NCBI GenBank assembly: GCA_051294905.1
Contig: CM119380.1
Span: forward strand, 3,348,001-3,412,000
DNA from: Botryllus schlosseri
Taxonomy: Eukaryota
Direction: 5' to 3'
DNA length: 64,000 bases
In this document: piece after piece, positions 1 to 64,000 of the stretch
How the letters are laid out: each line of letters begins with the position of its first letter
How positions within the stretch are numbered: position 1 is the stretch's first letter
Notes under the pieces: generated by a model
The model's input: only the letters and a program-made list of their open reading frames with translations
Databases searched by the model: none
What the model was told of the DNA's origin: nothing
Position numbers and translations under genes: made by a program

Positions 1-344
1 TCGGACTTTCGCTATGGCCGGAAAAGAGCTTCATCTGTTCACACCGGTGTTCTTGAAGATAATGAGCTTTTTTAGCTTGTACTTATTTATATTTATTGTA
101 TGTAAAAACTGCAGCTACCACGAGCACTATCAGTGAGGAAAGAGGCCGATGCGATTCTTGCAACGGAATTGAAAAAAAATGAACTGTAATTGGCCAAAAA
201 TTATTGAGCTATTCAATCGTGTGCACTTCCGTCGTCGTAAACTGCTATCAGTAATAAAATCAATGAGCGTCAGCTGTATTTTGAAGACGATCCCTATACT
301 GAGTGTAATATCAGGCTGGTGAGTATTTGTGATCACATTATTGG

Positions 345-356
345 CCCAGCAAACAC
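345..356 (+). mobile_element. Orphan left terminus of a CMC/EnSpm-type non-autonomous element (CCCAGCAAACAC)
   Basis: Same 12-mer begins elements at 37857 and 58287. It is followed by GGATATC-rich subterminal sequence to ~800. No matching right end was found. Confidence 0.5.
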
Positions 357-873
357 ATAATTGCCGAGGGCTATCCAAGCAGTGTCCCAGTGTCCGGTTG
401 CACAGGCGTGGGCTAATACTTTACTATCCACGTTCGCACGTTCGGGAATGTCCGGTTCGGATATCCTGGGACATACATAAAGAAAAACATTTGGGATTGT
501 CCACTAAAAGTCCCAATTCAATTTCCAGTTGATATCATAATCTGACAGTGTGCGTATATTTCCATATTGTTTCAGCGAAAAAGTCAACCTCTCAAGTTCT
601 TGCTGATGAGTGCACATTTACACCCCGATATTCGGGATAGTCCATTGAATGTGCGAATCAGAATTCCAATGGATATCATATTCGGACAGTGAGAGGATAG
701 TTCCATTTTGTTTCAGCTAGAAAGTCAATCTCTCATTAACTTATGACGCTGATATACGCAAATTGTTCGAAGGATGTTCGACATAACGGATTTCCTTTTC
801 TGAAATATCGATGACGCTAAGAAGGAGGTCGAGTGTGAACTGAGCGAGGATGAAAGGTATATAATACGGTATA

Positions 874-1614
874 TTGTCAGGTACATATACTACAAAAGAT
901 GGGCGGCAGTGGTGCCGTGAGGAGGAGCGACTTTTGGCGGGATCGGAGTTGCACCTTAAAACTTCGGGCAGGAAGATTGACTACAAAGTCTTTGAGAGAG
1001 CGCTCAAATTTGAACGGAGCATCGAGGCCATCCGATGTCATCGTAAGAATAAAAAGTACAGAGAACTTGTGCTGTGGTTAGAATCCGAGGCGGCCAACAG
1101 CTCGGTGGCACGACAGACTGACCCTAACCCAGCGGGGAAGGATTCGGCTAATGGACCTATCCCCCAAGGGCCCCTTCAGCAAGGACCCGCAAGTTCGGAT
1201 CGGCACGGTGCGGCCAACGGGCCGAGCCATCCTAGCCCCTTTGAGGAAGGGGCGACTGTGCGAGGGGAATCGGGAGCGGCAAATGGGCACGAGCACCCCG
1301 GGGTGTACAGCGCGGCCGAGGGGCTTGAACACCTTGATCCCGTGGGCGGCGGGATCCCAACATCCACGGGCTCCGGGGCGGCAAATGGACCGGAACCCGA
1401 AGACCCCGCGGCCGGGGCGACAATGGTCTCGTCTAGTCGGGTGATGGGAGACGGTGAATCCCAAAGCCAGTACAGGTCGGCCGAGTACGGTGAGCAAATG
1501 CGACAGATGATCACATGTTCATTTATTCTCGACTTCACATGCGACGCGCGATTCTCAGATATGGTTACCATACGTCCTAAGTCCTTCTTTAGGAGGATTT
1601 GCCCTTCTTTTTGA
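874..1614 (+). CDS. ORF with R2-clade non-LTR retrotransposon c-Myb-like DNA-binding domain (~910-1072) plus Gly/Pro/Ala-rich linker; no RT or endonuclease
   Basis: WCREEERLLAGSE...RSIEAIRCHRKNKKYRELV fits the R2 Myb pattern W-x2-EE-x2-LLA-x2-E...R[ST]xEAI[KR]x2R-x4-Y[RK]xLV. The segment is GC-rich and has four xANG[PH] repeats. Alternative (TTG) start. Confidence 0.65.
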   Translation: MSGTYTTKDGRQWCREEERLLAGSELHLKTSGRKIDYKVFERALKFERSIEAIRCHRKNKKYRELVLWLESEAANSSVARQTDPNPAGKDSANGPIPQGPLQQGPASSDRHGAANGPSHPSPFEEGATVRGESGAANGHEHPGVYSAAEGLEHLDPVGGGIPTSTGSGAANGPEPEDPAAGATMVSSSRVMGDGESQSQYRSAEYGEQMRQMITCSFILDFTCDARFSDMVTIRPKSFFRRICPSF

Positions 1615-1974
1615 AATTTTGTCCTCTTTTTTTGGAATTTTGGTTAAACATAGGGCAAAATCCGATCGAGATACTGTAAAATAGCACACTGAACAAACGC
1701 TACGGAGGTTATTTCGGGAGCTGACCCGGAAAGTTGACCTTTTTGAGTCAACCGACCACGACGTGGGAAAGTTGACCATTTTTCAAGATTTCCTCCGGTA
1801 TTCTAAGTTTAAAAATTTTGAGAAATTGTCCTACTTTCCCGATTCTAAAATTTGGTAATCCTATTCTTGGATCATTATTGGCTTGTATTAGCGTGTTAGT
1901 CCTTCAACGGCGAGCCTGATTATCAGATAGAGCTACGTAACACTGGGGAAAGTACTGTCACCCGACGTCTTGAA

Positions 1975-2775
1975 ACATCCGGCCACATCAGAAGAATGGT
2001 AAAAAATCTCAGGATTTCAATAAATCTTGGAACTTTCCGATGTGCTCAAGAGCAATTGACGATGGCAAAGCCTGTGGTTATCCAAGCCCCCAGTTTGAGT
2101 GGTTCGGAGTACTACAGTTATAAGGGAACCCGTAGAATGGCGTTATAGGCAGTTAGCGATGCTCGTTATTGCTTTACATTAATCGATATTGGCGAATTTG
2201 GTAGACACAGGGTGTAATATTTGCTAACAGTGAGGTTTGACAGAAGATTCATTTCCAGTGGTTTGAATACGCCTGAATCTGATTATCTGCAAGGTACAGA
2301 TTTGCAAGTCTCATACTGTATTGTTGGAGACGCTGCTTTCCCCTCGGGCGGAGAACTTGATGAGACCATATCCTGGAAGTCTTCTCTCATTTATTAAATA
2401 TGTTTTTAACTATCGGCTGTCCCGCGCAAGACGGATAATTGAGAATACATTTGGTATCCTAGCGACACGTTGGAGAGTGTTCGGAAGACCTATAATTGCT
2501 TGCCAAGACAAAGTCGCCATAGACAGCATGTTGTTTGCAGAATTATCATCAAATGAAAACAAGGTATTTTCAAATGAAAACAAGCTATCTGTTGACCATG
2601 AAGATCATGCTGGTAACATTATCTCCGGTAACGGGCGCGCCGAACAGCAGGATATGTCTGCGGTGAGACCGATCGGTAGAACCGCACTAAGATGAGATCA
2701 ATGCGAGCACCAGATGTGCGCGAAAAATTCGAAGATTATTTCACTTTGAATGCTGGCAGGTTACCTTGACATGAT
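1975..2775 (+). pseudogene. PIF/Harbinger (DDE_Tnp_4) transposase remnant
   Basis: Frameshifted motifs [65 protein letters not shown], and C-terminal VREKFEDYF. Confidence 0.9.
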
Positions 2776-3860
2776 GCAGCTGTCAACAGAACACGTTAGC
2801 TCACACTGTCGACAGTTGCAACAACATGGCAGCTTCCCCGTTCCTATTGTGTTCATATACTACCTTGCCATGATGTGTTCTTGTTCCAATCATGAGTTTC
2901 TATGTTTGCTGCAGACTGAGGGCGGATGGAACAGATATTAATTAATCCGTAATCGCCGATTAAACGCCACTTATCGACTGGGATCCGTGCACATGGGGCG
3001 ATCAGCCACAAATAGGTGAATTTTAATCGGCCAAATGTTATCCGCCGAGCGATGTGTCTAGAAAGGTAATCTGCTGTATTTTTCGCGGCGAGACAGCGGT
3101 CGACGCTGGCTATTTACACCAGTGTTAAGTACTGAGATGGTGAAATAACACCAGTGCAAATTCTGGAGATCCTTCATGAGAATGTTATTCTGACACCATT
3201 CGGGCATGGTAACCTAAAGCGGTTAATATTGTATTACGTTCCCGCCGCACACTCTTGATTGATCATCAGGCTGTACCCACCAGAATGCCTCTAGGCGGAT
3301 AAAATACTTTGACTGGTTAACGTTAGATGATCGATCGGCCAGCAAGAATGTTGCTCTAGGTTATGCGTAAAACTGCAGAAATTGGTGATACGAGGAAAGA
3401 AGAATAATTGGTCGTAGGAGAAATTGAACAATTTGAAAATGAGACCATTGATTATATAATATAGCTGGCTATACTGTAAAAAAAGGCTCTCATGTAAGAT
3501 TTCTGCTAGGTATAATCGAACAGTTGTGTAGTGATAGGCAACAAGGATCAGTTATCTACGTGATGGAACGAAAAGCGAACTCTGAACTCTATCATTCTGA
3601 GGATTATGTGCACTTCGTACAGTAAGTAAGTAAGCAGAACAGCAGATAAAATATATTTCCGGCGAGTGACTCCGGATGAAAAACTTCGTGGCAAATATTT
3701 CAGGTCAATCGTTCAGACGTTTCCTTACCAGCGTTACCAACTCCGTAAGGAAGATAATCGCTAAAACCGGTGTCAAAAATCCCTAGATGTCGCTAATATT
3801 TTAGTAAAAGCACTATTTCCGCATTAATTGCCAAAGGCGGTAAATTGAACCATTTTCGGG

Positions 3861-4136
3861 CTATATTTTACTCGTCCGGGGCCAAAGTCGCATTTCGATA
3901 AAGCAGATTGCGCAATGATCGCTATACGTGACTACTGACCAGGTTTGCATGCGTAAACGCTCACTGCTTGAACGTGCCTTGCTCGATGCGTCCGTGAATA
4001 CGTGTGATGCGATGTACCGTGGGAATGCGCTTGACTTCACTAAACTGTGTTGGACTTCTTGAACACGACATGCGACTTGACCCGACAGAACACGACTTGA
4101 ACCGGGTTTGCCAGCCACTATAAGTAGAGACCCCAA
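3861..4136 (-). pseudogene. BEL/Pao LTR-retrotransposon RNase H fragment
   Basis: FPRYI..HVFTDASSKA...HCAICF..RLWP resembles the BEL/Pao IPR..LHxFxDASxxAY...KSRxAP region. Confidence 0.55.
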
Positions 4137-4192
4137 GAAAATAATCCGAGGACCAACCCTGAGTATGAAATTAATTAAATCTGGTCTGAAAC

Positions 4193-4990
4193 GAAAGCTA
4201 GTGTCACACTGATTCCGACAATACGAATTAATTTCTTTTCAAAACAATGGAAGGACCTTAAAACAGCCTACGAAGTCTGAAAATCGGCATTGATCAGAAC
4301 AATCGCTGGACGAAATCGGTCATTGCTATGTTCATTGTGTTGCAGCGGTATCATTGTTGGAGCAGTGCCGGTTTTCAGACTTTGAGGGCTGTTTCGGGGT
4401 GCACGTTCCATCGTCCTGACGAGATTTTATTTTTCGAAATCACTGCGACTGCATAGCTTCCGACCAAGAACAGATACAGTTAACTCGACGCTCCGAAAGA
4501 TAGATAACTTTTGGACTGCCAGAAATCCTACTGTCGCTTACGCAAAACGATTCTGAATTACAGCCTCAGCGAAGCCGCAAATTTGACATGTCGAAAAAAA
4601 ATCGCCCTACTGATCAGGAATGCGAGAAACTTGCAGCGGTCATTAAGGCCGTGATAACTAACATACTGATAGCCACGAACACCCGTCGTCACGCTTGCTT
4701 GCCCGGAGGAAATTACTGCTCAGCCATCTGAACACAACGCAATTGCTAATCCCATAGCTGACGAACCGCGTGCTTAAATTCCATAAAGCTGATCTCATTT
4801 GAAAGCTACTGTCGCACTGATTCCGAAAATATACATTAAGATCTAATCACGGCAATGGGACTCCCTGAAATACACCTCATATTTTGAAAATCGGCATTGT
4901 TCTAAACAGTTGCAACCACTCTAGGGCCATTGCGCTGCGTCGCTGCGATTGTTCAGAACAATGCCGATTTTTAGACTTTGAGGCGACGCA
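4193..4990. repeat. Two diverged copies (~4193-4400, ~4801-4990) of a ~200-bp unit, each containing a ~110-bp hairpin
   Basis: Both begin GAAAGCTA(G/C)TGTC(A/G)CACTGATTCCGA and contain GAAAATCGGCATTG ... CA(A/G)TGCCG(A/G)TTTT inverted arms. Confidence 0.7.
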
Positions 4991-5699
4991 GAACGTGCGG
5001 AATCGATCACATACAAACATTCAAATCACTTGAAAGTCATTACGCAAGTGAAGGAAAAAATATGAATACTTGCCAGATGGCCTGAATAAATCCAAAATGC
5101 ACGAAATGTATCTGGGATGGTGAAAATCTAACTCCAAAAAAGGCTTCTATTACAGAGTTTTCAAATGTAGATTTAATTTGAAATTCAATTGCCAACGAAG
5201 GACCTATGTGACCGCTGTTCAGAATATGCAAATATGACACCTGAAGGAAAATGTGCTGAAGATGATAAGCAGCATCAGGCTCATATCAATGAGAAAATTG
5301 TGCCAGAGAGTTTAAAAGGCCACAATGAAAGAAACAACAGGATGGTTATTGGAATGCTTCCATTCGCACTGAACACATTCAAATTTGATGAATTCACGAT
5401 GATTACTTGATTACAAGACATTCCCAAAATGAGAATGACTGCTCTCATTGTGGCATCAAATCGAAAACAAGAGGTATGTCTATACATCAGACATGGGGTG
5501 GTTACTTCATGAATGTAATCGATTGCGATTACGATTACTTCTGAATCACGCGATTACGATTACAGCAAAATCAGGCAGTAGTCGATTACGATTACATTTA
5601 TTTTGCATCGTAGTAGTTATATTGGAAGACAAACCATGGCTTGCGCTGAAAAGGCCTAATGAGATAACAACTCTCTTTAAAAAAGATTAAGTCATAATG

Positions 5700-6598
5700 T
5701 AGGGTTGCCATACGCCCGGAATTTCCCGGACATGTCCGGAATTTCACTGTTCAAACTTGCGTCCGGGAGAAATTTCTAAAATATGCCAAATGTCCGGAAT
5801 TTTGAAGACTTGACGTAGGCTCATAATTTCTTCATAAATCCGCATAAACATATTTCTTGGGGAATATTTATGCTGATGCATGATATTTTTCTTCGCGCTG
5901 TGCGCGATTTCCCATCACACTTATTCATTTCAATATGGAGACTACCACCCTCGCAAAAACTGCGATAAAATATAAATAAAAACAGCCTTCATTTACTGGA
6001 ATAAGCCTAATTATAATCGCAATTATAGGAGAACGGTATATTCCTAGAGATCGCTAAGGCCGTTTAAATGCCTTAACCAAATATAGTGGTTCCAAACGGG
6101 GAGGGGGGTCGTTTTCCTTTATTCTTGAGTTTGCGAATGTGTTGAACGTAATCAGCTTCCAACATAGCCCGTGAGTAAGTCTAGGCAAAGGTGCTGAATT
6201 CTTGTGGTAATGAGCTCGTCAAATCTTGATCTGGGCCACGGAACATTTTCAAATTGGAGATGGAGTCGCGACCATAAAAGGGTTTGAAGGTTGGAAACCA
6301 CTCGATGTGTTTTTTTTTATAAAGCTCCGTGGTGCGCACCTGCATAAGGCTGATAAACAATCTTATCGGTAGGGCATGAACATGACTTAACGATGTGCAA
6401 TTACGTTCCCTGTATTTTCGAAGTCATCATCCTCTACCAGCTCTACCGCTAACTCTGATCATTTTGGCGGAGAGTAGTAGGCCTATCTTATATATACAAA
6501 GCTTTGCTAGTGTGGCGTCATAACTTATTTTGAAATCCTCTCACTAGTGGTCGCTAAAGAGTGTCCGGAATTTAGGTTGCAGAAATATGGTAACCCTA
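5700..6598. mobile_element. hAT (Tip100-like) MITE
   Basis: TIR TAGGGTTGCCATA / TATGGTAACCCTA; perfect TSD TCATAATG (5692-5699, 6599-6606). Confidence 0.92.
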
Positions 6599-6830
6599 TC
6601 ATAATGTACCAATTGCCCATTTTATAGAGGACGGTTTATCGCACCCAACGATTTGCATTCTTGCCAGGTTCATAACTGTCGCACCTCAAATTCCCCAATA
6701 GAGTGGGGAGCGTGGTTGGAGGGGACTCAGAGTAGTATTTCGTAAACCGACATAAATTATAGAGTATTTTCGAGAGATTTCATCAACTTGGAAATTCTAT
6801 TTGAGCTTTGTGATTTAAATGTCTCTAGAT

Positions 6831-8314
6831 CAGGGGTGTCAAACTCAATTCGGGTCGCGGGCCGGATTCAGACCTTCAAATGTCTCGCGGGCCGGATCAG
6901 TAAAATGTGTTTCAACACACATAAAAATGAAGTTACTAGCTTATTGCATACACGTACAGTTTACTGAGTAAACATACTTACGTTACGGGGATAAGCTACC
7001 CCTCGAATATACGTCTTGTCCGCCGTTCGCGATACGTACCTTCTCCCGAAATTTCGTGGCCACGCCAGTCTTCTTTCCGACCATCGACGGCGCACCGTCA
7101 GTAGCCAGGCTGATGGCACGGGACCAGACTACCCCCGCCCTGTCAAGCGCTCCAACGAGTGCGATGAAAATATCACTCGATGTTGTAGTGTCGGTCATGG
7201 GAACGAATTGAAGCAATTCCTCAGTAATTTGCAACGACGGATCAACACCCCTAATAAATATGGCCAGTTGGGTAACATCTGTGACATCGATGCTCTCATC
7301 GATCGCCACTGAAAATGCGATGTTTTAATCCTGTCTTTTAATTCGCTTTCCAAGTCATTTGATAGGTCAGCTATTCTATTTGCGACCGTGTTTCTTGAAA
7401 GGCTGATATTGGCAAATGAGTGCTGCTTTTCATGGCCCACTACCTCCGCAGCCTTCCACATGCACGTTTTTACCACCTCCCATCAGCATATGGCCTGGAT
7501 GCCGGAACCAACTCATAAGGTAGCTTGCCATCACAGATGCTTCAGTTATATCCCGGCGGCGGGTAAAGGTGGATTGCTGATCTTCAGGCGGGCCATAAGT
7601 ATTTTTATTTCGTCACTTCGTGAATGTCCTTTGAAATCTCCGTATTTCTTTTTATGGTGAGTCTCGTAGTGGCGTCGAATATTATATTCTTTGAGGACAG
7701 AAACTTGCTGATTACGAACCAAGCATACTGGTTTCGCGTCCACCTCTATGAATAAAAAAACTCTCGGTCCATTTTTGTTTGAATATTCGGCACTCGGTAT
7801 CCACTCGTTTAATTTTTCCCATTTTCGGAATGTGAATTTCCTAGCCACGAATATCGTGATAAAATAATAACTGGGTCGGTTAGGAATATGACTGTCGTCA
7901 TGTCGATACAATCACCAGTGCCCCACGCGGAGATAAGAGCTCGCAATTTGTCGTAAACTAACTAAGTGTAATTTCGTTCGGTCGTCACTTGTGTCTATCA
8001 CCATCGGGCGAGATGCGATGTCAACGACAATCGTATCATATTACCATCCGGCAGATGCCAGTCACTCGAATTTGCAACTGTGTACTGTTCATTCCTGCTG
8101 ATTAGCAGCATTCATACGTAACAATTGAAAGCAACGCGCTACAACGCGTCTGACTGATTGCTGTCGTAATGTTATATGATAAATACAAACCGTTGCTAAA
8201 ACTGAGCAATCTTAGCATGCGTCTTCTTCAATTATCCAGAAATGGTCTGGCGGGCCGGATGAAATGACTTCACGGGCCGGATGCGGCCCGCGGGCCGTAT
8301 GTTTGACACCCCTG
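6831..8314. mobile_element. hAT Charlie/SPIN-type internally deleted element
   Basis: TIR CAGGGGTGTCAAAC; perfect TSD CTCTAGAT (NTCTAGAN consensus); GCGGGCCG subterminals. Confidence 0.95.
6983..7800 (-). pseudogene. SPIN/Buster/GTF2IRD2-like hAT transposase N-terminal half, frameshifted
   Basis: PVCLV..VSVLKEYNIRRHYETHH, ISLSRNTVANRI, AIDESIDVTDVTQLAIFIRGVD, LATDGAPSMVG. Confidence 0.92.
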
Positions 8315-10389
8315 CTCTAGATAGCTTGATTCCGAAATGCATACGTCTCCCCCTAAAGAAATAAAGCATGCATAATTCATCGTAATAGGCATTTAGGTGC
8401 CAGTCAATACCGCTCCCCGACACACCCAAAGACATATGCAGTTTCGGCCAACATGAGACTCCGCGAAGTGTGCTACCAAAGAAAGACATTGGCCGAAACT
8501 TAGGGTACGTGTTCAAGTCCACTGTCAATAGCCGCGCTGGTTGGGCGAGAGAGTCCAGTCCTTCCAATCTGAGCGCACGATTCAAATGCAACCCGGGCAC
8601 CCACAGAGCCTTGACAATTTGTGTGTGTGTCTCACGCAAGTTTTTCTTTTAGTCTGTTAGGTTTGGGCCACTACAATATCTTTCGACCATACACTGACTA
8701 AAGTAATTATTGCAAGATGCCAGATGTTATAGTTATGAATTACGCGCGCCCTGCTCTTCAAGTAAATTGGACCATCGGGCGCTGAGATCGACAATATTAT
8801 TGACGAAATTTAATCTTTACCTTGAAAATTGACTATTCTATGGGGGACCAACGTTTGAGTGGGGGACGCTTTTGCTGTTTTGATCCTGACTCTAGCTACA
8901 GCCCACGCCAACATGATATATAAGCCGATGGCTATGGCGGCGACAGGTCCAAATGTTTAATGAAGAATTGTGAAATAGCGATTGGCGCCCGTTTTGAGTA
9001 GAATAATATGAGAATAAGAGAAAGTGAACATAAAATTCTGCCTTGAATATAATACAGATAATGTAATGCAACCTGCCATTACGAGAAACGGCAGCACAAC
9101 GGCTAAGTTAGGATATATATCAGGTGTTGATTTTAATGCTTCGTTGTGGAAACAGTAATGTTTTATTTGACGAGTACAAAATTTCAAACCTTTGTCTGGT
9201 GCATGATCGTACCATGTAGGTCTTACTGCTCGCCAAGCAGCCGCGGCCCAACTGCATTTAACTATAGAAGTAGAACCATTACATTCTATAGTTTAACTAA
9301 GCATAACCAAACATCAATAAAAAGTTGCTATTTTAAACTAGGCAGAGGTGATTAATTATCCTGCTGCGAGGTAGTGGCATCTGAAATGTACTGATAGCCC
9401 GATATACAGCACGGTGGGTTCACTTACAATTATACACTAATGTACATCGGATATCTATTTGCTATGCGTGAATAATTCTTACGCAATGACGAGCAAAGCT
9501 AATAGGCTACCTCTGACGTAATAATGAGCAGTGGCATTTGAAAATCGGACGTTTGTGCTCTCAATAACTGGTGTAATATCTCTTCCTTGTTCACGAGTGT
9601 TCAGTTTATGTCACAGTCCTTGTACGAATGAAAAGTAATCGTTCTTTCACAAAGAAATCGATTGGATATGGGAAGTAGTCGATTACGATTGCTCGAAAAT
9701 GCTGTAATCGTCGTAATCGATTACGATTACTAATCGCGATTACCCCATGTCTGCTATACATACTTTGGACCAATGGGAGACAGCTATTCAGTTGTCGTTT
9801 CTGAGGGACAAGGCCAGCAGTATTCGTGTAAATCATCAATATGTGTTTGATTTCAGTGGTCTTTTGACAAAATCTAGCACTGAAACAGGTACTCAAATCA
9901 GAGTATACTGGTTGAAGGGCATTCAGTCCAAATTCACTAAGCCTGTTTCAATGCTATTTAGATATAGTTACCACGACACTGATTATCGCCAAGTCGGGTA
10001 CGACCGAAGATGTTTGATTATGATTCAGGAATATATAGAAGAACTCCGGGATGGCCGACCTCTTTTTGGCTAATACATAATTGTAGTTAAACATAAACCT
10101 GGTCCTGAACCAAGTGCGACGTCTGCTCTTTTTCGGGTGTTGATGAGACCTGTTCATAAAACCTCTTTTGCCAATCCCTGCCTGTTTTCATAATGAGTTT
10201 ACTGGCCATGACTTTCCCCACTGGCCATGACTTTCCCCACACTTCATGCCTAGTGTCACGCAGCACGTCAAAACCAGAAAATACCGGGGTTCACACACCC
10301 AATTTTATAAATCAAGTACAAAAGTGTTCATGCAAAATTATCTTAAATCTAACATGAGAACATGGACAGCACTGAGTATAATGAAGAAA

Positions 10390-12730
10390 AATCAGCCTTT
10401 TTCAGAGGCCTTGGACGTCAACTTCAACCGTATTTTTCGAAACTGCTTAGCAGGTTGGTCTTCTGCAAGCCGTTTGCTGTCCATTCGTGTCACGTCATTT
10501 TTAGCGAAGCAATTGAAAGCAGTAATAACAAACAAGTCAAAATTAATATGGTGGAGGTATGCAAAGGCATAGGTAGACCTGAACACTATTTGAATTGCTG
10601 CCAGGAAGACTTTTCTCTCTGGTTGCTACAACACATAAAATCTCTTCACCACTTTTTCGATGGTAGAAATTTCAGTTTAATATCGAACAGCTAGCTAGCC
10701 CAGTCACACCACAGCTGAACTCTGTTGGCTGGGAAAGACCTCCACGATCAGCCACAGCAAAAATTTATTAATGCTTTTCTGGCACACTGTCATATAGAGG
10801 TGGGCATTCACGATTTATTACGATCAATTTCTCGCAGACAGAGCACTTCCGCCGACGAGAGAAAACACGGCCTATATAGCCACTGACGGAAAACGCGATG
10901 GTCCCATCACCATCTTCTATTCTGACCGTACATACCAAATCGAGCTTCAATAGGATTGAATACCAATTTGCCAGTAAGCAAGTATTCAAAATGATGCTTG
11001 CCTTGCAGATATCTAGCAAGAGCTATAAATGCTTCAATTGACTAATACATGCCAAAACATCTCGGCACTGAGACCCAAATTTCCTTATTGTCGCCAACAT
11101 TTGAAGATCTCGATGTCATCTTTTAGGTATAATGATCCAGAATGCCCACTTTCAATGTGTTGCAAAGGCTTGAACATCGAATTTTCTTTCCGTTGTCTTT
11201 ATTTGGAGATTTAACTGACATAATACTCCAGATATTGTGGATGAAATCGATGAAACGTGCAGTTGACAAAAAGGCTGGATGCTCTTTGCCATAGAATCGC
11301 AAGCCACGTGCAGTTGATTCGCTGAATACGCTCAATGCGTGCTGCGGCGAGGTCCTTGCTATGCTGCTAGGATTTAGTGAAACCTTTTTCACGTTTGAAG
11401 CGATTTTTAAAGTCTCCGTTTCTTCCATAGCTTACAGCTTTTTTATATGACTGAACTCAGGCGTACAGGATTCACCAACAATATGCTCAAAATTCGTGGT
11501 TGAGAGATTCAGATATATTTTGTTGATGAAGTGTTCGTTAATGTTCTTGAAGTTGTTGGTGAAGTCAAAAGTCAGAAATAATTGCTCATCAAAACGTTGT
11601 GAGTGCTGCACACTTGATCGCCCAAGAAACAATTTCCTATTGCACACATGGTTGTCAACTGATAGAGAAACGACAACAAGGAAATCGTTGAGAGCATTCA
11701 TCACAATGTCAAACCATTTCCTCAGCGTACTAGTGTCCAATTTGCTCACAGGAATCAAGCATACAACATCTTTGTATTTCCTATGGAGTGACTGCACCAT
11801 GAAAGTCAGTGCCGTTTTGAATGGAGTAGCATCGTCTGTGTATCCAACAAGAGACCGACCCATTGGTGTATTCTACACGCTGGCTGTCTGTGTAGACCTC
11901 GCCAATCATAAGCGTGACAACCTTTTCGGACTCTGTCAAAATGGCAGCTTAAATCAACTTCGCCCGATTCAACTGCTCTATCTGCGGATAAATTTCTCAG
12001 GTGACTGATGTTTGGAGCTTCTTGTACCAACTAGTGCTGGTTAATTTCCACAGAAATGCCGTCACAACGATGTCTGACGAGTACCGACGGCCTTGCTTCG
12101 GCCGAGAAATCATTTTCAATTGCTCCTTTTAAAATTTACGACGGCATCAGGCTGTTCAATTAAGTCCGAGGTGTCGTCTCTTGACAGTACATAACTTTTC
12201 AAATGACTGATAGCTAATGCAATATGAGCAGTAGTATCCACCAGAGATCAGCGGATTTGAAATTTCCATGTCCTAATCCAATCCGAATCCGAACCTTCAA
12301 ATCCAAATCCAAATCCTAATCCATAACTTTTTCATATTCAAGTCCGTGTCAAATCCTAATCCGATTCCAACTGGAAATTCAGAAAAAAAATACTAATTTA
12401 TGCAATGGAAGGATTCGAAAATTTTCTTTCACAACCAACGATTCACTTGATTCAAGATAACTTAGTAACCATAAGTACAATAATAACTGATCTGAATAAA
12501 GTTTGTCGCCATTCGCCACACGACATTTCAATCTCCCAGAAAATATGTAAATCCAATCCAAACCCCAATCCGTTCTGAAAAAATTGTCTAATCCAAATCC
12601 GACAAAATTTCACAAATCCTGTTTTTTCAAAACCTAATCCTAATCCATGCTCATCTCTGTTATCCACACAATCACCACTGTACACTGCCTTGCAGAAAGC
12701 AAGGATATTCACTAATTCAGTGGTTGTTTG
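10390..12730 (-). pseudogene. P-element transposase body (RNase H, GTP-binding and C-terminal regions), decayed
   Basis: TTELVNILAFCK, KQGRRYSSDIVVTAFLW, VTLMIGEVY, KTALTFMVQSLHRKYKDVVCLIPV, SVDNHVCNRK, LNPSSIARTSP, SVSGYIGR. Confidence 0.88.
12242..12659. mobile_element. hAT MITE with AATCC/GGATT repeats
   Basis: TIR CAGAGATCAGC / GCTCATCTCTG; TSD GTATCCAC / TTATCCAC (7 of 8). Confidence 0.85.
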
Positions 12731-13172
12731 TAAAGCGCAGATCACACGTACAATATTCAGACGCGGCACGCACTCGCGCATACGTTTCATTCTTTGCTCT
12801 GCTCATGCGCCAGCGCCGTGCGCGGGAGGAACGCTGCAGTCGCGTTTCATTCGAGAGTCGCGAGTGAATCATTCCGCACGAGCGAATATACGTCACAGCC
12901 GAGAAAAAATGATTTGTGAAATATGGATTAGTTGTTCGGAAACCTTCACCGTGTACGGATCTCGTAGGTCCAGCCATTTGATTATTTTGGTAATAATAGC
13001 CAAGGAATATTATGTAAGTAATAATTTATCGCAGAGGTGTAAATATTCCTTCTGAATACCACTGTACCAATAGTTTCCTGAAGAGTCCAGCAGTACCGTT
13101 GTTTTCGTTTCAAGATATCACGAGGATTCATTATCAGTAATATATCACCTTCGCCATGTTCTGAATTAACAG

Positions 13173-14202
13173 ATGAGCGCCAGTATGAGTTTAGTCAACG
13201 ACGAAATACTTATTGAGGAAGTGAGATCCAGGAGTATTTTGTATGACAAGTCACACCCGTCGTATTATCTGAGAGAAAAGAAGGCAAGAGTTTGGCGAGA
13301 AGTGTCGCAAGCCCTTGGATGCCCAGGTACAATGTGTCCTTGTAAATATCTCCGAGCACGAGCTAACATAAAATATTACAGGGCAAGGTTTTACACTCAG
13401 ATGGAAGAATCTCCGTGACCGCTATGTGAAGGAGAAAAACAAGTACATACCCTCAGGATCAGGGTATGAGGCTGTTTTGCCCCGATGGCCGTTGATGGGC
13501 ATCATGGGTTTTTTAGATCCGTACCTTAAAACGAGGCAGTAAGTTGTTTGGTAATTTTATTTGAGATTTTAGACAAGTAACTTGCAGTTGAATTTATTTG
13601 AGATGCAGGAAGGCTAATAATTTATTGATGCCGTACTGCCGTAAGTACTGCTAAAGTTATGTTAGTCAGTGAGTGCAACACTACCGTACTGAAAACGTAA
13701 CATATTAATTCAGACAGACTAGATTCTTCAAAAAATAGTTGATAATTTGACTCCGTGGATTAGCAGATAGCACACCAAAATTTCACTTCAAATTTTCACT
13801 TTTAGCTTAGTGTATCTTTGGTCGTTGTCAAAATTATCAGATTGAGTTAGGAATTTTCCCATGTTATACAGAACATCATCAAACATGTCCGAGGAACCGC
13901 TGCCATCGTCGTTACTTGATGACACGGTGGCCACATCGTCGTCAGTACTTGATAACATGCCACCAACAACATCTGTGGCCACACCGTTGCTCGACAATCC
14001 ACCAGCAACGTCGGTTGAATCAGTCGACGCACCATCACGTCGTAAGTGGAATTTTTACAAAAACGAGGTATCTTCATTCTTCAACTACTGTGCGTATTTG
14101 CTACAGCGGCGAAGAGGGGGAGTCGCAAGCGGGAACACCCAAGAGATGATGACGATGATGATGTACAGATTGTACTGAAAGCATTGCAGCAAGGAAATAG
14201 AG
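13173..14202 (+). CDS. Harbinger accessory MADF/Myb-SANT protein, spliced (exons 13173-13326, 13382-13538, 13872-14041, 14107-14202); last exon not found
   Basis: LIEEVRSRSILYDKSHPSY...VWREVS / RWKNLRDRYVKEK...PSGSG...WPLMGIMGFLDPYLKTR-Q-TSSN. All four exons join in frame via GT-AG; CTAAC branch point in intron 1. Confidence 0.85.
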
Positions 14203-15734
14203 GTACGCATGTGTCGAGTAGATCTGCGTATGCTGTAAAATTTGAAGAAGTCTTTGTGTGTGTAGAAGTGTAGAAGTCTTTAATGTAACGGATAACAGGC
14301 ATTGTGTTCTTTGTGGTGGTGAGCATATTTGAACTTTGAGATAGTATATTTTGTTGTGACGCCATAATGTGTGATACTCGACTTCAGAATCGAATCACTC
14401 GGGTACTCGATTTTGCCCAGCAGCCCTAGTTTCCTGACCCTGTCATCTAGATTAACATCCATCACTATCCTAAACCCCCATAAATTGCCAAGAACACCAT
14501 ATGCTAGAATTATTTTACCAGATGAAGGAAGATCGTATCGAGTTACAGGACCAAGATCTGATGACAGAAAGTTCCAGTGACCACCCTCGCCATTTGCTGC
14601 ATATACGACCACCCTTAACATTTGCTGCGTACGACAATGTCTGATGAGAGAAAATTCAAAATATCACGCCTTCCATTCAAGTGCTCACGCCTCCTATTTG
14701 CTGCATACGAAAGGGTCATGGCGACCCGGAGATCTTTCATTTTACCGGGTTTACACTTTGGTCTCCACGCTCCTTGCGGCCAGTTATGCCCCGGAATGCA
14801 CTGCATAGCTGACTAACATTGTAGCAAATGATTCTGTTTGTCAATATACGTAACAATAACGAATCCTGCGGAGTGTTGCATTTATTGAAAAGTCAGGAAT
14901 TGGAGGGCGAACGTTACGTTATATATATGATAAAGTAAGTGTCGACATTGCCTCAGACAGCGTATTACCAGTCATGTAGTATGATGGACAGGACCACATA
15001 CCATCTAGAAATGTCAAGGATACGCGACGCTTTTCATTCATCACAGGCATCGCTAATACAAACAGGAGAGAGAGCACATCAACTATAATTCAAGCTGCTA
15101 CTGACACTTGGTCCCTGAAGTTACAATACATAATTAGCTATATCACTTCACTGTCAAGAATTACACCCTCCAAAACGAACACTGGAAATGTTCGATTTAA
15201 CTATATACGTTCTTGCCGCCAAGAAACGGCTCCCTCACTACTGCTGAAGTATCTGACGTATTCTTCCCGTGTGGCCTTAGCTTCCCCAGCACTTCCTCTT
15301 CCCCGTCTCATCATAGGCAGTAACGACGACGTCCGGCGCCCTTCATTCACTGCAACATCACAATAATTTGGATCACTCATAAGAAAATTGTGTAGAACGG
15401 TACAGGCTTTGACCACTTCATCTACATCAGGGGTCGCCAACTCAAAATAGGTCGCGGGCCACTTTTCAAAATTCCTGGAGGCCGCGGGCCGCATGACATC
15501 AATATCGATATAAAAGTAGGCAACGCAGTTCAACAACCACGTCTGATAACTCTACGTTATTACAACGCTGTGCTTTCTAACATAGGCGACGGTTATAGTC
15601 ACCACAAAAGAACTAATATTTTATTGAACAAACACAAATACAACAAAAAGTATCATGATCATCAATGTCATTATATTTTGGACTATAAGCTGTACACGAT
15701 ACCTGACAATGACAACACTCTTTAGCCGCTAAAA

Positions 15735-16241
15735 CAGGGGTGGCCAACATTTTTGTAATTCACGGCCGCATTTCGCGTACTCATGTAGCCTGCGGCCGCA
15801 TACCGGTGGTTAGTCGTGATAAACTAGCTGGGGCCAAATACCCACGTTATCATGTCCTGTCCATGTCCATTGCCGGTACACTCCGAACTAATCTATATGC
15901 ACATATCGGCTTACTATGCGCACCAAAACGTTATAGTAGTTATGCTGTAAAGAGCCACAGAGAACCAATCAGTAGTCGCGCGAAGCGCGAAAAATTTTTC
16001 ATGTTCATGAGTGAATTTCGTCAATAAATATTATAGGCTTACCATATTTCGGAAATGAAAAAAGAGGACACTTTTTCAGAAATTTCAGACATGCAAAACT
16101 GGAGAAGAATTCTCAAAAACCGGTAAATTTTTCCCACTTCATGATCGGTTGACTAAAAAAAAAAAAAAAAAAAAAAAGGTCTTCACTTCCGCTCAGAGCT
16201 CAAAATCACGTTTTTCACTGCACATTACCAGGTGGATGACT

Positions 16242-16273
<32 letters not shown>

Positions 16274-16682
16274 TCACTTCTCGCTCAGAGCTGAAACCAC
16301 CACTTTTCCCTCCGAAATACCCGCCGGAGCTTCACTTCTGCGCTAATTTGCGGCATATCACTCGCAATTACCTCTAAATCTGACCTAAATTTTCAAAAAA
16401 GAGGACAAAATCTCAAAAAAGAGGACAAAAGGGCGTCCTCCGAGGACACTTTCAAAAAAGTCAAAAAAGAGGACAAATCCTCTTAAAAGAGGACGTATGG
16501 TAAGCCTAAAATATTAGTATAGTTTCACATATTACTATAAAATATTTATCCTTTCTCGGCCAATGTGATCAGATTCCCAGATACAGCTGATGTAGGGGGT
16601 ATCTGCGAAAACTTAGGGTTGTTATTACAAGTTTCGACAGCCACATAATTTTCCTTCTACTGCTGCAGATTGGCCACCCATG
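15735..16682. mobile_element. Probable hAT MITE, ends paired by sequence only
   Basis: CAGGGGTGGCCAA at 15735 and TTGGCCACCCATG ending 16682; flanks do not form a TSD. Confidence 0.5.
16034..16508. mobile_element. hAT (Tip100-like) MITE with two internal poly-A tracts and AAAAGAGGAC repeats
   Basis: TIR TAGGCTTACCATA / TATGGTAAGCCTA; perfect TSD AAATATTA. Confidence 0.92.
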
Positions 16683-18749
16683 GATTGAAGAATCAATATT
16701 GGGGTTAGCTATACACGGTAGGCCTACTTGCTAGACAACTATCTCCTCGTAAAGCATGGTCTTTTGGAGCGCCCGAAGTCGTTTTGCAGGCGTCTCGGTC
16801 TTGGCAGTGGTGGGCCATTGCACGTCAAGGCAATATGCCCATTCGTACCAGCAAATTCTTCATCCATGGAATGATATTACCATGCCGAAGCCGTAACAAC
16901 TAGTGAGTAATAGTGATAGTGGGCACATAGAATGGCTCACTTTGAAAAACAACAACATTATGTTTCAACTGAAATCAATTTTAGCGTTTCAACATGATTT
17001 ACTAAGCGTTTTTCTGAATTTTTTTTCAAATCAGGTCGCGGGCCGCAAAATAGGACCTCGCGGGCCGCATGCGGCCCGCGGGCCGCGTGTTGGAGATCCC
17101 TGATCTACATGCACAGTTAATACAGCCTTCGGCCGCCGAAAGCAAGAGAAGCGAGAGGATAATATCCCAAATGCATTCTCAACAACAAGTCTAGCACGTG
17201 ACAATCTGTAGTTGAAAATACGACTTTCATCGCTGGTCAACACTGAGCGAGGAAATGGCCTCATGATATGCCTATTCCGAGGAAAGGCTTCATCTGCCAC
17301 AAAGACATAAGGAGTTGGACTGCGAAACCCAGGTAGAGGAGAAGCTGATATCAGATCTAATTGGTTAGAGGCAAGACGTTTACCAAAAACAGAGTTACTG
17401 AAACATTTACTATCATTGACCCCACGATATTGACCAACATCAACAGCAATAAAGCGCTTGTCAGAATCCACAACTGCCATCAAAACAACACTAAGAGTCT
17501 TTTTATAGTTGAAAAACAGGGACCCAGACATAGCAGGTTTCTTCATCAAAACATGCTTTCCATCTATACTACCAACACAATTCGGATAATTCCACTTATC
17601 TTGAAACTGTTTTGCAATCTGTCTCCACCGGTCTTCTTCCGGCTCTGGCATGTGCTCGGGTGCTAGGGCCCTCCAAATAGCGGCACAGGTGCGGGACAAT
17701 CTTTGCAATTGTCGACCTCCCACATCGATAGGAAAAAGCGATTGTACGATAGGTATCGCCGGTGCAAATAAACCTATTTGCAGAACATCAGGGTGGACGT
17801 CTTGTATAGAGTGCATGGCTCTGTACTGTACTATTGATCAATCTATTATCTAAGAAGCTTGCTAGAATCAACATTCAATAACTAACCACAGCGTCCTACG
17901 AAATTAACCACAGATAGTCGTCTATAATTGTCTTGTTTACCTAAGCGTGATAGCTAATCTTTCATTGGGTGGAATAGGCTTTCTCATGACTGTCGTCTGT
18001 TTGATCATGAGCGGACCGACCAATGAAAGAAGATCATCAAAGGTTTCCACACTCATTGAGAAGTAATCTCGGAAGTCTTTCGAATCCCAGCTCCCTCGCC
18101 AATGCATGAAACTCGCCTGAAAAATTGGTTTCTATGAGCTATAATACTGCCATAAATATACCTTTACACATACCTAGGATCTCCCTTCTTTGTAGAATTG
18201 GGTGCACCCATGTGCGCCGAGTCCTCCGCCTGTGCTTCTTTTTTATTGCTACCCAGAGCAATAAAAGCATCGCATTCCTGTTTGCTACGCCTACCGTACC
18301 ATCCGGCCGGCCAACATAAGTTGTATGGCGAAGCATCTTATCGAATGTCAAAATTGAACGTGAACGTATCGAACGTGCTAGCCGCGAAGATATAGCTTTA
18401 CAAAAGAACGCGCAGTTTTAATTCCGCGCTCGGCTGCATTCTAAAATGCGACCCCTGCCGGACACACTCATGCTTCACTGCGACCCCTGCCGGACACATT
18501 CACTTCTTCACATATTTTTCTCACTTCTTGATGACGTAACCTCTCGTTTTAGTGAAAGAGTGAGATTGCCACGAGTGGTGCCGCGTCTGAATATTGTACT
18601 GTGATCTGCGCTTAACGAGCTCTGCTGTAACATATGACCATTGACCATACATATCTTGTGATACAATTGATGGAATTCACGAAGGATCAGACTCCCAGGT
18701 CTTTCGTCACAATTACTGAAACTGCCAGCTTAGTCGGTACTGAGCTATC

Positions 18750-19234
18750 CTCATTCACTCACTGAAGGCTCCAAAATTCTTGACTTGCGATTGCTGCAAA
18801 AATTCATCATTGCGGCTCACAACTACAGCATTTTCGATTGCTAGACGTGCTGCTGCATTGGAAGTTTTGCTTCTTTGAGGATGACCTGTTTTGCTCATAT
18901 ACTGCGGTAACTGTGGACAAATATGAGGTAATGCATTTGGACTCAAATGTGGCCTGCGCAACGATGCTGACTCTCGACTACGACGACGTGCTGTGTTAGT
19001 GTCATATGTGAAGGATTGAAAATCTTCTGTGTCACATGTGAAGGATTGAAAATCTTCTGGACTGAAATGCTTCTTGCATACTCAGCGTCCTCCCGATACT
19101 GACCAATTTTTCCTTGGAATAGCTCTTACCACTGTCTTACCATAAGTTGGTATAGAGTCACCAGCCTCACTTGATGTCCCTTTCTTAGCTCTGTACCCGG
19201 TCCTGCAGCCAGGAACGCAGCGAGTATGTACCAT
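18750..19234 (-). pseudogene. THAP zinc-finger N-terminus of the split P-element transposase
   Basis: MVHTRCVPGCRTGY...RAIPRKNW...VCKKHFSPEDF...LSPNALPHICPQLPQYMSK; one stop codon and a 30-bp duplication. Confidence 0.85.
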
Positions 19235-19902
19235 AATCACACCCAGACACCTATTTTACGAATTTCTAGAGACGAAGTATCCATTAGCTGCTGCCTTCTA
19301 ACTTGATTGGCTATCTCCGTTAATTACCGTACTGGCACGATACCGGTGTACCAGTACCGGTATCGAAGTTCATATGATACTGATACTGTTTCAGTGACAT
19401 GTCTGAAGCTAATGTGTCATCATCCTGAAATGTAATCATTTACATTCTGCTACATCCTGATCTGCACTTAGGCCTATCAATGTAGCAAAACATACTCGAT
19501 AAGCGGAGATATTGCGAATGCCAGCGATATATCGTACCGGCTTACCGGTAGTGCCGGGCGATAATAACCTGCAGCGGAAGCTACATAACCAATACTACCT
19601 GAACATCACATGATTCCTCTAGCTTTATAAATGGTTATATATTGACACCATACGCATCTACCACCAATCACAAACTAGAAAGGCGATACCCAGACTCCAA
19701 GTTATGCACAGATAAAGCGCTGTCAGCAATCCTATCTGAAGAGAGTGCGCGAAAATGACCCCACTTGTGTATGGCCGCGATGACGTAATCGACGGAGTCA
19801 GCCATCCCGGAGTTTTATATATCCCTGTTATTATGTAAGGGTCCTACCTTTTCCAACACACCTCAATCGATCAGCTCTACCGGTAAATCTGATTACGTCA
19901 GC

Positions 19903-19922
19903 AGAGAGAGAGAGAGAGAGAG
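19903..19922 (+). repeat. (AG)10 microsatellite
   Basis: Read directly. Confidence 0.95.
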
Positions 19923-21829
19923 GGGATAAAAATTTATAGCAATATATATGCAATTCGTTATTATTATATTGACCGATTGAATTATAGAATTTTTTTGCGC
20001 TTAGCGCGTCTAAGCAATATCACCATATGTAGATCATTAGTACCGGCCAAAAGCGTTGTATAAAAATTAGATGTCTATTTTGGTTTTCTTTAAAACTGTA
20101 CTCTCACCGAAAATTGCGGTAAAGTTGTCAGGTATCCCAACGAAGCTCGCTCGGAGAGTGAAGTTACATGTGTGCAAGTGTTGATGAAAATTCATTTTGA
20201 TGGAGTGATGAAGTCACTGTTAGTGGTTTTGCAGAGTCCGCAGGTTGTAGGTGATGGGAAAAATACTGCTGATTTAATTGGGATTCTGAATTATTGTATT
20301 ATTATGAACTTCTCAGCTAGGTTATCTGGTATAAAAGCAGTCAATCCAGGATGACATCATGCAGATTAGGATTTCCGGTCTCCGTGATTGGACCAGGCAT
20401 TTACGTGCTGATGGCTTTCAGCAATCTCAGGATGAGGCTGATCAGTTGGTCAGAGACGCAGTGGAGGTACAGAGAAGCCGAAGCGCATTTTTGTATCTCA
20501 AGAAATATGAAGTTGATGTATTCAATTTGATGGTAGACACTTTATTACATTCCATGGAATAACGATTTAGTCAATAGAGAATGTCGACCGCAAACTCTAG
20601 CTAGACTCACCCACTCACTCAACAGTCTATTGAATATATGACACCAATTATTTGAAATAGCGTACCCGACAATTTCAAAGAACTGCCTCAACATGAATTC
20701 AAGTGCCAATACCTGGATTACCTTTTTGCAGATTACTGAAAGTTCTGAGAGTCTGCACCCGTTAATATATATTATACATCTATTTATTGTATCCATTTAT
20801 TGTTTTCATGCGTTATCATGACTACCGTCTTTGTTATATATTTGTGTTTATTCTGTGTATTTATTCTTTTTTCTATGTTGCAGACTATGCACTGTTATAT
20901 TTCTTTAGTTAGCATTTCTTTTTGGTAACAATAAATCTAATAGCAAATTTTTATAATGCCATGATGTCGGTTTATGGTAGTTTGACTGTGTATCAACTTA
21001 AGCAACGACCGAGCGGAAGGGGAGCTTCGACAAGGGGAAGAAAGTCCGCTCTTTTTGAACGGTCTGTATAAATTTTCATGAGAGATCCTTTACATTACTT
21101 GAATTTCATGTTCAGATTGGAAGCGTGACTGGAATGATGATTTCAGCATGCAAAACTGAATTCAGTTTTCCATGATTTTAGGGAGGACACCCTGTCTTGG
21201 CCAGTAACGAAACACTCGTCCATTAAGTGGCCCAAAACTGATTTTAGGGAAATATCTTTATCGTGTCTTGAAATAACACATAATTGTAATCTCGTCGTTT
21301 TTATACAGTCTACACACGGCTAAAGGAATACATCGTAGTGCCAACTAGGCTTAGGTAAATGCAGCGTCCTCCATTGCTGCGTCGTTTCTATGGCTATTGT
21401 CTCTCGACCAATCAGCGTAAAGTTTGGTTTACGGCCGTATATGATCACCACGCATACGATGCTCGGTATTGTCATCGTTTATTTCAGTCAGACAAAAAAA
21501 GAAAGTGATCTCGGCCTATTTAAATTTTATAGAGCTCGAATCTTATGATGCGGATGGCGCATAATTAATGCGGTGAAAGCTGAACTTAATGCGGTGAAAA
21601 CTGAACTATGAGAATGGAACCTCAATTTAAAAAATCGGGACTAGTAATGCAAGTGTAGTGGTGTGTACCAACGGCTGAGGAATGATGCCCCATCATCCAA
21701 TCCTAGTGAAAATTGTTTGTCATTCCCTACAACTGGCGGTGTCTCGGGCCTCATGTAACTCATTGCCAAGAAATTAGGAATTTCTATTGTCAGAGACCTA
21801 CATAATGGTTCGCACATTCATCGCAAAGG

Positions 21830-23005
21830 CAGCTTGCTTATAATCGTCTCTACGAAACAATCAACGATGACCCAACACCACTGAAGATATTGAACAATTG
21901 CAGAACAAGATGCGCTGTCGTTTGAACCGGCTGTTCGACGAATTAGTGAAACTAAAACCCACTTTGGAATAGTCAGATGGCCAGAAAAATGTTCCACTGC
22001 TGAGATATTGGCCGATATGTACGGTGACGGAAGTAACCTGGCGTACCTTCTCTTCTTACATCTCATCCTTTCAGAAGTGCAGCGTGTCAACATCTTAACA
22101 AGTCTTGTGGAGCAAAGGTTGTCGACAAACTGAAGCTTTTTGAAGACTTATCAATGCTTTTTCAGTGGCTAAAAAGCTGATTGTACCCACAGCACGTATT
22201 GACGTCTTCAACGATAACATCGAAGAATATCTCGAAGCACGCCATATTTGACGTATGGATTCGAGCACAAGGTGAGACTTGGCGGATGAGAAGAAATTGA
22301 CGAAAGAAGAAATTGACGAAAGAAGAAAAGTGTCTGAGAGCGGTCGCAACAGTTCCTAGTCAGTTCGTAGATGAGTCATAGAACATAAGGATGTCGCATG
22401 GAGGTCTATCAAGAGCCAATGTGGACTGAGTTGGGTTGAATGAAGCGTGCGAAGTGCTCGGTCGTGGCACTTCCTCGACCGTCAAGAGGTTCACTGGCAG
22501 GCAGATGTTTTGCAAAGGAATATGCCGTTAAGATCATTTCTTTTCGTGAAGCGCCGACGAATGAATCTCAGCGAAAATCCACGGAAGAAAGTGTGCTGGA
22601 AACACTCAATCACCGAAACGTTGTAAAATTTTACGCACGTATTCCGGATTCGAGAAGAGTTATTCCGGTGTTTGCAGCTATTACGGCAACTCAAACACCG
22701 ACTACCGCAGAATTTAGAGATGATCGAAAACATCTCGTTATTATCTGTCTCTTCAATACTGCATTCCAATAAACCGCCGATTGCACCTATAATGCATTTG
22801 CAATGTCTAACTCTAAATAGTTAGCGTTACACAGATGACACCGAAAGATTTTGGTCCGAGGTACTGGATTGCCAAGGTTCATCGGGGTCTAATCCATCTC
22901 AAGAAATAGCAGAATTTGCAATCAGCGCCTCGGTGCTACCGCACTCGAATGCCGATATCCAGAGAGTGTTCAGCAGCATGAACGAAGTCAAGTCAAAGGC
23001 CCGTA
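21830..23005 (+). pseudogene. hAT transposase C-terminal half (21830-22360) and hATC dimerisation domain (22835-23005)
   Basis: LYETINDDPTPLKI..C.TR.LSFEPAVRRI, EKCSTAEILADMY, YLLFLHLILSEVQRVN; FWSEV...NPSQEIAEFAISASVLPHSNADIQRVFSSMNEVKSK. Confidence 0.88.
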
Positions 23006-23841
23006 GGCCGTATTCAGCTCGATTCGAGAGATCGTTTAGTATTCGGGTAGGATTTCGAGCGTTGCACGGTTTCGAGTCTTTACTCGATACATTAGACAGC
23101 TTGATGACTGCTTGCAGACGTCTGCGGTTTTGTTAATTGCTCGCGATCTGGCAATCCGCGGGTTTTTGGATGTGATGCTGGTTGCCCAGTATTGCCTTCA
23201 ATTACGTCAACACATTATATTAGAATTATACTCTGGATGTATAGACGAAATAACACCGCTCAATAACATGACTATTTGGCATACTGTAGTAGCCAAAGCA
23301 AATATTTTCAAATAATGAAACACCAGACTTCATCCTGAAGTTTTCAGGCATAAGCACAAACTATTTATTGGATTACTGATGATGGATATTGGTACCGCGT
23401 TGTTGATATTTTCGCCATACGCAGGGACGGACGGTTTTATCTTGGTACCGCGTTGTTGATATTTTCGCCATACGCAGGGACGTACGGTTTTATCAACTGT
23501 ATTGCGATGATCTAACATTGCGTGCATTCATAAAGCGCCAGGTCATCTACCATCGTGTATCGCATTTGTACGCATCGCCGAGGATTTGGTTCTTGCTAGG
23601 ATTTGAGGATCGCTATTGTAGACAACAGCTTGTGTGTGTTTTTTCAGTAACATTCATCCTCCATTCGTTTCTACATATCCTGATGCTACGTTTTATATTA
23701 AAAGATAAAACAGAGCGTTGTGAGGATTTAATCGATTTTGCGAATCCATCGGAAACCTTTCTGATGAAAATGTCCGCCGATTTGGGAATAGCCCACGCAG
23801 CCTACGATGAAGCCATAACGGCGCTAGAACATGATTTCTTT
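22451..23841 (+). pseudogene. Decayed Ser/Thr protein-kinase fragments (N-lobe 22451-22640; probable C-lobe 23210-23841)
   Basis: EVLGRGTSSTV (G-loop), KEYAVKII, EESVLETLNHRNVVKFY; downstream HIILELYSG, MMDIGTA (DFG-like), YAGTDGF, TALEHDFF. Confidence 0.65.
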
Positions 23842-24693
23842 CGTATAACGGTGCTATATATTTATTACAGTTGAAATTGTGAATTCAACACCAAACATGC
23901 TCACAGCACAATTTCCGCAATATATTCTGGGTCAAACCGTAAAAAAGGGAATGAGTAAGACCTTGAGTCTGCCCACGGCTTGACTCGGAAAACGCTTGCT
24001 CAACCGTCGCATTTCGATATCGACTCCAACCTCAGATCGTCATTGAATACCATAACCACAAAAGTCAACTCGAAAGAGCGCCAAGTTCGACTCCAGTCGA
24101 ACTTCAACTCGTTCTCTCCATTCGCTTTCTGAATACCGATTCTTACGCAATGTTGACGCAAAATGAGTTTGAGCACTGAGTAAGGTTTCCCGAATACGGG
24201 CCAAAGCATAGTGTTTTAAGGTGGTGTAGACAGTCTCTAGACACTAGCGATCGTTCCGCTTCGTAAATTTGGAAAGGCAGTCGCCAAGATGCTATCTCTG
24301 CCGCATGAGCACAGGGAAAAGTTGCATTCTAATCAGATCTAGGAGGTTAATTGGTTAGCGCGGTATGTTTTCTGTACGCAATTCGTAATGAGATATCACT
24401 TCGTGGATTAAGATGTCAAATTTCTCTGCCGGTTGGGTTTTTCAGGCAGTGCCAGCGTCATGTTATCGTGTTACATTTCAACTGGAGTAGCCCGACATAG
24501 CTTCCTTGGTAATGTTATCATTATCATGCTATATGTTTTTGTGTCTGCTGTATGGAATCGACGTGAATATAGTGGGCACACAATTCCCTGTTAGCGCATT
24601 ACTTTAGACACAATTTTCATAGCGCATCCCTTTAGGCACAATTTTCATGAAAATTTTCATGAAAAATTTAGTGTTAACTAGTTGCAGAAAATA

Positions 24694-25284
24694 ATGTCGG
24701 GCTCCAATTGCTGCGTTCCTGGTTGTCACTGGCATTCACAAAAGGCTCGGAAATCCGGAACACAACGATCGTTTTTTCAAATTCGAAGACCAGATTTGGC
24801 GAAAACCGAAGAAGAGAGGAAACATAGGGGGGCTCTGCGTAAAATTGTATTACAAATTAGGGATCCAACACAGGGAGACAGAATAAAGAAGCAACTTCAC
24901 AAGGAATCGTGAGTCATTGCATATATGTGAATTATAGCCTATATACCGGATCTCTTTGTTTGATTTTGGATGATGATTCTGTATGAAGTTTATCGCATTT
25001 CAGACTTGATCATGATTTGCACTTTCAATAGCGCCACAATCTGTGATGTACATTTTCGCCCTGATGACATCATGAGAAATGGAAAAAGAGTTAGTCTGAT
25101 GCTTGGTGCTGTACCGATCCTGGAAATGCCGGAAAAATTCAATTCACCCAAACCTACCCCGCGAAAATTTCCACCGACACGATTTGAAACCCCGCGAAAA
25201 TTGCAACATAAATGCCGTACTCATATTTCGAAGTCGATTGAAAGCTGTCATCAAATGCAAAAGGTAGCCTGTCCTTGTTATTGA
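24694..25284 (+). CDS. THAP-domain protein, spliced (24694-24908 + 25032-25284); likely N-terminus of a P-like or Kolobok transposase
   Basis: MSGSNCCVPGC...FFQI...ES|ATICDVHF.PDD...GAVPILEMP. The GT-AG intron keeps frame. TTAA-GGTGGTG at 24216 resembles a Kolobok-type end. Confidence 0.7.
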
Positions 25285-26547
25285 CACATTCAGTCCTTCA
25301 CAGAACTATTACAACTCGACGGCGAGTTGGACTGGAGCAATCGTTGCGAGTAATGACTGACTGAGTATCATTAACTGGCTATAATAGGTCCGGACACAGT
25401 GAGTTTCCCCTTGTGTGTATTGTAGAATGTCGATCAAACAACCCAGACTATATCATACCGCTAAAAAATACGCTGGCAAATACTCTAAATGAGAAATTAC
25501 ATTAATTAGAGTCAGATTCAGAGCGGCGTGGAAGCCCTGTTTACGGCACGACCGCTTTCGGAAAGAATGATTTGTGAATTCTGATCCAGTTTCTTCTCAC
25601 GTGCGGCGAGGTGACTCGAGCGTAACCAACCATTGATACGGACAAAAATCCACCGTGACATAAGCCACCCCCGCGGCGAAGCGTAATTGCAAAAAGGCAG
25701 TTATCGGTGAGCCACAAAAAAATGAAGGAATGGTGTTTTTTTGAATTATGAAGACAATCAATCGGGTCATGAAGAAATATGCAAGGCAAATGCAATGTAT
25801 AGAAAGCGGAAACAGCGTCAGTAAGCGAAGGCAATGTACAGAAGATGTGCAGTATGAGTAAGCAAGAGTTATTCAATTCAAGGCACCACTATTTCGGATG
25901 CAACGATGAGTGCCGGTTGGTTTACAAAACAGCATTTTACGAGTGGAAATCTGTTCTCTCATGATCCAGAAATTATATTGTTTTTAATTGGGGACAGAAC
26001 TTGCAGTAGCAAGATAGTGACGTATTATTATAAGCGAGTGGCATTTGTGCGGCAGAGTCATGGGTTTTTATGCTTCTCAAGGAAGCCGAGAACGATTCAA
26101 GTCGGGACAGCAAAGAAACATATGACAGAATAAAATTAAAACATGTCAGGTAAGGCGCGCGCGGAGCGATCCTGGTTGAAGGCGGTCCTTGACGGGCGAA
26201 CGTGTTGAATCGAGCGTAGGTCGTTCGAATGCTGCGGAGCATTGCGGTGCTGTCGGTACAGTAGCGAGCGGAGTCGATATCGTTAGGATTTACATTTACG
26301 GGCTCATTTACATTTACGGGCTCAAAGACGCAATCGGGTTCGTAGATAAAACTAAAAATAGGAGCGACTTTATCGCGAGCATGAGAACTGTATTTGTTGT
26401 GCGCTAAGGGCACGAGATCGGCATTGAAATCGTCTGTACGACGATGATTTGCGAGTTTATCGCGAGAGCGAGATCGTTGTGCCCGGTTGGCACATTACGA
26501 ATATCGGCGGATTGACCGCGCGAACTAGGAATAAGATCAGTGCACGC

Positions 26548-29045
26548 TAGGGTTGTTCAGAATTGACCGACTTTCAAAAAGTCCAGGTTTTCAGTCCGAT
26601 TCCCATGCCTTATACCTTAAAAACATATTCTGGCTACTTGTTTTTGTAACTCGTCCCCTCCATCCGCGAGCACATTGAGCTGGAAGAATAGCAGCTGAAA
26701 ATAGGGGATTCCCCTAAAATCTGAGTGTCACGATTTTACCTAGCCTAGTTAAAGTGACATATAACATGGATTTATGCAGCTGTTGCGGTTTGGAGTGCTA
26801 CAAAACCCCACTATATAAGGCATTCCTAGTTCAGGATATCATTTCCATGTCCCACACTGCCTTAGAACCGCTCAAAACTACCTAAAACTGATAGTCATTT
26901 TGTTGGATCACATATCCTACACCCCTCAAACCTACCCGGCACTGTTCATCAATTTCCTGGATCCCCATGTGCAAGAATACAACTGTAAATGTAACATCCA
27001 CTCACAGCCACATAATAAACATCACAGGAAACGAAAAAATAAGGCAAAGAAAGATATCAACTTTTCAAAATATTACATAAATCAGGTGGATGAAATGGTT
27101 GATTTCGAGAAATCTGCATATCTGTTCCGGTGATCTTCCACAGCTTGTAGGAGGCTCGCTCGATGTTTTTTGTCATCCGGCCGTTATAAACGCAGCATAG
27201 TCGGTATTCAATTTTACCATACGCTCTGCTGCATCATTAACTACTTCAACAGTATTCACAAATTCTTGAGCAGTCACGAAATCCGGATCAGTTTGCCATT
27301 CCGAAACTGGAAGACTCAACCAATCATGTTCCACATGTATAGCATCAAATAGAAACCACGATTCTGACCCAATCAAAATTACCATACTCATTGACTCAGA
27401 GACAGAGTCAGAGATCAGACTGAGAGGCATACCTCTGCGAAAGTTTTCAGAGATTGGCATTTTCAGCAATTTAGTAGCCATCGCTTCCTTCAGTTTGTCA
27501 GGAATCTTTGGATTAGCCGAGACCATGGTAAATACCACCATTTCCTCAGTTAGATGCCAATGATGTTTTCGCAATTTCTTGTATGCCACATCAGCAACAG
27601 TGAGATCGCATAATGAAATGTTTTTCATGTCATGAAGGAATTTGAGATCATTCCAAGGTGCGTCACATGCAATACCAGTTTTCAACCAAGCTGGAACATA
27701 AAACAAAGCAATGAATGTATTGAATCGTTCCAACTTCTCAATGAACTCTTCAGAATAGGCCATTTGCTCACTCAACATGAACATTTTTTGACAGTACAGG
27801 ACTTGACTCATCCATCTAGCGCTATGAGTAGCACCAGGCTTGCGAAAACGATGATCAACATATTTGTCATCCAAAATCGCCAAGGTGCCTGTTGCACATT
27901 CTCTGTAGTCATCTCTTATCAAGACTTCTTTCTGCTTTCCATCATTGGGTTTTATCAGTGGAATTATTTCTTGCTTTGCTTCATCAGCTTTCATCGCCAA
28001 CCAGCTGCCTTCAATAAACTTCAGCGTTTTATAGCTTCTTGATATATCAATATGTTTCCACTTCTTCATATCAATATGTTTCCACTTCTTCTTGAAGGTA
28101 TTAAAATCCGTGTTTTCAGGGCCTGTGGTTGTCGATCCAAACAAACACTTCCAAACCTCTCGAATGACCAGTTCATAAATATGATGGCGACAGCCATTGT
28201 AGAAAACTTTCCTGTTAATCAATTCTTCAAGTAACGGAACCGCACCTTTGTTTTTACCAGTGTTTGAGGATGTTGTGTCAAACACAAGAGCTCTAACAGA
28301 TTTTGTTAAATTCCAAAGTTCCAGCAGTTCAAATGATGCATCAGCCTGTGCTTTTCCTGTGGCACTTTAATGATGCAGCAGAGCGTATGGTAAAATTGAA
28401 TACCGACTATGCTGCGTTCAACGGATGACAAAAAACAGCGAGCGAGCCTCCTACAAGCTGTGGAAGATCACCGGAACAGATTTCTCGAAATCAACCATTT
28501 CATCCACCTGATTTATGTAATATTTTGAAAAGTTGATATCTTTCTTTGCCTTATTTTTTCGTTTCCTGTGATGTTTATTATGTGGCTGTGAGTGGATGTT
28601 ACATTTACAGTTGTATTCTTGCACATGGGGATCCAGGAAATTGATGAACAGTGCCGGGTAGGTTTGAGGGGTGTAGGATATGTGATCCAACAAAATGACT
28701 ATCAGTTTTAGGTAGTTTTGAGCAGTTCTAAGGCAGTGTGGGACATGGAAATGATATCCTGAACTAGGAACGCCTTATATAGTGGGGTTTTGTAGCACTC
28801 CAAACCGCAACAGCTGCATAAATCCATGTTATATGTCACTTTAACTAGGCTAGGTAAAATCGTGACACTCAGATTTTAGGGGAATCCCCTATTTTCAGCT
28901 GCTATTCTTCCAGCTCAATGTGCTCGCGGATGGAGGGGACGAGTTACAAAAACAAGTAGCCAGAATATGTTTTTAAGGTATAAGGCATGGGAATCGGACT
29001 GAAAACCTGGACTTTTTGAAAGTCGGTCAATTCTGAACAACCCTA
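26548..29045 (-). mobile_element. hATm-type element with ~690-bp inverted arms
   Basis: Termini TAGGGTTGTTCAG / CTGAACAACCCTA; perfect TSD GTGCACGC; arms 26548-27240 and 28367-29045 nearly identical. Confidence 0.95.
27173..28366 (-). CDS. hATm transposase, C-terminal ~400 codons open, 5' end missing
   Basis: VFDTTSSNTGKNKGA, GCRHHIYEL, PGATHSARWM, APWNDL, VVNDAAERMVKL; 24-bp duplication KKWKHID. Confidence 0.88.
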   Translation of the reverse strand, partial: SATGKAQADASFELLELWNLTKSVRALVFDTTSSNTGKNKGAVPLLEELINRKVFYNGCRHHIYELVIREVWKCLFGSTTTGPENTDFNTFKKKWKHIDMKKWKHIDISRSYKTLKFIEGSWLAMKADEAKQEIIPLIKPNDGKQKEVLIRDDYRECATGTLAILDDKYVDHRFRKPGATHSARWMSQVLYCQKMFMLSEQMAYSEEFIEKLERFNTFIALFYVPAWLKTGIACDAPWNDLKFLHDMKNISLCDLTVADVAYKKLRKHHWHLTEEMVVFTMVSANPKIPDKLKEAMATKLLKMPISENFRRGMPLSLISDSVSESMSMVILIGSESWFLFDAIHVEHDWLSLPVSEWQTDPDFVTAQEFVNTVEVVNDAAERMVKLNTDYAAFITAG

Positions 29046-29742
29046 GTGCACGCGTTCGGCACTTTACGAATATCAGCGGACTGACCGCGAGGACGAGTTA
29101 GATCATTGTGCGCATTTGGCACGTAACGAATATCGGCGGATTGACCGCGAGAACGAGAAGGTATATCATTGTGCGCATTTGGCACGTGACGAATATCGGC
29201 GGGTTGACCGCGAGAACGAGAAGGTATATCATTGTGCGCATTTGGCACGTAACGAATATCGGCGGATTGACCGCGAGAACGAGAAGGTATGTGCGCATTT
29301 GGCACGTGACGAATATCGGCGGGTTGACCGCGAGAACGAGAAGGTATATCATTGTGCGCATTTGGCACGTAACGAATATCGGCGGATTGACCGCGAGAAC
29401 GAGAAGGTATATCATTGTGCGCACTTGGCACGTTACGGATATCGGCAGATTGACCGCGAGAACGAGAAGTTAGATCATTGTGCGCATTTGGCGCGTTACG
29501 GATATCGGCGGATTGGCCGCGAGAACGAGAAGTTGTATCATTAGATCTAAGGCCACTCTGGCACTGCGGAGTGCTTTGAGAACACGAGGGAATGACCGGC
29601 CTCGAACCGGCAGTGAGACTATGGGAATGGATGACGACGAAGTTCCAGCTCGGCTTTGCGGCCTGCAGCTGACCTCGTTAAGAATGAGGCAGAATAACTA
29701 CTCGACGATTCCTTTGAAGTTGTTGGCTTAATGCAGTCATAT

Positions 29743-29841
29743 CAGGGTTGGGTTAGGGGGAATATTAGGGTTGGGTTAGGGGATATTAGTGTTAGGTTAG
29801 GGGCAATATTTGGGTTGGCGGAGGGGGATATTAGGGTTAGG
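29743..29841 (+). repeat. G-rich telomere-like ~21-bp repeats (TTAGGGTTGGGTTAGGGGGATA)
   Basis: Multiple TTAGGG/TTGGG tracts read directly. Confidence 0.85.
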
Positions 29842-30060
29842 GTGTACTTTGCGGCCAAGATACTCGTGTAGGTACCCTCGCATAATTGGGCATGATACCA
29901 AGTGTACTTTGCGGCCAAGATACTCATGTAGGTACTCTCGCACAATAGGGCATGATACCAAGTGTACTTTGCGGCCAAGATACTCGTGTAGGTACCCTCA
30001 CATAATTGGGCATCACGTTTGGTGTATCACGTTTATTTGTGAAAGAACGAAACAAGGAAA
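29840..30060 (-). repeat. Left inverted arm of Merlin element: ~3 copies of 60-bp unit plus unique inner arm
   Basis: Reverse complement of the 31300-32600 arm, including TTTCCTTGTTTCGTTCTTTCACAAATAAACG. Confidence 0.92.
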
Positions 30061-30095
30061 ATTGAACGAAATTGCAGGAATGGTTAATCGTCATT

Positions 30096-31254
30096 TTAAA
30101 ATTGATACTCTGGATGAGTCGCAATCGCACGAATGATATCGGGGAAGTAATGTGCCCTGTCTCTAGTCATTCGCCACATCCACTCCTCAATATATGAGGG
30201 CACAAAACTTCTTACCGAACCATTCATGCGATTGAATTTTCTTTTGCAATCCCGCCATTGACTTTCAATATTATTCGTATGCACGCCATCGGGTGCCACG
30301 TATAAATCCTTATGACACACCGATTTGTGTGTGTAATTCAGGCCCATTCCTGTTAACGAAATACAAATACTTTCATAAAAGTGACTGTTATCGTTGAAAT
30401 ATACATTTTTACCGTTTATGCCACGATATGCAGCCCATTGATCGGACCAAATTTCAGTCCCTGGAGCCATGTGTTGACGAATAATCGGCAAAAGTGTAGC
30501 GGCGTCGCGACGATCGACGAATCGCATGAAGCATTGACTGCATAAAACATTTAATATTCTTCAAGTTTTGCTAACTTGGGTGTTATTTTCTGTATACAAA
30601 CTTCGTTGTGAGATCCACGCCTCCAAATATCCACTGTTGTGGGACGGGTCTTGCCTGGGCATTTTCCCCACGGCCGTGCTTTGCTATGACAGACTCGTCA
30701 ATAGCCACAACGTGTCCTGGACTACCAACGACGCCGGAGCCTCTCAGTACCTCACTCGAGCAGACCTTGAATATATCAGAGTAATCATAGTGCAATGCTA
30801 TACAATTAAACTTGGAAATTACCTCCCTGAAAAATTGACACCAGTCAATGCAGGTCCGATTACTGATCTTTAATTCGTGTATGATCGCGACCTGCAAATG
30901 GTCCTGTGACCAAAAGTAGAGGAGGTACAGTAGTTGCAATGGCGTCAGATTGCTTTTGTAAAAAAAAGAACCAAGACGTATGCTCCAAAAATTCTTGCAT
31001 TTCTGTGAATGAAAAATGTCACGAAACATTAGTTTCTGGCTCCAAAAAAAAATATGACCTCCTACCGGACAACGCCAGGCGGTCCGATCTTTAACGTTCC
31101 TGAATTTTTCAGCGCATGGCACGCTGCATCGTGGGCAATTCTGTTGCCTTGCAAGTAGTCCATGCTGCCTGAAAAACTGAATGGCTGCAGTGTTGCTTGA
31201 CAGCGCGCCCATTCCAATGAGCTCTGGTATGCCTACACCAACTAAACTCGACAT
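30096..31254 (-). CDS. Merlin (IS1595/ISXO2-like) DDE transposase, apparently intact, 5 exons (31254-31066, 31002-30823, 30765-30602, 30537-30413, 30349-30096), 303 aa
   Basis: Spliced length 912 nt with no stops; four 57-64 bp GT-AG introns; WRCPKC..SIR.GSFF, DWCQFFREVC, catalytic VAIDES / IWSDQW / NNIES. Confidence 0.93.
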
Positions 31255-31299
31255 GCTTAGGCTATTGATAAATGTGGGCTATGAAATGAAATGATATAT

Positions 31300-32600
31300 T
31301 ATTTTCCTTGTTTCGTTCTTTCACAAATAAACGCGATACACCCAACGTGATGCCCAATTATGCGAGGCTACCTACACGAGTATCTTGGCCGCCAAGTACA
31401 CTTGGTATCATGCCCAATTATGCGAGACTACCTACACGAGTATCTTGGTCGCAAAGTACACTTGGTATCATGCCCTGCCCAATTATGCGAGAGTACCTGC
31501 ACGAGTATCTTGGCCGCCAAGTACACTTGGTATCATGCCCAATTATGCGAGAGTACCTACACGAGTATCTTGGCCGCGAAGTACACTTGGTATCATGCCC
31601 AATTATGCGAGACTACCTACACGAGTATCTTGGCCGCAAAGTACACTTGGTATCATGCCCAATTATGCGAGACTACCTACACGAGTATCCTGGCCGCAAA
31701 GTACACTTGGTATCATGCCCAATTATGCGAGACTACCTACACGAGTATCTTGGCCGCAAAGTGCACTTGGTATCATGCCCAATTATGCGAGGGTACCTAC
31801 ACGAGTATCTTGGCCGCAAAGTACACTTGGTATCATGCCCAATTATGCGAGGGTACCTACACGAGTATCTTGGCCGCAAAGTACACTTGGTATCATGCCC
31901 AATTATGCGAGACTACCTACACGAGTATCTTGGCCGCAAAGTACACTTGGTATCATGCCCAATTATGCGAGACTACCTACACGAGTATCTTGGCCGCAAA
32001 GTACACTTGGTATCATGCCCAATTATGCGAGACTACCTACACGAGTATCTTGGCCGCAAAGTACACTTGGTATCATGCCAAATTATGCGAGACTACCTAC
32101 ACGAGTATCTTGGCCGCAAAGTACACTTGGTATCATGCCCAATTATGCGAGACTACCTACACGAGTATCTTGGCCGCAAAGTACACTTGGTATCATGCCC
32201 AATTATGCGAGAGTACCTACACGAGTATCTTGGCCGCAAAGTACACTTGGTATCATGCCCAATTATGCGAGAGTACCTACACGAGTATCTTGGCCGCAAA
32301 GTACACTTGGTATCATGCCCAATTATGCGAGGGTACCTACACGAGTATCTTGGCCGCAAAGTACACTTGGTATCATGCCCAATTATGCGAGGGTACCTAC
32401 ACGAGTATCTTGGCCGCAAAGTACACTTGGTATCATGCCCAATTATGCGAGGGTACCTACACGAGTATCTTGGCCGCAAAGTACACTTGGTATCATATCC
32501 TGTTATGCGAGTGTCTCTGTATGAGTATCTTGGCCGCAAAGTACACTTGGTATCATATTCTATTATGCGAGTGTCTTCACATGAGTATCTTGACCGCCTA
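31300..32600 (+). repeat. Right inverted arm of Merlin element expanded into a ~21-copy 60-bp satellite
   Basis: Unit ACGAGTATCTTGGCCGCAAAGTACACTTGGTATCATGCCCAATTATGCGAG(ACT/AGT/GGT)ACCTAC, in register across consecutive 60-nt lines. Confidence 0.97.
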
Positions 32601-33010
32601 GCTGGAGTGCCCGATGTCCAGTTCTTTTCAGGGTCTAGGGGAAGAGGAGCCCAGATAAACGTGCGACGAGAATCGAATCGGATCCGCCAAATTAGTGGGC
32701 GCTTATCGTTACCACTACGTTATCTCCCCCGCACCTATTATCACACCTTATTATGTGAGTGTCTGTACAGTACATGAGTGTAATGGGCGCAAAGTGCGTT
32801 GTATTTTTTAAATTTTCGATAAAAATGCGATACACAATACATAATGTGGTGAAGAGATCGTGTGGTGAAGAGATCGAAGTAAGTCGCTTCCTTGCCCTTT
32901 TCCTTCGTTTTCTTGTACAATTTCTTCATCTGGCATGCGAGCGAGCGATGTAAAATGTAATCTTGCTCATTACCGGCATGTGTATCTGTGAATTCAAGAT
33001 GAGTTGTTTA

Positions 33011-35198
33011 CATAGGCGCTGAACTCTGATTTTCCCTAGGTATGCGAGATCGATGACGTCACAAAGGGATGACGTCATAGTGCGCCAGAATTGGCAAATT
33101 AGCCGACTCGCAAGCGTTCAATATCACCTGGCACTTGTATATGGTGACAAAATTACGATATGATTAGGCAGGCCGCGTAGCCAGCCGGCCGCTTGCTGAA
33201 TTGATTGAATCCATTTCAAATTTACCAAGGTGGCATCAGTTTATTATGGTCAAGAACATGCACCAATGCCGATGATAATTCATCGATCGGATCAGCATCC
33301 TTGTGTAATATTTTTGGTTTGTAATATTTTATTTCTGCAATTTTCCACGGAAATGAAAATGCAACATGAAATAAATACACTCGCGACTTCGGTCACCTTG
33401 CTAACATGCATAACATATAAGCAGAACAATACCCGCCATTTACGGTGACGGGGAAACGAAAAAAATTTTTAACGATAAATAAATGCGAAAAAATCACAAA
33501 ATGAAAATGCGATAATAATCTAAGGGCCAGAGAAGACATGGCCAGTTCGCCCAGGGACAGGGGACACCAACACAGACAAAGGCCTCCACCAAAAACACAC
33601 GATATATGAGGTGGAGGCCGACATACAACACAAAAATACAGAGGCGAACTGGCGAGGTCCGACTACAGGCAGTATCATAATAGTTGTGGTGGTGGAAATC
33701 CAAAAAATAAAATTATCGTCATGAGGTTGGGGAACTCCTCCCCTTAGCATTTAGTACCACTCTGAAACTAAAATCGAAAACTAAAACTATCAACACAACT
33801 ATCGACACATCACGCTACCATAAGATTACCAACGCGTGCGACTGTGTAGTCAATTAGCGAGCTCGCAATCTCCGCAACATATTCGCCAACACACGCGCCG
33901 ACAATCGGGAGATTTCAATCACTCCGCCTCGAGAACAAATGAATACGCATCTTCGGCGACGGCTAATAAGGTTGCAGGTATTATTTCACCAAATAGAAAG
34001 TCTGTTCTGGACTCTATTCATTAGTGACTTTGATTTCATAGGAGTTAGAAGTTTCAATATCATGAGCCTGCAAGACATTTTCTGACCGTTCTGTTTTAGT
34101 ATTAGCGTTAGTCAAAATCAATTACGCCGCTGTCTGTTCACGGTCAGTATGTATTTCAATCAATTCCGTCCATGTTCATTGTTCAATGTCTGAGCCAGTC
34201 TGACATCACAATCACAGAAGAAGCGATAGTTCCGGCCGGCGCATAAGATATCATGTTCCTTCACAGCAGGAGATGACAATCGCAACATTTCGCGCATATA
34301 GAATTTAACATCTTTAGTATCAAGTTCTCGGTCTTGTTGCCTCGCGTTGCGTCTTCTGACCACTCGCGTTTGATCAAATGTTCAGGCGCATAGCCGAGTT
34401 GTTATGGAGTGTGTTCTATAATGGAATCCGCATCGATTTCAGGTGGTTCAAACCTTTCTCAACTTTTATAACTCAAGCCTTGACTCACATCTTCTGATGG
34501 TTATTGGTTATGTTCAAGTATTAGCGGAAATCAAGTACGCATGTACGCACAAGTCACACATTTTTGCGGACATTCGATGTCAGTAAGTTTCGTGATATCA
34601 ATCTTTAATCACACCCGATAGATAGGAGCCAACGCATGCTAGGCCGGAGACGCGATAGTTAGGCCGGCAATGATATATTTCGAACCACGCAGACGCAATT
34701 ATGTAGGCCAACGATGTTATCGTGCGCAGGCCAGTGATGGTATAGTGCGCACCGAGCCTATTGCCGATGCCATTCATCAAGCCAGCGCAACTAGACCTGA
34801 CGGAGACGGGATAAATCAGGCCTGCGACGATTGCGCGCGGTAATCAATGACCTAATTCCGCAATCATCTCAGCGTCGAGATCGCGTTGCGTTACATTGTG
34901 CACAAACGATTCTCGCAAATTGGAAACGCGCTTCCGGCTAATTGGCCGTGGCCCCGCGCAACACTGATAAATACGGACAACTTAATTGTAACTGAAGGAC
35001 GGAGTTTCGTTAAGCGCCTGAACGTATTGCTGTCGGATTACTTACGTGTTCAGCAGCACTACGAAACGCTTATTTCTAAATCGATCAATTCACCACCCAG
35101 TCAGTAACGGACTAAACCGAATTCTGGGTATGCCGCATACCCAAAAAAATTCCTAGGTATGCGCGGCATACCTAGCATACCTGAGTTCAGCGCCTATG
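33011..35198. mobile_element. hAT-type non-autonomous element
   Basis: TIR CATAGGCGCTGAACTC / GAGTTCAGCGCCTATG; perfect TSD GTTGTTTA. Confidence 0.93.
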
Positions 35199-35479
35199 GT
35201 TGTTTATAAGAGGCAATAATATGATATAATATGGAACCCCGACTTGATTTATAGGGCTTTGTGATTATATTGAAAGATGTCGCGGGCCGCGGGTTGAGAA
35301 CCCCTGATTTATAGGGTTTTGTGGGGAGCATAGTCGGTAATTACGTGAAGCACTATGAATTCCGGCACGTTGATGTGCAACACTGATAGGTGATGGTCAT
35401 GGGGATCACTTTCTCGAGGTGGCCGGATTCTACACTTGACCCTATCGATGTCAGTCAGTTCTCGTATTTTTTTAACGTA

Positions 35480-35669
35480 TGTCCTTGTTATTGACACATT
35501 CAGACCTTCACAGAACTGTTACAACTCGACGGCGAGTTGGACTGGAGGAATCGTTGCGAGTAATGACTGACTGAGTATAATTAACTGGCTAATAAGTCCG
35601 GACACAGTAAGTTTCCCCTTGTGTGTATTGTAGAATGTCGATCAAACAAACCAGATTATATCATACCGC
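35480..35669 (+). repeat. ~190-bp dispersed copy of 25270-25461
   Basis: TGTCCTTGTTATTGACACATTCAG...TATCATACCGC shared with few substitutions. Confidence 0.9.
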
Positions 35670-38600
35670 AGATAAATGATAAAAAAAAAAGAAAAACCAT
35701 CATCTCAATCACCTGATGAGCATAGACACAAAGCTGGCGCTCTCTATGAAGATGTACAAGATGCTTTTGTCTTTTGCATGAGATTCCTCAACGTTTGCGA
35801 AAGCTTTTTCGAGAAGTAATAGTACTGAAAAGCATATGATCATGAATGCACAGCAGGTCATAGTCAAGAGAGGACGGTGCTTCATAGCAGAACAAGTCCA
35901 GTGTCTTCATATTTTGAATACACTATGCCATAGATCCTGCATGACATGACAACACTCGGATGTTGTCTGTGACGCCTCAATAAATGGGTAGACAGCAAAT
36001 CGGTAGTTCCGATATAAAGGCACAACCAACACTTTACATTAGACATTCTACCAAACCATATCAAGTAATTGAAACAGGTCAACTGCAAAACAAGATGTAC
36101 ATTGTACAGCATAACTTCATCTGCCAGTGAGGTTTCATCACTAGGTCAACAAATATATATCTCCAGATGACATTATTAGACAGCATTAGCTCACATTTTT
36201 ATGGTGCATCAAGCTGCTAGATCGAAAATAGGTAATCTATATCTACTCATCTCGCTGGGCGCTGTGTGTGAAACTCGATAACATGAACATGACTTAATTT
36301 ACAGATAATGTTGAAAATTTACATAAACGAATTACCTTGCAGTAAATCAATGTGCTCCCTCTTGATTCCGTTTTGCACTAAATACATCTCCTTTTCCTCG
36401 CTATATGCTATTTAGATTCACGTAACTGAGACCGAAAGATTCGCGATATATCTCACTCACTCCGATCCTGCGTGGTATCGATCGATTGCGTGATACAGTC
36501 ACAGTCAGGTGACTCCGGTTACCGCTCTGATTGCGTCATACAGTCACGTGACTCAGTAAGTCATGCGTAAAGGAGAGACCAATGATATATATACAATGAT
36601 TGGAAACTACCGTGAGCTCTGCGTTTCAGCGTGTTCCTGGTCACGCTTCATCACATACACAGTTGTGCTGTAAATAAAGGCTTCCTCAGCAATACTTCTT
36701 TAAGGAACTAGCGATGATATATAATTCGTTGGGTATATTTATCAGTGGCAATAAGCGTTGACTTGTTGAATAGCTTTAAAAGCACATTTCTTTCTCGCGT
36801 CTGGCATTTTTCTTCTGATAATGCTAGCGGACCGCTGCCATATAAACGTTGATTCACGTACACGTACTTCGTACAGTCGTACACCTAGTTCACAAGATAA
36901 ATTTCGCGCGTCATGCGCGTATCTTAAATCCAATTCACACATTGACGACTCGCAATTATACGCAATCCCCGTGATGTAGCCTTGTGACGACCAACGAGGC
37001 TTATGTTCACACAGTCGCGGACGTTCAACCTTTGTTGCAAGTGACACAACCTTCTTCATTCCAACTTGAGGTGTCGCTTTTCCATCATGTTCCTACATCA
37101 ATAACATCATATATAATTAAATATCAAGCAGATGTAGTTTTTAAAAGGAGTAATTCTAGTTATTTTGAGTACTCGAGTAGGTTTGCCTACTTCCGCGGGT
37201 GATTGTGTTTTCATACTACTCACAAACAAAAACATCACAACTTGTTTTTTCCGGGGATATCTAGATCTCCTGAGTTTTGAAGGTTTTTGAAAATAGCACG
37301 CACATATTCAATAGCCATTTTGCGGCAGTCACTAAGCTTAACCCTGCAATTTCAAAAGTGACTATTTCAAACTGACTCCGAGCGAACAACCAAATCTAGT
37401 TTTAGAACTTTTTAAAAGTACTATACACATTTATATTTTCGCTACTTCTATTTGAACCTGAGTAAATCATTGTAGCAATACTTCAACTACTTCAGTAGCA
37501 ACGCTGCATACATCACCCACCTCTGAAAAAAAGTCACCTATCCATGATCATTCCACAAAATCTCGATGCCTTACAATACAGAATTGAATTTTCAGGATTC
37601 CATCATGTTATGTGAAGAAATGAGGAAGATACATACACTTCACAGATAGAACATTTACGAATACATAATTTAATCCTCAAATCCCTACTTCATGTGTATA
37701 TGACCGAAATAATGATGCAGGCATTTGAAAAAAGTAACAGTAATATGCAACTGTACAGAACTAGACCAATGCAAAAATTACCATGTGGACAACAAAAACA
37801 GTTTATGCGTGATTTGTTAAGCAATAACAGTGCTAGATATCAATTTTTGTCATCTTCCCAGCAAACACAAAACCGTAAAAGGATCATCCGGGATCATCTC
37901 GATTAGGTTCTGATTTTCTAAGTGTCGAGGGAATGTCTAAAATACGTAGTAGGATGGTCTTGTGGTTATATTCAATCAGAATAAATTCATACTCGGTGTT
38001 GTTCCATCTCATGCATTAGGCTTCGTTATATCCGGTAGTTAACCTAATAATGCAAATTTTCTATCTCTCGCGGGTACGACTAAAATACGTAGAAAGGATG
38101 ACTTTGTCGGTACATTCAATCACGATGAATTCTATCCGGTTTTGTTCGATCTCATGCGGTAGCTTCGTTCTATCCATTAGAAAACAATGTTCTCCCTTCG
38201 TTTTATTGCGTGAGGATGTCACCGGTGTTGTATATTCGTGTTGTTGCTCTATGGTCGAATAGTTTTGTTTTCCTCTGATATATATGATCTTCATTATATA
38301 TATATTCGCTCTTTCGGTAATCTCGCATGTTCAACGAGTATGGTAATAGTTTTATTCAGAGAATAACTAAATAAGTGATATGTTGTACGTTTAGGAATAT
38401 GATTATCGATGCGTGACTTCTATAATATTTCGGCGATTCAAATTTTACGTCATCGCGCCATACAAAGATTTGAAGCGCAACAGGTCGCAGCCAGGCATAG
38501 TTCGCTCTTTCTGTATGGTAAATGCCGTAAATATATAGGAATTGTGACTGACTGAGGTAGCGGGTTAAAGGTATATATGCAGTAGCATATAGCTTATGGG

Positions 38601-39358
38601 GTATTTCGAATTGCCTGTAGTATATGACGCCTAGAGCTGTTTGACTTTCTGCAAAACAGGTGTAGACAACTATAGAAAAGTTTCAGCTTTTCCAGGTTAG
38701 AATTAGAGCTAAACCGTTTTTCCGAATTAGATTACAATTATATTGCTGGCATTTCGCTCTAATTTAGTGAAATTAGACCACTATAATTCGCTTCAAACAT
38801 CTGAATTACCGGTACCTATACCTACGGTATATCATAATATTTATGCTTGAATTTTCTAGGTATATAAGTCATATAGATACATTCCTGTAGAACACTGATT
38901 CATGATTTTATAAAAGTTGGTGCAAGAATGGACATTTTCAACTTGATGTTGATTAATGGAGCAAAATTTGATATTTGAGTGCAATTATACCTCGAATCCA
39001 GTGACAAGATTATTAATCGTTGAAACCAAACGCAGCTTGATTATGTTGGCCCAGAGAATTTGGCTAGCCAGACCATATTGATGGAATATGGTCACAGTAA
39101 GATAATATTTTGGGCTATTTTACATGAACTTTCCAACATTTGATTTGATATGTCCACTAAAACAGTTGTTATTCTGCTTTCGAATAAGACCTTAATTGCT
39201 GGTTTCAATGGTAACTGTGTTTGTCGAAGGCTGCAAAGGTAATTTCTTTTCCTTGTTAGATGTTTATTTGTTTGTTTGTGGTGTTCATGGTGGTGGTTCG
39301 ACTACACTGGTCATTTTACACCAGGCCGGTTCTTATTATTATTATTCCGTATCTGCCC

Positions 39359-40248
39359 GATTACCAGTGAAATCGGCACTTAGTGAATTCGGCCGCACGA
39401 ACTCGGCACTTGGTGAATTCGGCCGTGGTAGATCTCGTAGCGGTACCGGTCACCATGATTGGTTACTGGAATGTTTGCCGGTGAACTTGGCACTTTGAGT
39501 GGTTGTCAATGTTGTACGGCGGTCAGGGCATGCGTAGATCACACAGTCACGGCGTGATTAGATCACAGATTGCGTAATTGCGGGAAATAACGCGACGCTC
39601 TTCACTTGGTGAACTCGGCCCTTGGAGGAATTGGCACTAGAACACCTTCGCATTAGAAATGCATTTAGTATGAATGAACAGTATAAAAAAGGAAATTTAA
39701 ACGTGTCGTGGCTCGTGGTAGATCTCGTAATCTTGGGATCCTTCAACCGTGTTATCGAGACACCCTAATCCCAGAGTGGAATCGTCTCTCCAAAGGCAAA
39801 AAATAATTTATTTTGACGTGATCATGCGAAACATTTGTTGATGAGGAACACTGGCTTGTCGTGATCGATAAACGAAGAAGCGCCGCTTGATGTTCCACAG
39901 TTTTGATCTCACATACAACGCCAAGATCCATCTTCTCAAAACTTACACGACACAGGCCCGTGACTCACGCCATCGATTCCAAGCAGACCGCGCGTGGTCG
40001 GTATATGAGCGCTGTGTTATTTCCCGTGGCTACGCAATCCGTGATCTAATCACGCCGTGACTGCGCGATCTACGAATGCCCTGACCTCCTTACAAGATTG
40101 ACGAATCACTTGATAATACTATTATTAGTTTGATAATTCATATTAATAGCTGTAAATAGACTTCATTTCAAAATTTCCCGAGAGCCGAATTCACCAAGTG
40201 CCGAGTTTGTGCGGCCGAATTCACCAAGTGCCGGGTGCATCGGCAACC
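39359..40248. mobile_element. Palindromic non-autonomous element with G-initiated ends and 8-bp TSD (superfamily unresolved)
   Basis: TSD ATCTGCCC on both sides; inverted CGGCACTTGGTGAATTCGGCC repeats and an inner inverted block at 39525-39580 / 40030-40085. Confidence 0.85.
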
Positions 40249-40870
40249 ATCTGCCCACTTACAGCACGGCCCACTCCTAGGCTTTTTAAGACATGGCTAT
40301 GCGAATCAGATGGCGAAGAGGAGCCTAGATAAACGGCCAACACTTCGGTAGGAATTATGGAGTCGACGTGTCACGCTCGAACCCGCAATTCATTGGTGTT
40401 TAGCTATAATGGAACGTACCACTACGTTTCCTCGCCATACCTTGTAAAATGAGACCGTAGCATTTGGCATTTCGTGTGGCAATTGACTTTTGTGTGGAAA
40501 ATTGTGTTCGTTTTAGAACTTATCCGAAACTTTTATTCCGCCATAGATTGTATATGATAAAACAATATCGGAATTGATCCTAGAAGAATTCCAAAGCAAC
40601 TCACCACAAAGGAGGATTTAAAGAAGTTTGATGGAAAATTGAATGAAAGCAAAAGCCTTTGCAAGAGATGTGGTATGTTGAATCTGTTTTGGTATTTTTA
40701 AATAGGCCTACTTTGTTGTGCCGATAGCAGACAGTATATATAAACGTAAGATGTGGAAGCTATCAAGGTGTTTTTAGAAATTCAGTCAGTCAAAGTGGAC
40801 GATCGTATTGCTTGGATTATATTTAGGCTTATTTTAGCATCTTTGAGATGCAACTCTAAACGTGGACGGT

Positions 40871-41554
40871 CATGAACAGTAGGGCTCTTCAAAAATGACT
40901 TTTTTTCTCTAATCGTACTGGCTACTTGATAAAATTGTTAGGTTACCTAATTTAAGCCTACAAACAAAATATGGTTCAAATCCAGCCAGTATCCGCTTTG
41001 CTACAAGAGTAGAAAGTTCCTATTTATTATATAAAAATGAATAATAAAAAATTTGAAGATTTTCTGTTAACCCCATGAAAGTGTTAGGCTGTCTATAGAA
41101 ACGATGCTCACCAAATTTGGTTCAATTCCAACCAGTGGAAGCGGAGTTATTGCTGTCGAAAAATTTGGATTTTAATAAAATAGTACTTACGGTGAGCACA
41201 ACTTTAATAAGTAAACAAAGAATCGGTCACCGTAAATACTATTTTATTCAAATCCAAATTTTTCGACGGCAATATCTCCGCTTCCACTGGTTGGAATTGA
41301 ACCAAATTTGGTGAGCATCGTTTCTATAGACAGCCTAACACTTTCATGGGGTGAACAGAAAATTTTCAAATTTTTATTACCTATTTATTTTTATATAATA
41401 AATAGAAACTTTCTTCTCCTGTAGCAAAGCGGTTACTGGCTGGAATTGAACCAAATTTTGTGTTTAGGCTTAAATTAGGTAACCTAACAATATTATCAAG
41501 TAGCCAGAACGATTTGAGAAAAAAAGTCATATTTTAAGAGCCCTAATGTCCATG
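40871..41554. mobile_element. ~680-bp near-complete palindrome (foldback MITE)
   Basis: Arms mirror from CATG(A/G)ACA(G/T)TAGGGCTCTT inward to a short spacer near 41180-41235. Confidence 0.88.
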
Positions 41555-43399
41555 TGAGAGAAACGTTTTAGGGTAGGCCTACTCATATGTCTCGCAGCGT
41601 TCTCTACATAATTGTCAATTGCGATACAAACTGTTTGCTTGTATTGCTAAAGCCATCCAACTTCGAATTGTAAAATGTTGGGAGTCTTGATATCAAATTT
41701 TTGAAAGGTGCACTTTGAGAAGATTTCGGAATCTGTCAAATTATACAAAAATTTAGCAAATTCTTTGACATATTTCATCTATTTGGGACTCGATCAACGT
41801 AAAAGAATTGGTAATCATTTTATACAATGTATTGTATTTGTAGTTGAAGTATAGTAATAATTCTTATGGTTACCGCACTTGTAACGATTCACGGCCATAA
41901 CTGGAATAATTAGAATGATGTAACTTTCAAATTGTCATGCATTTTGCAACAACATTGTTCTCAATTTTCAAGGTGCTGACCATTCGAGGAAGAATCACCC
42001 ACCGGGAATTCACGATCCGTAAACGCGGCCGACTGTTTCTCTCCTCAAGCGGAAGCGACAGAGAAGAGGAACGAAGAGAAAAAAGGAGCAGAAATAGCAA
42101 GAGTGTGACAAGTCGCGTCCGTTCGCTTTAATGCGTATTTCCATCCGCGAAGTAGTAGGTGGGAAAACTAATGGGCGTTTGGTTAGGGCTTATATAAGGT
42201 TGACTCCAGCGCTGTATTTGCTAAATGTTGCTATGAAATAGGGGTGGTGTCATTTGGTATCAATATTGACTATTGAAAGACCATTTGTTAGTGGTCATGG
42301 ATTTGTTCGGCCAGTATGCAGTAATTTCTGATGGTCACTTCCCGGGCTTCTGTTCTCTAACCCCTCATGATTGTTATTCTGCTTCTAGTAAGACTGTCGA
42401 TTCTAATGTTTTATCGTATCATTTGTCGGAGGTTTCGCTCGCTTTATTTACAACGTTTTGCTCTCTGCTAGGTCAATTACTGGCTGAGTATCACTACAGC
42501 CTAAGAAACTGCACCAATTCTCATTTTAATGTCTTGCTGGTTATCTTGCTGTCAATTCTAATAATTTATTAATGTCTATACCAGTGCCGCCACTCGAATG
42601 TTTTGTTCTCTGTACACAATATTGTTAGGTCTTCAGCTTTCCAGGCAGAGTATCATTCCACTTTCTAGACTTGAGTATATATCTCTCCAACTAGCTGCCA
42701 AATAACTGATTCATTTGGATTGTTGAATTGATCATTTTGGACAGAATGTGAAGAAATTTTAGTCAAGAGTTCTTTTTGTGTTAGTGGCTGTTTTCAAAGA
42801 GTGCTGAAGTAGTCATCGTTGATCTTGATCTTGATCAAGTAGAAGTGACGATTGAAGTCAGTTCTCTAGTCATATAATATTAAAAAATATAATAATAAAA
42901 CTTGAGTGGAAATAGTTCAGAATCGAATCCATTTTAGTAAGTATGGGTGAAAAAAATGTAGGAGTCATTCGTTAGTCGCTACCTCTGCCATTTTCGCAGT
43001 ACGAATGTCTTAGCTATTAATCATCATTTTCATTTTATTTCTGCAGGGTGTTGAAAAAAAAAGGCTGCATGCTGGTTATTTACCTGGCTCATCAGAAGAT
43101 GAAACCTGATGATAAGGACTGTTTTCACTTTCTTTCTAAAGACATTTGTTCGTTTGTTCGTTTTATTTTTTACAACGGCATTATTGCCAATTCGTTTGAA
43201 ATTAAATTATCACAAATGTGATTAATATGTAGTAAATAATGTGGTGTGTGTACGCAGCCGTGATCAGGTTAAGCCCATAGTGGTAGAAAACAGGTTATTA
43301 TATCAGGATCTTCTTCTAACGTAGGATCTACATTCTACTCACCATGTTTAAAGGCTGTAGCATCTGCATAATATTTACATTATTGAAGGACATGGAAAA

Positions 43400-45200
43400 G
43401 ACGTTGAATTGAGTCGACACAAAATCCCCCTTTCTACGACCTGCCGAGATCTAATATCTACTATATCGGCTCGGCTTTTCTACATCTTTGGTCTGTACTG
43501 TGTTTGCTGGGTTCAACTTGGGAAAAGTATTTGGATGATGTCCTTAATAATGCAGCAGTACACTCGCTTTCGTTGGCTCAAGAATGGCCAAATACGACCC
43601 GAACGATGCCGTATCTACTCTTGATGAAATCTGCCTTGTTTAGCTGTTTGTCCATCTTTGCTTGCTCTTGCCCGAATCATTGGTAGGATGGGGAACATTC
43701 TTTTTCCGTAATTTTATATGATATCAAGGTGTCACCAAATTCATTAATATCTGTAGTGCAGCATAAGGATTCGGCTATTTGACCGTACCTGTCCATGGTT
43801 ATGCATAAATGGTTATCGAGACTCAAGAATTTTTTGGTTTTCTAAGTTGCTGTTCCTTCAGCACAAGAATCTATCCATTTTCGCATTTTAGGCAAGAAAT
43901 CAATTTCCAGCCAGTCCAAGCGTGAATCGTCTGGACTGCAATATGGCTTCAAGTCGGCGTTGTAGCTGAACTTGGTTGATGTATTCATAATGTCGAACCA
44001 CTTGTAAATACCTGCAAACCATGCAGAAGCTTCTTTACCGTCACCTCTCCTGCTCGCATAATATGCGCAACACTATTAGACAGAAGCTGAGCTGCAAAAA
44101 TCTCCCGCATCTTTGCCAAGCTTTGCATACGAAAATGTGCATACGTCAATTTACCGCATCTCAATTCCGTCAGTTCAAACAACCGTAAAATGCCGCCATC
44201 GAATATATTTACCATCCTTGTTGAGAAGTTTCGTACCACCAGTGCGGCTGGCGTAGAGGTTGTTGCGTACGCTCTTGGAACATCTTGGGATTTGCACTGA
44301 GTCCATCAGCAACAAACGCAGCTACCCGAAATCCACAATCCACCAAGATGCCGACACATTTCCAGAATATAGGCCTACTCGAAAGTCGAAATGAAGCCAC
44401 CGACTTTGTTGCGCAGTATGCCAAGGGTTTGGAAACAGACGTTACCAGGCCACTGGCATAAACTTGAAGAGCGTGTGTAGCTGGTTCATCATTATCTACA
44501 TTCTACAGGTCTCGACTCCCCAAGATCAACGAATCCTACCATTCCGTCTTTCGTTGTACTGAATACAATATTCTCTTTCACTGAAAATGCAAAAAATCAG
44601 AAGTAGTTAGACACATGAAACATCACCGTGAACAGCATTGCTGAAATATTCGCGATGAAGTTTTCGATACAGCTATAAAGTCATGAGAACACAATCTAGC
44701 CAATTTACAGGCAAATTCAAGGTTGGAATTGCTCCAATTTGCAAATTGATCGATTTGTGTCCTATACGCAAGAGCAAATGCATTAGACATTAAAAGGAAA
44801 CTCGTTTCACCAGCTTACCAGTCAACTACCATGGGAATCAAAATATATAGTCAAGGTAGCCCACCACTCTGTAGTGCTTATGCAATGATGAAGAGTAGGC
44901 TACAGTATAGAATCATTTCCTCACCTTTCAACAAATCAGATGACGCGAATGAAGTTCGCAAATCTTTAAATCGTCTTTTTTTGTACAATTGATCCAGCCA
45001 CGATCTTGACGCATGCTCCTTATAAATTTCTCAAGGCATTCCGCCGATTCATATTTGGCGCCAGTGCAAAAACGTTTTGCTGGAACTTTAAACAAATGCG
45101 CATTGGCAGAGGTTTTAGCACACCCTGGTATGCGACACTATCTCACATCTGACGCAACCAACTATTCATCAATTAACTATTAGTGAGAAAAAAGAGTTAT
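43400..45200 (-). pseudogene. THAP plus P-element transposase remnant
   Basis: CRIPGC..HLFKVP..KICELH; VKENIVF..GMVGFVDLG; FWKCVGILVDCGFRVAAFVADGLSAN; HFRMQSLAKMR..AAQLLSNSVA; KWFDIMN. Confidence 0.87.
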
Positions 45201-46915
45201 AAATATTATAGTAGCCTTCAATAAAATTGCTTTCTGTTAAATGGGTCTCATCGAATTTTCAGGTTGGCCACCCACCCGCAATAAGATTAATCACAAAAGC
45301 ATCTTAATCAGTTTCACTTTCAAGATATCAGATGGCGTAATTGATGCTTACAAATGTTCGAATCTCAATCTGTCCTAATTTTCCAAGCTTTTTTACGCTC
45401 ATCCACGGGTGCAGAAACCTAAGCAGCTAGTCATTACCTGAATATTGCGCATTGACGGAAGTTTGATTAGACCTCAGTATGCAGTACTGTCTGACTATGC
45501 TCGCAAAACCTGTTAACAATCAACCACCAAACGAAAAAACAGTGGAATAACTGCCAGCAAAGGTGATAGCAGTACTCCACCACGGTCAACATTACTCAAT
45601 GAAGTGTATGCAGTCAACCTTATCCGCGCACACGCTGATTTCGGCGGGAGTAAACCTTACAGCGTAAGGGGGCGTGGCAGTTTCCAATCATTGTATATAT
45701 ATCATTGGGAGAGACAGAGTCCATTTTTCATTTCATCAATAATAAAATACAACGCGTACTACAAATAACTGAATGATTGCTATACTGTTGTTCGATGGCA
45801 ATGACAGCGGTGCCGGATACAAGTAAAATGTTCAGCGTCGCGGTGTTTCATTTGTATTACAAATTTCTTCAGTAAGTTCGGTAGGAAAATAATACGACCA
45901 CCTTTTTATTTCATCGCAATCTTTTGGAATGTTGATCTGATAATTTGTTTATAATAAACTGGAATGAGAAACAATCGATTAACTATAAGCACATTCAAGA
46001 AAGTAACACTAACATCAAGGAGTAACGTGAGTATCGTAGGTATGTAAAGTCAGATCAGAGCAAACCTCAAGAAAGCGAGTCGTCAGTCAAGTATTGGTAC
46101 AACACGACCATAAATAATATCTGATCACCTACCTATTTGCTTCAAGCCCGGCACCACCGTCGGTTACAACCTTGGTTAGTTGTATCAGTAATAATATTAC
46201 TAATTAAACACTGCAGCCTGATGAAAAAGCTATAGCTTAGGGTCAATAACCATACCGATCAAATCATATTTTGCAAGGCTTTTCGAATTCCTTCCCAATT
46301 GATATCCGGTATGAATGTTTGACACCGCATAAAATTCGTTCGGAATGACTACTGATATACATGTGAGCTCATAGACACATCATAAGAGCATGAACCCACA
46401 TCTTATAACATTCCTTGATGATGTGTGGACGTGCACACAACATGGCGGATTCTCGATGTCAGATCTCAGCCAATAATATGTGTCAGCCAAATATTGTATA
46501 TACCTATGCGCAATGTTGTGTGTCATTCAGCGCTGTGAATTTACAGTGTATTAAACAAAGGATTTTCCAAATAACAACTAGCCTACATACTGTCCCATAA
46601 ATCTGTTCGAAAGTTATAACTCAATTCAAAAATGCAACAAGTTGCGCGTACTTATCAACGTTACATAGTTTCATACATTTCTGTAATTCAATTTAGGGTA
46701 AATTTTCAATGGTTCACCATTACCCACATTGGTTCTGAAGTTGTACCGGCCCATGAGGTCAAAAAGTTGAAAACAACCTAGCTGAATAATCGGCTAATAA
46801 TAACCTAGATATTTTGCAAGTTCTGGTATAGCATAACAACAATAGGAAGATCCTATATATTATGAATAAAATACCTCTTCATGGGCATTTTGGATGATTG
46901 GGGTCTGCAGATTTG

Positions 46916-47490
46916 CTAAGCATGAAGCACACTGGAAGATCTTGCTGGATAGGTGTCGATAATGGTGTGGAATGAATTCCAAGATAAGAAAAACTTCATT
47001 TCGCTGTATCGCCCTTTCAACATGAAAACAGTCTCGCGATAACTCTTTGTTGGCTTGAAAATGATGGATGGTTCACAGTAAACTCCTGAAAGAAGTATGC
47101 TGTTAATTGCAAACCCCTTGTCAGCTAAAATCAAGTCCCCAGGTTCCAATAAGTCAAGGATTCCACTGTCTTTTATAATGGCCTTATCTGATGTGGAGCC
47201 TGCATAAAGTTCTGACACAAACGTTATCGTTCCATTAGGTACGACTCCGACTAATGTTTTCAGTGTTACCTTTTTTGTAGTGGCTAAACGTTTGGCAATT
47301 TTTTCCAAGATCATCGGATTTGGCTGTTCGTACTTCGGTACAATCTAAAATTACTCTGCAGTTGGGAAAACACGGAAACACTCTGGAGCACTAATCTGGC
47401 ATTTGAGCAATGACGGAAACTTTTGACCATCATATACCTGTGTGGAAAATGGCATGCATGACCTCAATCAAACTTGGAAAAACATTGGTA
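46916..47490 (-). pseudogene. ISL2EU/Harbinger-related (DDE_Tnp_4) transposase remnant
   Basis: FPNCRVILDCTEV, KTLVGVVPNGTITFVSELYAGSTSDKAI..SGILDLLEPGDLILADKGF. Confidence 0.9.
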
Positions 47491-47503
47491 ACAGTCCCTG
47501 TAC

Positions 47504-47690
47504 CAGGGTTGTAACCAAGTCACATGGTTCCGACTCACGAGTCAATCTTACTTTTGTGGTTTTGACTCGAGTCAAGTCGAGTCATTTTCAATTCAACTCC
47601 GAGTAGAGTCCGAGTCCAAGTCACCGTTTACCGGGTCAAGTCCGAGTCATAGTGTTATGACTCGAGTCCAAGTCACAGTATTGAAGTCAT
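47504..47690. mobile_element. Left part of a GACTCGAGTC-family hAT MITE (right end not found)
   Basis: CAGGGTTGTAACCAAGTCAC terminus and subterminal repeats shared with 54546. Confidence 0.7.
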
Positions 47691-49255
47691 GTTCATCCAA
47701 TGTTTTTAATCCTGTTTGGGTGATATCGAATTCCTTGCTTGCCTAACCTGCTTATTTTGTCCCTACCAGAGTTTTGGCACATGTTTATTTAGGTATATTA
47801 CGGACAGTTCCTGGCCTCATTTACCGATGCTACAGATAGACGAGACAGGCCGCCAATATGATAACTTTACTAATCTTAGAACTTAAAATCAAATATATGT
47901 CTTGTCAGTCTGATACATCACAAATACAAGCATTCAGTTTTTGTTACGACCACATCGACGACAACTCACAAATAGCTGATTGAGAACCAACGAATTCAAG
48001 TCTACATACTTTCTGATAGAGAACCTACGAATTCACGTCGACAAATAAGAGATAGAGAATCAACAGATGCATGTTTATGTAGGGGTATTTTCACCAGGCC
48101 AGCATGCTGTAAAAGCGTGCATGTAGCTATGTGCAGTGACAAAAAACAGATACCTTTTGATATTACTAAAGGTTTCCCAGTTGCATTACAGACTACACCG
48201 TAGTTACAGCATTGGAGAAATAATTGGGGCTGTTAAAAACATTTTTTTCCAATTTTCCGGCTACTCGGAATAGTTAGATTGCCTAAAAATACTTAAATTT
48301 GTCTCAATTCCGACCGGTAGAAAGTAATGCTCTGAGAGAAAATTTTGTATTAATCACGAATAGAGATTTTCGAATTTTACTGGCTACCTCATGATATTGT
48401 TAGATGTAAAAATATGATTCATAGCAAATTTGGCTCTATTACAACAAGAAGAAGCGAAGTTTTCAGAATAGGTTATTTTGGATATGAAAAAATAGTCGGC
48501 TTACCACTAGTATGTAATTCTATTATATGAAAGAATTTCTCACTAAAAATACTCCATTAATTTTCAAATCCAAAATTTTCTCTTCTCATATCATTGATTC
48601 TACTTTTTGAAATTTAACCAGATTCAGTGTTCTTTTAATGCAGCATTAAAATTTTATCAAGTAGCCTAGCCATAAAGTAAAATAAAAAAGAAGTTATTTT
48701 TGAACAGCCCTACCGCACAAAAATCACACAAGATTAGCCATGCATTATTACTCACGTGTACAATGCACATACCTAATAAAACGTCAAATGGACGGAGGGT
48801 ATTGTGTGTTTTCACAGACGGCAGATCAAATCAATGGTGAGTAGGGCGATTTTTTTGACATGTCAAAAAAAGTCAAAATTTGGTCAAAATTGTAGCGTTA
48901 GGTCAAAAAATGTCAAAATTGTTTAAAAAGTTGAAACTTTATTGCAACCTGCATTTCGTGTGTATCGCAGATTTGGCACTGTCGGTGAACTTGGGTGGGT
49001 CCATTGCGTGGGCAATTCCGATATCGCGACAGATAAAGAGATGCTAATGCCCTACCTATATCTTTATACCCCTGACGACGTAAGGTGCTAAGTAGCTTTG
49101 GAATGAGTCACTATCCATTTTACTATATTCATTCCCTCTGCTTATATTGTGTTTTCACGAATTTATATATGTTTTGTTTTATATTTACGCACATAAAATA
49201 TCTGTTTGCAACGTCCCACACTTTCATATTTAAATTCTGTACCACATGTAACCTA

Positions 49256-50236
49256 GGGGAGAGGAGGCCAAGATGAGACACTTTTCTGATAATTCAAGGC
49301 CACTCAAAGAGTAATGCCTTCTAATTCAAGGCCACTCAAAGAGTAATGCCTTCTGAGGATTAATTTTGGTACCAATGGAAAGCCTGTGATCTCTACTTTC
49401 TATGACGATGGCTTTAGTTATATTGAACAATATACTGATGGATTTCTTGGCCCTCAAAAATCCTTGCTTAAATGTCTCAACTTACCCCCAGCTGAGGGTA
49501 AGATGAGACACACTGTGTTTAAGATGAGACACCATGCAATTCATGCTCATTACACCACCAATTCATCCCAAATGATGAATCAACCAGCAACATTGCGAAT
49601 AAAATATAATAATCATGAAATAATTCATTTTTAAAAAGTTTTAAAAAGAATTGGTACATCATATACAAATATAAATGACATCGAAAACCAATTAACCATG
49701 AGATCCAGCAACATTAAGAGTTTCGTTATTATTTTGTTCTGTAATGTCACATCTGGTAAACTACTAGACAAATAATACATTTTATGTGCCTTCAACAGTA
49801 ATTTTTTAATCTTCCGAGGCCTTCAATAGAAAAGCCCTCTGATACCCATGTCTCATATTACCCCCATGATTTTGTCTCATCTTACCCCACACCTAAATTT
49901 ACATATGAATTTGAATAAAAAAAATTCTGTCCTATACTTTTCAGAGGTAAGCGCATGATTACACTGCTAATATTGCACTCAACCAGCTCCAGCATTCTTG
50001 TTTTATAATATTAAGTACTAAGATAGGTATGCCCTTACAAACATGAATTCACATAACTGACATAGGCTATGAAAATATAGTTTTTGGCATTTTCTGCCCA
50101 ACCTCAAATCTGTTTGCCTTGTTAATATGGTAGGACTATGGAATGGCATTATGGGAACAACATAGTTGAAGGAATCTGTCCATCAGTAATTTTTTCTGTG
50201 AAAAAATTGCATGTCTGATCTTGGCCTCCTCTCCCC
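49256..50236. mobile_element. Tc1/mariner-pogo-type MITE
   Basis: TIR GGGGAGAGGAGGCCAAGAT / ATCTTGGCCTCCTCTCCCC, TA on both sides; GGTAAGATGAGACA subterminal repeats. Confidence 0.85.
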
Positions 50237-51395
50237 TATATATCTCTTTGTTGATTATCTACTACGTCATACACCTATACTACAACTCCTTCACTTGATT
50301 ACATCTTACATTTTATCCACTACTTTTCCAGATTTTATGTTACATTATATCTACCCAAAATACCAATCTTTGGATTTTTGTCGGTAGGGTTAAGCCCGCC
50401 TATGACAGCTTACGGAGGAAGATCATTTGACTAAAACACCAAATGTCTTGTTTACCGCTATATTTTAACGACATATCTACAAATAAAACTCCAACAAAAA
50501 CTTTGGTTGATCCATCGCGCTTTCTATATACTGCGCCTTTGCGGGCGCAGCTCGTTGTCTTTGTAGCAATACGATGAATTGTGTTATTAATGGTGAGGCT
50601 TGGCCCGTCTGCGTCTTACCTCTCGTTACGAGCTTTATTTTCGAAGAGTAAATACCAGTTTTACTGAGAAAAATATGAAATCCTGTGTATCGTGAGTTCG
50701 AATTAGTGCTACCATGATGTCACAAGTTTTCAATTGTGACGTGACAGTTAATTGTCATGTATGGGTCTTTGGGAATTGAGATGGAAAAATAGCGCCAATA
50801 TAGCTCTTCGAACAAAAAAGGTTCCCGACCGATATTTCTCCCAACCTTGATCGACTTTTACTTTTGATTCGTTTGTCAGGAACTGTTCCTGATTATTGAA
50901 TAAAGAAGGAACTTCTACTGTGCACAAAAATTTGTCAACCAAGGGATCGTTGTTCGGCTTATCCAACTCTATGACCATGTCAATCTATCAGTTTATGCCA
51001 TAAACCGACCATACAAATTGGTTTTGACGAAGTCCACTGTGCTTTTCCGTGTCTTCGTTCAACTCAACTCCTAATGCATACTGTTCGACTTGGCTGACAC
51101 GTTTTGCTTCTAGCTGTGTTAATGACAATGGCCCAAAATTATGAAAAGCTTGAGTAACTTTGACTGTGGCACCGAGCTGAAATCGAGATTCCAGAAAAGA
51201 TTTTGCAGTATGCAATTCGTGCTTTGGGCAATTTTATAAATTTAATTTTTTCAAGATTTCGCACGCAATTAGACATCATTCCTTCCACATTCGAAATCTG
51301 ATCATTCAGTGGGTGTCTCAGACTTTTTCCATTGTTGTAGCTCGTTTCATAGTGCTACCAACTCCATTACATAGTGATTTACCATGGCTGGAGAC

Positions 51396-52357
51396 CAGTG
51401 TTGGGATGACTCGAGTCATGACTTGACTCGAGTCAGACTCGAGTCACCTTTTTCGTATGACTTGACTTGACTCGAGTCACTTTGCTAAAATGACTTGACT
51501 TGACTTGACTCGTCGATTCAGAAATGTGGATTGACTCGTGACTCGGAGCAAAATTCACAAGTCAATTTCAAGTCATCAAGTAATCGGTGTTGATAAAAAT
51601 GACTGTATCTTGCATATCTTCGGATTGTTCGCGAAACGCTGGTGTAACCCGTGAGAGCGACCAATCATTCAATGATCGTGCGTTTTACTGAGCCTCCATT
51701 GTTATCTCACAAATAAATTGACCAAGAACGAAGTTATCGAAGCTTTCAGCTTACGTTGTCGTGAACTAGTATAGTGAAGTAATTTAATAGCAAAATGTCT
51801 ATTTTTGTTCTCTGTTCTTACCTTAACCAAGCGTCTTGTTTTATTAATTGAATTCGAATATAGGTTATATAGTCCTCAGTCATTGGAGCAGGCTTGAATT
51901 GTATCATATCAATTTTTAAATGGGTATTGTATTGCATCTTATCAATTCGTTTCTATATATTCTCTATTTCGGCTGGTAACTATAAACTGAGGCTATGCAA
52001 TTAGCAGTTTTACGTATATGTGAGCGATACAATGCCTTCTTGCGTGTATATTCAACCCTATATTCGTTCATCTGTTCAAAATCGATGACGACGCAATCGG
52101 TATTTCAGACAGCTAGCAAAATGCAATGACGTAATCATACCTCATACTTCGAAAAGGCAGTTTGACTTGAATTGTGACTTGACTCGTGACTTGACTTGAC
52201 TTGACTCGACTTGACTCGAGTCACCTCCAAAAATCGAGTGACTTGACTTGACTCGAGTCACCTTCGAAAATCGATTGACTTGACTTGACTCGAGTCAAAA
52301 TGTGCAATGACTCGAAATGACTCGTGACTCGAAGGTAGTGACTTGATCCCAACACTG
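51396..52357. mobile_element. hAT MITE with GACTT/GACTCGAGTC repeats
   Basis: TIR CAGTGTTGGGAT / ATCCCAACACTG; perfect TSD CTGGAGAC. Confidence 0.94.
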
Positions 52358-54033
52358 CTGGAGACCAAAAAAGGTCCACGCAGCATCCACTCCGAAGTAA
52401 TCTTTTTTATTCTTGCACAAATTGTAAAATGATCTTCTGTGTTCGCACTGCGCAGCACATGGCTAAAATATTCAACATCGTTCAAATTGGGATAGTTTTG
52501 AGAACTTGAATTGTTTTACGCTAAATCAAATATACCATGACTGCATCGTGCAGCAACTATTCGGATAGAAAACAAAGACTAAAATGTGAAATTTCATTTG
52601 CTTGCAGACTTGTATTAGCAAACTACACTACTGGGTTCGTAGTGTATTGGTGGATGGTGGGTCCAATGATACCCCTGTATGTGGAAAGAGTAATTTTCTG
52701 CAAAATCCATTAATACCAGAGCTGTTTGATGATCCATACCTTGTTTTCGGTTTTTCAAATACAAAGACTGAATGCGAAACGTGATATTAAATCTGCAAGC
52801 TTTTTAAATGTTCATTGGATAAATTCGGTTACTGATAAGGTCCGAGTTATAAGATATGTTCGGTGAACTGACGCCCACTGTTTGAAATGAATGAGTGCTC
52901 TTCAAATTTGGAGTTGAGCAACTCTTGAACTGGTTCAAATCCCGGACAATTGAGGGGAGCTCGAAGGGGCGCAAATTTCATTGGTCGTTTGTGGACCACG
53001 GGAAAAGAACGCCGGGAAAGCCCTGCTGAGTCCAGATGGACCTATGATTTCGCCCTCCTACCATTGCCTATTGACTTGCAGCGCCACTCACAACCAAGAA
53101 CATACAACTATCCGCAACAGGTGTAAAATAATAGCAAATCGTTAAAAAGTTAAGCTCTTCAAGTATACCAGTATCAGTGGCAGTTACCTGCTGACCCAAG
53201 TCAGATATGCCATAATCAGAACTTGAGCACGTAGTCCTGTGATTCAATGCATTTATCTCTGTAGATCTATGGTGTGTGTTTCATTATTCGACACACCGGA
53301 GCCACTACAGTACAGCCTAAACCAGGCAACACATCACATCCGTAACAATAGCAGGGTGAGCTTATCCTCAACCACGACCTGGTTTGACTGAATGGCATCT
53401 ACGGTTGAAAAATTAAATGCATATCAATCTAGAACGGCATAAGGTGGCCAATTTGTAACCTATCCATGAATGTATCTTCACGCTTTTAGTCAAATGACTA
53501 GAAAATTCTTATGGCTCCGTATAATCATAAATACAATCATGGTTAGTTTGAAGCTGTAATCAAGATATCTGCGCCGTATCCTTACATAATAGCCTCATCA
53601 CTAAAATAGTCAATTAGCTTTGTACTGATCGTTGTCTTGGAATGAGACATGTACAATAACCATCTTGATCCATTTGGGATTTTCTTCTTCGAAAGATGTA
53701 ATCTATTCTGAGAGCTTTGTTGATATTTCTTTGAATGACAGAAATTTATTGAATGCAGAGCTTGCATATTAGTCAACTACCATAACGGAGATGCAGAATT
53801 GCCTGCATTCTTTGGAGGCTCCAACACATTGATTGCATGCAGGTTGTAACCTTTTTCCGCAAACCGGCCAAATGATTTATATCATTTTCCTCAAACCCAC
53901 AAAATAATTTATATCATTTACAAATATTTTTGGTGATGTGTTTGACGCATGACTGTGCCCAATGGTAATATATGCAGATGTTCAATCTTTTTGCAATAAG
54001 CTGGAACTCGCATGTCCTCAGGTCTCACTAACC

Positions 54034-55544
54034 CAGTGGTTCCCAACCGGGGAGGAATTACCCCCTCGGGGGGAATTTTGGAATTTTGAGGGAGGAATTT
54101 CACTTTAGAATTGTAACGGATTTCCCAAAATGTTCATGTCCGAACTGCTGAAAGTATGTTCAAATGCTATTTGAAATCTCTTTCTCCCATACAAGTTCGC
54201 CCTTGTTTTTTTTTTAACTAGTTCAGATGTGCTGCAGTTCGCAAGACAATTTTGCAGGCCAGAGACGGCCTCTCAATCAAATATATTCTAAGCGAGCAAA
54301 CGTCGTGCCGAATCTATCACAACAAGGCCTCTAACGAAAGTATATATCTTATATTTTCATAACGTCATCGATTCAAGTCAAAGAGATCCGCTAGCCTTGC
54401 TTTATTTTTAGTGAACAGCTACTCGATCGAAAAAAATGCATGTTAAACTTGGTGCAATGTTGCCGAAACCGAATGAGTGTCCTAAATTTCAATGAGCTCA
54501 AGCAGGAAATCTGGTCACGTGTATGTTATATATCACGGTATATATCAGGGCTGTAACCAAGTCACGAGGCTCCGAGAGTCACAAGTCAATTTCACGTTCA
54601 TAGTTTTGACTCGAGTCAAGTCGAGTCATTTTCAATTCACCATTGAGTCAAGTCCGACGGTCCAAGTCCCCGAGCATAGGGTCGAGTCCGAGTTATGGTA
54701 TTATGACTGGAGTCCGAGTCCAATTCCTTGTGTTGACTGCTCAGTTTCCAGTTCAAGTCTTGTTAAACTCACTTTTTATAACTCTGTTTGGTGATATTGA
54801 ATGATTTTGATTTATCATATACTTATTTTTCTCACTTTGAGCAGTTTATTATGGCATTCTCAAGCACCAGGACCAATAGACGAAATTCCAATAGGAAGGC
54901 CACTTTACTGTTCTTCGAAATTACAATGAAATGTATGTCTTAGCAGTCTTATAGTCACGAGTCATATGGCTTGGTTCGAGTCATGTAGGCCTACAATGAC
55001 TCCAAGTCGAGTCAATACACAGATTGTCTCTAGTCGAGTCGAGTTGTTTCCCTATTTTGAGAAAATGACTCGAGTCAAGTCGAGTCATCAGAAAGTGCTG
55101 ACTCAAGTCCGACTCGAGTGTGGTCAATCCTGCTAGATATGAAAATACCAATATTATTGGCCAAATGCATACGCACACTTGAGAAAAAAAATCGCGAGAC
55201 CTGCAAATTTATGCATACTGATTTTTCACAGCAGTTATATTAGCGATTGGTGCATGATAAGCCGAAAACACAAATGGAAGTATATATGGGGGTCTGTTGA
55301 GTCAAGCCTTCCAGAATTTGTTTGATTGGGACCAAGACCATTGTTTTTGGAGGTCTAAAAAGTATTGTTACAGCCCTGCTAGAAACAGACACTCCGTACC
55401 TCCGGTCTTATTCTTCGGTCAACAGGTGATTGCGCGGTAAAAAATGACCTTTATTAATCATCGGGCAGATTTCTCCTAAGGGGGGAATTTTGGCTCAAAT
55501 TTCGGCCAAGGGAGGCACGAGATGAAAAAGGTTGGGAACCACTG
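54034..55544. mobile_element. hAT Charlie-type MITE with nested GACTCGAGTC MITE (~54546-55132)
   Basis: TIR CAGTGGTTCCCAACC / GGTTGGGAACCACTG; perfect TSD CACTAACC. Inner element flanks GTATATAT / CTAGATAT match 6 of 8. Confidence 0.92.
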
Positions 55545-56619
55545 CACTAACCGGCATGTACGATATTGATGATATATGTCTACGGAATTTGCGACGGCGT
55601 GATCAAAATAAATGTCAGAGTGTTAATCATGACGGCAAGCTGATGATTTCTGTCTGGATTTACTACTATTCGCCAATTGTTGAAGGGTCCGATTAATCTC
55701 TTGCACGGCCATCATGATATTGTGAATTTTTTAGAATTTGTATTTGTATTGCCCCAAGAGTCGGCAAGTGAATGTGTGAGAGTATCTATCTCTATGAACC
55801 GTACACTCATAGTGAGATTACGCGTTGAAAACAATTCCCATCCATTCGTGCAGATATTGATTGATATTCATTAAAAACAATGGAATCGTATTTTCGAGAA
55901 TCTTCATTGCACAAGGTTAACCGAAGTGCCATCGAGTTCCGAAGAAGATTAGAGCTAAATTGACAACGACGGCCAAGCCTGGCAAATCTGCAATATATAA
56001 ACTGTGGTGTAGGTTGAGGAAAATCAGTTGGGAACAGTTTAATAACCTGCTCCGCGTCTACTCTATCTCCACTCCATTCTGCTGCCTTCAATTTCTGTTA
56101 GACTAGAAGTCTTGTAATTTGTTATATACTAGAAATTTTTCAATCTTCAAATGGAAGTATATCATCTTTAGCCTACGCTCGTCTTTTCTTAATTCACTCT
56201 CCTTCTCCATCATTTTGTTCTCTCTTAACCTCAGCTCGTACAGCCACATCTCTTTCTTCATTTTTTTCTTTCATGTATTCAGTCTTTAACAAATGAAATT
56301 CAATTAAACTCTCGTCTAAAAAAATACAAGTTCGTTGTTCAAAACTGAGCCGCATCCACTCACCATGGCAATTGGAACTGCAGCTGTGGTTCATGTTGAA
56401 ACTCTGCCTTCCATGTTCATATTGTTCATTGTCATCCCGTTTATTAATTATGCAATGACTACTGTATCAGATGTATAATTACCGATGACTCACAGGACGT
56501 TATGCCGTCGTCGTCGAATGGATTGCCGATATCTTGAATTTGACCCGAGACGACTGCTATGAAACAAATTTTCATTTCAATCTGCCATTCAAATCCTGTA
56601 ATCCAAAACATACATGACA

Positions 56620-56942
56620 CCCCCTCACCAAAAGGGGGTCCATTTCAACTTCAATCGGCGCTCTTTCTTGAGGTACGCGGTATCAGCCTTCGAACGGTCT
56701 TTCATGTTCTGCCATCGCTTTTCAAGCACTTGACTGTTCTCTGGCAGCTGATGCCGACAGCAGTCAACTCGGGAGCCAGCTCCCATTCGCGGTCTTTGGC
56801 CGCTGTACAGACCTTGTCCGTTTTTTATTCTCTAAAATCGGGTTCTGCTTAACCAGCTCCAACAGCAGAGCTTCATCTTTTGGAAGGGAGTTTTAGGCTC
56901 TCTTTTCACGTTTTTGTCGAGACTTACTTCGTTTGTGGCCAT
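56620..56942 (-). pseudogene. Myb/SANT-like (Myb_DNA-bind_5 type) DNA-binding gene remnant, typical transposon accessory ORF
   Basis: MATNE..KDEALLLELVKQNPILENKK..K.REW..RTVKCLKKRWQNMK, frameshifted. Confidence 0.75.
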
Positions 56943-57117
56943 TGTTATATCTGTCACAAAAGCTCCAATTGCCTTGATTTCTATATAAAAGTTTATCCAG
57001 TGCATGCATATAAAGTTTGATAATGATGAAGCAACAGCATGAATTTCACACAGTTCGTATACGTTGACGGGCGTGTAAATATCCGTACTTCCCCCGGCAG
57101 AATCCTCACCTCATCAG

Positions 57118-57397
57118 CAGAGATGGCCACAGTCCGGTTCAGGAGCCGGAGCCGGAGCAGGATTTCAATGATTTTTTACCTGGCCGGACTGGATCCGGAT
57201 TTTGAATTTGGGGTGACAGTCGGATTTTAACCGGATTTTTCTGCTGCAATATGATTGGTTAGCATTGTTCTGGCAGGATTTTTTCGCATTCCGAACTGGA
57301 CATTTACCAGCCGGATTTTTCCGGACTCTGAATTTCCAATTGCCAGCCGGATCCGGATAGATTCGGATCCCGTAATTTTGGAATCCGCCCATCTCAG
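57118..57397. mobile_element. hAT MITE with CCGGA repeats
   Basis: Termini CAGAGATGG / CCATCTCAG; TCATCAG duplicated on both flanks. Confidence 0.8.
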
Positions 57398-58286
57398 TCA
57401 TCAGTCAGCACAGCGACTTCCGCCGCGGGTTATCCGTGCCAAGGTTACGGCCGTCGATTGGCGGCTCGACTGTGAAAGTTGTCACTCAAGTCTGGTGGTG
57501 CGCTGACTTACATTTCAGTGATGAGCTGAAGGGATTTGAATGTGAGTATACTTCTTGAGAACTGATTTTGTTGCTTGAATATAGAATCGCTACTCGGCAG
57601 AGGAATTAGGCTCCACTCTTTGCATAGTATGCGGCCTTTCTGTCATCGCAAAAATTTTTATTTAGCTTCGTAATAGGAGTTCTTGGCAGTCTTTTCCCGC
57701 CTGACAATTGTCAATAATTCACTACGCATTTCTGACTTCCCACATTCTTCGGTGATGCAAGCGAAAACGAAGTTGCCCTGAATTCTATATCGCTCATACA
57801 TAGTCAGGCCATGTTATTTTGCCATTTCAGGAGCCAGATGCCAAAACTGCCAAAAATAAAAATTTGAAAATGTCAAAATTAAGCAATTGTTGGCATATGC
57901 CAAAATAACACGTCCTGCCAAATAGTGTATTTCGTTCATGGTGTTGTGTTAACAGGGCCGCGTTACAAGCGAGAAGAGCGTTTGTGAAAGGCAGGTTTCT
58001 TAATCTGGGTCCAGCCCACCCATTGGGGTGAAAGCATGGTGTGGGCACAGCGAGATTGAACGACTGACAGCATTTGGTTTACGTCATACTTTCCATTTGT
58101 CCAAAGGCAATTTTACGACCATTTTTGACCGGCTTGTTGAGCGCTAAATTTGATGAAGCGGGTATCAATGAGAAGCTGCCACAGTACTGATTATCAAAAT
58201 ATAAATTATATTCTGCTCATGGAACTGGAACCCCTAAAATTAACCACGATTTTTGCACTGTGATCGAGTTGAAAATTGTGACGCAA

Positions 58287-58330
58287 CCCAGCAAACACAA
58301 AACCGTAAAAAACCTTTCGGGATGGTTTCG
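58287..58330 (+). mobile_element. Orphan left end of the same CMC/EnSpm family as 37857
   Basis: CCCAGCAAACACAAAACCGTAAAA identical to 37857-37880. Confidence 0.7.
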
Positions 58331-59589
58331 AAAGGTTATTTTAGGGTTAGGGTTTCGATTTTTATGTTTCAGAAGTATGTTTAAAATACGCAGGAATGAT
58401 GATCTCGAGGATCAAATTATTAGGAATGAATTCCAATTTGGTGGTAAGTATTCTGATGTGGGAAGTTATTTGGAACCTGTAGATACCGTTGCACTTTGAT
58501 AGAGTGCTGTCATCAGTATAAATTCGTTTCTCGTCTGTTTCGCTAGCTGAACATGAATCCAAGTTTTATTCCGAGTAAATATAACTAAATGAGTCGAATG
58601 GGTGCACTTAATTGTACGTGGTTATCCGAGCGTGACTACTAGATTATTCTGGAAATTTGAATCGCGCTTCGTAAGCCGGATAACTGTTTCGGAATGTGGT
58701 TGTAGTTATTTCTGGAAGGTGGAATTGCGACTGGTGCGGCGGGATGTGGGTAAACACTAGGTGTACGGTACATAGTTTAGCGAGTAATATGCTATTTTGA
58801 AACAATACCCTATGGCCTATAGTTTATGACTCCGAGAGCTGTTTGATATGACTCCGAGAGCTGTTTGACTTGCTGCTATCAGTTCGAAAATTACGTCTAT
58901 TTTGTTTCGCTTGTTGCGGTGGCTGTAATAATAATAATACAAGCGTTTTCAGCTATTTATAACATTATAATGTAGCATGTTATCAGACCACTAAGCCTGA
59001 ATATCCCTAATTTTTTATTACTGTCGTCGGTGAAGAAAATTACTGTACTCTCAGTATAGTGGTGAGTGACCTGTTGACCGTACCGGACTGCATCCTATAT
59101 GAGTTGCTCAATGGCTTGATTGATCGCTTGCAGTTATCCACGTAAGTTTCTAAAATTATGCTTATTTGAGTAAATTCTCGACAGGAGATTATATGACACA
59201 GCCTACCTACTGGGTATATAATCTTAGCGCTGGCGACCAGCTATAACAACTAGTTTTTCACTGATTCCTAAAATACTGAATAAAATCTCGTCCGGGCACT
59301 AAAACCCCTAAAATCTCCCACAAAGTTGGAAATTTTCATTTTACTGAACAATAGGGGCGCCCGAGCTGAATGCCGATTAACACGTGGTACGGTACCGATT
59401 GTGACGCCATGCCATTGAGCGTCTCGGCGAAGTCAAGTAGTGCTCCCGGTGAGGCCGTGACCCTCTGCGTATGTTGCTAGAGATTGATGTGATGCCAATA
59501 TACGTCCCATTCAAGTAGTTTTCGTATTTGGCGTCGTTGCGCATTTATACAAATGATAGCACTGAAGCCAACGCATATTGTAGAATTTA

Positions 59590-60190
59590 CGGGTGGCCGT
59601 GGTGCCAACGCTCAAGCAAGACCGATTCCACAGCAATGGATTTTTGGAGGCGTGGACCTTACGATAAAGTTTGTATACATAAAATAGAAATCCAACGTCA
59701 GCAAAACTTGAAGTATATAATGTTTTATGCAGCCAATGCTTTATGCGATTCGTCGATCGCCGGGACGCAAGTACCTTGCTGCCACTCATTCGACGATATA
59801 TTGCTCCGGGCACCGAAATTTGGTCGGATGAATGGGAAGCGTATCGGGGCAAAACCGGTAAATGAAGTCTTATAAAGCGATAATGGTGAATAAAGCGATA
59901 ATGGTGAATGTTATCAAAACATTTACGTTTGCTTATCAGGAATGGGCAACGGCTACACGCATAAAACAGTCTGCCACAAACGCCTGTTTAAGACTCCTCA
60001 AGGTGTTCACACCAACAATATTGAGAGTCCTTGGCAAGACTGCAAACGGAAGTTTAAGCGAATGAATGGTACGATACGGGGTTTTGTACCGTCATATATC
60101 GATGAATAGATGTGGCGTCGGACCAGAGAAAAAAACATTACTTCTCGGACATTGTTAATGAATTTGCCAGACAATACCTAGTGGAAAATG
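59590..60190 (+). pseudogene. Decayed paralogue of the Merlin transposase (3' three exons)
   Basis: GRGANAQARPIPQQWIFGGVDLT|QCFMRFVDRRDASTLLP..WSDEW|HTNNIES; same intron positions as 30096-31254; TAG in place of W in DE*MW. Confidence 0.92.
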
Positions 60191-60431
60191 AGCACGTAAA
60201 CTGGCATTTCGCTTTAATTTCTTGAAATTTGACTGCTTAGAATTATCTCGTTGTCGAAGTCTGCCTGCAATTTCGTGATTTCGTTTTTCTTTTCAACATC
60301 TCGTTTCGTAGTAATTCGTTAATAAACGTGCTGCCATTGGCTATAGTTCGAGTCTTATCTACATTTATGTTTTGACCGGAAGTTGGAGTCAGGGCCATTC
60401 CATAATATGCGAGTGTCTGCACATATGTATT

Positions 60432-61964
60432 CCCAGCTAGGTATCCAGGTGGAATTTAAGTGGTTAGGTGGGATGGATAATCGGAATTGGTTAGTAACAT
60501 GTAACCCAAATCGAAACCAAGCGGGATTTCCATCCATGAAGATGCGTGGTTATACCATACCAATCCCAGGTAGGTTGCAACAAGTCTCTTCTCATTGTAT
60601 CTATCAATGAACTCCTGGGAGTTTTGCTTGATGAGTTTTTGATATCAAATCATGAGAAAACATGATGAAACATGAGAAATCCACTTATAGAGGAGATCAG
60701 ATTTCCCATATATCACCCACACAGGAACCAACATTATTTTCAATCAATGTTATTTGGTTTATTTCATTGAATAATGAAGGTGGTCTCGTACGTAGTAAGG
60801 TTTTCTAGCTATTATGCGATCCCTGTTAGTTGCTCGAACATCAAACATTAAAACCCATACATTGCTTTACTTCGTCAATGTGATTTGAACTATTTAAAAT
60901 TGACCGTTTGTCACACTGAAGTGAACTTAAATTTCCGCTGCTAGAGTACTGAATTCCTCAAAGCGTGCCTTATAGTGTTCTTGCGTAGATCCCATTACCT
61001 TTATCCCTTATCTGTATCTATTATTTTTAACTCAGGATTAATTTTACTCGTAAAATTTCTGTGATCAAATAATTGGAACTTGTGATTTTCGTCAATGAAC
61101 GCGGTTCGATTTTTCATATAGCTCCCACATGCGACCGAGTAGTTTCCGATGCCTCTTTTACATTTTCCTACAGCAAGGTTTGTTCATCTATATAGTGAAG
61201 TCATAATATCATCGGTATCCGATTCATTCATTTGCGATGATGGTCGCTGGGACACTTCCTAATTGAATTCCATCTCCATATGAATTGAATTCGGGTACTG
61301 GTGACGATGAGCGCCTAAGAATCGGGCGGCCTCGGTTCGACTCCCGTCGGAGGTTTGTCTGGGCTCCTCTTCTCCCGACATGAGACCCGAGAATGACTCG
61401 AAAGAATGCACTCGCAAGTTATGAAAATCGCTAGCACGGGCCGTGGCCTCGAGAATGATCAACATGTCAGTCTAAAAGACGGCAACTGCGCGTCGGTCGG
61501 CATCCTCCTATCTGTTCATTACATCGCATTGTCTTGTTCAGCTGAAACTACAACTCAACGATTGCACTGAAACAGTGATGACGGCCTCACCCATCGTAAA
61601 GGTTATTATATACTCAGATTGCCGTGTATATTGATTTGAGTGAGTGTTGGTAGCAGGTATGTACTGTACAGTATACAATGTTGAAGTTAACTAACGTGCA
61701 GGGTTTACCTAACATCGCCTTAGCACATGTCTACGTCGAATTCTCGGCCCACTTACACTGTCACTGCTATTGCCACTGCTACGAGGACCGGGGTCGTAAT
61801 ATTGTCTTCGCTACCAGCTCAGTGGGTTAGCTACATCGTCCCGCATAAAATACCTCTGTAAAATGGGGCCAAAAAGGCACGGGCCCGATTGGTTTCCCGA
61901 CCTGGTTACCACAATTCATCTCACCTTGATACCTTGTGGTACCCAAGTAGGCGTGCTACCTGGG
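60432..61964. mobile_element. CMC/EnSpm-type insertion into the first satellite unit of the second Merlin
   Basis: Ends CCCAGCTAG / CTACCTGGG; TT TSD; removal restores the unit ..CACATATGTA-TT-GTGGCTG.. Confidence 0.75.
61290..61400 (+). other. Possible tRNA-derived SINE fragment (B-box GGTTCGACTCC); inverted homologue at ~32630-32690
   Basis: CGGTTCGACTCCCGTCG..GTTTGTCTGGGCTCCTCTT matches the reverse complement of 32638-32685; no clear A-box. Confidence 0.4.
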
Positions 61965-62300
61965 TTGTGGCTGAAAAGTACGATTGATATCATGCCCGAC
62001 TATGCGAGTGTCTGCACATACGTATTGTGGCTGGAAACTACACTTGGTATCATACTCGACGATGCGAGAGTATTTATATCAGTATCTTGGCCGCAAAGTA
62101 CATTATACACCATACCCGACTATGCGAGTGTCTGCACATAAGTATTGTGGCTGGAAAGCACACTAGGTATTATACTCGACGATGCGAGAGTATCTACATT
62201 AGTATCTTGGCCGCAAAGTACATTAGATACCATACCCGACTATGCAGGTGTCTTCACATAAGTACTGTGGCTGGAAAGTACACTTGGTATCATACATGGC
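61965..62300 (+). repeat. Diverged Merlin 60-bp repeats arranged as a 120-bp dimer
   Basis: Alternating units CCGACTATGCGAGTGTCTGCACATA..GTGGCTGGAAA and CTCGACGATGCGAGAG..TCTTGGCCGCAAAGTAC. Confidence 0.88.
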
Positions 62301-63034
62301 CTACTAAAAACACGGCCTTACAGTCTGCCTATTGACCTGAAAATTAAGAGGCCAGTTCTGAAAAAGTGTAAATCTCACGGTTATACCTACGCAGATGGTA
62401 AGTAGCACGCAAGTAAAAACCACAGTGGATTCTGACAAGTATTTATTGTCTTAAGATGATTGAATATCGTTTTAACACGGAAAAAATCATTTTAGTCCCA
62501 AAAGAGCTGCTAGTCAGGTGGACAATTCACGGATATTACTGCAAAAACTTGTGCGGATGAATACAGTTGTAGTTGTTGTTGTTGAAGTCAAGACATTTGT
62601 AGTTGTTCGAGTTGAGGCGTGCGTTGCTGTTCGTCGCGTTGCACTTGTTTCTTTCGCTATGTAGAGTATATTCACGAGCTAAGGGTCAGTATTATCATTT
62701 GATAGGTTAGTTAGCAATCAGGTTACTGTTCCTCGACAGTGCCAGCGGTTCAAGTTGACGCGAAGAACGTCGTGTTCGAACGGCTCCATTGTAGTATCAT
62801 AATCTGCTTGCTCGCTAACATAGTCTTGGATACGGTAGTCTATTTTGACGAATTGTATAACTGGTAGCGTTGGTTCTAAGACATTTATAATGACGAAGGC
62901 ATGTTCATTGTAACTGCTTCTATATAATTTCATTAATTGTTGCAAGGCTTGGATAGGGTGCTGTTCCAGAATACCATTTTACTTCAGTGATGTATAATTT
63001 GTTAATATTCATTTTCTAGTGTAGTTAATAGGCG

Positions 63035-64000
63035 ATGGTTCTTGAGTGTTGCGTGGTTGGGTGTACTTCTGGAAATACTACTGCCAAATCTGCCAAAGTC
63101 TCAAGCAGGGGATCAGCATGTTGTATACTATGAGCTATGTTTGGAAAACTTTTCGAAAATCAAGAATGCCATAAAATTGACAGTCAGAATTGAGGGTGCA
63201 GATGCAACATATTGGGACACCTGTGCCTTTACCAACATGGTTTCGCACAAGCAGAAATACTCTGCTCAAAAGGAAATGCGAGCTACTAAACTTCCCAAGC
63301 TATTTGGATAGTCTAACTGATCCGGATCCCGAAGAAGATATTTTAGAACAGCTGCGTAATCTAAGATACCACAAGGCTGGCAATAGTCCGGTATCCTCTG
63401 GCAATATGATCCTGTACTGCTTGCTTTTACGTTCTATTTCTTGCCAAGCGTACAAAAGACACTTCTGGAAACTTTCCCTATGCCATCTTTGAGCTGTTTG
63501 CGAACAAGACTAAAGGGGCTATTGATTTTTCAAAGGCCATGGAAATTTCTGAGGATGTTATCGTGATGGTGGATGAAATGTATCTGCAAAAAAGTGTGCA
63601 ATATCATGGTGGCAAATATTATGGTGCTGATGAAGATGGAAATCTTTACAAAGGCGTCGTAGTGATTATGATTAAGGGACTTGAAAAATCGCTTCCTTTA
63701 GTCCTACAAATTTTACCAGAAACACAAATTTAAGGTGCCTGGTTAGCGTAAAAGCTGTCTGATTGCATCACGAAAATCTCGGATCTAGAATTTAATATGA
63801 GAGGTATTGTTTCTGACAACCACAGTACCAACGTTCGTGCTTTCAATATACTGTCATCGCAGTTTGGTTCAAACTGTGAGTTGTTCATCAATCATCCAAG
63901 TTGCAAGACAAAAATCTATCTATTTTATGGCAACGTTCATTTGGTGAGGAACATTCGCAACAATCTACTGAATTCTAGGAGATTTTCCTTTCCATCATTC
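63035..64000 (+). pseudogene. THAP plus P-element/THAP9-like transposase, frameshifted, runs off the window
   Basis: MVLECCVVGCTSG; MILYCLLLRSISCQAY; PMPSLSCL; VIVMVDEMYLQKSVQYHGG; GIVSDNHSTNV; HLVRNIRNNLLN. Confidence 0.92.

What the first reader, a model, noticed from the sequence alone, without database searches (positions are those of the whole stretch)
29740..32810. Merlin transposon whose inverted arms are generating a satellite (3 vs ~21 copies of a 60-bp unit)
Seen: the 60-bp array is not free-standing. It is the subterminal part of inverted arms flanking the Merlin gene, with ~3 reverse-oriented copies on the left and ~21 on the right, both joined to the same unique inner arm. The variant triplet (ACT/AGT/GGT) occurs in contiguous blocks, the pattern expected from recent local expansion. 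Established: TIR-internal repeats seeding satellites is known from foldback elements such as Tetris and Galileo. Inference: the unit is probably the transposase-binding repeat, and this is a snapshot of satellite birth next to an apparently intact transposase.
Basis: partly seen in the sequence, partly recalled or inferred. Interest (0 to 1): 0.85.

Follow-up and report, generated by a model that had tools for sequence, protein, structure and literature searches.

The report
Broken Merlin transposon with repeat-filled arms
This is a damaged, one-ended copy of a Merlin jumping gene; in this family the long inverted arms normally hold 1-74 tandem 60-bp units, so "3 versus 21" reflects a truncated arm rather than a satellite being born, although the surviving array has recently been rebuilt in place.

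Summary
There are 2.9 inverted 60-bp units at 29842-30013 and 20.7 at 31350-32597, around a Merlin/IS1595 gene, with a shared 49-bp inner arm and variant blocks.

Complete relatives elsewhere in the genome have this layout: GGGTCAAGTGTAGAAT terminus, a ~590-bp outer arm, a 60-bp array, a core, then the mirror image. All 10 have perfect 8-bp target duplications. Arrays run from 1 to 74 units per arm and are unequal in every element.

The window copy is damaged in three ways:
- Its left arm is cut inside a unit at 29842 and joined to an unrelated 22-mer array. It has no outer arm and no terminus.
- Its right arm runs on to 35442 and carries a nested 2188-bp transposon.
- The 382-bp region upstream of the gene is replaced by an inverted copy of the 3' inner arm.

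The 303-aa, four-intron ORF is still open.

Genome-wide there are only 579 unit cores, and 96% lie in the Merlin-type loci I fetched. No free satellite exists in this assembly.

Local turnover is real. 21 of 23 units in this copy carry a private base, against 1 of 591 elsewhere. The ACT and GGT variants occur only here.

Each unit contains a copy of the terminal motif, which is moderate support for transposase binding.

The scan had already noted the gene (s1-243973) and a second copy in the window (s1-244018).

The parts
29739..29841 (+). 22-23-bp telomere-like tandem repeat (about 4.7 units) abutting the truncated left arm. It is not part of the 60-bp family. The same repeat forms the arms of foldback MITEs that carry this Merlin family's termini.
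   Evidence: The junction sequence occurs once in the genome. A short-read unitig bridges 29780-29874.
29842..30013 (-). Left arm (3' side of the gene): 2.9 units of the 60-bp repeat. The outermost unit is cut inside the conserved core (...AAAGTACAC|). No outer arm or terminus follows.
30014..30062 (.). 49-bp inner arm on the 3' side of the gene. It is present at this position in the other full-length copies.
30096..31254 (-). Merlin/IS1595-type DDE transposase gene. Five exons: 31254-31066, 31002-30823, 30765-30602, 30537-30413, 30349-30096. Four GT..AG introns of 63, 57, 64 and 63 bp. Open 303-aa frame.
31301..31349 (.). Inverted copy of the 3' inner arm (96% identical). It starts about 50 bp upstream of the ATG and replaces the 382-bp upstream region found in the other copies.
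   Evidence: A loose end at 31304 in reads shows the canonical upstream sequence of other copies.
31350..32597 (+). Right arm (5' side of the gene): 20.7 units of the 60-bp repeat. 19 of the 20 units scanned carry the private C28 base, with ACT and GGT sub-blocks. The outermost units are degenerate.
32598..33010 (+). Proximal part of the unique outer arm, about 90% identical to the arms of other copies.
33011..35198 (.). Nested non-autonomous DNA transposon of 2188 bp. Perfect 16-bp TIRs CATAGGCGCTGAACTC. 8-bp duplication GTTGTTTA at 33003-33010 and 35199-35206. High-copy family.
   Evidence: An empty-site joint 33002>35199 appears in reads.
35199..35442 (+). Distal part of the outer arm, ending in the true right terminus ...ATTCTACACTTGACCC. 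The flank TATCGATG is the unpaired half of the target duplication.

Best explanation
Shown. The window holds a degenerate, one-ended copy of a Merlin-superfamily DNA transposon family with foldback-like architecture. Each complete element has a GG-initiated terminus (GGGTCAAGTGTAGAAT...), a unique outer arm of about 590 bp, a tandem array of 60-bp units and a central core. The core is a four-intron gene for a 303-aa DDE transposase, or nothing in the non-autonomous forms. The other half mirrors the first, and the whole element is flanked by an 8-bp target duplication. Array length is hypervariable. Two insertions that are 100% identical over 3.2 kb of unique sequence differ by 70 versus 31 units on one arm and 35 versus 40 on the other.

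In the window copy the left arm was broken inside a unit and joined to a 22-mer array, which removed its outer arm and terminus. The right arm took a nested transposon. The upstream region was replaced by an inverted copy of the opposite inner arm. Nearly all units of the surviving array descend from one private unit variant.

Inferred. The array was rebuilt in place by unequal exchange, replication slippage or arm-templated repair. The last of these would also explain the duplicated inner arm and why the private GGT variant occurs on both arms. The conserved core of each unit (AAAGTACACTTGGTAT) is a copy of the terminal motif in the same orientation. It most likely acts as an accessory transposase-binding site, as shown for Galileo and proposed for Tetris. 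With only one end, this copy can no longer be excised by cut-and-paste.
For: Family architecture and target duplications: (10 of 10 complete elements have perfect 8-bp duplications; arms are inverted over 1.4-2.7 kb at 92-99%).

Merlin identity. The family definition is taken from PMC8101967.

Truncated left arm: searches find no outer arm left of 29842 anywhere in the window. One search finds no terminus with the matching duplication in the genome. One search shows the left flank is unrelated DNA. One search shows the break lies inside a unit.

Nested element and true terminus.

Upstream replacement.

No free satellite: 579 cores, 270+/309-, control 0; 555 of them in the fetched Merlin-type loci.

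Array instability.

Private variants: ACT 9 and GGT 7, none elsewhere; C28 in 21 of 23 units here versus 1 of 591 elsewhere; this is the most homogeneous array of 10 or more units.

Terminal motif in the unit: 14 of 22 positions match, same orientation, 307 of 20000 shuffles reach this; major-allele frequency 0.978 in the core versus 0.866 elsewhere, over 619 units.
Against: Array lengths come from one assembly. The public runs are short-read unitigs and cannot size any array, so some length differences could be assembly error.

The terminal-motif match is only moderately significant (p about 0.015).

MITEs of the same family moved with only 73-121 bp of the terminus plus 22-mer arrays that lack the motif. 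The 60-bp units are therefore dispensable for transposition.

The syn:nonsyn ratio between the window copy and its relatives is roughly neutral (5:21), so nothing shows that this gene copy is functional.

The mechanism of the left-arm junction is unresolved.
Confidence: 0.8

Rival explanations
1. An intact Merlin element keeps the ancestral roughly 3 units on the left, while its right arm is expanding into a new satellite next to a working transposase.
For: The right array is unusually homogeneous and built from private variants in blocks. Arrays in this family change length quickly.
Against: The left array ends inside a unit at a junction with foreign DNA, and has no outer arm or terminus. 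21 units is ordinary for the family, which ranges from 1 to 74. No array exists outside the elements. The copy also lacks its upstream region and carries a nested insertion.
Confidence: 0.07
2. Assembly artefact. The array length, or the junction between the 22-mer and the unit, results from mis-assembly of repeats.
For: Tandem and inverted repeats are prone to assembly error. Unitigs give zero or patchy cover inside the array.
Against: Unitigs bridge the 22-mer/unit junction (29780-29874, no mismatches, three gap positions) and the inner-arm/array junction (31304-31404, exact match) in runs of the same species. The nested element has a clean 8-bp duplication, and the family architecture recurs at more than 15 loci with target duplications.
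Confidence: 0.08
3. A functional chimeric element. The 22-mer array is an alternative, MITE-type left arm, so the copy is still two-ended.
For: The 22-mer array lies in the orientation it has in the left arm of the family's foldback MITEs.
Against: MITE arms begin with about 158 bp of terminus and leader before the 22-mers. Here unrelated DNA directly precedes the 22-mers, and no GGGTCAAG terminus lies anywhere to the left.
Confidence: 0.03

Closest known systems
Merlin superfamily of DNA transposons (Feschotte 2004, as summarised in PMC8101967), including Merlin families with internal tandem repeats
   Same: DDE_Tnp_IS1595 transposase, 5'-GG termini and 8-bp target duplications. PMC8101967 already reports internal tandem repeats in several Merlin families. 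Its S1 Table lists Merlin-1_DR with 1000-bp TIRs and a 44-bp repeat. It proposes that Merlin could spread proto-satellites.
   Different: The inverted arms here are 1.4-2.7 kb, against the 24-462 bp given for the superfamily. They are made mostly of symmetric arrays of up to 74 units. Array-only foldback derivatives and 22-mer MITEs share the termini.
Tetris / DAIBAM of Drosophila virilis (PMC4079207)
   Same: Modular foldback arms consisting of a terminal domain, a variable tandem-repeat domain and an inner domain. The repeat unit shares a stretch with the terminal domain. A MITE shares the termini. Rearranged forms are common.
   Different: Tetris has no known autonomous partner, and its TIR-220 unit also forms kb-size free satellite arrays in beta-heterochromatin. 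Here the autonomous Merlin gene is present and no free arrays were found.
Galileo (P superfamily) and other foldback elements
   Same: Long TIRs with internal tandem repeats of variable number. [quoted passage not shown] 2013, as cited in PMC4079207).
   Different: The transposase superfamily differs (THAP-P versus IS1595/Merlin), and so do the target-duplication length and the termini. Binding has not been tested here.

Membership tests
Merlin superfamily | Transposase with a DDE_Tnp_IS1595 domain and an intact DDE triad | tested here: met
   PF12762, E 9.5e-14. The N-terminal piece matches PF12762-bearing proteins. AIDES, SDQW and NNIES align with the homologues' catalytic blocks.
Merlin superfamily | 8- or 9-bp target-site duplication | tested here: met
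   Perfect 8-bp duplications in 10 of 10 complete family members and in 3 MITEs. The window copy has only one end (flank TATCGATG), so it cannot be tested itself.
Merlin superfamily | TIRs beginning with 5'-GG | tested here: met
   The terminus GGGTCAAGTGTAGAAT is found at every end, including window 35442.
Merlin superfamily | TIR length in the described range of 24-462 bp (a description, not a strict criterion) | tested here: not met
   The inverted arms are 1422-2672 bp at 92-99% identity.
Foldback-like transposons (FB, Galileo, Tetris) | Very long inverted arms that contain tandem repeats of variable copy number and make up most of the element | tested here: met
   L012, L013, L027 and L028 are almost entirely arms. 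Arms hold 1-74 units and are always unequal.
Satellite DNA derived from a transposon (Tetris TIR-220 model) | kb-size arrays of the unit standing free of the element | tested here: not met
   There are 579 exact cores genome-wide in near-equal orientations, and 555 of them lie in the fetched Merlin-type loci. The nearest thing to a free array is a 23-unit fragment that still carries arm remnants (L011). Unassembled sequence was not tested.
Arrays of accessory transposase-binding sites (Galileo type) | The unit contains the sequence that the transposase binds at the terminus | tested here: inconclusive
   The unit shares TACACTTG plus GGCCG, at the same spacing and orientation, with the terminus (14 of 22 positions, p about 0.015). 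This is the best-conserved block of the unit. However, MITEs that lack the units still transposed. No binding data exist.

The most novel reading that the evidence does not exclude
The 60-bp units are arrays of pseudo-termini bound by the Merlin transposase, and binding makes them breakage hot-spots. Two independent one-ended copies, the window at 29842 and C3:35342738, are broken within the same roughly 8 bp of the conserved core and joined to 22-mer arrays of the sister MITE family. This would point to aberrant, transposase-initiated events that shuffle arm modules between family members and seed new tandem-repeat families, one of them telomere-like. On this reading the family would be a natural system in which an identified autonomous transposase drives foldback and MITE diversification and very rapid array turnover.
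Probability: 0.15. Interest if true: 0.6.

Novelty: new variant of a known kind. Interest (0 to 1): 0.35.

Why it matters
The window copy by itself is an ordinary transposon wreck. The family it belongs to is more useful. It links an identified autonomous Merlin transposase to foldback-type non-autonomous elements and to MITEs that share its termini, whereas Tetris and DAIBAM have no known autonomous partner. It also shows array lengths changing by tens of units between copies that have no substitutions in 3.2 kb. That makes it a tractable system for two questions: whether repeats inside TIRs act as accessory transposase-binding sites, and how quickly transposon-borne arrays turn over before any satellite forms. 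The genome shows no step from element-bound array to free satellite, which corrects the "satellite birth" reading.

Tried and rejected
- I searched for the missing left end in three ways: a BLAST of the outer arm against the whole window, a genome search with the outer arm, and a pattern search for TSD plus terminus. None found it.
- I tested whether solo arms elsewhere (L008, L009) are the lost left arm. Their flanks (CAACCTTC, TATTTCCT) do not match TATCGATG.
- I tested whether the left flank 28900-29745 belongs to any family member. It gave no hits.
- A stretch of the outer arm looked tRNA-like. ARAGORN found no tRNA and Rfam gave no match at E 0.1 or better.
- I laid public reads to size the array. 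All the runs are short-read unitigs, so they confirm junctions but not array length.
- A one-intron gene model gave false frameshifts in the other copies. The four-intron model resolves them, because the indels all fall in introns.
- A literature search for a Merlin foldback element found nothing relevant in the searchable library.
- I did not run a structure prediction, a complex prediction or a large protein search beyond, because none would change the verdict.
Full report
**1. Observation**

Tandem Repeats Finder reports a 60-bp period with 2.9 copies at 29842-30013 and 20.7 copies at 31350-32597. The two blocks are inverted relative to each other at 94-97%. One pair, 29888-30062 with 31301-31475, runs through a 49-bp unique inner arm.

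Between the blocks, on the minus strand, lie two long ORFs. The second carries DDE_Tnp_IS1595 (PF12762, E 9.5e-14). The first matches PF12762-bearing proteins. The ACT/AGT/GGT variants sit in blocks.

However, 29739-29841 is a different repeat of 22-23 bp, and the element extends well beyond 32810.

**2. What the family looks like**

The window is G000:C10:3348001-3412000, in a 495-Mb genome; marine metagenome runs hold small shares of the stretch.

The internal region has three other full-length copies, on C8 (96%), C14 (95%) and C6 (95%). There are also partial and more distant copies.

I mapped the unit, the inner arm, the internal region and the flanks on 29 fetched loci. The sequence to the right of the window's array (32598 onward) recurs in inverted orientation on both sides of the other copies. 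Self-alignment shows inverted arms of 1422-2672 bp at 92-99%. The ends all read GGGTCAAGTGTAGAAT.

Every complete element has a perfect 8-bp target duplication, 10 of 10: CACTGATT, GGAAATTG, AATCATTG, CACATTCC, GATCTTAT, GAATTTTC, CTCCTGTG, AGAAATTC, CAAATTCG and GAGAATTC. GG termini, 8-bp duplications and the IS1595-type DDE domain are the defining features of Merlin (PMC8101967).

The architecture is: terminus, outer arm of about 590 bp, 60-bp array, core, then the mirror image.
- Some members have the transposase (C8, C14, C6).
- Some have a divergent Merlin gene (L016, L029).
- Several are almost nothing but arms (L012, L013, L027, L028), which makes them foldback-like non-autonomous elements.

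Units per arm, left/right:

| Element | Left / right |
|---|---|
| L001 | 26/13 |
| C14 | 68/31 |
| C6 | 38/31 |
| L007 | 1/13 |
| L010 | 11/17 |
| L012 | 31/19 |
| L013 | 23/14 |
| L014 | 32/40 |
| L015 | 28/18 |
| L016 | 32/14 |
| L027 | 10/11 |
| L028 | 5/4 |
| L029 | 15/11 |

Asymmetry is the rule, and 21 units is mid-range.

**3. What happened to the window copy**

*(a) Right arm.* Homology to other arms stops at 33010 and resumes at 35199, then runs to the terminus at 35442. In between is a 2188-bp element with perfect 16-bp TIRs and an 8-bp duplication GTTGTTTA. It belongs to a family with more than 2000 first-look candidates. Reads also show the uninterrupted arm form, a joint from 33002 to 35199 with 8 shared bases.

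*(b) Left arm.* The array ends at 29842 inside the conserved core of a unit (...AAAGTACAC|) and abuts the 22-mer array. Several searches failed to find the rest of the arm:
- No outer arm lies anywhere to the left in the window.
- The left flank matches no family member.
- No terminus preceded by TATCGATG exists in the genome.
- The junction sequence is unique in the genome, and a unitig bridges it.

The copy therefore has one end only.

*(c) Upstream region.* In L001, L003, L004, L006 and L007 a conserved region of 373-382 bp precedes the gene. In the window it is gone. From about 50 bp upstream of the ATG the sequence switches to an inverted copy of the 3' inner arm and then the array. The "same inner arm on both sides" is thus a rearrangement specific to this copy, not a family feature.

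*(d) The gene.* Alignment to homologues shows three in-frame insertions plus one frame-shifting segment. All four are GT..AG introns of 63, 57, 64 and 63 bp. With them removed, the window, C8, C14 and C6 copies each encode an open 303-aa protein. All indels between copies fall in introns. This agrees with the earlier scan note s1-243973. Between the window and C8, 5 codons differ synonymously and 21 non-synonymously, which is roughly neutral.

**4. Is a satellite forming?**

The conserved 16-mer core of the unit occurs 579 times in the genome (270 forward, 309 reverse, reversed control 0). Of these, 555 (96%) lie in the loci I fetched, all of which carry Merlin termini or arm sequence. The window-type unit, matched as a 34-mer with up to 3 mismatches, occurs 119 times at about 9 loci. 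The family totals roughly 35-40 kb and has no free arrays in this assembly. Neither is the claim that a satellite is being generated.

**5. Turnover is real and fast**

In the window copy, 21 of 23 units have C at unit position 28, against 1 of 591 units elsewhere. ACT (9 units) and GGT (7 units) occur nowhere else. The right array is the most homogeneous array of 10 or more units. Almost the whole array therefore descends from one private unit lineage, amplified in blocks.

GGT occurs on both arms, so there was exchange between the arms, or one arm was copied from the other. Arm-templated repair would also explain the duplicated inner arm. This last step is inference.

Independent evidence comes from the C14 and C6 elements. 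They are separate insertions with different duplications. They are 100% identical over 1673 bp of core, a 1106-bp spacer and 460 bp of outer arm. Yet their arrays hold about 70 versus 31 units on one arm and 35 versus 40 on the other. One caveat applies: all lengths rest on a single assembly, and the public runs are short-read unitigs that cannot size arrays.

**6. Is the unit a transposase-binding site?**

The right terminus reads GGCCGTATTCTACACTTGACCC. The unit reads GGCCGCAAAGTACACTTGGTAT in the same orientation. That is 14 of 22 matching positions, including an exact 8-mer, and 307 of 20000 shuffles reach this value. Across 619 units from 21 loci this block is the best conserved, with a major-allele frequency of 0.978 against 0.866 for the rest of the unit. 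It is invariant between the two unit sub-families, which otherwise differ by about 25%.

This parallels two known cases. The Tetris unit shares 37 bp with its terminal domain, and the Galileo repeats carry extra THAP-binding sites (PMC4079207).

Against a required role: about 1.2-1.4-kb foldback MITEs carry the same termini (73-121 bp) and 8-bp duplications but have 22-mer telomere-like arrays in their arms, and they have clearly transposed. The units are therefore at most accessory sites.

**7. Unexplained**

The window junction and a second unique junction at C3:35342738 both join a 22-mer array to a unit broken within the same (AA)GTACAC. The two are mutually complementary, like the two sides of one insertion. 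But they lie on different chromosomes and have different Merlin flanks. The cause could be a breakage hot-spot at a bound pseudo-terminus, or chance.

**8. Comparison and verdict**

The family is a member of the Merlin superfamily by three tested criteria. Its architecture resembles foldback elements such as Galileo and Tetris. Internal tandem repeats in Merlin, and the idea that Merlin may spread proto-satellites, are already published (PMC8101967). I found no paper linking Merlin to foldback elements.

The window copy itself is a wreck with an open ORF. The family is a new architectural variant of a known kind, and of moderate interest.

Noticed in passing
G000:C14:5127645-5138001 (L002/L003) and G000:C6:16543664-16551976 (L004/L005): Two insertions of the same autonomous Merlin with different 8-bp duplications. 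They are 100% identical over 3.2 kb of unique sequence, yet their 60-bp arrays differ by up to 39 units. This suggests very recent activity and extreme array instability, or assembly error.
   Followed up: partly
window 33011-35198: Nested 2188-bp non-autonomous DNA transposon with TIR CATAGGCGCTGAACTC and TSD GTTGTTTA. Its family is very abundant (more than 2000 first-look candidates, 91-98% identity). The window copy carries about 490 bp more than most copies.
   Followed up: partly
L019 (C3:20012637-20014057), L021, L023, L025: Foldback MITEs of about 1.2-1.4 kb. They have this Merlin family's termini and 8-bp duplications, but their arms are inverted arrays of a telomere-like 22-mer (ATATTAGGGTTGGGTTAGGGGA). 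The 22-mer gave 767 first-look candidates genome-wide.
   Followed up: partly
window 29841/29842 and L009 4738 (C3:35342738): Two unique junctions between a 22-mer array and a 60-bp unit. Both break the unit within the same conserved (AA)GTACAC and complement each other, and both lie in one-ended Merlin copies. No explanation yet.
   Followed up: partly
window 29051-29542: A 63-bp tandem repeat of 8 copies (89% matches) just left of the Merlin remnant. It is unrelated to any fetched Merlin locus.
   Followed up: no
window 59595-60152 and 61968-62293: A second Merlin remnant, 71% identical, with related units organised as a 120-bp dimer. No exact family terminus was found next to it.
   Followed up: no
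window 26900-28693: A 370-aa ORF (27173-28285, minus strand) with no Pfam hit. It is flanked by near-identical 77-80-aa ORFs in inverted orientation (26900-27133 and 28451-28693). An earlier scan note calls it a hAT-type element.
   Followed up: no
L007 (C14:8329842-8335738): A deletion derivative that keeps only the 5' end of the transposase gene and its upstream region. Its outer arms are 100% identical over 698 bp, its duplication is perfect (CACATTCC), and it holds 1 versus 13 units. An intact two-ended element can therefore be even more lopsided than the window copy.
   Followed up: partly

What the first reader, a model, noticed from the sequence alone, without database searches (positions are those of the whole stretch)
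30096..31254. Apparently intact, four-intron Merlin/IS1595-like transposase hidden from the ORF track
Seen: removing four 57-64 bp GT-AG introns gives a 912-nt stop-free CDS (303 aa) with Zn-ribbon CxxC...CxxC and all three catalytic residues (IDES, SDQW, NIES). It is the only transposase in the window without lesions. Three introns are multiples of 3, and two of them are read through by the ORF track. Inference: an active or very recently active autonomous element, possibly the mobiliser of 8-bp-TSD MITEs nearby.
Basis: partly seen in the sequence, partly recalled or inferred. Interest (0 to 1): 0.75.

Follow-up and report, generated by a model that had tools for sequence, protein, structure and literature searches.

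The report
Intact Merlin transposase in a crippled copy
The copy that carries it has lost one end and its upstream region, so it is an ordinary stranded member of a Merlin family whose other copies jumped very recently.

Summary
On the minus strand, five exons (31254-31066, 31002-30823, 30765-30602, 30537-30413, 30349-30096) give 912 nt, or 303 codons plus a stop. They are separated by four AT-rich GT-AG introns of 63, 57, 64 and 63 bp. Exons 4 and 5 each pass Pfam's threshold for DDE_Tnp_IS1595. Uninterrupted homologues align across every junction. Splice sites and phases are kept in subfamilies whose silent sites are saturated (dN/dS about 0.06).

This copy is not an autonomous element:
- Its 3' arm stops at 29842, and no 3' terminus lies in the window or near it on the contig.
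- Its upstream region is replaced by an inverted duplicate of its own 3' end.
- A 2.2-kb foreign element sits in its 5' arm.
- Its own-lineage changes look neutral (8 replacement, 3 silent).

It is 4-5% diverged from three complete sister copies, all with intact genes, GGGTCAAG termini and 8-bp target duplications. Two sisters are 100% identical at different sites, so the family was active very recently. About 98 matching termini exist genome-wide, including short derivatives with perfect duplications. None lies in this window apart from this copy's own end.

Verdict: a new member of a known kind, of low interest. Another first-stage reader noted this same stretch.

The parts
31066..31254 (-). 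Exon 1 (63 codons, phase 0). It holds the start ATG at 31254-31252, C40-P-R-C43 and C62 of the zinc-ribbon-like motif.
   Evidence: The ATG and the frame are kept in the sister copies and in the 73% subfamily.
31003..31065 (-). Intron 1: 63 bp, GT-AG, 35% GC.
   Evidence: Its length is 66, 68 and 67 bp in other copies, with GT/AG kept. Homologue P0003 runs RCCKCK straight across this junction.
30823..31002 (-). Exon 2 (60 codons). It begins K64-C65, which completes the second CxxC, and probably forms a helix-turn-helix-like DNA-binding region.
   Evidence: It aligns to P0001 residues 71-129 and P0003 residues 57-110.
30766..30822 (-). Intron 2: 57 bp, GT-AG, 28% GC.
   Evidence: 59 and 67 bp elsewhere. 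The last residue of exon 2 and the first of exon 3 align to P0001 residues 129 and 130.
30602..30765 (-). Exon 3 (164 nt; its last 2 nt begin a split codon). It carries the first catalytic D146 in VVAIDES.
   Evidence: 63-65% identity to P0002 and P0004.
30538..30601 (-). Intron 3: 64 bp, GT-AG. It is the only intron that breaks the frame if retained.
30413..30537 (-). Exon 4 (125 nt). It carries the second catalytic D210 in IWSDQW.
   Evidence: PF12762 at E 1.5e-6, 28.7 bits against a cut-off of 27, profile positions 52-91. NF033547 also hits.
30350..30412 (-). Intron 4: 63 bp, GT-AG, 25% GC.
30096..30349 (-). Exon 5 (254 nt including the TAA stop). It carries the catalytic E248 in HTNNIESQW.
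   Evidence: PF12762 at E 1.5e-6, 28.8 bits, profile positions 95-152.
31294..31301 (-). TATA-like box TAATATAT, about 45 nt before the ATG. Homology to all other copies ends just upstream of it.
   Evidence: Read. AATAATATAT is conserved in C8, C14 and the 73% subfamily. That it is a promoter is an inference.
30033..30038 (-). AATAAA polyadenylation-signal-like hexamer, 58 nt after the stop.
   Evidence: Read. Inference only.
30014..30062 (.). Native 3' inner unique segment between the gene and the 3' array.
   Evidence: It occurs once, on the 3' side, in each sister copy.
31301..31349 (.). Inverted duplicate of the 3' inner segment. It stands where the sister copies have at least 372 bp of upstream sequence.
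   Evidence: (pair I7, 94%).
29842..30013 (.). Stump of the 3' arm: 2.9 units of the 60-bp repeat. It ends abruptly against a telomere-like 23-bp satellite.
31350..32597 (.). 5' arm array: 20.7 units of the 60-bp repeat.
32598..33010 (.). Unique outer part of the 5' arm, up to the nested insertion.
33011..35198 (.). Nested foreign element: 2188 bp, perfect 16-bp TIR CATAGGCGCTGAACTC, and 8-bp TSD GTTGTTTA at 33003-33010 and 35199-35206. It is not Merlin, probably hAT-like.
35199..35442 (-). The terminal part of the arm and the only terminus of this copy. The TIR GGGTCAAGTGTAGAATCCGG reads inward from 35442. The flank 35443-35450 is TATCGATG.

Best explanation
This is a genuine five-exon gene for a Merlin-superfamily (IS1595-like) DDE cut-and-paste transposase.

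The protein. It has an N-terminal CxxC...CxxC zinc-ribbon-like motif, whose second half is assembled by splicing intron 1. A probable helix-turn-helix region follows, then a catalytic triad D146/D210/E248. By analogy with the family, the protein binds the GGGTCAAG... termini, cuts the element out, and re-inserts it with an 8-bp staggered cut.

This copy. It is a stranded, rearranged copy. It keeps one terminus (35442). It has lost its 3' terminus and most of its 3' arm. Its native upstream region has been replaced by an inverted duplicate of its own 3' end. A foreign element has inserted into its 5' arm. It cannot move itself, and its gene has most likely been drifting neutrally.

The family. 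It was active very recently through complete sister copies on other contigs.

Shown: the gene model, the family assignment, the truncation and the recent movement of the sisters. Inferred: the catalytic mechanism, the promoter and poly(A) signals, and whether this copy is expressed.
For: Gene model:
- 912 nt, a single terminal stop, four AT-rich GT-AG introns.
- PF12762 passes its cut-off on exon 4 and on exon 5 separately. NF033547, the IS1595 transposase model, matches the same exons at E about 3e-6 to 5e-6, below its whole-protein cut-off of 75 bits.
- Uninterrupted homologues P0001, P0002 and P0003 align colinearly, with 0-2 residue offsets, across all four junctions. The translated intron sequence has no significant match in them.
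- P0003 has RCCKCK where the exon 1/2 splice gives RCPKCK.
- In three sister copies the same model is stop-free, every GT/AG is kept, exons have no indels, and intron lengths vary.
- Splice sites and phases are kept in copies of 65-90% amino-acid identity.
- dN/dS is 0.06 against the 73% subfamily and 0.18 between sister copies.

Family:
- The sister copies on C8, C14 and C6 have termini GGGTCAAGTG... and 8-bp TSDs CACTGATT, GGAAATTG and AATCATTG.
- C14 and C6 are 100% identical over 1900 bp of unique core and 420 bp of terminus.
- There are 98 termini genome-wide against 0 for the reversed control.
- Derivatives of 0.7-1.5 kb have perfect 8-bp TSDs.

This copy is crippled:
- It has one terminus only.
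- Homology to a full element stops at 29842.
- The upstream region is replaced.
- A foreign element is nested in its arm.
- Polarised changes on its own lineage are 8 replacement to 3 silent, including G138S and D274E at positions invariant in all homologues.
- A neutral copy with 19 substitutions stays stop-free 43% of the time.
Against: - No transcript data were available, so splicing is inferred from comparison only.
- Whole-protein scores and the zinc-ribbon family assignment are therefore untested.
- Unpolarised, the branch separating the window copy from its sisters has 11 replacement and 8 silent changes. That is marginally fewer replacements than neutral (p 0.04-0.13), so some selection on this lineage cannot be excluded.
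- The TATA-like box, the ATG and the AATAAA are all retained, so expression is possible.
- A 3' terminus more than 30 kb away, or with more than one mismatch, cannot be ruled out absolutely.
Confidence: 0.85

Rival explanations
1. One reading: this copy is itself an active or very recently active autonomous Merlin element.
For: The CDS is intact with the DDE triad. One good terminus lies at 35442. The family is clearly recent.
Against: - There is no second terminus in the window. On the contig the nearest is about 0.8 Mb to the right, and none is listed to the left of the window.
- The 3' arm is cut at 29842.
- The upstream region is replaced.
- It is 4-5% diverged from all relatives.
- Its own-lineage changes look neutral.
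Confidence: 0.04
2. The copy is immobile but still transcribed and spliced. It then supplies working transposase in trans to the roughly 45 elements that share its termini, like a wings-clipped helper.
For: - The frame is open, all splice sites are present, and the conserved TATA-like box and AATAAA are retained.
- The catalytic residues are intact.
- Substrates are abundant.
Against: - It has lost at least 372 bp of upstream sequence, 70 bp of which is conserved between subfamilies.
- It has derived replacements at invariant positions, G138S near the first D and D274E.
- Three complete intact sister copies are better candidates.
- There are no expression data.
Confidence: 0.2
3. The introns are an artefact of fitting GT-AG pairs to a decayed intronless gene. 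The real state would be a pseudogene.
For: Three of the four introns are multiples of three and stop-free here, so read-through ORFs exist.
Against: - Intron lengths differ between copies by non-multiples of three, while the exons keep their frame.
- The homologues lack the intron-encoded residues.
- Positions and phases are conserved across subfamilies with saturated silent sites.
- The introns are 15-25 points lower in GC than the exons.
Confidence: 0.02
4. It is a domesticated, host-recruited transposase gene rather than part of a transposon.
For: An intact frame in a copy that cannot move.
Against: - It lies inside recognisable Merlin arms that end in a terminus.
- It has multiple paralogous insertions with TSDs.
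- No selection is detectable on its own lineage.
Confidence: 0.02

Closest known systems
Merlin superfamily of eukaryotic DNA transposons (Feschotte 2004, as summarised in PMC8101967)
   Same: DDE_Tnp_IS1595 catalytic domain with a DDE triad, termini beginning 5'-GG, 8-bp target-site duplications, co-existing divergent families in one genome, and short non-autonomous derivatives.
   Different: - The inverted arms of the complete sister copies are 1.5-2.5 kb and consist mostly of 60-bp satellite arrays. The reported TIR range is 24-462 bp (PMC8101967).
- The transposase has an N-terminal CxxC...CxxC motif. PMC8101967 says described Merlins lack the Pfam Zn_Tnp_IS1595 domain. Membership of that Pfam family was not shown here either.
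Bacterial IS1595 / IS1016 insertion sequences
   Same: The same catalytic domain (PF12762, NF033547), 8-bp duplications, and an N-terminal zinc-binding motif in most IS1595 groups.
   Different: A eukaryotic gene with four spliceosomal-type introns, a TATA-like box and an AATAAA. The elements are 7-10 kb rather than about 1 kb. Each exon match to NF033547 scores far below its 75-bit equivalog cut-off.
Merlin families with internal tandem repeats in Symbiodinium (Sy.m_F1, Sy.k_F2; PMC8101967)
   Same: Tandem repeats sit inside the element, in one case duplicated in inverted orientation. Those authors proposed such repeats as proto-satellites.
   Different: Here the arrays reach 20-40 units of 60 bp, lie on both arms, and form most of the inverted repeat.
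Intronless Merlin-type transposase frames of about 317-339 aa in the same genome
   Same: The same domain, at 30-39% identity to exon 5.
   Different: No introns and a different lineage. Other scan notes place some of them in virus-like elements. I did not test that.

Membership tests
Merlin superfamily | Transposase with the DDE_Tnp_IS1595 (PF12762) domain | tested here: met
   Exon 4 scores 28.7 bits and exon 5 scores 28.8 bits, each above the 27-bit cut-off. The exon 4-5 read-through ORF scores 52.1 bits.
Merlin superfamily | A conserved D, D, E catalytic triad | tested here: met
   D146 (AIDES), D210 (WSDQW) and E248 (NNIES) align with VDES / TDGW / NNVES of P0003 and IDES / SDEW / NNIE of P0002.
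Merlin superfamily | Terminal inverted repeats beginning 5'-GG | tested here: met
   GGGTCAAGTGTAG... is at both ends of the C8, C14 and C6 copies and at window 35442.
Merlin superfamily | 8- or 9-bp target-site duplication | tested here: met
   Perfect 8-bp TSDs flank the three full copies and four short derivatives. This cannot be tested for the window copy, which has one end only.
Autonomous (self-mobilisable) element | Both termini flank an intact transposase gene | tested here: not met
   Only one terminus is in the window. Homology to a full element ends at 29842. On the contig the nearest partner terminus is about 0.8 Mb to the right, and none is listed to the left of the window.
Autonomous (self-mobilisable) element | The native upstream (promoter) region is retained | tested here: not met
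   The sister copies share at least 372 bp upstream of the TATA-like box, and about 70 bp of it is shared with the 73% subfamily. The window copy has an inverted copy of its own 3' end there instead.
Pfam Zn_Tnp_IS1595 (PF12760) zinc ribbon | A match to the family profile | tested here: inconclusive
Exon 1 and exon 2 on their own, and the read-through ORF, gave no hit at E up to 1. Homologues P0001 and P0003, which have the same motif uninterrupted, gave none either.
Spliced eukaryotic gene | Junctions confirmed by transcripts | not testable with these tools
   No RNA data. The support is comparative only.

The most novel reading that the evidence does not exclude
This Merlin lineage is moving now. 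Two copies are identical but sit at different sites, and there are about 45 shorter relatives. Its kilobase-long inverted arms are growing 60-bp satellite arrays, so it could serve as a natural system for watching a transposon seed satellites. The stranded window copy may still act as a fixed source of transposase from its retained core promoter.
Probability: 0.15. Interest if true: 0.45.

Novelty: new member of a known kind. Interest (0 to 1): 0.22.

Why it matters
Practically, this gives a validated exon-intron model for a Merlin transposase that ORF-based annotation splits into two spurious ORFs. It also shows that an intact frame is weak evidence of activity: this copy has lost one end and its upstream region.

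The family as a whole is a good candidate for a currently active Merlin in an animal genome. It has identical copies at different sites, many short derivatives, and arms far longer than the range reported for the superfamily. That makes it useful for studying transposition and satellite birth, but these are properties of the sister copies and of a finding that another reader already logged.

Tried and rejected
- Pfam and NCBIfam scans of exons 1, 2 and 3 alone, and of the 223-aa read-through ORF, gave nothing. These pieces are short or interrupted, so this says little.
- The word-based protein search with the 223-aa ORF found only four relatives. That was enough for junction checks but not for a tree.
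The contig of homologue P0002 is a short metagenome piece with a pogo-like transposase beside it, and added nothing.
- Two paper searches found no description of this family or of Merlin intron structure.
- I considered that the in-frame, stop-free introns might serve regulated retention. I rejected this because intron lengths in the sister copies are not multiples of three.
- I considered that C14 and C6 might be a segmental duplication. I rejected this because their flanks and 8-bp duplications differ.
- The codon analyses used 301 whole codons, exon by exon, and left out the two split codons.

Full report
**1. The observation**

| Exon | Coordinates | Length (nt) |
|---|---|---|
| 1 | 31254-31066 | 189 |
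| 2 | 31002-30823 | 180 |
| 3 | 30765-30602 | 164 |
| 4 | 30537-30413 | 125 |
| 5 | 30349-30096 | 254 |

They add up to 912 nt. Followed exon by exon with the correct phases, they give 304 codons whose only stop is the last.

The four intervening segments are 63, 57, 64 and 63 bp. All begin GT and end AG. They have 25-35% GC against 41-56% for the exons.

The mechanical ORF list splits the gene in two. A 223-aa ORF (30583-31254) reads through introns 1 and 2 and dies in intron 3. A 143-aa ORF (30096-30527) reads through intron 4. So three introns are read through, not two.

**2. Are the introns real?**

No transcript data can be reached, so the test is comparative. It has four parts.

*Family scans.* Exon 4 (E 1.5e-6, 28.7 bits) and exon 5 (E 1.5e-6, 28.8 bits) each pass Pfam's 27-bit cut-off for PF12762 DDE_Tnp_IS1595. 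They match consecutive parts of the profile, positions 52-91 and 95-152. NCBIfam's IS1595 transposase model agrees.

*Homologues.* A word-based search with the 223-aa ORF found four relatives. Aligned exon by exon, they are colinear and contiguous across every junction. For example, exon 2 residue 60 and exon 3 residue 1 fall on P0001 residues 129 and 130. Exons 3, 4 and 5 fall on P0002 residues 1-53, 57-95 and 97-170. The translated intron sequence has no significant match in them: the only hit is 8 residues at E 0.16.

The exon 1/2 splice joins ...AWRCP to KCKNFWSIRLGSFF.... P0003 reads ...FRCCKCKRRASIRRGSIF... without interruption. The second CxxC of the zinc-ribbon-like motif (C62, C65) therefore exists only in the spliced product.

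*Sister copies.* The genome is a 495-Mb eukaryote, and the window is C10:3348001-3412000. It holds three other full copies at 95-96% identity, on C8, C14 and C6. Projected onto them, the model is stop-free in all three. Every GT and AG is kept, and the exons have no indels. Intron lengths change to 66 or 68, 59, 65 and 63 bp. These changes would break the frame if the segments were coding.

*Divergent subfamilies.* In copies with 65-90% amino-acid identity per exon, the same acceptor and donor dinucleotides and the same phases flank each exon. Against the 73% copy at C3:910k, dN/dS is about 0.06 with silent sites saturated. Between C8 and C14 it is 0.18.

I take the gene model as established short of RNA evidence.

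**3. What the protein is**

Residues are numbered on the model. The features are:
- C40-x2-C43 and C62-x2-C65.
- A region aligning to the N-terminal halves of the IS1595-like homologues (exon 2).
- D146 in VVAIDES, D210 in IWSDQW and E248 in HTNNIESQW.

The three acidic residues align with the same residues in P0002 and P0003. The spacing is 63 residues between the two D and 37 between the second D and E.

PF12760, the Pfam zinc-ribbon family of IS1595, was not detected in the separate exons or in the uninterrupted homologues. I therefore call the motif zinc-ribbon-like and do not file it in that family.

The joined protein was not sent to any search or folding tool. That step is left out.

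**4. The element around the gene**

The gene is flanked by inverted arrays of a 60-bp unit. There are 2.9 units at 29842-30013 and 20.7 units at 31350-32597. A 49-bp unique segment lies inside each array.

The sister copies define the complete element:

| Copy | Length (bp) | 8-bp TSD |
|---|---|---|
| C8:83029-90224 | 7196 | CACTGATT |
| C14:5127645-5138001 | 10357 | GGAAATTG |
| C6:16543664-16551976 | about 8300 | AATCATTG |

Each ends in GGGTCAAGTGTAGAATACGG... on both sides. The inverted arms align over 1.5-2.5 kb. These features meet every defining feature of Merlin listed in PMC8101967: the DDE_Tnp_IS1595 domain, 5'-GG termini and 8-9-bp TSDs. The arms are several times longer than the 24-462 bp range quoted there.

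**5. The state of the window copy**

*One terminus only.* The terminus sequence occurs once in the window, at 35413-35442 on the minus strand. BLAST of the complete C8 element against the whole window shows this copy's homology only at 29842-33010, 35196-35263 and 35305-35442. The other matches are short pieces at 51458-52347 and the separate second copy at 59595-62295.

*A nested foreign element.* Between 33010 and 35199 lies a 2188-bp element. It has a perfect 16-bp TIR, CATAGGCGCTGAACTC, and the TSD GTTGTTTA.

*A truncated 3' arm.* On the other side the 3' arm stops dead at 29842, against a telomere-like 23-bp satellite. A genome-wide pattern search lists no other terminus on C10 to the left of the window. 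The nearest one is at 4198812, about 0.8 Mb to the right.

*A replaced upstream region.* C8, C14 and C6 share at least 372 bp immediately upstream of the conserved AATAATATAT box. About 70 bp of it is shared with the 73% subfamily. In the window copy, homology ends exactly at that box (31304). What lies upstream is an inverted duplicate of the copy's own 3' inner segment plus array.

The copy is therefore one-ended, rearranged and invaded. It cannot be cut out by a transposase that needs two termini.

**6. Is its gene still under selection?**

Nineteen coding differences separate the window copy from the state shared by C8 and C14: 11 replacement and 8 silent. Polarised with the 73% subfamily, the window's own lineage has 8 replacement and 3 silent changes. 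That is the neutral proportion, about 0.72-0.77 replacement.

The changes include G138S, eight residues before the first catalytic D, and D274E. Both are at positions invariant in all homologues seen.

The sister lineages show 5 replacement to 8 silent (p 0.003-0.012 against neutrality). A neutral copy with 19 coding substitutions stays free of stops 43% of the time. Intactness alone is therefore weak evidence.

**7. Family activity**

The C14 and C6 copies are 100% identical over 1900 bp of unique core and over 420 bp of terminus. They sit at different sites with different TSDs. That means transposition, and very recent.

Within each of the C8 and C14 elements the two termini are 100% identical, and in C6 they are 99.5% identical. 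The 23-nt terminus occurs 98 times in the genome (52 forward, 46 reverse). The reversed control occurs 0 times. Most occurrences are pairs 0.7-4 kb apart.

Eight such places were fetched. Four are elements of 713-1496 bp with perfect 8-bp TSDs. One has an offset TSD. Three showed only one end.

None of those dependants is in this window, and the better candidate sources are the complete sister copies.

**8. Context and comparison**

The genome holds at least 81 matches to exon 5. Many lie in uninterrupted frames of 317-339 aa at 30-39% identity. This is a different, intronless Merlin lineage. Other notes of this scan place Merlin-type transposases in virus-like elements. I did not test those.

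The second Merlin copy in the window (59595-60152) keeps only part of exon 3 plus exons 4-5, and has a TAG in exon 5.

PMC8101967 already reports tandem repeats inside Merlin families and proposes them as proto-satellites. Another first-stage reader noted this very stretch for its satellite arms.

**9. Verdict**

This is a new member of a known kind: an ordinary, intact-looking but stranded copy of a recently active Merlin family. Interest is low for this finding as stated. There is moderate interest in the family's long satellite-bearing arms and its recent activity.

Noticed in passing
window 33011-35198: A 2188-bp non-autonomous element with a perfect 16-bp TIR (CATAGGCGCTGAACTC) and 8-bp TSD GTTGTTTA. 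It is nested in the Merlin 5' arm. It is probably hAT-like, and no long ORF lies inside it.
   Followed up: partly
window 29739-29843 and 29051-29542: The truncated Merlin arm abuts (CCCTAA)2 followed by a degenerate 23-bp telomere-like satellite. A 63-bp satellite of 8 units lies further on. The break next to telomere-like repeats is unexplained.
   Followed up: no
window 31301-31349 versus 30014-30062: The copy's 5' side is an inverted duplicate of its own 3' inner segment plus array, which suggests a foldback-type rearrangement. Another note reports a hAT element in the same window that is also built from two copies of its 3' end.
   Followed up: partly
G000 C14:5127645-5138001 and C6:16543664-16551976 (L026, L027): Two complete Merlin copies are 100% identical in core and termini but differ by about 2 kb in array length. 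The 60-bp arrays therefore change length faster than point mutations accumulate.
   Followed up: partly
G000 C14:8329842-8335738 (L029): A 5.9-kb internally deleted derivative. Its terminal 181 bp are 100% identical to those of the C8 copy, and it keeps only the 5' part of the gene, as expected from abortive gap repair after recent excision.
   Followed up: partly
G000 C8:85338-87004 (L025:2339-4005): The C8 copy carries about 1.7 kb of extra sequence between its 5' array and the shared upstream region. A 159-bp piece of it recurs at window 52191-52347 and in the C2 derivative (L032).
   Followed up: no
genome-wide: There are dozens of uninterrupted 317-339-aa Merlin-type frames at 30-39% identity to exon 5. 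This is a separate intronless lineage in the same genome.
   Followed up: no
window 59595-60152: The second Merlin copy in the window, from the 71% subfamily, retains only part of exon 3 plus exons 4-5 and has a TAG stop in exon 5.
   Followed up: partly
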